A stretch of DNA of 63,236 nt, counting the filler, from Syncephalis fuscata S228 (taxonomy: Eukaryota; Fungi; Zoopagomycota), in assembly GCA_025786725.1 (NCBI GenBank). It is 3 parts of 3 records of this genome, joined end to end, with 100 filler letters (N's around TTAATTAATTAA, not from the genome) between each part and the next. Parts side by side here need not be neighbours in the genome. Positions count along the whole stretch, not along the records: positions 46,061 to 63,236 come from JAHLTZ010000196.1; 2 more parts are not named here. The stretch is one strand, 5' to 3'. A model generated the notes under the pieces. It had not been told where the DNA came from and did no database searches. It was given only the letters and a program-made list of their open reading frames with translations. Both the position numbers and the translations under genes were made by a program. Every line of letters starts with the position of its first letter. The stretch's first letter is position 1. Shown here one piece after another: positions 1-63,236 of the stretch.

Positions 1-1134
1 ACGAATGATGTAACAATGGTAATAATCCGCATATATGCGATAAAAATAGGCATGTTATCCTGTATTTTTTTGTTACATCGGCTAACTATTTGGTGAAAAC
101 AAAATATTGTTTGGCTTTGTAAAACGATAATGATGTCTTTGCTGCCATTTCTACTGATTTAGTCCTCAATATCTGCATGCATGCAAAATAGCACATAACC
201 TGCCCGGTCTTTACTTCAATCTGTCAGTTATTCGCACGAATGATGTAACAATGGTAATAATCCGCATATATGCGATAAAAATAGGCATGTTATCCTGTAT
301 TTTTTTGTTACATCGGCTAACTATTTGGTGAAAACAAAATATTGTTTGGCTTTGTAAAACGATAATGATGTCTTTACTGTCATTTCTACCAATTAAGTCC
401 TCAATATCCGCATGCATGCAAAATAGCACATAACCTGCCCGGTCTTTACTTCAATCTGTCAGTTATTCGCACGAATGATGTAACAATGGTAATAATCCGC
501 ATATATGCGATAAAAATAGGCATGTTATCCTGTATTTTTTTGTTACATCGGCTAACTATTTGGTAAAAACAAAATATTGTTTGGCTTTGTAAAACGATAA
601 TGATGTCTTTACTGTCATTTCTACCGATTAAGTCCTCAATATCCGCATGCATGCAAAATAGCACATAACCTGCCCGGTCTTTACTTCAATCTGTCAGTTA
701 TTCGCACGAATGATGTAACAATGGTAATAATCCGCATATATGCGATAAAAATAGGCATGTTATCCTGTATTTTTTTGTTACATCGGCTAACTATTTGGTA
801 AAAACAAAATATTGTTTGGCTTTGTAAAACGATAATGATGTCTTTACTGTCATTTCTACCGATTAAGTCCTCAATATCTGCATGCATGCAAAATAGCACA
901 TAACCTGCCCGGTCTTTACTTCAATCTGTCAGTTATTCGCACGAATGATGTAACAATGGTAATAATCCGCATATATGCGATAAAAATAGGCATGTTATCC
1001 TGTATTTTTTTGTTACATCGGCTAACTATTTGGTAAAAACAAAATATTGTTTGGCTTTGTAAAACGATAATGATGTCTTTACTGTCATTTCTACCGATTA
1101 AGTCCTCAATATCCGCATGCATACAGAATAGCAC
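1..1134. repeat. Tandem array of near-identical 235-bp units (~4.8 copies, runs off the left edge)
   Basis: ACGAATGATGTAACAATGG recurs at 1, 236, 471, 706 and 941; the four near-identical 72-77 aa minus-strand ORFs are a by-product of the repeat. Confidence 0.97.
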
Positions 1135-1895
1135 ACAACACTGACGCAAAAAACAAGCTTAATGTATTAAACTGGTATTTTTATATAGATTTTTACTACC
1201 ATACATAGGTCAGCCATAATTTCTTAAATTATAAAATGTGTTGATTGGTACATGTATGCATTCCATTCAACACTATGCCCATTTTTATGGGGCAATCACT
1301 ACTTTGAATTCATAAATACATCACATCCAGGCATATCATGCTACATGTTGTGCAACTGGCATCATTCAAATGGCGGCTAATCTAAATTACTCAAAGTTGA
1401 ATATACGATAAGTACTGTTTGTATCATGATGCATCACAGCGTTTTGAGCAATGGAACATTCCAACAAGTCATTTTCGTCATCAGTTTTCAGCTGTAAACT
1501 AGATTTTATTGGCTAAGCTACACGCAATGCAATATGCAGATACTAGACTAGACACAATAGAAAGTACTAACCAAATACCAGCAGTTTCGAGTGCATAGTG
1601 GTAATAGATTGCATATTAACTAGTAATCGCCTAGAGCTCAGGTACTGTTCAAACTACTAAAAATAATTTTGACAAAAATTCAAAAATTGCACACAGAAAA
1701 GCAAGTCAAAGCAGAAACCAATAGAAAAACAATTGGCAGCTTGAAGGCTTACTGGTTTGGCTTACAGCAAATCATTATTGTCATACCATGTTAGGCTGTG
1801 TTTATCACCGACCTAACTATTAATGATGCAGCTAGAATGATAGCGCTAAACGAAAGTAAAGCATGAAAGCAAAGCATTGTACATAGCATTCAATA
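916..1895. repeat. Segmental duplication, copy A (last 235-bp unit plus ~750 bp unique flank)
   Basis: Near identical to 7244-~8220 (offset 6328); identity decays after ~1480/7810. Confidence 0.92.
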
Positions 1896-3141
1896 AAACT
1901 TCAAATACACACATGCTGTTATGCTTTGGATTCTATAAGGGGAATACTTGAGGGAAGGATGAATGAATAAGGGGAAATCAGACAATAGCGGATGATATTG
2001 TCAACAAATGTCTATTCATGAGGGCATTGACCAGTTAAAATAAGGATTGATATAGTTATATATCACAAGCAATGATTTCACGCTGTTTTAAGTTATCAAA
2101 CAGAAGAAAAAAAATCATTTATTAGATCGAAATGCGCGTTCAGAACCATTATTTCATTCATTTGTTACATAAAAGCATGTACAGCTAAAGCAAATAGTAA
2201 AGTAGTATTGAAGCCATTCTCAATTATAAAATATACAATTTATACTATGTGTAAATGCGCAGCAATACAATATCATATATTGTACCAAACAGGTATCAGT
2301 TTTATTGTTATAATGTCGGTCATCTATTTAATTCACTTGACAATAAAAATTACAGGATGTTGTTACGGTACAGAATTACAGTATTATGGTTGCCTAATTA
2401 TCTACCATGCAATTAATTCATGACATCCACCATTTAATCAAATAGCATGCTAACGATAACATGTGAATAGCCACGACAACCATATACTAAATAGTAGTAC
2501 TAACGATTATAAACAAACAGCTACCCAAGGACATAGTTAGTAAATACTTGTTATTCACTGACGTATGAGCAACCATATGGGCAAGACTCAAGTTCCATTA
2601 ACAATAATATTTACTATAAAATGCTAGCTTTATTGGAATTATAATAAATATATGTGTTTGGTCCTATATTCTTTCTCTGCTTTAGTTACAAGTGTTATTT
2701 AGTTATTAAAAGCCTAACTGTGGTAATCGATAGTTAAACAGAAGAATCATTTATTGTTTATGTTATAATGGCATTAAATTTATATTATACTAATGTAAGC
2801 AATTGATTAGTAGCCACTAACGCTTGGGCGATAGAAGTAAGCGTATGCAAGGCGGTAGTCATTAAGTTACTAGTTGCTAAAATTTAGTGCTAGGTTGTTA
2901 ACAATCAACAATTATTCTTATATCAATACCAGTACAATATCATTTCATTATATGATAGTGATAGATTTGTTACTATTCATGGTATAGTTACAAATAAGCG
3001 CAGTCAACTTTATTGCCAATATACATCACCACAATATCCACATTTAACATTGATATATTCATACTGGCTATGATTATAGCTAATACAATATAATTCTACA
3101 TGTCTTTTGTCAATTTAACTATTTGACTAATAATTAATAAT

Positions 3142-3480
3142 CATTGAATGCAAATAGAACATGGTTATAAATATAGTAATTTGATTGTGTATAGTTAAGA
3201 TGGAACCATAGTTTTATTACTATAAGCTTGCACAGTTGAATAGTAACAACTAAATGCAGTCTTGTTAATAAAAACAATGATTCCATTGATTAAAGACTGG
3301 ATAAACCGGAGCATTGGCCAAAACTTGATATATAAATAGACTGGACGGCGTAGTTGTCAAATGGTCTTGCTTTTTACCGAATATATAGCTAAAGTGTATT
3401 GGAATAGTGGTTTGATTGCACTACCAATGCTGATGTCTTGAAACCATCGATTATGCTGTATTTACAAATAAAGATATTAT
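3142..3480 (-). other. Conserved last-intron end and 3' UTR of the microexon gene family
   Basis: Reverse complement is highly similar to 47630-47967. Confidence 0.85.
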
Positions 3481-6400
3481 ATGTTATATGGTTAAGGCAT
3501 ATTCAGTTAATATATAATGTTACTTACTGTCTATTAATATTAATATATTGATACCATCAGTAAATAGCATAGTTAATATATAGTCGATTAATATATAATA
3601 TTACTTACCGACTATTAATATTAAACAATTGATACAATCAATGAATAGTATAGTTAATGTATAGTCAGTTAATATATAATGTTACTTACTGACTATTAAT
3701 ATTAAATAATCGGTACAATCAATAAATAACATAATTAGTATATAGTCAATTACTATAAAATACCACTTACGACCTGTTAATATTAAATAATCAGTACAAT
3801 CAGTAAATAGCATGTAATTAGTGAGTAATCAATTAATATAAAACACCACTTACTCTCTATTAATATTAAATAATTGGTACAATCAGTAAATAGCATGTGA
3901 TTAATGTATGTCAGTTGATATATGACGTAACTTACTGCCTATTAATATTAAATTATTGATACACACAATATATGATATGTAATTAGCCGGTAGTCGATTA
4001 ATATACAAGGCTACTTACAAACTATTAATATTAAATAATTAGTACAATAAGTAAATAGCAGTTAATATATAGTCAAGAGATATACAATATAACTTACTAT
4101 CTATTAATATTAAATAATCGGTACAATTAGTAAATAGCAGTTAATATACAATACTACTTACTATCTATTAATATTAAAATGATTGATACAATCAGTAAGT
4201 AGCATAGTTAATGTATAGTCAGTTAATATATAATACTACTTACGACCTATTAATATTAAATTATTGATGCACATAGTAGGTAACATGTGATTAGTACATA
4301 GTCGATTAATATAAAATGCTACTTACATCCTGTTAATAAGGTTGTAGATGCACATAATACATAGTATATAATTAGCCAATGGTTAGATAATATACAATGC
4401 TACTTACTGGCTATTAGTATTAATATATTGGGATCATCAGTAAATTGCGTAGTTAATATATAGTTAGTTAATATACAATATAACTTACTAGCTATTAATA
4501 TTAAGTTATTGATGCACGCAGTAAATAGGATAATTAATGTATATTCAATTAATATACAATATTACTTACTAACTATTATTATTAAATAATTGGTATAATT
4601 AGTAAATAACATAGTTGATATACAATACACTTACACCCTATTAATATTAAACAGTTGGTATCATTAGTAAATAGCAGTTAATATAGAAGCAATCAAATAT
4701 ATACTATCATTTACCCTCTATTAATATTAAATAATTGATACAATCAATAAATAATATAGTTAATGTATAGTCAGTTAATATATAATGTTACTTACCGCCT
4801 ATTAATATTAAATAATTGATATCATCAATAAATATTATAGTTAATATATAGTTAACTAATACACAATATAACTTACTATCTATTATGGTAAATAATTAGT
4901 AAATCAATAAATAGCATAGTTAATGTATAGTCAGTTAATATACGATACAACTTACTATCTATTAATATTAAATAAACGGTACAATCAGTAAATAGCATAG
5001 TTAATGTATAGCCAATTAATATACAATACACTTACACCCTATTAATATTAAAAAATTGGTACAATCAGTAAATAGCATAGTTAATGTATAGCCAATTAAT
5101 ATAAAATACCACTTACAAACTATTAATATTAAATAATTGGTACAATCAATAAATATTATAGTTAATGTATAGTCAGTTAATATACGATACAACTTACCGC
5201 CTATTGATATTAAACAATTGGTACAATCAATTAATAGCATAGTTAATGTATAGTCAGTTAATATATAATACTACTTACGACCTATTAATATTAAGTTATT
5301 GATGCACATAGTAGGTAACATGTGATTAGTACATAGTCGATTAATATAAAATGCTACTTACATCCTGTTAATAAGGTTGTAGATGCACATAATACATAGT
5401 ATATAATTAGCCAATGATTAGATAATATACAATGCTACTTACTATCTATTAATATTAAATAATTGATATCATCAGTAAATTGCATAGTTAATATATAGTT
5501 AGTTAATATACAATATCACGAAGGGGACGTTGCTAGCCCAGTAGGTAAGGCAGCGTTTCCCGAGCTGAAGGCTTTAGGTTCAAACTGAGGTTTGAACCAA
5601 TCCTTAAGTGGAAAATCCCCCCAGTTTTCTCTAGTTAACAAATTGCAAACCAGAACCCAATAAGTAGGTCCGGAAACAAGACCTTGGCCAGAATAGCCGA
5701 GGAAAACAATTGGGACCAACTTCAAGAGAATAGTGCTGTGTAGCGCCATTCAAAAAAAGATGGCCCCGCGTGGAATCTATATGGACCAGATTTGCGCAAA
5801 AACGTGGCAGTCCACCCGTTAAAAGTTTGGAAAAGTCCAAATATAGTGGGAAGCAGCGCAAATTCTTTAATTATGTGCAGCGGGGGCTCACAAGCTTTTC
5901 AAAATAAAATAATATACAGTGCTACTTACTCACTAATATATCAAGTCGTTGACACATAGTATATGACATATAATTAGTCCATAGTCAGTCAATATACAAT
6001 GCCACTTACTGCCTATTAATATTAGGTTGTCGATACACATAGTGCATAATATATAATTAGCTAGTGTTCAATTAATATACAATAACTTACATGCTATCGA
6101 TATTAAGTTATTGATATACATGGTGTATGGTATAAAATTAGCACATAATTAGCTAATACATAATACACCTTACACGCTATGGCATTAAGTTGTTGATACA
6201 TATAATACATAATATAGAGTTAGTTTATAAATTATCAACACGTAATTATAATTACAGTCTATTAATATTAAATTGTTCGTGCGCATGATGCATAACATGT
6301 AATTAGTGAGTAATCAATTAATATAAAATATAACTTACATTGAGCTAATATTAAATTATTAATAAATACAGTACATGGTACATAATTAATGTGTGTTCTA

Positions 6401-6673
6401 TTAATATATAATAGGACTTACCGCCTATTGATATTAAGTTATTGATAAACACAGTACATAGTATATAATCAGTGAGTAGTTATTTAATACGCAATACCAC
6501 TTACCATCTATTATAATTATTGTTTAAAAATACTATTAGTAATTATAATGTTATAGCATATTTATTTATTGCAACATACCACGACGAACTAAAGCTGGTT
6601 TAGCATCCACCATGGTTGTAACGGCCACAAGAGCCACGACAATGATGCAAACGGCGGCAATGGAAAGCTTCAT
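3451..6673 (-). CDS. Microexon gene 1: secreted Cys-rich prepropeptide, 66 aa (signal peptide, KPALVRR propeptide, 35-aa CX3C-X12-CX3C mature peptide); 35 exons and 34 introns
   Basis: Exon 1 is 6673-6580 (94 nt, ACC-ATG context, ends G|GTATGT). 33 microexons follow, each flanked by YAG and GTAA(G/T/A): ATG GCG CTCAAT ACT CGT CAT GCA TGA ATA GAT GTC GCG TTT GGT ATA ATA GCG AGG GGT TTA CTA CCA GAT GTC ATA ATA TTT GCA AGA GTC TCA TCG ACA. The terminal exon is CAG|CA-TAA at 3455-3451. The phase-1 join is stop-free: DGAQYSSCMNRCRVWYNSEGFTTRCHNICKSLIDT*. Confidence 0.88.
5513..5909. mobile_element. ~397-bp GC-richer, hairpin-rich insertion inside one intron of microexon gene 1 (possible retroposed ncRNA or SINE-like element)
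   Basis: Abrupt composition change; TAATATACA on both sides (5504-5512 and 5910-5918); A-rich end (AAAATAAAA). Removing the insert and one 9-bp copy restores a normal 78-nt intron (484-397-9). Confidence 0.6.
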
Positions 6674-6810
6674 GGTGATATTGATTTGTTGAGACAAACA
6701 AATAAAAGAGATAGTAGAGTGTGGTTGGTATAGAGTGGGGAGTAGTGTGTGTATTGCAGATAGTAGAGTGTGATGATGATATCGCAGTTGGTTGTGTATA
6801 TTTTGTGGGT

Positions 6811-6818
6811 TATTTATA
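6811..6818 (-). promoter_or_regulatory. TATA box of microexon gene 1
   Basis: TATAAATA on the minus strand ~140 bp upstream of the ATG at 6673. Confidence 0.55.
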
Positions 6819-7065
6819 CTTACGGCAATGCTGAGATGCTAGTATACTGTAGTATATGAGGTACACTATTGATGTGTAATATGAACCAATAAAGCAATCC
6901 AAACAACAGTGGTTTGAGGTGCACATGTACTAATAGATTCATGATGTGATAGAATGCTTTCCAGCCTTGATTTCAACCTGCTTGATCTTGATTTCAACCC
7001 GCCCGGTCTTAGTTTCTATTTGCTCGGCATTTACACAAATACCGCAGTAATTTCAATGAGCAGTA

Positions 7066-8220
7066 CATATGCGATAAAAATAGGCATGTTATCCTGTATT
7101 TTTTGTTACATTGTCTAACTATTTGGTGAAAACAAGATATTGTTTGGCTTTGTAAAACGATAATGATGTCTTTGCTGCCATTTCTACTGATTTAGTCCTC
7201 AATATCTGCATGCATGCAAAATAGCGCATAACCTGCCCGGTCTTTACTTCAATCTGTCAGTTATTCGCACGAATGATGTAACAATGGTAATAATCCGCAT
7301 ATATGCGATAAAAATAGGCATGTTATCCTGTATTTTTTTGTTACATCGGCTAACTATTTGGTAAAAACAAAATATTGTTTGGCTTTGTAAAACGATAATG
7401 ATGTCTTTACTGTCATTTCTACCGATTAAGTCCTCAATATCCGCATGCATACAGAATAGCACACAACACTGACGCAAAAAACAAGCTTAATGTATTAAAC
7501 TGGTATTTTTATATAGATTTTTACTACCATACATAGGTCAGCCATAATTTCTTAAATTATAAAATGTGTTGATTGGTACATGTATGCATTCCATTCAACA
7601 CTATGCCCATTTTTATGGGGCAATCACTACTTTGAATTCATAAATACATCACATCCAGGCATATCATGCTACATGTTGTGCAACTGGCATCATTCAAATG
7701 GCGGCTAATCTAAATTACTCAAAGTTGAATATACGATAAGTACTGTTTGTATCATGATGCATCACAGCGTTTTGAGCAATGGAACATTCCAACAAGTCAT
7801 TTTCGTCATCAGTCTTCTGCTGTAAACTAGATTGCATCGGCTAAGCTACACGCAATGCAATATGCAGATACTAGACCATACGCAATAGAAAGCACTAATC
7901 AAATACCAGCAGTTTCGAGTGCATAGTGGCAATAGATTGCATACCAATTGGTAATCATCCAAGGCCTAAGTGCTGCTCACATTTCTGAAACCACTTCCGT
8001 CAAGCAAGATGAAATATAGAAGAACAAGCCAAAGCAGAAACCAATAGAAAAACAATCGGCAGCTTGAAGGCTTACTGGTTTGGCTTATAGTAAACTATTA
8101 TCGGCATAGCATGTTAGACTGCGTTTATCAACAATCTAACTATTGATGATGCAACTAGAATATTAACGTTAAACCGAGATAACGCACAGAAAACAGATAG
8201 TTGTATATAGCATTTAATAA
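7066..8220. repeat. Segmental duplication, copy B (~1.7 units of the 235-bp repeat plus shared flank), upstream of microexon gene 1
   Basis: Matches the 235-bp units and 1135-1895. Confidence 0.92.
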
Positions 8221-8919
8221 AGCTACAGGGAATATCTATGTAATAGCGCAGTTATTTGTATAAAATTAAACTGATATTCATTAGCAATTAAATGATACTT
8301 TATTATCGTTATAATTATAATACTAGCTGTTTGTACGGACAAATATTTGCAAACACATTGCAAAATATAAAACATATGCTTGCACAGTCATAAGTCCATT
8401 CAATTATTACAAAGCTTGTCAATTGTTTGTCTAAACAAAATAATAGCATCATAGTACACAACTATTTACTATTAAATTTAGTGGTCATCTTCAAAATCTA
8501 TCTTAAATATTGATTTAAACGAGCAAATTATCAACTTATTTTCCATATTATGTTGACGTTATTTTTTATCTATTATAATAATGGTGTATTATTTTTATTT
8601 ACATTTTGATTATATAGAACGATCCAGTAATTAACTGGCACAGGTTATGATTCCAAATAAAGCTCATTACAATAAAATAAGTACTAATAAAAATGCTATT
8701 TAATGTTTATTATACCAAAAATCATATAGCACTTTTATAATTAAAAACTATAAACAAAATATAGATGCACCACAGTAGGATAGTCGATAATACTGGCCAT
8801 TACACGGTATAATAGTCAGTAGTATATGGCATAGCAGTAACTAACTAACTAACTTCTATGCTCACAATATAATACATTCATAATTCAATAAACAAAGTTT
8901 CTTTTATTCATCATTTTTA

Positions 8920-10874
8920 CTATTGCCAATTAGGCGTATCATAGGCAGAATAAACAATGGCTGAGTATGCACGTAACGTTTCTGTATTTGCTATCAACTA
9001 AGAAATTAAATTTGTTAGCACCAAATAAGCAAAACCAATAGGCTACTTACATCAAGGTATGGGTTGGGAACACCATTAAGTATTTCATGTACTTGATGGC
9101 TAATATCCGGCAGTAGTTTAGCCAGTGGTACTTGTTTTATCATAGCTTCCTCTTCGGTCGGTGTTAGTTCATGAATACCCGAACTGGCCATTTTCAAAGC
9201 AGGTAATGGGTCGGGGAAATTCGATACCTGTAGTCGATTAAGTAGCATACCAAACGACTCATTAAGACAATGTGCCAATACAGTAGTAAAATCAGGACTA
9301 TATTAGCATCATTATTATCATTAAATCATAGTAACTATTAGACTAATGTTTACATATCGTGTATACCCATCACTAACCTATCAATAAAGTCGCGAGTCTC
9401 GTCCAATAAACGACGTAAACCAGATGAAATTGGATTAACCGCCGTTGCAGCATCTTCAATGATACCCGATTCCTGTAATACACAAAGCGTATCTTCCTCG
9501 TCATCAGGTAATAACATGGATCGAACGCTAATGTTATTATCAACTATAAGCAAAACTTGTAATAATGTAAATACAAATAACAAACATACCTATCAAAGAA
9601 TGGCAATGGATGCTCAGAAGATATCGATGCAGCATCTTCAATTCGATCCCGTATTTGATTAATCATTTTACTCAAATCCTTATAAGAGCAAGCCTGTCTG
9701 AGACCCACACTAGCAGTAAATAAACAAAAATAAATACAGCCATTAAGTATTTATGAATTAAGACTTACTCTCCAATGACGGCCGTAGTAGCCTCGCGTAT
9801 TCTTTGTACACATGTATACCATCCTACATGCAATAGCCACCAGCTAAAACTAAGATAGTCACGCTCAGTATCGGTAGAAAGATTAGCATCGCTGTATTGC
9901 AGACGCATCTTAACCGATCCTTCAGCCTCTCGGCTCTCCTCAACTCCCGACTCGGCCACCGATGCCACATAGATGTGTCGTCCCACAAGATTCAATTGCA
10001 GATGAGTCAACAATGTCAGCAAGGTAATTAGATATGTGGCAGTAATAGTACGAGTAAAAGCTTTAAATATATTAACTTAATATGATTGATGGCTCATAAT
10101 AAACACTTACAACGTATTTTTAATTCTTGCCATAACTCTGCTTTGGTAAGACGATCTACAATTGTTTGTTTGTTTGTTTGTTTAATTAAATATTAACACT
10201 CCTATTAGCCTCCTACCTAATGGATGCTCCTCTATTGGTGGATCAATGGTATTTTCTTCAATAAAACTAGCCGAAGCCATCTCATGACCATTATCACTGG
10301 CTGTGCTGCTGTTTGTTGCACTATGACCACCATCGCTTACTGTCGCTTCCCCGCCTTCTTTTCTCTCCTTCTCGTCTGAAGCCTCACCCTCTTGACGTTC
10401 AGTCTTATCAACTTTTACAAAGCCACTTCCTGAAGCTGTTGATGCCGACATGGAGTGCGAGACATTTTGTCGATTGTTACGTAAACGCATAGTAATACCA
10501 TCGACGTCAACTTCTGTATCCAGTTGCTCAATCAGCGCTGGTAAAAGTGCCATTACTGTAAATAAACAATCATTTTGATTTTGTTCAAAGCGACGCTTTA
10601 AACTAATAGAATAGCCAGTATATAATATTGTTTCATTAGTAACCAAAGCAGAGTAGACTACTCTGTCAACCTACTCTGTTCGACGAGCCATTTCCTCAGA
10701 CGAACTACGTTGAAAGTTCGCCAATTTATTACGTATAAACCTAGTCGTTCCATAAATACCGCCTACCACACCAGCCGTGATCAGTAGGCCACGCTGGTGG
10801 CGTTTCGTGAAATCCCATATAGGTTGAAGCATCGCGAACCGAATAAAAGGAAAATAATCCTGGAGTGTGGCCAT
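8920..10874 (-). CDS. PEX3: Peroxin-3 (multi-exon)
   Basis: N-terminal KRHQR plus TM segment GLLITAGVVGGIY; LKRRFEQNQNDC motif; FSWWLLHVGW; C-terminal LRAYSAIVYS; start could be 10874 or the downstream MLQPIW. Confidence 0.88.
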
Positions 10875-10985
10875 AGTCTACAAACTACGGCAACGTAAAC
10901 CCGGTCTAATCACGTGACAATACTCGTATACTAATGTGCGTCTATAACCGTATAACGATAATGATTTATTATTATAATATGTTAT

Positions 10986-11582
10986 TTATTTTCTTGGTTT
11001 TCGCTTCTTCTTGCTGCGTAGACGTTTATCAGGCTTTGTAATAAGATAAGGATTGACGCCTTGTCTAATTCATGGTTGATTTGTGTTATTACCAGTAGCT
11101 GCTATTATCAACGCGTCTATTATATTTACCTATACTTTTCAGTCCAATTAAGAATCCAGCGTCGCTGTTGTGGTGTAAATCCAAGTTCATGTCGCATTTC
11201 ATTGGATGTTACAGTAAATAGATGTTGCCAATCCTATAATGTAAAGTTAGTTTAAACAAACGATACATCATAGCTTTGGTGAATAGAACCCGTAATATAA
11301 TAACATAATGACAGATATATATTTGTGTGTATTTAATATACAAATTATTTACCTTGATCTTCTCGCCTAGAGATTCACAGCCACGTCCAATGGCCGTTAG
11401 AAATGTTTTATGATCGGCAATTTTATCTACAAAACGCCTGTCAATAATCGATCCAATGATCTTGTAGAATATTTACCGCGGGGCGCTGGAATTGGACGTG
11501 CCAGTTTGGTCGTGGATAAGGCACGCGTAAATACTGGGCGTGCCAGCTGCCGTGATAGCGACGAGATGGCCGTCCGAAACAT
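10986..11582 (-). CDS. FYV4: Mitochondrial small-subunit ribosomal protein mS41/Fyv4 (IGR domain), multi-exon, missed by the ORF track
   Basis: Manual translation: presequence MFRTAISSLSRQLARP, then TFLTAIGRGCE, DWQHLFTVTSNEMRHELGFTPQQRRWIL, and a basic C-terminus. Confidence 0.8.
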
Positions 11583-11729
11583 AACAACGTGTCGTTGTAG
11601 ATAGTCGTATATATAAAGAAATGAATAAAAAAAGAGAATGAATTTAATTAATGATCATAATAATGAAATAAAAATAGCCACTGCATCAATGTAGTAGCGT
11701 CATCATAACACTTTAGTATATTTGTCATC

Positions 11730-13101
11730 ATGGTAATATAATGACGGTAACCAAATAGTAATTACTCACTAGCATACACTAATAGGAACACAGAGGAGCC
11801 AAGGTTAAAGAAACCTCGACCGAGGAACAAAAGCAGAAGCGAAAGGAACGGGAATTGGCCCGTATAGCCGAGTACTGTCAGCTGAAAGACAAAGCTTTTG
11901 AACAAGCAAGTTGTTTTGCACAATAGTCTCCTACTATACTTACTATCTACTAGAAACGGCTTAATGTATTTGACGAAGAAGCTCTTCGTATGACAACACG
12001 TCTACTACACTGGCATCCAGACTTTTATACAATATGGAACTATCGTCGTCAAATATTGATGGAACAATTTAAAGCAAGGTAATGTATTGTTATTGTCATT
12101 AGTGTGATATGGATTGAGACTAATCTATCATTATGCTCATTAGTGATGAAGGTAAACAGTCAGCTTGTGAGGCAGAATTGCGGTTAGTAGAAGATTTGGT
12201 GCGTAAACAGCCTAAATCCTACTGGATCTGGAATCATCGACGATGGGTGCTTGAAACGATACCTTGCGCCAATTGGCAACGCGAACTAGGACTAACCAGT
12301 CTTATGCTTGATCTGGACCAACGTAACTGTAAGATACTAAGATAGGGAGCTATATCTATGTATATATGTATTGATAGAATATATTATGATTGGATAGTTC
12401 ATGGATGGCAGTATCGCTATGCGGTGATTCGGCAATTACGCGATGAGAATCCAGAGCAAGACCAGCAACTTATTAAAGAAGAGCTGGCATATACAAAACA
12501 GAAGATCAGCCAAAGTTTTTCAAATGGTTCGGCATGGCATTATCGCAGTAAATTACTACCCTTAGTGCTACAAGCAACTGAGGATACATCTCGCCAAATG
12601 GAACTTATTAAAGAAGGCAAGTATAAGTGGTTATATTTTAATACACTAATATATTGTTTACTTAGAGTTTGATATGGTTCAATCGGCATTCTACACTGAT
12701 CCTGATGATCAAAGTGCTTGGATTTATTATCGCTCATGGATCCAGTATTTGAATGATCATCCAGATTTACCAGGATTACACGGTATTGAATTACTACGAC
12801 GAGAAGCCGAGGTTATTCGTGAATTACTCTCGATTGAGCCTGAGGCCAAGTGTAAGTGGGTCATACAAGTTTATTACTTGTTTTAACCATCCTATGGACA
12901 ACTATGGTTTATCGATTATTAGGGCCTCTATTAACGTTGCAACATTTAATGCAACAGTTACAGAAATGTAAGGCCACTACAGGCCAGGATAGCCAAGAAT
13001 TGGAACAATTGTCAAGCACGTTAATTCAAGTCGATCCAATGCGTGCTAATCGCTATAAACATTTGGGACAGACTACTGTCGCTGCCCAAATGAATGAATA
13101 A
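11730..13101 (+). CDS. BET4: Rab geranylgeranyltransferase alpha subunit (multi-exon; first coding exon probably ATG only)
   Basis: PPTA repeats PDFYTIWNYRR, PKSYWIWNHRRW, FSNGSAWHYRS; AFYTDPDDQSAW; DPMRANRY. Confidence 0.88.
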
Positions 13102-13281
13102 AACTAAATGGTCATTTATTGTCAGTAGCTAGTCTTGATGTTTAATATATAATACTGCGACTATTTAATATAATACAGCCTTTAATTCCAATAGCACATT
13201 ATAATAAGATACTTAAAATACTTATAAAGTATTTATTTATTCTACTATTCTACTATATAACAAGTGTAGTAGTAAGCAAAT

Positions 13282-14538
13282 TTAATCTGATGAACTACGA
13301 ATAAATTTCAAAATAGCATCGTTGTATTCGTCTGGCTTCTCCACGTGAATGCAATGGCCGCAGCCTCTAAACACCTTTAGCGGTGCCTGTAAGATTTCGG
13401 CAAGATATTCAGAATTGGTCGGTAAAATTAAATAGTTTATATTTCCAGTGCAAACAAGCACTTTTAGATTGCTATCTCGAATCTTGATTAGTTTCTTTTA
13501 GGTCATGTAGGGAATGCCAACAGCCTTGAACTGTGCTTGATAGCCTTTGTTTATCCTAGCATAGTCATTGAGATCAGTTAAAAGCATCATCTGAATAAAT
13601 ATCATATATTGGATGTTAATGTTACAGTTAGCAAACTGTATTGTATATTAAGCACCTCTAGTAAAAACTCTCAATTGGTTTTGGTGGGATCCATTCTTGA
13701 TGAAGAATCTAACCATTGCTAAATACAATTATTATTAGTTAAATAATTTTGCATTAAAGCACAGCAGCTTACGGTAGAGTAAACGTAATCTTGATTTTGC
13801 TTGAAACGTGTTACTGGATCTTGATGTCATGCATATTCTAAGCGTTTATTTGTATCTGAGTTCTAGATACGCTAAATTAACATAATTTATACAAAGCAGT
13901 AAATTGCCAATAGCTTATGGCTTTAATATACCTCTAAATTTTCAATAGTACGAAATATGCTTGTCAGGCACACGGACTCGAAGTATTGTGGATACTCGCT
14001 GGCCAATGCCTGTGAAATAAGTCCACCCATACTGGCTCCAATAAGATGTATGTCGGATGTTCATCCTAGATGGTTGAGTAGCTCGATGACGTCCATTGCC
14101 ATGTCACCAATACTATATTGTAATAAAAAGTTAGTTTTTATTTTCAATATCTATACAGTATTTACGTAAAATGTTCATCAGGAACATCTAATAATTTGAA
14201 AGAAATTAGCCAATTTAATTTGATTGCTTATACAAGCTATTTACCGGAGCTGCCTATGCTACGATTGTCAAATATACACACTTGAACATCATAATGTGGC
14301 AGAAATTGTGCTTGTGGTAGCCATACTTTGCCAATAGCGCCTAAGCCTATTGTTTCTCATTATTAAATGTTGTTTATCGCTTTCTACTTGCCGTAAATAG
14401 TATCATTGATGCCATAACCATTACAAAAATTGCCCGCTGTGTTCCGGTGCCATATAGTTTATATGATATGCTTAATGGCCGAGCACCACAATTGGCAGCC
14501 ACTTTAAAGACAACTTGAGTGACGGTAGGAAGTGTCAT
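13282..14538 (-). CDS. Alpha/beta-fold hydrolase (multi-exon)
   Basis: Nucleophile elbow HLIGASMGG near 14030-14050; C-terminal GCGHCIHVEKPDEYN carries the catalytic His. Confidence 0.8.
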
Positions 14539-15413
14539 GGTGATAAATAAACCTTGAATAGAGTATAGGGACAAACTACGTCAGCACGATATTGGATAGT
14601 ATGAAAAGTGGTGATGTTTAAATGCTGTATTATATTAGCTTGTTACCTCGTTATTTAAATGTTACGGTGACAAATTTAGTTATAGCATAATATCTACAAG
14701 GCTCATGCAGCAAGCACTTAAGCCAAAACTAGTATTTGATTGGCCACGGAAACATATTTTACCATCACCGATATCTAGTTTTTTATTATGCAAATGCCAA
14801 ATGCAAACTCGTTGTATTTACCTTGTAATTATATACACTACAATTTTATCATCATCATTCACCTATTCCTACTTGTTTACTTGTGGCGTTTCATAGCGTT
14901 ACATTTATAATCTAGGAATTGTAAATTAGATTATTATACAACACCTTATCCTAGTGTTATACTATAACATTAGCTTCTGATATGTATTAATACTTGCCTT
15001 AGGGTTTAAAATACAATATGTTGGTTGGTTAATATTGTTCTGATAATAAGCTATTCTTTATTATCACTAATTATCACAGTTCAACTAGAATATACTAAAT
15101 AACTTGTATGACACAGTAGAAATAAAATGAAATCAAAAACTTATTACTTTTATTAATATTAGATAAAGTTAGCATTGTATAGTGAACATAAATAATAATA
15201 AAGCTGAAGTATTTTTAATGGTTGTATTTGGTTTAGCGTATCAGCTCGTGTAACTGCTCGTTTTTTCACAACTACCACGTAATTACATGTTATATTTTTG
15301 TAATAAACCTTTGTTACTAGCAATCAGTGCTGATATCCGCTATACATATTATTTTTGTGACTAATCGCATGCAACTTTAATGAGCCATCCAATCACATGG
15401 TATATTTTTAGTC

Positions 15414-15839
15414 ATGTTTTACAAGACCCTGTCCGAAATATTAAAACAGCAACAACATAATTTACAATTTGCCGTTAATCAGGTGAATGAAAACACGACA
15501 GATGACATAAGATTGGCTATGATTTCAACAAAATACAAATATTCAAATGTTTGCATTAAAAATGTAAAGCCCATTTGGACGCGTAACGATAATCTTCATG
15601 GCACAGTGCTGCTATTTGGTTTTAATTGCATCATTGTTATATCTGAGAGACGATGGGCAATTTACAGCGTAATTGATGGCGCTATACTAGCACACACCGA
15701 TGTAGAAACTTCAGGTTCAGCACTTGAACCTCATTCCTACATAGATTTGGGCATATATGCTAATCGTTTTTCACTATATATTGGAAGATTTGCTTTTTAT
15801 AAAACTAAACGCGATGAAAAAATTCTAGTAGTAAATTAA
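15414..15839 (+). pseudogene. Probable fragment of a lineage-specific family related to the 54338-55918 protein
   Basis: WAIYSVIDGAIL resembles MIIYSLLDGTIL; lacks the N-terminal F-box. Confidence 0.35.
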
Positions 15840-16267
15840 ATTAACACAAGAAACGCGATTTTAATGGCAAATGGCAAAGACTATAAAATAGTAGATTTGT
15901 CCTTTTAATTGCTATAAATTTAATTTTTACTATCATTCATTAAACATTGGCACATTATAATTTATTATTATCTAGGCAACACTACTAGGTACTTGTAATA
16001 CTGTCAAAACTTCAATAAGAGTTATATAGCATAAAATGCGTGACAAAAACAATTTCAAGTACAATAAATGCAATAAAGCTTAAATTGAAATTTCAACTAT
16101 TTATGTAATTTAGTAAGCTGCGACAATAACATTTTTTTTAGTAAATAGCGAGTATAATAAAGATTAATCAAAGGAATAAAAGTTGTTTCATAAAAACTTA
16201 TTTTGAATAAAACTTATTTATTATTATAGTATATTGTTATTAATTATATATATATATATAATTTATA

Positions 16268-19200
16268 TTAAACCCAATGAACTGTGGGCTGTTCGGCGCT
16301 ATATTCCCGGAATGCCTTCTCCATTAGACGGAATCCATTCTCGTCGGTGACACGGGTAAGGCGACCATCGAGCGACAGAACCAGCAGTCGCTCGCGTACA
16401 TCGGATTCGGCAAATCCAGCCCGTACTGCTTTACGCAATGCTAGCAAGTAGAATGCATCAAAGCCAGCCGTAGATGATACACAGAGTGCAATACGATGAT
16501 CATGGTCAATCACTAGCTTAACAAGGAATTGGTCACGTGGTAATCTCATTGATGTTAAGCCAGATGGTGGCGGTGGGCCATGCGACTGCGAATAATTTAA
16601 ACAGCGATTCTTATTGCTTAACGGAGTTGAAGAAAGTGCGGTATTAGTGGCATTAGAGGAGGAAAAATTAGCGGAGTCCTGAATTGAAGCGGTGGCCAGC
16701 ATCTTTGTATTAGTCGTTGACGATGATAAACAAGAAGAAGAGGAAGAAGTAACGTTGGCGGCGGACGAGGAAGAAGAAGAAGAAGAAGAGGAAAAATAAG
16801 GAGGTAGTGGGCAAGTTGGTGCTACTGGTAAGGATCGCTCCTTTGATAAACATTCTTCATTTAATGATGATACTGGTGTCACGCTCAAGGTGGTGACTTT
16901 TGCCTTAGGCGAAAATGAGCCTGACGACTTGGTTACAGAAGTGGATATAAGGAGAGACGGCGTATTTGTACTAGCATCAATCATGGAACGCTGCTGCCCA
17001 TTTGCTGCTGTTTTATCTGTATTGAGACTTGGATGACTCTTAATAAAAGCCTCTAATGTATCAAGGTTGCTTGTTTTCCTTTCTGACCAGCTATTTTTAC
17101 TAGCTATCGATGCAAATGAAGATCGTCTTGATGAAATTGATGTTCTAGATGATGCACTCGTAGTAAGCTGTACGCTGCCTTTCTTTGCATGTGCCGCATG
17201 CGATGCTGGCGAAGACGATCGCATGTAATGCTGTCCTCTAGTAGATTCAAGTGGTATGGCCTTTGGTGTGGTTGATGTGCTTAACGACGGATTTTCATTG
17301 CTATTGATCATGTCTTGGAATGAAGACTGGCCAATACTTTTACGTAGAGGTGATTTACTTTTAACCGGCGGCGGAATAACACCCAGGAATGACGTGACAG
17401 ATGCATGGGTACTACCCGGTAGAGGAGGTACATCGACTGTACCCATAGCATGAGCATTGGCAATATTGTTCATGTCGGAGGGCAATGAACCTCGACGGGT
17501 AATTGTTTTACTATTTGCGCCTGCCTCCAAAATAGACATGCTATTTTTATGTTTCAATGTGCCTTGACCCATAATATTGGATATACTGTTCGATTTTGGT
17601 CGATGTAACTTTGGCGAGGCAAGTGGTAGTGGTCGGGCAGTGCTAGATGTTGATTGACATACTTCAGCAGTGTCGAAATTTCTAGATAAGGCCGGTTGAG
17701 GCTGCTTAAAACTTAAAGGCCGGCCTTTTCTATTATCCGATATAGACTCAATCGCAGTATTGGATTTACCAACGGATTCTTGTGTAAGAAAGTCCTCTGG
17801 TATATCGGATAGAGTGGGCTGTTCCATTTTGCCAGATTTGGGTGGTGATGACGGTGACGCCTCTTCTACTGATGTCCTATGAGCACTTGAAATGGCCGAG
17901 TGAAACAGCGGTATTTCTATGTGTACTTCTATTGAAGACCTTGCTCGTGGACGATTATTAATAGATGTTGTGCCAAGTTTTGTGACAGTAGGAAAGCTCG
18001 ATAGCTCTAAGGGTGATAACGGTGAGGCAATACTACAAGGCCGGGCTGGTAATTGCGTTGCATTGCGATGATTTGGATTATCTAGACTATTGCGACGCTG
18101 CTGGCTTGCTTTAACACGATCTATTTGATGCTGGTCACCAATGGGCGAGGTAATATTGCGTCGAGCTGATACAATAACCGGCGTCATTAATCGTTGAAGC
18201 GGTGCTCCTCCAGCTGAGGCAGTAATCGATTCGTTATCAAATGGCTTCCGAGAGAAAATAACCGACGTTGAACGAGGCAATGGCCGTGTTGATTGTGACT
18301 GTGGCAGTACATAAGATGCAGTAGCAAATTTGGCTGAGAAGGGCGTCATAACTGCACGGGCCATACATATTTCCTCATCCTCGCTTTCATCACTTTGACT
18401 ATCACTGTCAGAGTTGCTTGATAGCGAAGATGGCTTGGATGCATCTATTTGCTGTGTATCTTTGATTTTTTGACGTACAGTAGTAGCTGTTGATTCAGAA
18501 TCAGTGCTTAATATTGGTTTGCTATTATCGTTCATTGCCGCGGCTCTAGCTGATAAAACAGAGTTCAAAGGAGAAACACTGTTTGAACGTAATGAAGGTG
18601 TGCCTAGTTTCAAATGATCGCCAGACTCTATATCCGAGTAAAACTGTGCATCAATAGCAGCTTCTAGAGCGGAGACAGCTAGAATGTCGTTTGTATCACC
18701 TGCATTGCGGCAATTGATACGAGACATTATGGTGACTGGTTGAGGGGAAGCAAGTAGATCATCTTGGTAATAATCAATTGAATTTGAGGATTGGGTCGAG
18801 TTGGAATTGTTTCTATTTGTACTAGTGGTCGACCAAGTAGAAGACGACGATCTTTCTGCTGTTTCATCAACATTAGTGGTATAATGTGATAGTGAAGTAT
18901 CATACGAGGAATTGGATCCTGATGTATGAGACTTTGTTTGATTCCTTTGGCGTGGGTCAGCCGACAGTGAATCTATACCAGTAGTGTTATTAATTGGATT
19001 ACAAGATGAAACGCAGTTTTGATTTAATCCAAATTTCGATAACTTACCACTAATCGATGATTGTTTATTTGTTGTTGTTGTCGTTGTTGTTGTTGTTGTG
19101 TGATATGATTGAAGTGATGAATAAGAATCGATGGATTCAGTTTTTGTATATGCTGAATAGGGTGACATGCCCGATGATACAGCTTTTGTGCTAAAAAGCT

Positions 19201-19318
19201 GATGGTGGTCATGATTATCTACTGTCTTTTCATTGACTCCCAATGAATCGGCCAAGGCCGTTTGGCCTACATTTATTTGATCCTGGGATGTAATGGGATG
19301 GGTGGTTGAAAACGACAT
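16268..19318 (-). CDS. Large Ser/Thr-rich, largely disordered protein with a small folded C-terminal domain (possibly PB1-like)
   Basis: ~1015-aa intronless ORF from MSFSTT; low complexity except the last ~85 aa. Confidence 0.8.
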   Translation of the reverse strand: MSFSTTHPITSQDQINVGQTALADSLGVNEKTVDNHDHHQLFSTKAVSSGMSPYSAYTKTESIDSYSSLQSYHTTTTTTTTTTNKQSSISGKLSKFGLNQNCVSSCNPINNTTGIDSLSADPRQRNQTKSHTSGSNSSYDTSLSHYTTNVDETAERSSSSTWSTTSTNRNNSNSTQSSNSIDYYQDDLLASPQPVTIMSRINCRNAGDTNDILAVSALEAAIDAQFYSDIESGDHLKLGTPSLRSNSVSPLNSVLSARAAAMNDNSKPILSTDSESTATTVRQKIKDTQQIDASKPSSLSSNSDSDSQSDESEDEEICMARAVMTPFSAKFATASYVLPQSQSTRPLPRSTSVIFSRKPFDNESITASAGGAPLQRLMTPVIVSARRNITSPIGDQHQIDRVKASQQRRNSLDNPNHRNATQLPARPCSIASPLSPLELSSFPTVTKLGTTSINNRPRARSSIEVHIEIPLFHSAISSAHRTSVEEASPSSPPKSGKMEQPTLSDIPEDFLTQESVGKSNTAIESISDNRKGRPLSFKQPQPALSRNFDTAEVCQSTSSTARPLPLASPKLHRPKSNSISNIMGQGTLKHKNSMSILEAGANSKTITRRGSLPSDMNNIANAHAMGTVDVPPLPGSTHASVTSFLGVIPPPVKSKSPLRKSIGQSSFQDMINSNENPSLSTSTTPKAIPLESTRGQHYMRSSSPASHAAHAKKGSVQLTTSASSRTSISSRRSSFASIASKNSWSERKTSNLDTLEAFIKSHPSLNTDKTAANGQQRSMIDASTNTPSLLISTSVTKSSGSFSPKAKVTTLSVTPVSSLNEECLSKERSLPVAPTCPLPPYFSSSSSSSSSSAANVTSSSSSCLSSSTTNTKMLATASIQDSANFSSSNATNTALSSTPLSNKNRCLNYSQSHGPPPPSGLTSMRLPRDQFLVKLVIDHDHRIALCVSSTAGFDAFYLLALRKAVRAGFAESDVRERLLVLSLDGRLTRVTDENGFRLMEKAFREYSAEQPTVHWV

Positions 19319-22300
19319 AGCGCTATATTGTTGTATAATAATGGTAGGCGTGTATCTGTGCACTAATAAAAGAATATACCAAATATGTCACACTTTGTGC
19401 ACTATAAACTGAAAGTAAACGATGGCAAAAACAAGCTACCTGCGCCAGAAGGAATAAAAGCAAAGACAAATAGTGAGAAAGTACGAAGAAGGCAAATAGT
19501 AAAGCGGAATAAAAGGTGTAGTCCTGCTCCACCAAAAAGCTAAATGCAATAAAATAATATCTGAGCGAGCGAGTGAATGGGAGAAAGGAGAGGAGGTGGT
19601 ATAGAAAAGTCGTACACTGCAAGTCACTGTAACCGTATAAAAATAGTATGTTGCTGCCTCATCCGTGTTAGATTAGGCACTAGTACAGGCATGCGGTTGC
19701 ATGAAGTCAGGTCAATACAAGAATCGGCGCTTTTAGTAGTCCAAATGGCCATACTAACCTTGGCAATTTGGCTATCGGTCTTGGAGATTAAAGTATATTG
19801 TAGAGTATATTTTGTTGTTTTTACAGATGCCAACAAATGGTTATTACGGATGTTGGTGTTTATTATTCATATTCATTTATTCTGTTTGAAGCGCTGATTT
19901 TTTATCAGTTTTTCTTTATTGTGCTAAATGATTGCTACTTGAAGTAATGTTTAAAACATGAAATAGCCAGATATTAACATGCCATTTTGGTCATTATTAT
20001 GGCTATACTAGTATTACTAGTAGAAAAAATAGAATTATTCAAGTATGACTGGTTGGATGGATGTGTGTGTGTGTTTGACTATTATGAGGAGAGAAGGGAG
20101 GGAGAGGGAGAGGTAGGAGACAGCAGAGGAGAGAGAGAGAGTAAGAGGAGAAGAGGAGGCATCCATACGTGTGTGTGTCTGGTCGAGTGTTTCCAATCCA
20201 TGCGATTCTAGTAAATGATGGTGAATGGTTGATATACGCCAGATGGAGTAATTGTCCCAAAAAGCAGTCTATTTTAGCAATGTGACAACTTGCAACGTGT
20301 AGTCTGTCTCTGCAACTATCATCATTTTTGTTTGAGGAGTCGTTGTGATGGCACGCATGCGTGGTTGACGATGCTAACTACTGATTGCTGATTGGTACAT
20401 CGGCCGGTCTATGAACAATGGAAGGAAAACTCGTTTATACAACGTTTACATGTGTACGTCGTAATAGCATCAACAATAAATAACTTACATGGTAATATAC
20501 AAGTAACTATGATGGTTATTCTAGTAGGATGTATAGAATGATATTAATGGCTTAATAAAAAGAGGCCCTTTTACGGATGATTGTTATGATCTCCGTATTC
20601 ATGGTTCCACTAATGGACAAGTAAAGTCGGCTGCTGGATATACACAGACACGCGCACACACACATAGACGCTAGGCCAGCTTCATCGACAAAACAGGCAA
20701 CTAGGGCCAATCTTTTTTGGCTGGCCGATATCCTATTGATGTCCACCCAATGTCTACTTATTTGATAATTGCTTCGTGTTTTAACACTGATATTGCTAGC
20801 CTTGACAATATCTTTTTAGCCTTGACTCTCTTTGGTGTGCGTATCCTTATGATACTATTATTCCTAATGAGTGATCTGTAATGTAATTTGTATTTGCAAT
20901 ATTAATAAAATAAATGTTTAGCTGAGTGACAATAATGGTTTGTTTTCTATTATACTAAAACTAATATTATTTACTACAACATCCATACTTTATTGATAGT
21001 AACTGCATTCCTACGGATAAACAGTTATTATTTTTGTAATTTAAAACTCCTATTTGTTGTTGTTCCCATTTCTTATCTTAAAATGATAAATATAGTGTGA
21101 GAATATAATAATCGCAGATACTTAATTATATACCACTTGTGTATTGATTGTTTGTATATTATGAATAGATTCTATAAATTATTACTTTATCTACTATATG
21201 GGCTATTGCTCCAAATTCTATAATTGAGTGAAAATTGGTTTATTTTATTATAATAAGATGTGGTGCTAATTAGTTTATTATTTTAACACATTTACTAATT
21301 ATATATATATTATGTGATATATCGGAACATTTGGTAGATTAACTTTTATTCTTTACACTCCGCTAATTACTTTATTTTAATACTTTGTTTTTCTTTTTGT
21401 AAAAAACTGTTTTCTAATAGCAAATTTTTCTAAATTGCTTAAAAATGACACCGAAGCTTACATTTTAATTAAAAAGTTAAATTTTTGCAAATAATGTAGC
21501 TGATGATAAATAAACAGTTTCCATTAGTGAAGCACGGTCCATAAAACGTATAATCTTATAGATTGAAATGAATGCAAAAGAGAATATATAAATAATAATA
21601 GTAAAGTTATGGCATATACGAGTAATTGAACGTGATGAACGAGATAAATTGAGCTTTATAGCAAAATATAGCTGGCACCAAACAAATAACAAGTTTCAAT
21701 AACACATGATCATTGCCTTTTAAACATATATATTGAAAAGATTCTTCAGTATAAAGCGATGGATAAATAGATCATACATATACAGAATAATAATAACAAC
21801 GATAGACTATAATATTGATTTTTATGATGACTAATGCCACTCCCAACTATTCCTATGTTCAAGTGCGCGAATATTATTAAATGTGATCATTCAGTCTCCT
21901 TTCCCCCAATCTCAATATGCTTAATGATTCGATCATCAATATTTCTCACTGCTCATCTCCATGTTCGACTACGCGAATATTCAATTCAATTGTGTGAATA
22001 TTATCAAGTGCCATTATTCTACCTTCAACCTTGACACGATTGCCATTACTACTGTTATTGACACCATACATTACTTTGTGTGACTATCACTGTCACACAC
22101 ACTTGGCTCTTCACTTTCTCTATTGTATGGGTCCTTTTGCTCTTTACTTGGCTGCCATTCTCACATTGCCGCAACTCGAGAAATAAACTTTGTTTCATTC
22201 GTGTTTTATTGGCTTCTGGTTCTGGTCCTGTGTAGTAAAAACAGTTTCCATCTACGCTTGATAACAACATAAAGAAAAGCACAACAAAAGTAAAATTGAC

Positions 22301-22630
22301 GAATTGTTGCCATGTTTTTGCTTAGTAAACTCCGAATATTTACCACTCACACCCCTTATCTCAAAGGAGACTCTCTTTCTATTTTGCACTTCTATTTCTA
22401 GTAGCTGCTATTTTTGGCTTTTTTATATGGATTGTATTTACTCGAGGCAATACCTTAGAGAGTACTAAACAATTACACACCTACCCACATACGAATACAT
22501 AAACACTTCCCTTAGCCAGTCCTTTGTGCTATTCTTGCTTCTTTCGTTGTTTCACTGTTACCGTCACCACCACTACTGCTACTACTACTACTACTGCCAC
22601 TTTGTTCTATAATTGTTGTTCTGGTCTACA

Positions 22631-23439
22631 AGTCTTTATTTTATTATGGAGACCGACACGCTTCCAATACAAAAGCTGGCCGGGAATCCGCCTAGCGAGT
22701 CTCCTAAACGCTCACCGCCAACGTTGCCTCGCAAATCGCCTGCTCGTTCTAAAGTTTTTAGCCTGGAGAAACCTCTGCCGCCTTTACCAGCGCCAGACCC
22801 ATCTGAAATGCTTCTCTTGACGCCGCCTTATTCTGCGTCTACACTGGGTGCACACAATGTATTTCCTGCAATGGATGCATCACTTACCAATTCGACAAAC
22901 AATAACAAACAGACTGACAGCGTGCAAGATTTGACACAATTAACTTTAAACGCACCACCCAATTCAGCTATAACGTCACCCACACTACTCGTAACACCCA
23001 CTGAGAGTGATGCTATTCCTGCGACAATTGATGGTGACGTGGTGGACGATTTACTGCTTAAAAAGCATACACGCCATTTAAAACGACGATCTATGCTACA
23101 CCGGCCTTATGAAGGTGTGAAATTGGCCAGCGAACTTGAATCTGTTCGAGTTGTATCGTATGAACGTCGTGAGATGGTTGCTTCTGGTATACGCTGCATG
23201 TAACGCCACGGCCACGCTACTTGCCACCGCCGCCAAAAGCACCAAAGATTGTTATGAGACCGCAACCATATGCTATTTATCGAATATATGAGGATTTTAC
23301 CGAGTTAAGCATTCGTTTGGCGTATACATTTAATTTGGATGCATCAAGTACTCGGCCATTAGCGCCTTTATTGGAAAGTTTTACACGGGCACAACAACGC
23401 AATGCTGATGTACCATTTGATATGATGGATCAGCTAGAC
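22631..23439 (+). CDS. Pro-rich protein with a PX-like domain, truncated by the gap; apparent frameshift near 23171
   Basis: VRVVSYERR continues in another frame as DGCFWYTLHV...YAIYRIYEDFTELSIRL. Confidence 0.6.
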
Positions 23440-23539
23440 NNNNNNNNNNNNNNNNNNNNNNNNNNNNNNNNNNNNNNNNNNNNTTAATTAATTAANNNNN
23501 NNNNNNNNNNNNNNNNNNNNNNNNNNNNNNNNNNNNNNN
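23440..23539. other. Artificial contig linker
   Basis: N44-TTAATTAATTAA-N44; the 12-mer gives stops in all six frames. Confidence 0.97.
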
Positions 23540-24027
23540 GCACTTATATAATATAATAGTTAGCGTATTTTACTGCAGTGATAAGTCTCACTTATATACT
23601 GATTGCGATTTTATATATAATTGGCTGCATTAATTATACAGTACCAACACTTATCGAGCTTACCATGGTTTGTTTCACAAGTAACACGACCTATTTATTA
23701 CGTGCGCTTGTTTACTTGATGGCATTCGGTATAAGTTGGCCCAAACCTAAAAAAATTAAGAGGCCTCATTTATCGCTTGGTCCTATTACAGACTTTGAAT
23801 ATGAACAGGCTTTATCAACCAATGATCAAACCGGCTATTTTGCAAATCTACACCAGCAACATTGCAACGACTTATCAATGCTAGAAAATAGAATTAAATG
23901 TAAAATTTAAAATACTTTTTTGTATTAATACTATACTATTGAGATATTTATGGTAAAACAAGTTATCAATACTTTATAAACAAAGGTTTATAAACTAAGA
24001 TTATAATCAGTATATTAAATAGGGAAA

Positions 24028-24848
24028 ATTATATAAATTACTATATAAATTGTTGTTGTTATTAATAAAAATAAAACGTTATAAATTATATTTATTAAAT
24101 ACACCGTTTTGAAAAATCTACCAAATGTTTACCAAACTATTTAAAAAGCTATATTTAACAGTATTGAAGAACTGAGGGCCGCTGTTGATAAGTCTAAGCT
24201 TGTTAACAATTGCAGTTTTAAAAGGGAAAATAGTGATTCAGCAAAATTGTAGCTTATTTATCCCCATAAAGACCATTCCAGCAACAAATATCAGTTTGTT
24301 TTGACTGCCAAAAAGCAGAAAACTGGCCTAGTAAAGATTACCCAGTACAATATTAAGCACTTTAATGGTTGTCCATATGATTCTGGCAATGATACTATTA
24401 ATCTATTGCTAAACATATTACAAATGATGTTGCTATATTCTCAAATGTAAAACCAAAATATGTACAAGTAAAAGCATAAAGTACCCATTTAATTATTTAA
24501 TATACACTAGCAATTGTAACAGCTTAATAAATGTTTAATATCAGTTTAATTATTATTATTAAATAACATAAAAATAGCTCAAATTAGCATATCTATAACA
24601 AACGTTGTAATTGTATAGATTCTGATATAAGCTAAATAAATTGGATTATAAAAGTCATTTTTATTATTATTGAGTAACAGTATTATGTAGTTATAATATT
24701 ATTGAATAATAAAAGTTACAAAGCTAAATTGCCTGATAGGAAAAAGTTAATTACAATAAATGCAACAATTTTAATTTAAAACTTTGCTTATTTACGTAGT
24801 TTAGTTAATTATAGCAATATTGACAGCAATGCCAATCGTGTTTTATTT
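24028..24848 (+). mobile_element. Degenerate Mutator/MuDR transposase remnant, copy 1
   Basis: Translation from ~24154 reads FNSIEELRAAVDKSKLVNNCSFKRENSDSAKL*, then YQFVLTAKKQKTGLVKITQYNIKHFNGC, resembling the MuDR N-terminal DNA-binding domain; has stops; three copies in the window. Confidence 0.65.
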
Positions 24849-25163
24849 TTAAAAGACTTCTGAAAATATACTTGTAGTAAATGCAACTCAAAAAATACAG
24901 TACAAAATATATTGTGTAAAATTAATACTAACAGTATTGAAATAGTAGTTGATGTTAAAATAAACGTTTTATTTAATAAATTTAAAACCGGCATGTTTTT
25001 CAAAATTCATTTATAGATTATAGTTATTATTAATCATTATTAAATGATATAGATTAAAAGTGCAGTTTATTATGATGATAATGGCTATTAAAATGGTTAG
25101 CATAGTATTAATAGTAATTACTAGTATTACTATTATCACTAATACTAGTCAATATATCTTTAT

Positions 25164-27437
25164 TTACAAACGAGAGCTTTCATAGACCAGTGCTACGTCT
25201 AATGCTTGTATTAGTGTTTGTTTCTAATAAATATGATATACAACACATATATATATATATGAATCGATAGCTTACCTTGCTTTGCCATTTCGGGTCTTAC
25301 TTGTTCAAGATCGCCAATAACAATGGCCACCGATGATGACCAACGATTAGCAGCATCAATGTCATCGGCAGCATTTGTATACTGTGCATGTTCAATAAGT
25401 AAGGCACCAGTAATTGTTTGGGCAATGGCAAATGCCAGACTGCGTGCACCGTATTCCAGTCGTGTCTTCTCTTGAATATTGGCGCGAATATACGCTTCAA
25501 TAGCACTTAGTGCATTACGGATATGGCTGGCTGCATCCGCCAATGGTTGAGGGAAGGATACAATCATATTGCGAATAGCCTAATACAATATAAATAAATT
25601 ATATTGTTATTATTAATCATGTTGATTGGCTACTTACCTTGCCAAGTACGAGGAAAGCGTCACCACCATCGGGTAAAAGTACACGCAATAAATCTAATGA
25701 AAGAATATTGGTTGTACCTTCCCAAATGGTATTTACTTGTGCATCACGATAAATACGACCCATACCAACGTCTTCCATATAGCCTTGGCCACCGAGTGAT
25801 TCCATGGCTTCACTGATGGCAGCTATACACTTCTTGGCTGTCCACAGCTTAATAACTGGAGCGAGAATACGGAAGAGTGCGTTATCGTCGCGCACAGCGG
25901 CCGAATCTCTGCCTGGACATTCGACACGGCCCAAAACAAATAGGCCATAGTAGGTTAGCTGCATTACTGCACGATATGTAAGCTCCATATCGGCTAGTGT
26001 GCGTGTATGTAGTGGCAATTCAACTAGTCGTTTATCTTGAGCCTACAATCCATCCAATTAAATACCATTAATTACTACTACTTTTAATTAAAGTAATAGC
26101 AATGTAAACTTACCACGCGTACACGAGAATATTCCTTTGAAATGGCCAGTGCTCGACCCAGGCCACCACATACACCAATAGCACAGTGCATACGTGTAAT
26201 GTTAAGAATAGAAGCAATAGTGGGAATGCCACGATGCAGTGGGCCTACTAATTGGCCACGCATATTTTCAAGTTCAAGTTCGGCCGTAGGCACTGCCTTC
26301 GTACCAAACTTATCCTTTAAACGGTGGATGCGCACGCCATTAAGCGAGCCATCGGCATTACGCATCTCAGCAAAGAATACCGATAGGCCGCGGCTGCCTT
26401 CACGGAATTCGTTGGTTTTTGGATCGCGTGCACGGGCCAGCATCAGTGTCATATCTGCATCGGTGGCCGATGAAAACCATTTAAAGCCATGGATGCTCCA
26501 TTCATTATGGGCTGCGTCCAGCGGTTCGGCTTTTGTTTCGGTACGGCTTACATCGCTGCCCCCTGGTCGTTCGGTCATCCATTGACCGCTGGTCCAGAAC
26601 CGGCTTGGATCGCGTGATGTTAAGCGAGTTAAGGCAAGTTGTTTGATGTCGTTGTTATCGCATAGTTCAAGTACACGTGCTGCACCGTCGGTCATGGCAA
26701 GTGGACAGGAGAAAATGCCAGATGATGGGCCAAATAGCAGCATTTTTGTAAATTGATAAAGGCGGCTGTATTCTTTTTGTGCACGTTCATACGCAATTGC
26801 CACTAAACTATATAATAATAAATGCAATAATAATGTCAATTATTTAAATGTTATCTATTGTGCAAATAGTCATCATACTTACCCTTCTTCAGCAGATACA
26901 GATTTTAATTGACGCCAACCTTCAGGTGTATTTAATTCATCAACGCGGCGACACCATGGATCAAATTGACGAAGAGTTGGTGGATGAGTCTCCGCATCGT
27001 TACCCATACGTGCAATATCTATCAAATTATTAGTACTGAATTCATTTACTTTATTGCCATTGTTGTTATCATACCGCCTAGAACACGGTCTCCAAAACGC
27101 TCCAAGTCTGGCCGAATCGATTCATACACGTCTTTGGGTATATAGCGTTGGAGAATACTGCGCAGAACACGGTTTTCTGTAAACTGGTTGCCAATGACTG
27201 GTACTTCCTAGTTGGTAGGCGGAATGAGTACTCGGCCAATAGGGCGTTACCGCTCGCGGTTAATCATCACTTACTTGAAGGAAGCCACGGGTAGCGTTTG
27301 CGTATTCAGTCGACATGGTCAATGTTTGGTTTGGTAGTAAATGAATGTGTACAGGTTTGAAGAGTTAGACGAGCGTATGAACGTGGTTTTAATAAAGGGA
27401 GAAGAGGCGAACTTTGCTTGAATGCAGACCTGTACAT
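25164..27437 (-). CDS. Acyl-CoA dehydrogenase, AidB-like subfamily (multi-exon)
   Basis: CPLAMTDGAAR, GQWMTERPGGSDV, GFKWFSSA, RLKDKFGTKAVPTAELEL, EAMESLGGQGYMED, RDAQVNTIWEGTTN; ends ESSRL*. Confidence 0.92.
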
Positions 27438-27810
27438 ATTAATGCGTGTAAACTTGTGCCTGTTTCTCGGCAAGTTGCGAGCCGACCATACGGCGCTAGT
27501 TACTCTATAAGAACTCCGAACCCCACATAAATAAACCAAATAAATACAGTTGTTTTATTAATGAATAAAACTTAGTGTAACAGCTGTAAGTACAGTATAA
27601 TGAATAAAACAAATGATAATTTCTATTATGTGTGTGTATTAATAACTATAAAGTAGTTATAACATTTGTTCGTAAATATATTAACACGTTAATTGCGCTA
27701 TTTTCATATAAGGAAATAGTTCAGGGATCGTCAGAGACTATTGGTTACATACCAATATTATTTATAAAAGTGAAATAAAGATGGTATAACTAATACTGCC
27801 ATACTTAACA

Positions 27811-28632
27811 AATAAAACACGATTGGCATTGCTGTCAATATTGCTACAATTAACTAAACTACGTAAATAAGCAAAGTTTTGAATTAAAATTGTTGCATTT
27901 ATTGTAATTAACTTTTTCCTATCAGGCAATTTAGCTTTGTAACTTTTATTATTCAATAATATTATAACTACATAATACTGTTACTCAATAATAATAATAA
28001 AAATGACTTTTATAATCCAATTTATTTAGCTTATATCAGAATCTATACAATTACAACGTTTGTTATAGATATGCTAATTTGAGCTATTTTTATGTTATTT
28101 AATAATAATAATTAAACTGATATTAAACATTTATTAAGCTGTTACAATTGCTAGTGTATATTAAATAATTAAATGGGTACTTTATGCTTTTACTTGTACA
28201 TATTTTGGTTTTACATTTGAGAATATAGCAACATCATTTGTAATATGTTTAGCAATAGATTAATAGTATCATTGCCAGAATCATATGGACAACCATTAAA
28301 GTGCTTAATATTGTACTGGGTAATCTTTACTAGGCCAGTTTTCTGCTTTTTGGCAGTCAAAACAAACTGATATTTGTTGCTGGAATGGTCTTTATGGGGA
28401 TAAATAAGCTACAATTTTGCTGAATCACTATTTTCCCTTTTAAAACTGCAATTGTTAACAAGCTTAGACTTATCAACAGCGGCCCTCAGTTCTTCAATAC
28501 TGTTAAATATAGCTTTTAAATAGTTTGGTAAACATTTGGTAGATTTTTCAAAACGGTGTATTTAATAAATATAATTTATAACGTTTTATTTTTATTAATA
28601 ACAACAACAATTTATATAGTAATTTATATAAT
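27811..28632 (-). mobile_element. MuDR remnant, copy 2 (inverted, near identical to 24028-24848)
   Basis: Reverse-complement match over ~820 bp. Confidence 0.85.
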
Positions 28633-28730
28633 AATAGACTAATAAAGTTAATTAATTACCATTTTCAGACAACACATTAGAATCATCAATAAACACCGAC
28701 ATCTATTATAGCGCACGCTTCACTTGAGTA

Positions 28731-28758
28731 TCATCCATCCATCCATCCATCCATCCAT
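28731..28758. repeat. (TCCA)n microsatellite upstream of PRT1
   Basis: About six tandem ATCC units. Confidence 0.85.
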
Positions 28759-28834
28759 CTTTCTATTCATCTATCCATCCATCGATCGATTGGTTGTGTT
28801 ATTGTAGGCAATTGCCGTTCTTTCTAGTAGCAAT

Positions 28835-31331
28835 ATGCCGGCTCCATTTAGATTTAATCCGGAAGCACTTCCGGAATCGGAAGATGATATCAACTTTAGT
28901 GATTTGGAACAGGAATTCAACGTGCCCGAGTTGGAGTTCTGCTTCGACTCCATCGTCGTCGTTGACAACGTACCTGTGGTTGATGAAGCCAAAGAAAAGA
29001 AACTAGTTGGTGCCATTCAAAAGATCTTTAAAGGATGTGGCCGTATTCGCGACAACGGCATCCACATGCCCATGACAGAGAAGGATGGCAAACAAGTCTC
29101 TAAAGGGTATGTACTATGTTGATATAGTCGGTAATGCTAGCATCGTTAACGAGATCTATGGTAATAGATTTGTATTTATTGAATTTGAGACGCCAGAGAT
29201 GGCCGATCTTGCTGTACGTCAAGTGAACAACTATCGCATGGACAAACAACACGTGCTCTCTGTGCATCACTTTGATGACGTTGACAAAGCCGCCAAAGTA
29301 GAAGATGAATTCCAAGAACCCGAAGAGGAGGAATTTGAAGAACGGGTAAGTTATTAATTAATAGTTACTAGTATATGTAATATAATTAAATAATATAATT
29401 GGCCAATTTATAGGAACATTTACGCGATTGGTTACTCGATCAACGTGCGCGTGATCAATTTGTAACTTACTATGGCGATGAGGTAGCCATTTCTTGGAAC
29501 AACAAAAAGGATGATGCAGAACAAGTGTACAACCGTATGGTAAGCTATCTACTAATCGACACATACATGCAAACAGATATATATTAATTGTTTATTTAAA
29601 TAGAACTGGACAGAGACTTATGTACAATGGTCACCTCGTGGTACTTACTTGATTACTGTACATCGTCAAGGTGTGGCATTATGGGGAGGTCGTAGCTGGA
29701 AGAAGATTATGCGATTCTTCCATCCAGGTGTTAAGCTAATTGACTTTTCGCCCAATGAACGTTATATGGTAACCTGGAGCAATGAACCCATCCAATCAGG
29801 TGTACCCGGTTCACCATTCAGTGCAGACAGTGAAGGTCATCAAATTGTTATTTGGGATGTACTATCTGGTGTATTATTGCGTACATTCCCTAGCAATCCT
29901 GATAAGAATGCCGAAGGTGGACCAGCCAAGATTATGTGGCCAGCATTTAAATGGTCACCATCCAGTCGCTATTTTGCACGTCTTACACCCGGCCAAGGTA
30001 TTTCAGTATATGAAACACCCGGTATGGGCCTAGTCGATAAGAAGAGTATCAAGATTGAGGGGGTACGCGACTTTGAATGGTCACCCGCCACCAGTGGCAA
30101 TACAGATACTACTACCGGTACTGCCACTACCGGCAGTGAGGATAAGAAGCGGCCTAGAGATGAATTACTCGCTTACTGGACACCTGAAGTGGGCAATCAG
30201 CCAGCCCGTGTTACACTAATGAACGTACCTAGTCGGGCTATTGTCCGTACTAAGAATATTTTCCAAGTGAGTGACTGTCGTCTACACTGGCACCCACAAG
30301 GCAGCTATCTATGTGTTAAAGTCGATAGACACACAAAGAGTAAAAAGTCGACCTTTTCCAACCTTGAACTGTTCCACACGAAGGAAAAGGGTATTCCAGT
30401 TGAAGTAGTTGAACTTAAAGAGATTGCTATTGCCTTCGCTTGGGAGCCACATGGTGATCGATTTGTTGTTATTACCACACTTGATCCAAATCTGCTACAC
30501 ATGAATGGACCAACTATTCCAGTCACCCCACGTACTAATGTGGCCTTTTACGGTGTGGAACAAGTAAAGGCTATTAAAGGCAAGGCTAAGAATAAGCAAC
30601 CAGCAGCTGCTACTGCTGCCGGCCCTACTGAAGGCGGATTCCGTTGCATTAAACAGCTGGAGAAGAAGACCGCCAACGGTGTATTCTGGTCGCCTAAGGG
30701 TCGCCACGTTGTATTAATCACCCTGCGTTCTCAGACCTGCTGGGATATTGAATTCTGGGATATGGATTTAGAAACAACGGCCAATTCCAAGGCTGGTGCC
30801 ACCGATCCAGGTGCTACCGTGCAATTGATCGGTGCCCATGATCATTTCGGCGTGACCGATATTGAATGGGATCCAACTGGTCGCTATGTATTGACCAGTG
30901 CATCTAGCTGGCGCCATACCATGGAAAACGGCTATGCCATTTGGGATTTCCGGGGTGAATTACTGCAAAAGCAAGTGGTCGACCGCTTTAAGCAGATTCT
31001 ATGGCGTCCACGCCCTAAAACACTGTTGCCTGAGGAGCAACAGCGTAAGATTAGACGTAATCTTAAAGAGTACTCGAAAGAATTTGAACTTGAAGATCAG
31101 TTCTCGCAAACAGCCGCTTCACAAGCCGTTATCGAAGAACGTCGTCGTCTATTGCAAGAATGGAACGCGTGGCGCGATCGTGTTGAGAAGGAGTTAACCG
31201 AGGCCCGTGTATCTGCCGGTCAAGAACCAGACCATCATATGCCAGATGATGATGAATTCGAGACAGTTGAAGAGCTTGTTGAAGAAGTCATTAGTGAGAA
31301 GGAAGAAGTTGTTAAAGATAAGAAGAAATAA
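28835..31331 (+). CDS. PRT1: Translation initiation factor eIF3 subunit b
   Basis: RRM (VVVDNVPVV, KG|FVFIEF), beta-propeller (WSPRGTYL, EWDPTGRY), WRPRP, C-terminal EELVEEVI. Confidence 0.95.
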
Positions 31332-31693
31332 ACAATAAATAGTCTTTTTTATCATTTAATATATAATAATTGTAATCACTTCAGTTTTATTTTACCAATA
31401 AACAATTCATCATAATAGAATGAAAGATAATAAATGAATGAATAAAATAAAAAGTAATAAACAAAATACAGCAATGAATAGAATCATAATAGCCATGATA
31501 CCAGGTGTACGTATAGAAGGAGTGAAAGTGTAAAATAATATAGCAAATAAATCAGTATACTATAAACAGTGCATGTCTACAGTATATGATAGATCAAGAA
31601 TGAAAATGAAGCACAGATAGATAGATAGAGATATGAATAAAATAGATAGATAAATGGATGATGGAAAGATAGCAAGCATTTTAAACTAGTTAC

Positions 31694-34600
31694 TTAAACA
31701 GTGTGACTATGACTATGACTATGGTCATGGTCATAGGTTTGTAACAAATCAGTATAATTACGAATTAATGTATCAATACCGCGTAGATAGCCATGATCAG
31801 AACCTGGATAGGTAGGAGGGAATCTAACGGAATCTGGCTCCTCTAATCGCCATTCAGGTGTAGTGGTATGGGCAAAATCAATAATACGTACAGTAATTTC
31901 CGTGTCAGCAGTAATAGCTGCATCATAAATAAGCAGTAAACTACTACCGTAAAGCCGAACACCATCCATTTCGCGCACCAACTCGGCCAATTGTCTCAAC
32001 TTCTGTAAGAGACGAGGTATTAATTGCACTTGTATACCCTCTCCATTATCTAGATAGTCCCGTAGCGCTTCACGGAATCCATCGGCATTAAGAGAGCGAC
32101 CCACATACTTGTCAACGTATTTATACTGATGGGTGTCCATTTTATACACCTGTGTACCGCATACGCGTACTCCCAATGATTTACTAGTGGAACGGGCACA
32201 TTTACGTATTTGACTGGCCCGTTTCTCCGGTGTTGCCTCCACACCATATTGCCGGGTACCCATTTTAAGATCGAGTATACTTGGATGGCGCATATTATAG
32301 GTTAGATCTTCTAATAACAAGAATTGGTGCATTTTAGGCGGTGATGATTTACAGTTACCATGGTGTGACAACTGACGTGAACCACCATGTAATTTATTGG
32401 CTGTCAATTGATAACAATGCAATGACCATGGATTAGCCAAGGGAGATCGGCGAGAACCCATTGAACGAGATGTAGGCAGTCTTTCATTATTACTGCCATT
32501 ATTACTATTGTTAGTATTGGTATGGCTATTGGTAGTGTTGGCATTACTAGTATTACTATGACCATTTGAATCATTGGGCGATGATACAAGTGTAGATATT
32601 TTGGTATGATTATCGATTGTATGACCTTTAAATGTATGGCTATCATTACTATCGTCCTTGGTAGTCGTATCCACTTCATCAGTAGATGGTTTCAAGAAGG
32701 GAGTCGATGACATGGCCCGTTTCCAATATGCACTTTGATTATCTTTAAATAAACTATCACGTAATCGTTGTTGTCTATTACGGAAATCATGAGATCGTTG
32801 GCGTGAATGGGCCATCGAATGCTGTCTAGCCGTCTTTGTTGTTGTGGCGCCCAATGATGAGGGCGGTGATAGTTGTTGAGATGATGTATTGGTGGAGGAA
32901 TTACTTAATACTTCGTCAGGACTAGACATTGTTTGAAGTGCTGTACTCTCTTCTAGTTCACCCTCTTCATCACTAAAGGTGGAAAACATACGCAATGATG
33001 ATGGTCGAGCAGGTCTACACAAGGGTGATGTCGCCTCATTCTCTTCCCAGTTGTTAGTTGACTCGTTGTTCATAGCAAGTCCAGGTGAGCTTCTACAGGA
33101 TTGATCGCCACTAAATTCAACTTGTGTCATATCTCTTGATTCACCTGATAGTGAATGTCGACGCGAATTGCATCTACTGCTCTTTGACTTGCGTAATCGT
33201 TCACGCCATGATCCAGGCGACAATGCTTCTCCAATAACAAGTTGCTGTAGTTGTAGATTAACACTACGGGTATCGGTTGAATCGGTGGTGTCAGAGGCTG
33301 CTTCATCAGCACTAAGTGCCCATACATCTTCGTCTAGAGTGCCATGTTGACGCATCTTACGCACTAACCAGGCCGGCAGAATATGCTGATTATGTTCAAA
33401 TAGCAGTTCGGGGGTCGCTTCTTCCATATCACCCTGTAGTGTATAGGTAACGTTCAATACACCCAAATAACTAGGGGCAAATTCTAATAGTGCTGAATGC
33501 TTTAAAGCCATTAATTCATAAAATTGCTTTTCCCGCTTATTAAGTAGTTTACACACAGCACGTGATGAAAAGCGTAGAAATGATGAATGGCCACCCACTT
33601 GATTAGGAAACGGTGTCAATGGTAGAGACTTTAATCCATCAGGTCCAAATAATTCATCATCGCTATCACTATCAAATGCATCTCGTTCATCAATATCTGT
33701 ATGAGTATCACTGGCCGCACCATTATGGTTATTACTACTAGAATGATGACCGAGTTGCATTAACGAAAATGATACATCACTGTCTACTGAACATGGACTA
33801 GATGGTTCATAAGATAAATGGCGTTCATTGTTGTTGTCATGGTCATAGTTGTATAGACGTACAGATGGAGATGGAGATAGAGTAGACAAGTGCTGTGTTG
33901 TGGTAGCATCTGTCTTAATGTCACTATTCAATGCAGGCTCTGTAGGTAGAGTAAAGTTGATACCTGACCAGTCAAGTGGAGGCGGTGACCGTGAATAGGA
34001 TAGACTAGGTGATATATCATCAGTAGTAAATAGACCCGATTCATCATCAGATGTATGGCGGTGACTGCCTTCACTATGGTTATCTTCTTTACTGTTAAGT
34101 ATTTGCTGTTGTTGTTGTTGCTTTTGTTGCAGTGATAACTGACCTGTATAACCACTAGCCATATTGGATACTACTAGATTAGATAGGAATCCTGGTGCAG
34201 CTGGACAGCTTGAAGGATGAATAGATTCAATTAATCTGGCTGGAGATAGTGAATGAGTAGATAGTGGATTGATATTGACGGTTGTTATCGTATCGATAAC
34301 AGATGTAGTATCAGTAACCGTAGTAGTCGTAGTAGATGCAGTATTATTAGCAACCGTTAGAATAGATGCCGTGGATACAGCACCTCCAGATGTAAACAAC
34401 TTTTCTGTATGTTCTTCTGTTGATAATAGAGCACTATCTGGTTTTAATGTGGTATAGGCTAGTAGTGACGGCTGTTGTGGCTGTTCTTCTGGCTGTTGTT
34501 GTTGTTGCAGCATTTCTTGTCGTTCTGGCGTAATTGGTGGTGACATTTCTGCATAGTTTTGAGTGATAGATTGTACGTTGGTAGTAAGAATAGCTGTTAT

Positions 34601-34720
34601 GTTAGCGGTAGAAAGCGCCCGGCGTGGCAACGCTAGACTTGACGGCAATGTCTGGGTTGGCGGTAGCTGTTGTTGTTGTTGTTGTTCAGATAGTGATACT
34701 GACGAAGATCCTGCCTGCAT
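31694..34720 (-). CDS. KCS1: Inositol polyphosphate kinase (IP6K/Kcs1-like)
   Basis: [17 protein letters not shown] and IIDFA motifs; N-lobe QVGGH. Confidence 0.88.
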
Positions 34721-36985
34721 GCTGGTCGCTTATAACATATAACCCGTTTAGCCGATATAATAAGACAATAAATCAAGTAGCTAATAAAGGGAAAGAAATA
34801 AAGAAAGAAAAGGTTAATATCAATATGAATGTAGACCAATCAGTATGCAAATTGTAACAAACGTAAAACAACTAGATGCAGCGAGAATGAAAGGAAATAG
34901 AAAGCAAAAGCCTTTTGAGTGTAGAAAACGTGGCAATCAAATAGACAGTACAAAGGTGGGGTAATTGGAAGCAATAGAGAACGAAATATGCCAACGCTGT
35001 TGTTATTGCTATAATCGAACGAATAGAAAGGAATAGTAGAAATACGAATAGATACAAATCCACACATTCAAATTACCTAGGCACACACACACACAATACA
35101 CACGTGGGCGTGAGACGAAAAGTGTAAAGGTCGGAAAAGATAGTCAAAGATAGAAAATCGATCTTGCTAAACAAGTTTGTAGTGTATTAAAAGCTCGTTT
35201 AGTATCACTTATTTATCCACTCCACATACACACTTCCTCTTTCTTTTTCTCATAAAAGTATCTGTAGACACGTTGTTGGTGTGTTAATAGAACAAATAAT
35301 AAATTGGAAAAGAAAATGGCAAATAACACAACAAATAGCGTAACAACGAGTAGAGAAGTGTATATTCAGTAGCAATAAAGGCATAGACACAGTAAGTGAC
35401 GGGAGCCATAGCCAGTGCTTTTAAAGCTTGTTTGGCCAGTCTATGCGCGTATAGACGGCGTTGTATACACTTGCTGTTCTGCAGACTACGTATTCGCTGT
35501 AGGTAGATGCAAGCAAAGGCAATATGCACCATGTAGGTATATAAAACTATACGTATGGCTTGCTTGCTTGCCTATCTGTCTAAACACACACGCAGCGTAT
35601 ATACCACACTCATTAGCAGTGATAGCATTTCTACGGCTTGGCAGTTGACACTGATGACGTTAGCTTTTCTATTCTGTATAGACACTGTGCGTATACACGG
35701 CCGTCATGGCAGCATCATAATAAATTCCCTTTATAAGCTATTTATCATTACTATTCTATTTATGCGTTAATAGATATTATCATTGGTTGTTGAACCACGC
35801 GTAGACTTTACATCGTCTACACTAATGACTTGTTGTACATCGACCCATCTACTGAGTAGTCAAAGGCTATTTGTTCATTGAATGGACATTAACCGCATAA
35901 GTAATGGCACCATGTCAACACTACTGCTATGTTATATTGGCCATTACGTTTGACACATTATACAAAAGTAAATAGATTACACAGACATGTGAACAACACA
36001 ACAATAACAATAACAACAATAACAATAACAACAAGACGGCAGTGCCAACTTGTTAAACGTGTAAAACACATTATTGTACGCATAATAAACATAAATAAAA
36101 AGCATCTTTGTGTTATAGTCTACAAATAAACAATAGAGTACATGCTATGTTTGTACGCGCAATAATGATGGTTGTCTGGTTGGGTATAGCAGGATCATTG
36201 TAGTATCTATGCGTTAAAGGATAGGTATATTCCGTGTAATCAAATAAAGGAGACAAACGTCAGAATACTAAATGTAAATGTACCTACCTTATAATCGTGG
36301 AGTGTGGTGATCATAGATTGGTAAAGAAATAACAACTAGATCTAGTAGAAGTAGAAGTAGAAGTAACGATAAACTAATGGGTTCACAAAGGAGAATAAAA
36401 GCAGTAAAGGTAGAAAGGGGAACTACAAACTCTCAAGGGGGCAAGACCTTGAAGCAATGGGAAAAGGCACAAATAGCGGAAAATTAAAAGCACGTGCTAT
36501 TTATACCTGATGGCGTTGGAATTCGTTTATAGGTGATGATTTGGTGGTTATTATGGATACACCCATTCCATAGTCATCATGAGTATGTGTAGGTGCATAC
36601 CATATACAGCAATGATAGAAAATGAGTCCTCTATTCATCTATGGTTGGCTATACTATGTATATCATTTATTACGTGGCATTCAAAAGTACACGTTTTGAT
36701 CCTCTAATAGTGTCGGTTACCTATTGATTGGCATTGCGGGGTAGAATAGACAAATGACTGGTGGTGTCGTTAATTTGTATGTAGTCATTTATTGAAACAG
36801 TGCTGCCATGACTGCCATATTCCAACCTGTATTTGTTATACAAAAGGTGGGCTTCATTGGGTTTCACAGTAACATGTCGGTCATAAGTATATTAATCGAT
36901 GGCTTGTAACGATCACGCCACCTGTTTGATCTCATTTACATTTACGTTTATTTGTACCAATTTTATTGCTGCTGCTGCTGCTACG

Positions 36986-38180
36986 ATGCGTCAAATTGTA
37001 TTCCAAAGTCGTGACCAAATTGTGGTTAAAGAGACCGATGATCCAGTGCCTACAGCCAATCAAGTGCTTATTTCAGTCGAAGCTGCAGGCGTTAACTTTG
37101 CCGATATTCTAGTAAGTTGTTACGTTGAACCAACGCTACACATGTGCATCGTTAACCAGTATCTACATATTTATCTATTCATTATTCGTCTATCTATCCA
37201 CCGTCTATTCATTTATTACTAGGCGCGCAGGGGGCTGTATCCCGATGCACCTGCCTTCCCCTGCGTCGTCGGTTACGAGATAGCCGGTCGTGTTATTGCT
37301 CTTGGTGAAGGCGTGGATCCCAGTTGGCAAGATGCTGAAGTAGTAGGCATTACACGCTTTGGTGGCTATAGCGAGAAGGTAGCGGTGCCTATTGAACAGC
37401 TATGTCGTAAACCAGCTAGTATTTCCTTTGAAGAGGCGGCCTCTATTCCTGTGGCCTATATGACGGCCTGGATGTTACTTATCATCCAAGGTAGATATAT
37501 ACATATGTAATGTTGTTATTTATTAATCAATGATACTGTTTAGGCGGTTTACGTAAAAATGATACAGTGCTAATTCAAAATGCCGGTAGTGGCGTAGGTT
37601 TGGCAGCGATTGATATTGCCCGCCATGTAGGAGCACGCTCTATTGGTACGGCAAGCGAGCATAAGCACCAGTTTTTGACGGAACAACGTGGCCTTGACCA
37701 TGCTATCGATTATCGCGAATCCACATGGCCAGTTCGTGTCAAGGAATTAACTGATAATCGTGGTGTCGATCTAGTCATTGATCCACTGGGACCGGTTTCC
37801 TGGAAACAATCCTATGAGCTATTAGCGTTGGGCGGTCGTCTAGGCATTTACGGGGCCTCAGAGATTGCCGAGCATGGTCTAGCCTGGATATGGGCCTTGA
37901 TGCGTTTTGTTTTACGCATGCCTAGCTATAAGCCTTTGCCGCTAATGGATAGTTGCCGGGGTGTTTACGGCACCAATCTGCTGCGTATGTTTAATGAACC
38001 ACACCGGGCCACGACTGGCTATCTACTGTAGTTCAAGGAGTCGATGAAGGCTGGGCCCGGCCTCATGTTGATCGTACTTTTACCTTTGATGAGGCACAAG
38101 AAGCGCAAACGTACATCGAAGAGCGTAAAAGTACCGGTAAAGTTATTCTAGTACCTGGCCCTGTTCGTCAACAAGAATAA
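36986..38180 (+). CDS. MDR-family quinone oxidoreductase / VAT-1-like; apparent frameshift near 38010
   Basis: AAGVNFADIL, VVGYEIAG, PVAYMTAW, NAGSGVG; C-terminal ERKSTGKVILVP lies in a shifted frame. Confidence 0.85.
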
Positions 38181-38194
38181 CAAGAATAATAAAT

Positions 38195-38860
38195 GGTTAT
38201 CCATATAATTCTGGTAACGATACTGTTAAATCTATTGCTAAACATATTACAAATGATGTTGCTATATTCTCAAATGTAAAACCAAAATATGTACAAGTAA
38301 AAGCATAAAGTACACATTTGATTATTTAATATACACTAGCAATTGTAACAGCTTAATAAATATTATTGTTTTTATTACAAAATTTAATTTGCTTTTGATT
38401 CAATAAAAAATGGCATTGTTATAGCAATAGTAATAAAATGATGCAATACTGGCCAAGTAACCAAAGAAGAAAAAGAAATAGAAATAATGGTTTAATCAAA
38501 TGTTTAATATCAATTTAATTATTATTATTATTAAATAACTTATAAAAATAGCTCAAATTAGCATATCTATAACAAACGTTGTAATTGTATGGATTCTGAT
38601 ATAAGCTAAATGAATTGGATTATAAAAGTCATTTTATTATTATTGAGTAACAGTATTATGTAGTTATAATATTATTGAATAATAAAAGTTACAAAGCTAA
38701 ATTGCCTGATGGGAAAAAGTTAATTACAATAAATGCAACAATTTTAATTTGAAACTTTGCTTATTTACGTAGTTTAGTTAATTGTAGCAATATTGACAGC
38801 AATGCCAATTGCATTTTATTTTTAAAAGATTTCTGACAATATACTTGTAGTAAATGCAAC
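38195..38860 (+). mobile_element. MuDR remnant, copy 3 (more diverged, with ~130 bp extra internal sequence)
   Basis: Matches 24365-24887 apart from extra sequence near 38362-38497. Confidence 0.8.
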
Positions 38861-39021
38861 TAAATAATTCTAAAAATTAAAATAAAAACAGTCTATTTTT
38901 GAAAATTATCTACTATTAAATAGAACAATAAAATCTATATTTATTTACAAATCATATTGTAGTTTGTATTAGTTGTTTTTCTCTTTCAGTTTATTTTACT
39001 TACTTTTAACTCAATAGTATT

Positions 39022-40034
39022 ATGACCATAACTACAAGTGAGGCCAGACCAAGACAAAGCTAGATCATCTTTGGCGTTTATCTCATGCATTGTAACTACT
39101 GCACCGCAACTCTCGGTGCATTACCAAGAGATCTTTCATAAAGTAGCCGCAACCGATAACCAAACACTTGCCGAAGCTACCCAGCGTCGCTGTTGTTCAC
39201 ACTGCGGTGTCCCCCGTGTTCCTGGACATACCAGCCATACTTGCGTTATTAATCGCCAAACAGTAAAAAGATCGCGGCAATTACAAAGTAAAAGTGTAGA
39301 CAAACATAAAACGACAGATAATGACAAACAACAACAACCAGCAATATCAACAAAATGTAATAGCACTTTTTTATCCACACAAAATGGCGTTACGCCCATA
39401 GTAAAAGCCATTGCCACTTCACTATGTAGGCCGTCCTATAGATCAACGTGCTAAGGGACAATCTATTCGGTTACATAGTGCACGCGATATTGACATATCA
39501 TGTCTTGTCTGTGGTGGTACAACGCGATATGGCGGCTCTACTCGGTCAGAGTTGCAAAAAGTAAGCGCCAATACTCGCAAAATACAAATTAAAAAACGAT
39601 CACGAAAACAGCGTCATCAATCAAATGCTTCCAACATTAAAGCTCTAGCAACAACAAACCAACTATCGACAGATATTAATTTAGTAGCAACAATTCCACA
39701 AATAAATACACCCACTGAATTAAATACACCAGTAATGAACCCTCAAATTAACAGCAATAAGCAAACAGTTAATAACAACAACAAAAAGAATGAAAGCAAG
39801 AAGGCTACGGCGATCAATCATAAAGCATCAAGTGCATTATTGGATGCAAATACCAAAAAGCAACAATCGTCTAATCAATTGGCCAAAACATCAACACAGA
39901 TAAAAGATAAGAAGGCGAATAAAAAGCAGCACGCATTAAGTAAATTACTTGCTAAAGGCAAGCAGCAGCGCACGGATGACAATATCAAGAAAAACGTTAG
40001 TCTTAATGACTTTCTTATGGATTTTGAGCAATAA
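39022..40034 (+). CDS. RNase P/MRP Rpr2/Rpp21/Snm1-domain protein; apparent frameshifts
   Basis: RRCCSHCGVPRVPG and ISCLVCGG zinc-knuckle pair, Lys-rich tail, SLNDFL end. Confidence 0.6.
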
Positions 40035-40518
40035 TGTTTTATAATAAAATTACTTTATTGTATTTAACAAGTGTATAAAATCATTTTGTATTGAACACTG
40101 TGTAATAATAATGTGTAGTTCTAATATCAATCATAATACTAGTCATTTAGTGTGATCTGTGTGATACTGTGTCATCCATTTTAACCAATTTATAACCATC
40201 ATCACACACGCATGCACCTTTGACCACGTTAACTTCTCTTTCATCTTTCCTTCATTCTTTCCCTTCTAGTAGCAACACTATTCTGGTATATAGGAGTGGC
40301 AGTATTGGGACCGTCATCTCATTACCTTTACTATTTCATTGACTTCTATTGACACAGTTCAACTGAACCCCTTAACTTGTCTCAAAGAATTGCAGCTAGT
40401 TACGCATTACACGCTGCTGGGCACGGTTGATGCCAACAATTTTACGCAAACACCGTCTCTTCATAGCTCGTCTCCACCATCAGTTATTACAGTACTATTC
40501 TATCATTAGTTTGTTACT

Positions 40519-41657
40519 ATGGCCGACCGAAACGCTTTATTGAGTCAAATTCAAAGGGGTAAAGCGTTGAAAGCAACGGTTACTAACGATCGCTCTGCAG
40601 CACAGCTGACAGGAAGTAAGTGCTAAGCTAAGCCGTAAGCAATACTGCTTGCTCGTGTATTTATCTATCTATCGACACTAACGAATGTATATTGACGACT
40701 ACTATTAGGCGTGGTGGGCGAGAGCGGTAGTGCTAAACCAGCCCGTGCTAAACCACCAGCAGCGGCGGCATCTACTGCACAAAGTAGTGGTAGTAGTGGT
40801 GCAGATACAGGTGCACCCGGACTAGGTGGATTATTTGCTGGTGGTATGCCAACACTAAAGCATAGAGGCGGTGTAGATACAGGACGAGGTATTAATGGCA
40901 ATGGCCACACGAATAATACACAGTGTAAGTTAATTAGTTAACTAATAATAACATTTTACTTACTTAATAATAGCAACAGCAGCACCACCATTAGCGACAA
41001 AGCCTAAAATAGCTACTGCACCTGTATTACCAACTCGCCCATCACCATCATTAACAACAACAACAGTGACATCACCACCATTACCGAACCGTCCTAGTGC
41101 AGCTGCACCACCGGCATTGCCGAGTCGAACACCACCAGCACTGCCTAATCGTAAACCAGCTGCACCGGTAGTACCACCACGTCAACCACCACCACGGCCT
41201 ACATCGCGTAAACCACCACCCCCACCCCCACCAGCAACCCATAAACCATCAGCACCTAATACAGCAGCTGCCAGTGCTCATCATGCACCGTCAGTCGCAC
41301 CTCATAGTGCTACTATAGCACCACCTGCCCGTGGTCTACCTGCTGCACCACATAGTGCACCACTACCTATCATTAAAGTGGCTAAAGTGGCAGTGGCACA
41401 TCCACCTGCTGTTGAAGGCCGATGGACATTTCCTGAATGGAATGCATTGCCTAAACCACGTGCTTACACACACACCGAGAAAAAAGACTATAAAAGCGAT
41501 ACACCCTGTGGTAATTATTTAATAATTGTATAAATGAATGGATACTAACTATATGGTTTATTTAACAGCCTATCCATTGGATTTAAATGCATTAGCCGCA
41601 CGGAATCCTCAACGACCACCACCACCACCACCATTTCATCATCATGTTCATCCATAG
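40519..41657 (+). CDS. VRP1: Verprolin/WIP-like WH2 proline-rich actin regulator
   Basis: DRNALLSQIQRGKALKATVTNDRSA; GLFAGGMPTLK; poly-Pro; GRWTF...LPKPR WASP-binding motif. Confidence 0.82.
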
Positions 41658-42239
41658 CGTTTATCATTCATACTATTATCATTGTAGTAAGTACAACCAA
41701 ATGTTTATATATATCTATATATCTGCATATTAATGAGAGTCTATTTAGGTTGGTCCATCTCCATACATCTATTCCTTGATTGCCCATCTTTTTTAAACAA
41801 TATTGACTGTAAAATGGAAAATATTTACACAATTGGTGTCAAAGTGTTCATTGTCAATGATCTATTACATATTACGTATTACATATAACTATTATTACTA
41901 TGGCTATAATACTAATTTCACTATTGCATATCAACATAATAACCATATAAACAAACAAATATGCGTGAGGAACAGAAAGAGATATACATTGGCCAATATA
42001 TATACTAGATGACAATCATAACTCAATTAGCCCTGATTCATGGTCAATACATGTCGCGTCTCCTATGCAAGTTGTATAGTGCAATATGTTGGCGATAGTT
42101 GTTACTGTTATTGCTGTTGTTATTGCTGCTACAATGACCAACTGACTATAGCATTCAGTCTAGTCATCGACCATTTGGACCTCAGTTACCAGTGGATCTA
42201 CAAGTGAGGATGGCGATGACAGATTTCTTGTACCTGTTG

Positions 42240-43383
42240 CTACATTCTCGTTAGTTGTTTTATTAGAGACTTCATTTGCTGTACTATCTTCCTCCTCTTC
42301 CTCTTCATCCTCTTCTCCTCTTCATTTTGTTCTACTTTTGTATCAACAGATTTTTGATCTTCTGTTCCAGCTGCTACACCTTCTCCTACTGTTGGAGGTG
42401 CATCTTCATCCATGGGTTGGTCTTCTTGAGGATCGCCTTCTTCTTCAGTGGTCGTATCTTCGGTATCACTTTCATAGATACCACGCCATGTACGCAACCA
42501 TCCCATATGCTGGCCTGCAGAACTACGTTCATTTACGGCAAATCCAAATATACGAGGTGTATATACTTGTGGGTGTGCTTTACCTGGCCAAGTAAAGCCG
42601 GTATACACCGAAAAGAATAGATGGGCAAATGTTGTACCGAAATAGGCACCTGTATATACAAGTGAATGCATGCACTGTTAATAAGTAGCATATACATTTA
42701 TGCTTAACTTACCATCGATATTTTGATGTCGAGCAGTGGGTGGATGATAGAGATCGCGACAACTTGGACAATATAGACGGACAGTGTCAACACGTGGCAT
42801 ATCGGCTCGACTGCATGGCAACATGGGTGTCTGCATACAATAAACGCGGGGACACTCGCCGAACTGTACTTGGTCATATTTATGCATCTAGATGGGCTAT
42901 TTATAAGTACACGGAATAGATGACATTCATCAATCACCATACCATAAGCTGCATGCCTTGTCGTGTTAAAATAAACCGTTGGTGAATAAGACCATAGAGT
43001 ATAGCAGCTGATGCCTCCACTACAGGTGCATCTGCTTCATTGATCAACTCATCTTCTATAAAAGGGTAGTGCAGCATATAGCCAGTTAGTCAATGCGCCA
43101 ATCTAATACATCCAACTTACCCGGTTCAATATCGAGAATCATCTCTAATGCTTCACGGTAATAAGGCACCATGCTATTGAGGCCGGTCAAGTTGAAGTCA
43201 TCTTCAATAAATTCCTCCTGTACTTCACAAAAGTAATCGTGTCCGGGTAGACTGCAGAACCAAGTGATCCAGGAGACATCTTCAGAACCTGACTCGTCGC
43301 TGCCATCCCAAACATCTATTGAGTGGAGGGAAACCGGTTCATTGGTTAGCAATTCATTCATTGCCATCTAGACCATGGAGCAT
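42240..43383 (-). CDS. Casein kinase II regulatory subunit beta
   Basis: [32 protein letters not shown]; FGECPRVYC...LYCPSC; DGAYFGTTF; YTPRIFGF; start approximate. Confidence 0.93.
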
Positions 43384-43956
43384 AGATAGTGTCGGTTCGG
43401 TTATTTATTCGCTATATATATATAGTGGTGTCTACTAATGCACAGACCACAGACCGAACCGACACGATCTACTACACGTCGTCGTCTTCTTTCTTTAGTA
43501 CTACTGTTATAGCCTACCTTCGTTTGCTTGGCTACCTGGAAATGCAGGCAATGCAGCCGGTCGGGCAAAGGACAATGTACCCGACCACATGCCCGAACAA
43601 CGTCACCAAACCGCGTCCAAACTATAATAGGACTATGTCAAAGAGAGAGATAGTGGAGTGAAGCGCAGTTATGATAATAATAGTGGAGTGAAATGAAGTA
43701 GAAGTAGAAGTAGCAGTAACAACAATGGTGACGGTAGTTTAATAAAGAAATACTACTATCAAATACGTTGAAGAGGCAGTTGTAGTTGTAGTAAGTAAGC
43801 AACAGTAGTAATAATAGAAAGAGAGATGGAATAAGTGATAGGTGGAAAAACACGTTTATAGTAACCAACTCGATTGTCTCTTTCCATAATTGCTCATTTG
43901 TTACGTATACCTGTTGACAAATATAGTCTATAAATTAATGTTGTTTTATTTGTTAT

Positions 43957-45960
43957 TTATTTGTTATTATTAATGGCATAGAAGCCATTATCTCGACATC
44001 CTATTAATACAGTAATAGGCGGCTGTTTTTCATCCGATTACTATTCGTGTTACTGTTATTGTATATACATATTGGTGAACTGAATACTTCACCAGGTAAT
44101 GTTATCCATAGATACAGTGTTCCTGATTGACCATCTACAGCAAATAGACGTCCATCAGTACTGGCTATAATAGCACACCACTCCTCTTTAGATGCATTAT
44201 TGCTAGAGCAGTGAGTTATTAGAAATGGTGATGCATAGACGGGTGTACGAGTAGACTGTGTGGTGTTGTGTTCAGTCGTTGGAATAGTAGCTTGCCATAT
44301 TAATGCACCGCTAGAAATAGAACAGCAGATTAAAGTACCAGCATGGCTACCAACTATAACATTATCGTGCCAGATACACGGTGAAGAGAATATAGGCCCA
44401 TGGCTATTATATCTCCATAGCTATTAAATACATTATTACTATTAATAGGATATAGCTATAGAATGTGTTACTTACAATACTGCCATCTTGTGAGGCAAAG
44501 CAATAAAGATAACCATTAGCACTGCCTATGAGTATTCGTTGACCGTCTGTAGCAAGGGCGGGTGAAGAGAAAAATGGTACTTTGTTATGGTTACTATCTT
44601 TAATAGCCGTTTTCCAATTAACAGTCATAGTAGAATAACCATGAGATTGGATATGATCAGCGTGAATAGCCCATAGTTCGCCACGTAAATTAGCCGTGAT
44701 TACCATACTAATTAATCATCAGTTATTATTATATAGCTAATTATATATATATATATATATATGAGTATCTACTTACCGATGCACTGTATCTATAATACAA
44801 CTGGAGAATAGTGGACTATTACAATCAAGTTTCCCTTCAAGTTGACACTCTTCTACATCGGGACAAATACGTAAACAATAAAGATGGCCATCGTGAGATC
44901 CAAACCATATACAACCATTAACCAGGTCTACGCAAGGTGATGATTTAATCATCGATCCAGTCTTGTATCGATTAACAATATGTCCGGTCAGTGCTCGTAT
45001 CACATAAAGACATTGATTGTAACAGCCTATAACTGTTTATTAATATACTATAATTGAAAAGTAATGCCTACCTATGATAATATATTCTCCACTATGTGTT
45101 AGACATCCAGTCGATTCAATTCGATCAGGTAATTCAATTTGCCAAATAATTGATCCTTGTTCTATATCAATGGCCATCAATAGACCAGCGTGTGATCCTA
45201 TCCATGCTACACCTCTATACAATATAAGTGATTACGTATAGTATGAGTAGCTACTTACTGTTGTTTTGATAAAGAGTAACGATAATAAGCCACAATAGGT
45301 GATGCGTCAATACACTTTTTTAAATCAATACGCCATTTAATAGAGTAGTTTGTTGAAAGTAATGCTGTAATAGATGGCCCACAAATACTAGATGTCCGTT
45401 GAATGATAGATTCTTTAATAAATAATGGTTTTTGTGTAGAATAATCATTGTTGATAGCGGTAGTAGTAATAGTAGTGTTGGAAGATGTATGTTTTTGATT
45501 TGTAGAAATAGCATCTTCAATGTTATCAGTATCATTGTTACTATTGCTATTGTGCAGATAAAGTAGTTTATGGTAGGCTGCTGATATAAATGTTGATATC
45601 GGTTTATGTAATAATATATTCAACAATCTAATTACAATGAATATAGTACGAACATTTATAATCAGTACTTACTTTCGTTGTTGATCTACTTTATCGGTAT
45701 GACAGTACTCTGAGGTATCCATTGCTCTATTTAGTAAGCAATTAATATGTCAACATTAAAGCTACTGTTAATCTACTTACCCACAATATGTGTATAATAC
45801 GTACAGCTTCTATAGAAGTACCACCCATGGCAACATAATAATTATCGGTCGTATTTGTTGTTACCAAATCCTTTTTATGTTGTAAATGGCTTAGTAATTG
45901 TAGTACATGTTCTTGTATATTATGCAATGTAATTGGATGCTTATTTTGTGTATGACTTGT
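43957..45960 (-). CDS. AASDH/ACSF4-like 3' part: carrier domain plus PQQ beta-propeller; 5' end lost in the gap
   Basis: YVAMGGTSIEA phosphopantetheine-type motif; KCIDASP, DRIESTG, IKSSP, FSSP repeats; GCRDN. Confidence 0.8.
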
Positions 45961-46060
45961 NNNNNNNNNNNNNNNNNNNNNNNNNNNNNNNNNNNNNNNN
46001 NNNNTTAATTAATTAANNNNNNNNNNNNNNNNNNNNNNNNNNNNNNNNNNNNNNNNNNNN
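45961..46060. other. Artificial contig linker
   Basis: N44-TTAATTAATTAA-N44. Confidence 0.97.
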
Positions 46061-47659
46061 ATTGTAAGTTTTATTATTTATAAATTAATTATGTTATTTA
46101 CTAATTGTACCAATTGTTTAATATAACAGATGGTAAGTGGCAGTGTGTATTAGCTGACTATAATTAACTATGCTATTTACTAACTATACCAATGTTTAAT
46201 ATTAATAGGCCGTAAGTTGTATTGTATATAATTGACTATAAATTAACTATACTATTTACTGATTGCATCGATATTTAATATTAATAGGATGTAAGTGGTA
46301 TTGTATATTAGTTGGCTGCATTAACTATGCTATTTACTAATTGTACTTATTTAATATTAATAGGGGGTAAGTGGTATTGTATATTAATTGACTATACATT
46401 AACTATGCTATTTACTGATTGTATTAATTATTTAACATTAATAGTTAGTAAGTTACATTGTATATTAACTGACTATATACTAACCATATACTATTTACTA
46501 ATGGTATTAATTGTTTAATATTAATAGGATGTAAGTAGTATTGTATATTAATTAACAATATATCAACTATGCTATTTACTAATTGTACCAATTGCTTAAT
46601 ATTAATAGGCGGTAAGTTGTATTTTTGACTTAATTAATTACTCACTAATCACATGCTACTTATTAATTGTATTAATTATTTAATATTAATAGCTCGTAAG
46701 TGATATTGTATATCAATTGACTACTCACTAATTACATGCTATTTACTGACTGTACTAATTATTTGATATTAATAGCTAGTAAGTGGTATTGTATATTAAT
46801 GGATTATACACTAATTATATACTATGTGTGTCAACAAACTAATATCAATAGAATGTAAGTTGTTATATATTAATTGATTACTGACTAATCATATTATGTA
46901 TTATGTATATTAACAACTTGATATAATAGGTCGTAAGTTGTATTGCGTACTTATTAGCTATTGACTAATTATATACCATGTATTGTGTATATCAACAACT
47001 CAATATAATAGAATGTAAGTAGTATTGTATATTAATTGACTATAAACTAATTACATGCTATTTACTGTGTATTAATGACTTAATATTAATAGCCTGTAAG
47101 TTGCATTGTATAGTACCTGACTATGCATTAATCACATTCAATCTATTATGTATATCAATATATCAATATTAATAGGCAGTAAGTGGTGATATTGTATATT
47201 AACTGACTATACATTAACTATGCTATTTACTGATTGTACCGATTATTTAATATCAATAGAATGTAAGTTATGTTGTACATTAATCGACTATGTACTAACC
47301 ACATGTTATTTACTGTGCATCCATTTAATATAATAGGCGGCAAGTTTTACTGTGTATTGATTGATTGTTGACTAATTATATAACATGTATTGTATACATC
47401 AACAACTTAATATTAATAGAGAGTAAGTTACATTATATATTAATTGGCCATAAACTAATTATATACTATGTACTGTATACGTTAACAAATTAATAGCTTG
47501 TAAGTTGTATTGTATATTGATTGACTATGCACTAATCACATACTATTTACTGTGTATATCGATATATTAATACTAATAGGCTGTAAGTATCATTGTATCT
47601 TAATGGCTTATATATTAATTATATGTCATGTAATATCTTTATTTGTAAATACAGGATAA
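46061..47659 (+). CDS. Microexon gene 2 (5'-truncated by the gap): Cys-rich peptide ...YGRWVRCAPKCQSCKCETC*
   Basis: 19 fully flanked 3-nt exons plus one at the gap edge: (ATT) ATG GCC GAT GGG TTA GAT GCG CTC CTA AAT GTC AAT CCT GCA AAT GCG AGA CTT GCT, then CAG|GA-TAA. Phase-1 join ends TGA TAA; one GC donor at 47340. Confidence 0.83.
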
Positions 47660-47967
47660 TCGATGGTCTCAAGACATTAGCATTGGTAGTGTAATCAAAC
47701 CACTATTCCAATACACTTTAGGTATATATTCGGTAAAAAGCAAGATCATTTGACAACTACGCCGTCCAGTCTATTTATATATCAAGTTTTGGCCAATGCT
47801 CCGGTTTATCCAGTCTTTAATCAATGGAATCATTATTTTACCAACAACTTTGCAACTGGTTGTCTCTATTCAACTATGCAAGCTTATAGTAATAAACCTA
47901 TGGTTCCATCTTAATTATATACAATCAAATTGCTATATTTATAATCATGTCCTATTTGCATCCAATG
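47630..47967 (+). other. Conserved last-intron end and 3' UTR of microexon gene 2
   Basis: Inverted paralog of 3142-3480. Confidence 0.85.
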
Positions 47968-49577
47968 CTTAACAGATTAGACTAGCACAAGTTATGTCAC
48001 TATATTATTTACAAATGATATAGATTATATATACCGTTGTTGAAAATGGGACATTAATACTGTTTATTATTTGCTTTGGCTGTGTAAGCTGCAACGAGAC
48101 AAGCAATGAAATATTGAATGTAATAACATTTATTTCATATTGTACATTTGTATATTATGCTATCAACTATAATGATATTTAAACAATTAATAAACTAAGT
48201 AAATATATTATGCAACAGTAAAAAAAAATAAAAATTATTATAAGATAGAAATTTTTAAACAATGATGCAAAGCAAATGCTATAAAATTGGTCGAGATATT
48301 GACTAATATACTATAGTCAGGATGGAATTGTAATTAAATAAGTTGAATATGAATTTAATTAATAGTACAAACAAGGTGTAATCAGTAAAAACAATATGTT
48401 TTCTTGGGTTTACGCTTACAGTTGCTTATTTCTATCCAAATGAAATTTAGGTTTTTTAACTTTTAAATAAAAAGAGTCCGCCGCGATTATCAAGAGTAAT
48501 TTTATTGTTTTTATTTATGAGTTTCTTGCTAAGCAGTAAAGCTTCATCTCCGCCACATCTAACTTGTGAAAATACACCATGTATCAACAAAGCATTTCCG
48601 AGTAATATAGGTTTGAATGTAGTTGTCATTAACATATTATTAGAGCGTGAATGCAAACAATACATTATAATACGGCCACTAGTTACTTAATCATAAGACA
48701 AAGTAAAAGCATTAGTAGCTAGTTATTTTTATTATCTGTTCATGGCAATATTAACGAATAATATAAAAAACAAAGCCTACGTTATATGTGTAAATCCAAA
48801 AAACAATTTAAGCTAAAACTACAAAGTATTTTCAAAATATCGTGACCGCTAGTGCTATTCATAAACATTGTGTAATAGAATATGTTGCAAAGGGAAGAAA
48901 AAAAGCAACACTCTGCTCTAAATAAGCCAATAATAAGCATTTAACCAAGTATATCTTCCATTTATAATCTAGAATTCTATATTAGTTTAGTTTAATGCAA
49001 TGCAGCCATAAGCAAATGTAAAAATAGTTCAATTTTTGACAGAATGACCTTAATTTACTAGTATTTCAAGTAGATTCAATCAACAGTGTTGATGATTTTA
49101 TATTTGGGTTGTAGCACACTATTGAAGGTTACAATGGTTCAGATGATAGCTGTATCAATACCAACGACCAAGGCCAACACACGTTCTTTATGATTTTGTT
49201 TAAAAGTATGCCACAATGCTATGCCACCTCTATTGACAGTGAATCAACACGGCGAATCAAGTTTCCTTTTATTTACTTGTTTGAATTGCCCAAAAGCATC
49301 AACAAAATATAATAAAACCTGCACACTAATCAATGAGCACTAATAGCTAGCCGCACAATGTTTGCTAATACGCTCGAAATTCTTTTTAAATACAGGTTTC
49401 ACATGCAGTCCACCAACCACCCATTAGTCCTTTCTCTTCTATTGTTCTATTGTTTTAAAGTGAAAGAAGAGGATCAGCGCATGGCATGGCCTATATAATA
49501 GCTCAATTGTAGTTCTAAATAGCCCTTTGACATTCAGTCGATATCTTTTAGTTTGTATTCATTTTTCAACCACCATC

Positions 49578-49977
49578 ATGATTTATGATAGTAAATCAAC
49601 AGAATCCATAATCCATGATATCAAGTCAGCAGAAGAGTTTAAAACCATAGTCCAGCAAAACGATGACCGCCGCATATTTGTTATCTTTTACATCACTTGG
49701 TTCGGCCATAACAAAAGAGCACTCTCGATTGCTGAATATGTAGCCAAAGAATGCAGAGACACTCTTTTCATTAAAGTCAATGCCGAGAAATTAGAGGTCT
49801 GTTTATTTCTATCAAACTACGAGAGTATTAAACTAAATGAATGCTTTTTAGACACTCGTCGATGCATATCATATTGATGGCTATCCTACAATGATGCTAC
49901 TAAAAAGCGGAACAAGGATCAACTATCCAGGACCATTTAGCTACGATCATATCAAGCGATTTATTAATATTCATTAA
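49578..49977 (+). CDS. Thioredoxin-fold protein lacking CXXC (2 exons)
   Basis: VIFYITWFGHN in place of WCGPC; FIKVN; IDGYPTMM cis-Pro loop; TATATAA at ~49492. Confidence 0.7.
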
Positions 49978-50140
49978 ATAAACTGAAATTTACTAGCCAC
50001 TATTCATTATACTACTTTTATTTGGACTGCAGTTGCAATTGATCGGTTAATATCATTTCCTTGTTGTTGGCACGAATCTTTTTTACGGCCATTCTTTCTT
50101 TCTTAGTCCCATTCTCGTCCTAGCTACCGTCCAGAAGACG

Positions 50141-50539
50141 ATGCACACACTCACCCGTCAAGAAGAGGAAAAGCTGTTGGAGGCCTTTCGGATCAAGGCA
50201 CGAAAGGCGTGCGATCCCGATATTAAAGGTAGTGGATGAATTTTATGGCAACTTGCTGCTTGCTCGTTACTGACTAGACGAATTCAATGTAGCCTTCGCC
50301 GCGTGTGCAGCTGGACGCACAGTCAGCGTGATATTTGCCTGTCGAAGCCTGCAAAAGCAAATGAACGCTTGTCTCAAGGCCTAGTAAGTAGACAAGTAGT
50401 GCGCCTCATTCCCTCTACATTTGCTTATGTATATAATAATCTTATTAGCGGTAAAAGTGGCGAATTGGAACGTATGAAGTTGGGGCGACTACAGGAGAAA
50501 CGCGCTGCTGCATCTGCTAATGGCATCAATCCTACATAG
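50141..50539 (+). CDS. CMC1: Twin CX9C cytochrome c oxidase assembly factor (3 exons)
   Basis: Spliced MHTLTRQEEE...KACDPDIK|AFAAC...VIFACRSLQKQMNACL. Confidence 0.75.
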
Positions 50540-50970
50540 TCAGTAGCAATAATAGCCACCGCAACAACGAGAAACTGAGCGGTAGATGTTTTAAATCACA
50601 TACATTTTATCATCGCTAGTAAAGAATCATGCTACTATATTCAAACAGATGTATAATGTTGTTTCATTAAAGGTCTCAATGGCGAAAAAGAAATGCCAAC
50701 CATTCATAAGACCAAGTAATAAAACTATGACCGGTCAACCTCAATCGAATTAGCCGTCGTCGTAATTTATCTGTATACAAGGCTTTAAATCGCGCAGTGC
50801 ATCCAATTGCCATCACTTTTACTCAACAGACTAGCAAACAAATCGATTTCTGTAACACATTACTATTACCACACCTGCCACAGCTCTTTCCACCAATTCT
50901 ACTTATAGTTGCTTTTATTGTTGTTATTGTTCATCTTTCTAGTCTCATTTCTTTACGTATTAAATCTCGA

Positions 50971-52611
50971 ATGTCGTACCGTAAATCTAATAACAAGGGG
51001 TCTAGAGATAGCGCTCAGTCAAATGGAATGACAACCTCGTCCACGCTAATACCCTCCGTATCGTCAGAATATGCAACGACAGCTGCCGTAACGCCTTCTC
51101 AAATAGTTAATGACGCGTTGTCATCATCGACAATGTCAAATACGTCTGGTTCAGCAAAAGACTTGGTGAAATCAGTGGCACAAATATCGCTTAACCAATG
51201 GCTATTGGTATTATCGTTGATTGCTGGTGGCTGTTGCAGTAATGTCTACACTATGGAAAAGATTATAAGGCAAGTATTAGACATATCATTGTGAATCATT
51301 AAACTTGTATTAACTATCACATTTAGTGGTGTACCAAAAAGCGGTAAATTTAAGAAAATATTTAATATAGTGTTTATTAATGGTAATCAATATAAATAGG
51401 TGATTTAGTAACATTTATGCAATTCTTATTTGTGGCTATCGAGGGATTTGTTGGACATTTCCAACCTTCACGCTATGGCCTGCTTAAACCACGAGCCGTA
51501 CCTATTAAGCGATGGCTGTATATGGTTGCTCTATTCTACACGCTGTCTATGTTAAATAATAGAGCTCTTGGCTATCAAATATCTATGCCACTCCATATTG
51601 TATTTAGATCAGGTGGTCTACTGGTCAATATGATATTTGGATGGTTATTGGCTGGAAAACGGTAAGTTATCTTATTAATTAAGTAGAAATGAGCCATTAA
51701 CTATAACAACGATTAGTTATACGTTAATGCAAGTTGGATCCATTATGCTAGTGACAGCTGGTGTAGTAATGGCCACGGTCTATTCTAATCTATCATCATC
51801 ATCATCATCCAAGGTAAGTAATTTGATATGTTAATTGAGTATACACTACTAACTAGGGACAATACTAGACGAGTGATGATAATGATGCATCCTACACCGA
51901 GTGGCTAATTGGCATTTCACTTTTAGTTATGGCTATGTTTTTTACCGCTGGTCTAGGATTATTACAAGAAAAAACCTATGCTACCTATGGCAAGCATTGG
52001 CAAGAATCAATGTTTTATGTGGTATGTTTGGCCAATCAATTCAAATAACATCCAGCTTATGTAAATATTCTCTCTATTTATTCATGTATAGCATTTTCTA
52101 TCTTTGCCCATTTTTTTCTTCGTAAGACATGATATGATGAAGCAATTTGAGGCATTAAGTGCCTCACCATTAATTGACTTACATCTATGGACACACATCT
52201 ATTTACCGGCATCCATCGCATCTATTACTAATCTAATTCTGCCTTCGGTAGCAATACCCGAGTTATGGATTTATTTAGCACTGAATATATTGACTCAGTA
52301 AGTAGTATAAAGTCTAGCATGGTCACTGCTAACAAATATATAGATACATCTGTATTAGTGGTGTTAATCGACTGACCTCCATTGCCTCCTCATTAACCGT
52401 CAATCTTATTTTAAATATTCGAAAAATGATAAGCTTACTATTATCGGTATGGATATTCGGTAATCAACTTGGATTGATGGCCAGTCTAGGCTGTGCTTTA
52501 GTGTTCTTAGGTACATTATTCTATTCTTATGCCGGTACTAAACAAAGCACTACCACCACCATATCATCATCCAATACAGCGACAAAAACTAAATTAGAGA
52601 AACAGCAATAG
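50971..52611 (+). CDS. YEA4: UDP-GlcNAc/UDP-xylose nucleotide-sugar transporter (SLC35B4 family)
   Basis: GGCCSNVYTME; ISMPLHIVFRSG; HWQESMFY; TQ|YICISGV; SLTVNLILNIRK. Confidence 0.9.
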
Positions 52612-52812
52612 TATAAATTAGCAGTGTTTGCACATAATCCTTATAATAAATCTAATGATGTCTAACATTGATGCGATTTAAACTATTTAATGTCTATAGC
52701 TAGTGTCATCATATCGATACATCTATCTACTATATTGTTATTATATTAATCCTTTGTAACAAATTCCATCTAATAGTTTATTGTACAATCGAGATAGTGT
52801 TAAAAAATAAAG

Positions 52813-54105
52813 TTAAGAGATCTCTGCTTCAATTTCATTTTCAAGCCAATCGTAATTATCATCATCCTCACTATTGCCATCGATATCGTCATGTTTCTTC
52901 TCTTCTACATCTTCCATAGCAGCTGCAATAGCATCATCCAAATCATCTATATTCATTTCATCGTTGTCATCTATTGGTGAGTTAATAGGAGGTGGTACTT
53001 TGGCAAGCATTGATTTAACTATGCTTGACTGGTCTCCTCGTGTCTTTTCTTCGTCGGAATCGCTAGTAGACTCGGAACCATCTCCATCTGAAGACGAATC
53101 GGAACTACCAGAACTAGAAGTGCCACTATCGGAAGATGTACCACTAATGTCGTCGTCATCATCATCCGAACTTGTAGAAGAGTAAATATCTGTATTGGCA
53201 GCCGTATTTGCTGGTTGTGCTATATTGCTAGTATTAACAGTAACTGGCGTGTAAATCGAAGGCTTTTGGTTCACTGAGCTGGGCAAGTGTCTAACTGTAT
53301 TTGATGAACTAGGCAGAACTGGGTCTACTTCAATAAAATCATCTTCAAAATCATCATTCAAAACAGGCGATGATTGTTTTATAGATGCATTCGACGCAGT
53401 TATAGGTCGTGCCTTGATTGCTTTCTTGGGTAATTTAATTGTTTCTTTGTTTGATTTTGTGGTAGCAGTAGTCGTAGCAGCGGTGGTGGCAGTCTGGCGT
53501 GTGGGTAACATAAGTGTTGTATTGCTTTCATTTTTGTTTTCTTCTGTTTCTTTGTTATTAGTGCTACTGTTGCTACTACGTGATGTAGATGCTGCATATT
53601 GAAACTGATAGACTTGTGGCTGATGTTCTAATGTAAACGACTATTATTATATATTATTAATAATTAACTATACAGAATATCAAAGATACACTTACATTGG
53701 TATCTGGATCAAATACAAGTAGACAATCAGTAGCGCGTGCATCGGCTCTTTTTCCAGTAAATTGCGGCCCGTTCTAAATCATAGCTCTATTAAATATCTA
53801 TCTATTACAACCAACTATGGTACTTACAGCATTAGCATCGCCCCAGCCTAGCAATGCATCGCCCGTCTTGTCATTGCATGATAAAGTGCCATTTCGAGCT
53901 GCCCCTGCTACTTGCTTATTATCTATGATGAATAAATATTATTATAGATCAGTATTAAAAAGACTCATTATTAAACGCAATGACTGTGCATACACTTTAA
54001 TATAACTAGATTGTCGGTATGTTTGTTTGGTGGTCCTGAAGAGTCGGTGAATGTGTCACTAATTATAACGTCAAAAGTGCCTTCGGTAGGCAGTGGTGCT
54101 TCCAT
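52813..54105 (-). CDS. ELL-associated factor (EAF domain) with acidic Ser-rich tail
   Basis: DCLLVFDPDT|NSFTLEH in exons near 53625-53740; low-complexity acidic C-terminus. Confidence 0.6.
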
Positions 54106-54337
54106 TCGTGTATTGATGCAAGTGTTGTTTTGAAAAGTGAAGTGGTAAAGAAGAAAGATTTGTAGTGGATGTCCGCCAATCATTGGATTCAAACTTAATA
54201 ACGATTTGAGCACACTGATGCGCTGACGTAGTCCATTTCTGTATATTTGTGTTCCCCAATACATTATTTATCGATATAGGACTTAGTACATGTATAATTT
54301 ATAAAGATTTTTGACAAGTTAAACGCAAACAGATATC

Positions 54338-55918
54338 ATGATGATCCACAACCAGAGACTATTATTTGCAACACTCCCGCTAGATATTTACAAAGAGCTG
54401 GCCAATTGTCTCGATGGTCCCGAATTAGTTCAGTTATTACGTGTAAATAAACGTATCAGTAGCTTTTTATTGGAGTATAATAAACGATGGAAAGCCCTTT
54501 ATGAGAGCAGATATAATCTACAGCACTACAAAGAACGGACCTGGTTTCGCTGGTTTTTGAGTGGATGCCGTGGTCCTAAGGGTCTATCAGTTCCATGGGC
54601 ACTTGCCTATTGCTTACGTTGGCAAACCGAGCAAAATATTCGTGGTCAAAACTACAATTTATATTCCGTAGACATCAATAGTGATATGAGCCTTTGTATT
54701 GCTATGTCTCGTAGTAGTTATATAGTGCTAGATTCGCTTGTATATAGCAAAGCAATTCTGTTAACTCTTCCTCCACCACACTTTGCTAAATCGACACTAA
54801 CTTTTACATCAAGAACTGACATTAAACAGCAGCACTTTAATTACGCAGACTACAACTATCACGATAAAAGCCACTTTCGTTTTACCGACCATTATTTAGT
54901 TGCTCGTAGGCTACATTTCGAACCAGGTTTGCATGTACGCCCACTTGGACGCGGTACATCATTTCACGTTGAATGTGGACTTGAAGACAATTACAAAGGC
55001 GTTAATCCAAATCGATCACTTGATGGATTCGAAACAAACTATATGACTGGTCATTATTATGCTATCACTTCGAGCTATATGGACATTGGATCACAGTGGT
55101 GCCTGGCTATTGTGCCGACAGATCCACAACAGAATGGCAATCATCATCGTGTGTATCATTTGGCAACACGACGATGGTGTAGCGAGCAATTAGTCACACC
55201 TATGGAAAATGCTACCTGGAGAGGAGCAAGGCTATGGCGAGAATACTCAAACTTTTGTATTGTGGCTATTCTAAATACACAACAAAGTAACGATAACCGT
55301 AGACAATTAGTACTACAGCTATGGCAGTTTTCATTAATTGCTGTATCTCCTCGATGCATCTATACAAAGGTATTTTTAATCCAAGAGGATCTGGAATGTG
55401 GTCGGGATTTCAATAGCCATATCTATCGTTTACCTGATGATTGGCTTCATATGCAAGTTACTACAGCAACGTCGCTAGATATTAATATTTTCTATCAGCC
55501 AGAAGTGAAACTATTAGCCTCATCGACCGCTTTATACACTAATAATGAGGCATATGTTGAAATAATGGATAAAAATTGTTGGCGTACCGATAAAGCAGAA
55601 ATAATTAAGACACAATACTATATACTCGATAAAAACCGAATTGCCGCTTATACTCATGAAAATAATATGATTATCTATTCTTTATTGGATGGAACAATAT
55701 TGTGGCGTGGTGTCATTGGCCACTATCCACTTAGAACTTTACTGAATGAAATAATTTATTTTGAAGACAATGGTCAAATACACCAAATGGACCTTGAACA
55801 ATATCAATCAGCATCCATGGCATCATCTATTGGGAAGATAAAATCATCTGAACGATACCTGACCACTCTTTCTAGCGATAGTAAAAGTTCATTATTTATT
55901 TATGACTTTTCATTTTAG
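54338..55918 (+). CDS. Intronless F-box protein, lineage-specific family
   Basis: LPLDIYKELANCLDGPELVQLLRVNK...WKALY F-box at the N-terminus; 526-aa ORF. Confidence 0.75.
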   Translation: MMIHNQRLLFATLPLDIYKELANCLDGPELVQLLRVNKRISSFLLEYNKRWKALYESRYNLQHYKERTWFRWFLSGCRGPKGLSVPWALAYCLRWQTEQNIRGQNYNLYSVDINSDMSLCIAMSRSSYIVLDSLVYSKAILLTLPPPHFAKSTLTFTSRTDIKQQHFNYADYNYHDKSHFRFTDHYLVARRLHFEPGLHVRPLGRGTSFHVECGLEDNYKGVNPNRSLDGFETNYMTGHYYAITSSYMDIGSQWCLAIVPTDPQQNGNHHRVYHLATRRWCSEQLVTPMENATWRGARLWREYSNFCIVAILNTQQSNDNRRQLVLQLWQFSLIAVSPRCIYTKVFLIQEDLECGRDFNSHIYRLPDDWLHMQVTTATSLDINIFYQPEVKLLASSTALYTNNEAYVEIMDKNCWRTDKAEIIKTQYYILDKNRIAAYTHENNMIIYSLLDGTILWRGVIGHYPLRTLLNEIIYFEDNGQIHQMDLEQYQSASMASSIGKIKSSERYLTTLSSDSKSSLFIYDFSF

Positions 55919-56695
55919 CAATCCAAATAAAAGTTTATAAATATTGGCGATGAAAATATAATGTGTATGACAGCAAGATGGATTGATATTTACAATAAAT
56001 ACAGTCTGTAATAAACATATAGTTTTTATTAATAGCCCTAATCAGTGGATAATATATTGATCGATAATATGCTGAATGAATAAATCGTGGCTGAAGAATA
56101 AGAATACATAACAGTGTGGTATTGTCATTGTAAATAGAATGTAGAGTATAAGAATGATGATTACATAATATCATTTGTTACTTATCTTGTTAGTATTCAA
56201 TAAACTTAATCTTTTAAAAATATTATTATTTGAATCAAAGTATAATAGCATGAATACAGGCAGCAATACTAATGCCTTACCTCTAAATATATATATACGG
56301 CATAATAACCAGGAAAAACAGTGCAAAACAAGAAAATAATACAACACCGTAAAAACATTAATGCATAAAAAGAAGTACTGATAAGTAAAATTGCTCAAAT
56401 AATAAGAAAGAGTGAAGAAAGAGCAGTCAATGGAAAGAGTATTGACAGTAGTATATCGCGCTACCACTATCAAGATTGCAGAGTTATTGCCAGATAACCT
56501 GCAATTGCAATCAATAGTAACAACAAAATATACAACGAGTATTACAAATATTAATAAAAATATAGTTGCTTGTAAATTATTAAAAGCAATTTGGTATTGT
56601 ACTTGACCAGCTCCATTTTTATAAAAGCATTAAGACAGCTTTTCATCGTAATTAAGCCGTTTATTACATAATAATTATTGAACAATAGCAAATTA

Positions 56696-57721
56696 TCAAT
56701 CTATAGTCATATCAACGATGGGTTGATCATTTATATAATTACTATCCAGTTGTCTTTCCTCTTCATCTTCTGACGGTAGTTCTTCAATCGTAAGACCTGG
56801 GTAATTGCTGTGTTGATACTCTGTAATTGGATATTGATTATTGGGCCGATAAAGCGCCATAGTACCTGTTGATGGATTATCTTCATAATGAGTATAATTA
56901 GAGTGTGACCAGTGTTGTGTAGGTATTGGTGGTATTGTTGTTTCTTTTGCACACCACCAATGATCCGATGAACTAGGAAAGGTAATTTTATCTGGTAATC
57001 GTGATGTTGTAGATTTACCTTGAGACCACGGCACAAGATCTAATGACAAAACATTTGATGGCTGCTGTTGTTGCTCAGACATAGTTGCATCGAGTAAATC
57101 ACCATTTACTTGCTGCCTATTATTATTAACTGATGGTAAAGGTTCCCATGTATCCATCGATATAAGGCGGGTGCTATTCTCGTTTGACAAAGATTTACCA
57201 TTGTAATTATTTAAATGATCTGATATAGTAGCTGAGCCAATAGAACGATTTGCATCATTGTAACGCGCTCGTTTCTTTGATGACGATAATGAAGGTGTTG
57301 ATACAATTGGATATGACATAGAAGGTGACCGTACATTAAAAGAACGATGTTCATCATAATAGTTAGTGTTGTCGCCACCACCACCATAATCATCATCATC
57401 GTTATCATTTCGTCTTCGTTTACTGTGTAGTTGTGGTGATTTCGGCACTGGCTTCACTGTATGACACCAATTGGATGTACGTAATCTTTTTAAATCTACT
57501 GCCACATCTTCATTATCTTGATCAAAATGATCATAATTTTGAGATCGTTTTTGAGGTCGAGAATTTCTTTCGTTATTAGCACATTGACTATTGTCTTCTG
57601 GTTCAATATTATTGTTTCTTTGTGGAATAAAAGGAGAAAGCAACGGGTTAGACCCATTTGACGAGACCAATGGCGTCTGATGACTCGGTTGGAAAGACGA
57701 AGAATACGAGTAATGGTTCAT
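56696..57721 (-). CDS. Hypothetical disordered protein
   Basis: 341-aa ATG-initiated ORF in AT-rich context; no recognised domain. Confidence 0.7.
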   Translation of the reverse strand: MNHYSYSSSFQPSHQTPLVSSNGSNPLLSPFIPQRNNNIEPEDNSQCANNERNSRPQKRSQNYDHFDQDNEDVAVDLKRLRTSNWCHTVKPVPKSPQLHSKRRRNDNDDDDYGGGGDNTNYYDEHRSFNVRSPSMSYPIVSTPSLSSSKKRARYNDANRSIGSATISDHLNNYNGKSLSNENSTRLISMDTWEPLPSVNNNRQQVNGDLLDATMSEQQQQPSNVLSLDLVPWSQGKSTTSRLPDKITFPSSSDHWWCAKETTIPPIPTQHWSHSNYTHYEDNPSTGTMALYRPNNQYPITEYQHSNYPGLTIEELPSEDEEERQLDSNYINDQPIVDMTID

Positions 57722-58168
57722 AGTGGAATACTGACCAAGTAGCTTGTGCTTAATAAATCAGTAAATAGATAGTTGAACAATTCACGACACAATAGCAATG
57801 CTTCAAATAATAGTCAACATAACAGTAACGACCCACTAATAGCATTTGCTGTAATAACTGTAAATAGTGGTCGTTTGAAGTGTATTGTCGTAAGTACAAG
57901 TGTAGTGAGTAATACGCAACTTCATTGCCTTAAAAGCAAGTAGAAAAAAGTGAAACATGAAACCACCGGTGTTTGTAATAAGAAATCGAGTCATTCAACT
58001 AGAATAAAAGATATAGAGTTCACTTATAAATAAATAGCAGCAGTCGCACTTTGTAGAGACAAATAGAAGAATATTAATAGTGTGGTGTAACAAGTGGTTA
58101 GAAAAGAAATTGCTAGAAGATTCACGAAATATTAATATAGTTTATTTAATTTATTTATATAATAATAT

Positions 58169-61211
<3,043 letters not shown>

Positions 61212-61317
61212 AATATTTAATATAAATATTGATACAAGTATGAATATCAATGGTCAATCAGTATGAAAGAGAGAGAAAGAGAGAAAAGAAGAAAAATATT
61301 TCTTGTTCTTATTCACC

Positions 61318-62575
61318 ATGTTACGACGCGTAGTCATGTCGACTGTAGTGTCACGTCCACTGCTTGTCTCTAACGGTTAACTACCGGTATTATGAGTGGC
61401 CAGCAGTATCATTGTTATACTGGTATGGGTCTACACTCTAATGTACGCCCTAGTCTAGTTCGGCCAACACCGATGACAACAATGATGAAGCGTTACTATG
61501 CTGCTGACCCACAAGCTAACAAAGCACGAGCCAAATCATATATGGCGTAAGTAATACTCTATTAGAATAGATTAATTAACAATAGACTAACTACTATCAA
61601 TATAAATATCAATATAATTGATGACATCTTAATAGTTATTTAACTGGAAAGCAACTGCTTTATTTGTAGGTACAGGTATTGGTTTATTCTGGTATTTCCG
61701 TTCAGAAAAGAAGAAAATAGAAGAGACACGTAAGTATTAGTTAATTAAATATTAAATATTGCCATAATAACATAATGTGAATAGGCAAAGAGCAATATGC
61801 TACCAAGAGTTACGGTAAACCAAAACTTGGTGGTCCATTTGAACTCGTTGATCATCATGGTGAAATACGATCTGATCGAGATTTTCTCGGTAAATATATG
61901 TTGGTCTATTTTGGATTTACGCATTGTCCGGATATTTGTCCCGAGGAACTTGATAAAATGGCTGAGGTTGTCGATGCACTCGGTAAGTAAATAGTTAATT
62001 ATTGTTGTTGTTATATTGTTATGTTATTAATGTTATGCTTAGATAAAGTACCCAAATTAAAAGATGCGGTTGTTCCTGTATTCATTACATGTGATCCAAA
62101 CGTGATACAGTAGAACGCGTACGTCGCTATGTTAAAGGTAATTACATAGATGATAACGATATAGTATATGTTATATACCATTATTATATATCCTATCTTT
62201 ATTAATAACATTTTATTTTAATTAGAATTCCATCCTAAAATGATTGGATTGACCGGTACACACGAACAAATAGCTCAAGTAGCCCGTGCCTATCGTGTCT
62301 ACTATAGTAAACCACCCGATGCTCAAGAAGGAGAAGACTATTTGGTTGATCATTCCATCTTCTTCTACTTGATGGATCCTCATGGCCAATTGGCAGACTT
62401 TTACGGCAAAGATTTCTCAGCTGAATATGTAGAGAAGAGTATTCAAAAACATATGAATGATTATTTGGCTACTACTAATGGTCAATGGGTGGATGTCTCT
62501 TCACCAGTAACACTGCCATCATCATCATCTTCATCATCCTCGGCTACAATGACTTCAAATAAATCGTCACAGTAA
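61318..62575 (+). CDS. SCO1: Cytochrome c oxidase copper chaperone
   Basis: [46 protein letters not shown]. Confidence 0.93.
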
Positions 62576-62736
62576 TAATAAAGCCCGTCTTTTTTCCGAT
62601 ATACTCCGGTTCATCCCGATTCACAGTGAATTACTAGAGCTATATTAGCGTTATAAACAACTTGTATTCTTTCTTTCGGTATCGACTGCTCATTCTGTTC
62701 TTTTCTATCTTTATTACTTATTGCTATAGCGTTGAA

Positions 62737-63236
62737 ATGTATCGTGTCTTGCAATCTTCTGCGTCGGCGCGTGCCGTTTACAAGTCGATGTCGGTAAGTA
62801 TTATATATATATCTATATAATATAGTTTGACAATACGTGCTATTTACTAATCACTTGGTTATTAGGCACGTCGCAATATTTCGTCTTCGCTGGCTGCTTT
62901 GGTAAGTTTACATGCATGCTATAGTTGTGTTTGTTAGTGTTTATTTATGGATCTATTAAAGATATGAATGGAGCATATATATACAAGGGTAATAGTGCTG
63001 TTGTTGTCGCTCGTTGACGTCACTCCTTCTTTTATACCTTCAATTTAAAATTGCTTCTTCGTCTCCTTTGTTGTTCTTTTTCTCTACGTTATTATTGCTG
63101 AATAACTGACTAACCAACACTACTATGGATACTGCGACACAACAGCAACAATTTCGCGTGGAACGTGATACTTCGGCGAATTAAAGGTGCCGGCCGACCG
63201 ATACTGGGGCGCTCAAACTCAGCGGTAACTATATTA
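62737..63236 (+). CDS. FUM1: Fumarate hydratase, 5' part (runs off the window)
   Basis: Presequence exons, then FRVERDT(F)GELKVPADRYWGAQTQR; a 1-nt deletion appears near 63171. Confidence 0.88.

Follow-up and report, generated by a model that had tools for sequence, protein, structure and literature searches.

The window analysed here, a stretch of 63,236 nucleotides (filler letters included) joined from three parts of the Syncephalis fuscata S228 genome (GCA_025786725.1), contains a 17-kb piece (46061–63236, JAHLTZ010000196.1) that opens with a tandem series of intron-like repeats lying 3 nt apart. The locus raises the question of whether these repeats are spliceosomal introns, and whether the triplets between them are exons that together spell out a protein. 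S. fuscata is a haustorial mycoparasite of the Zoopagomycota. The reading that we favour, at a probability of about 0.75, is that the locus is a gene with an extreme micro-exon architecture, of which the window holds the 3′ two-thirds.

Organization of the array

The array and the sequence that follows it comprise the features below.

46061–47654, + strand: intron-like array of 20 tandem units with 3-nt exons, its 5′ side truncated at the contig edge
46061, 46130, 46209, 46288, 46364, 46445, 46528, 46609, 46693 and 46776, + strand: starts of the first ten triplets
46852, 46930, 47012, 47093, 47176, 47260, 47337, 47420, 47497 and 47580, + strand: starts of the last ten triplets
46130–47582, + strand: 19 complete 3-nt exons, predicted to encode the C-terminal 19 residues of the peptide
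47340–47419, + strand: the sole GC–AG unit, with donor GCAAGT; the NCBI strain has the same GC donor
47583–47654, + strand: last intron, with acceptor AATACAG, 58–68% identical to the other units and off the repeat consensus
47655–47659, + strand: double stop, TGA (T at 47582 plus GA at 47655–47656) and TAA (47657–47659); TAA TAA in the NCBI strain
47655–47915, + strand: last exon, essentially all 3′ UTR, with 85–99% identity among several copies in read runs
47891–47896, + strand: AATAAA, a poly(A)-signal-like hexamer read from the sequence

The intron-like parts measure 66–81 nt (typically ~75 nt), and whole units, triplet included, 69–84 nt. Their recurring signals are GTAAGT at the start (once GCAAGT), one or two branch-like motifs of the form CTAAT, CTAAC or CTGAT, and (T)AATAG at the end. 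A search with the pattern [CT]AG-NNN-G[TC]AAG returned 19 matches on the + strand between 46130 and 47580, spaced 76–84 nt, in addition to the ATT triplet at the edge (46061); in the rest of the 17-kb piece the pattern matches once per strand. Despite many indels within the units, not one of the 19 junctions departs from the 3-nt spacing. The pattern count and this exact spacing bear out the claim of the initial annotation that 20 exons of 3 nt share the same phase. Its translation also held: with one base carried over, the joined triplets read YGRWVRCAPKCQSCKCETC and then TGA TAA. The introns of the array are in phase 1, such that each triplet completes one codon with its first two bases and opens the following codon with its third.

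Tandem Repeats Finder describes the array as an 83-nt repeat of 15 copies with 72% matches, with higher-order periods of 160, 248 and 331 nt that fit block duplications. Because the array is a tandem repeat, the recurrence of the motif reflects descent rather than 19 independent events.

The 5′ end of the proposed gene and comparison between strains

The upstream part of the array is present on an NCBI contig (L001) that is 98.3% identical to the window across 17 kb and is therefore this locus as it occurs in a closely related strain. Ordinary genes surround the array (thioredoxin, Cmc1, UAA transporter, EAF, DEAH helicase and SCO1), and a homology search matched a neighbouring ORF of 526 residues to a S. 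fuscata hypothetical protein at 99% identity. This ORF (54338–55918, + strand) is intronless and has no Pfam match, and its protein-language features lie near those of F-box proteins; the S. fuscata orthologue was the only relative found. On L001 the array carries no annotated gene model.

A signal-peptide exon upstream of 46061 had been anticipated in the initial annotation. The array on L001 does extend beyond the window edge, and begins with a signal-peptide-like exon whose frame leads into the Cys-rich frame. This first exon (L001:29–121) is followed by an intron of the form GTATGT...TAG, a 6-nt exon and further micro-exons; the 32 internal exons comprise 29 of 3 nt, two of 6 nt and one of 1 nt. 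Specifically, one frame of exon 1 contains a 17-residue hydrophobic stretch with a mean hydropathy of 2.3, downstream of which come a site of small residues and a short stretch that closes with Arg-Arg, and the exon looks, by its sequence, as though it encodes a signal peptide plus pro-segment. The hydrophobic frame leaves one base at the donor, so that the downstream triplets are all read in the Cys-rich phase, and it is the only frame free of stops through all 32 internal exons. The full peptide deduced from L001 has 34 residues and 8 Cys, arranged as C-x2-C-x2-C-x9-C-x3-C-x2-C-x-C-x2-C and followed by the double stop; the window portion corresponds to the last 19 residues, with 5 Cys. The exon 1 translation had no relatives among proteins of 22–70 residues, a result that says little, and exon-by-exon searches in collections of billions of proteins likewise returned no relative.

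The ATG on L001 is offset by one base from the frame of the hydrophobic segment, in that a T-run has 3 letters where 4 would fit. In addition, the 1-nt exon causes a frameshift if included and leads to a stop nine codons on; skipping it restores the frame. Misassembly, a variant in which this exon is skipped, or decay of the gene could each account for the L001 copy.

L001 also bears an insertion of ~405 nt (L001:1515–1921) inside an array intron, between positions 46297 and 46298 of the window, from which it is absent. Read on the minus strand, the insertion has an A-rich tail and a head that is tRNA-like by eye, and thus the look of a SINE-like retroposon; ARAGORN found no tRNA in it and Rfam made no call.

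The strains differ by 4.3% across the array, by 8.4% over the last exon and by 2.9% immediately downstream of it, and by 0.2–1.3% from 49401 on, in genes and spacers alike, making the micro-exon gene the most divergent region of the locus. Paralogue conversion and fast evolution are both possible sources of the divergence across 46298–49400. Many of the window-private variants in 47841–47915 fall at sites where read contigs have the L001 letter. Of 48 triplet positions compared, 3 differ between the strains, with R>K and S>Y as the resulting changes, and every Cys codon is retained.

These observations bear on the possibility that the family is real and that this locus is a decaying or non-functional copy, which we regard as doubtful, though it deserves to be taken seriously. 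The ATG of L001 is out of frame with the signal-like segment, yet a T-run miscounted by 1 nt is typical of assembly error; the stop that follows inclusion of the 1-nt exon is matched by a frame that is restored when the exon is skipped. The retroposon-like insertion occupies one intron of L001, whereas the window lacks it and has all 19 junctions and both stops intact. Finally, although no other part of the locus has diverged as much as the gene region, 8 of 8 Cys codons have been retained and the two residue changes are conservative.

Variation of triplets and introns

When the 20 units are aligned, the triplet columns have entropies of 1.7–1.9 bits, which ranks them near the top of the 96 columns, and the splice signals GTAAGT and AATAG form invariant columns on either side of them. 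Pairwise identity is at the random level for the triplets (27%) compared to 60–88% for the introns, and the most alike intron pairs (88%) bear unrelated triplets. The two parts differ also in composition, with a GC content of 47% in the triplets and 23% in the introns (Fisher p = 7e-5).

The initial annotation had singled out openness of the frame and Cys enrichment, to be judged against shuffled exon order, and both are upheld at this locus. Shuffling the 20 triplets of the window leaves the frame open in 2.2% of cases and yields at least five Cys in 3.4%, with both together in 0.34%; for the full gene of the NCBI contig, the corresponding values are 1.4% for an open frame, 0.7% for at least eight Cys and 0.07% for both.

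As to RNA structure, five array units folded no better than their shuffles (z −1.3 to +1.0), and Rfam returned no RNA family at the gathering threshold on the 17-kb piece, nor at E ≤ 0.1 on the array of the NCBI contig. A snoRNA-host reading was rejected, the units having neither C/D-like boxes nor a significant fold. A CRISPR array fails as well, since the variable part is 3 nt and the conserved part ~75 nt, the reverse of the true CRISPR layout. A non-coding minisatellite with even variation is at odds with the invariant GTAAGT and AATAG, the exact 3-nt spacing and the hypervariable, GC-rich columns.

Evidence from read runs

One of the read runs (X2) contains a contig of 1953 nt that skips four GT..AG introns of neighbouring genes, and the run is therefore RNA in practice. 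The introns defined in this way are 55–65 nt long, with GTAAGT or GTAGTG donors, a TAG end in four of four and a CTAAC-, CTGAC- or TTAAC-type branch motif in three of four. The array units carry the same splice signals as these RNA-defined introns of the same genome.

In seven X2 contigs the match breaks off at 47656, where the last acceptor was predicted, and is preceded by a median of 137 unlike letters that resemble neither intron nor the end of exon 1. The consensus of these loose ends terminates in GCT|A, which corresponds to the last triplet of this gene plus the A that L001 has at 47655; it represents a mixture of copies, and its Cys frame meets a stop two codons before the end. Many contigs are 85–99% alike on the last exon, yet their agreement before the junction is only 0.53, and in read-run contigs the similarity of the other copies to the last exon stops at ~47914–47966. 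The summed k-mer depth in X2 is 164,532 over 47645–47842, compared to 5–190 in the array and ~350 for the neighbouring transporter transcript. The last exon exceeds neighbouring genes in depth by a factor of several hundred, and the array by a factor of ~1000; these ratios sum over paralogues and are only a rough guide to expression. The multigene family proposed in the initial annotation fits the RNA run, in which an abundant last exon is shared, several related copies occur and the upstream sequence varies.

Between the end of one intron and the start of the next, X2 contigs have, by our reading, 3, 6, 6, 9, 15 and 15 nt, all multiples of 3, as expected from partly spliced precursors or from longer exons of paralogues. 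A small run labelled 'DNA?' (X1) has coverage on the array and last exon but none on the neighbours, suggesting that the genome contains many copies; one of its contigs matches the genome colinearly through the last two introns. An abundant contig of the RNA run (depth 1254) skips 131 nt within the last exon (47739–47871), with the non-canonical ends GC..TT, and probably derives from a paralogue with a shorter UTR.

In the contig summaries, where most matching contigs are paralogues, no transcript joining the triplets of this locus was seen. It could accordingly be asked whether the array is an intron-derived minisatellite within one long intron or UTR, removed whole or stepwise, with a Cys-rich frame that arose by coincidence. 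The array is indeed a tandem repeat by descent, and true satellites and CRISPR arrays also match the search pattern (see below); such false positives, however, have an unchanging triplet, unlike the array, whose triplets are GC-rich and vary more than any other part of the unit, and the 3-nt spacing has stayed exact at 19 of 19 junctions despite unit indels. Ahead of the last-exon junction, RNA contigs carry sequence that corresponds to neither an intron nor the tail of exon 1. The Cys-rich frame runs on from the signal-like exon, with openness and Cys content beyond those of shuffles. Such a minisatellite is therefore very improbable.

Nature of the product

If the triplets are exons, the product need not be secreted: translation from an ATG internal to exon 1 would give a cytosolic, metallothionein-like metal binder. 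The C-x-C and C-x2-C motifs, the small size and the very high transcript level do resemble those of fungal metallothioneins, and the first ATG on L001 is out of frame. It would nevertheless be an odd coincidence for untranslated sequence to contain, in frame, a 17-residue hydrophobic stretch with a small-residue site and Arg-Arg, and the analogous array of a soil fungus (L023) follows an intact signal-like exon. We consider a cytosolic product very improbable.

Least probable by our estimate is translation in frame 0, as an ORF of 51 residues from an ATG triplet at 46130 through 32 codons of the last exon to a TGA at 47751: it is open, with an ATG start, in both strains, and it is the only frame in which the RNA-contig loose-end consensus is open, but we reject it because seven of the eight strain differences in its last-exon part are non-synonymous (one is synonymous), stops separate it from the signal-like exon, and 1.8 billion representative proteins yielded no convincing relatives, only two weak matches (1756 and 1898 residues) with no aligned stretch reported. 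With the frame-0 ORF rejected, the last exon is read as 3′ UTR.

A proposed route of splicing and evolution

In the micro-exon gene that we propose, the first exon would encode the signal-peptide-like part together with a short pro-segment that has Arg-Arg at its end. It would be followed by ~32 internal exons, nearly all of 3 nt, separated by spliceosomal introns of 66–81 nt that are tandem copies of one another, and the last exon would provide the double stop and a 3′ UTR of ~260 nt. The product would be a secreted peptide of ~34 residues with 8 Cys, in which each triplet accounts for one codon and all introns are in phase 1. An exon of 3 nt is presumably too small to bind the factors of its acceptor and of the next donor simultaneously, so that the introns would have to be removed one by one; successive removal by intron definition, probably co-transcriptional, is the route we envisage.

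The same arrangement may shape how the gene evolves. With one repeat unit equal to one codon, unequal crossing-over or conversion could add, remove or swap codons without a frameshift; indels within the introns would be harmless, and skipping any exon would keep the frame. A multi-copy, highly expressed family of secreted Cys-rich peptides could diversify quickly by this means. A role at the interface between mycoparasite and host is a guess.

If confirmed, the gene would represent a limit case for the spliceosome, in which ~30 consecutive exons of 3 nt force the ordered removal of neighbouring introns, and one in which a single codon is the unit of duplication, loss, recombination and alternative splicing. 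It would also reveal, in an obligate mycoparasite, a highly expressed and unannotated family of secreted Cys-rich peptides that would be candidate effectors or antifungal peptides, and show that gene prediction and RNA-seq alignment have a blind spot.

Arrays in metagenome contigs

A scan of metagenome contigs with the exact pattern returned 54 loci. Twelve are CRISPR arrays (L002, L011, L017, L020, L021, L029, L036, L037, L039, L043, L044 and L046) and about a dozen are simple repeats or satellites with a constant triplet, all of them false positives. In the CRISPR matches the 37-nt repeat contains TAATAG-GGA-GTAAGT, and their constant 'triplet' and variable spacers serve as a negative control. 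A further 28 loci are intron-like arrays whose triplets vary; they fall into four families unrelated in sequence.

AT-rich group, 23 loci: L003, L031, L042, L045 and 19 related loci (WNFZ/WNGA/WNGF contigs, L048)
Soil group: L023:6073–7190, also L014 and L047; 45% GC, beside NACHT/ankyrin-like and reverse-transcriptase-like ORFs
L054:1090–3570: more than 30 units of 71 nt (a length also given for the introns), with Gly/Lys/Tyr-rich triplets
L034, 1–1350, − strand: ~20 units of 70 nt with Glu/Ala/Lys triplets and some GTGAGT donors

The AT-rich group belongs to a eukaryote of 15–26% GC, with homologous introns of 77–110 nt and 3-nt exons that are mostly AT[TAG]; read in phase 1, these give stretches rich in Tyr, Asn and Asp. 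At the three loci checked (L003, L042 and L045) the arrays join, in frame and in phase 1, to a conserved N-terminal kinase exon (..FQQNF.NWTSGN..), and the same join was recognized at L031 by eye only. We take these kinases to resemble the expanded kinases of Glomeromycotina. In the soil group, the first exon of L023 is intact and signal-peptide-like; behind it come 14 or more 3-nt exons in phase 0, with homologous introns of 60–81 nt between them, and the product is rich in Ser, Tyr and Asp.

On balance we lean towards regarding arrays of an intron plus one codon as a distinct and recurrent fungal way to build and evolve coding sequence, in which unequal recombination and in-frame skipping would allow single-codon cassettes to be inserted, deleted or shuffled. 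Such arrays would have had separate origins, encoding secreted Cys-rich peptides in Zoopagomycota and N-terminal kinase extensions in a Glomeromycotina-like lineage, and appearing also in three or more further soil fungi. Gene callers would have overlooked them, since 3-nt exons are beyond what any aligner or predictor places. As the same architecture occurs in unrelated environmental fungi, including expanded kinase genes, this blind spot may be general.

Relation to known systems

We found no report of tandem arrays of 3-nt exons in a literature search that covered only a minority of subscription journals, and this extreme architecture is seemingly undescribed. Several known systems share parts of it. 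In superfamilies of the conotoxin type, signal and untranslated parts are conserved, the Cys-rich mature peptides are hypervariable and expression is high; their mature region lies in one ordinary exon, unlike the arrays, and any likeness would be one of families, judged from read contigs and from gene 1 of the initial annotation. Fungal metallothioneins are cytosolic and have no signal peptide, and the in-frame signal-like segment argues against membership. Introner-like elements are near-identical introns with unusually stable predicted folds, dispersed in unrelated genes; the copies seen here are tandem, and the five units folded did no better than shuffles.

Recursive splice sites amount to zero-length exons that leave nothing in the mRNA, and tandem duplication can yield new introns. 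Stwintrons are nested introns (PMC8469720). The array resembles both systems in its abutting splice sites used in sequence and in introns that arise by local duplication, but here each duplication adds an intron plus one codon. In the fungus Coprinopsis cinerea, annotation with long reads identified 27 exons of 3 nt in 26 genes (PMC12230235), indicating that fungal spliceosomes handle internal exons of 3 nt, and even of 1 nt. Those are lone micro-exons in ordinary genes, whereas here ~30 consecutive ones would make up the whole mature coding region.

The micro-exon genes of flatworms have exons of 3–81 bp, long introns and secreted products (PMC10526429). In Schistosoma and other flatworms, as in the gene proposed here, a 5′ exon encoding a signal peptide is followed by a run of micro-exons in multiples of three and a longer 3′ exon, the products are small and secreted, the families are multi-copy in a parasite, and exons can be skipped in frame. 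As in those genes, coding is mostly by micro-exons in multiples of three, with 19 complete 3-nt exons in the window, and the flanks may be of the same type: the last exon is present and the signal-like exon, known from L001 only, is in frame, though its ATG is 1 nt off. The flatworm introns are long (up to 5 kb) and unrelated to one another, whereas those of the array are 66–81 nt and 60–88% identical tandem copies; nearly all internal exons here are at the 3-nt minimum, the organism is a fungus, and no sequence relationship would be expected. Overall, we rate the flatworm micro-exon gene as the closest known system, with the fungal array at its extreme end and following a distinct evolutionary logic.
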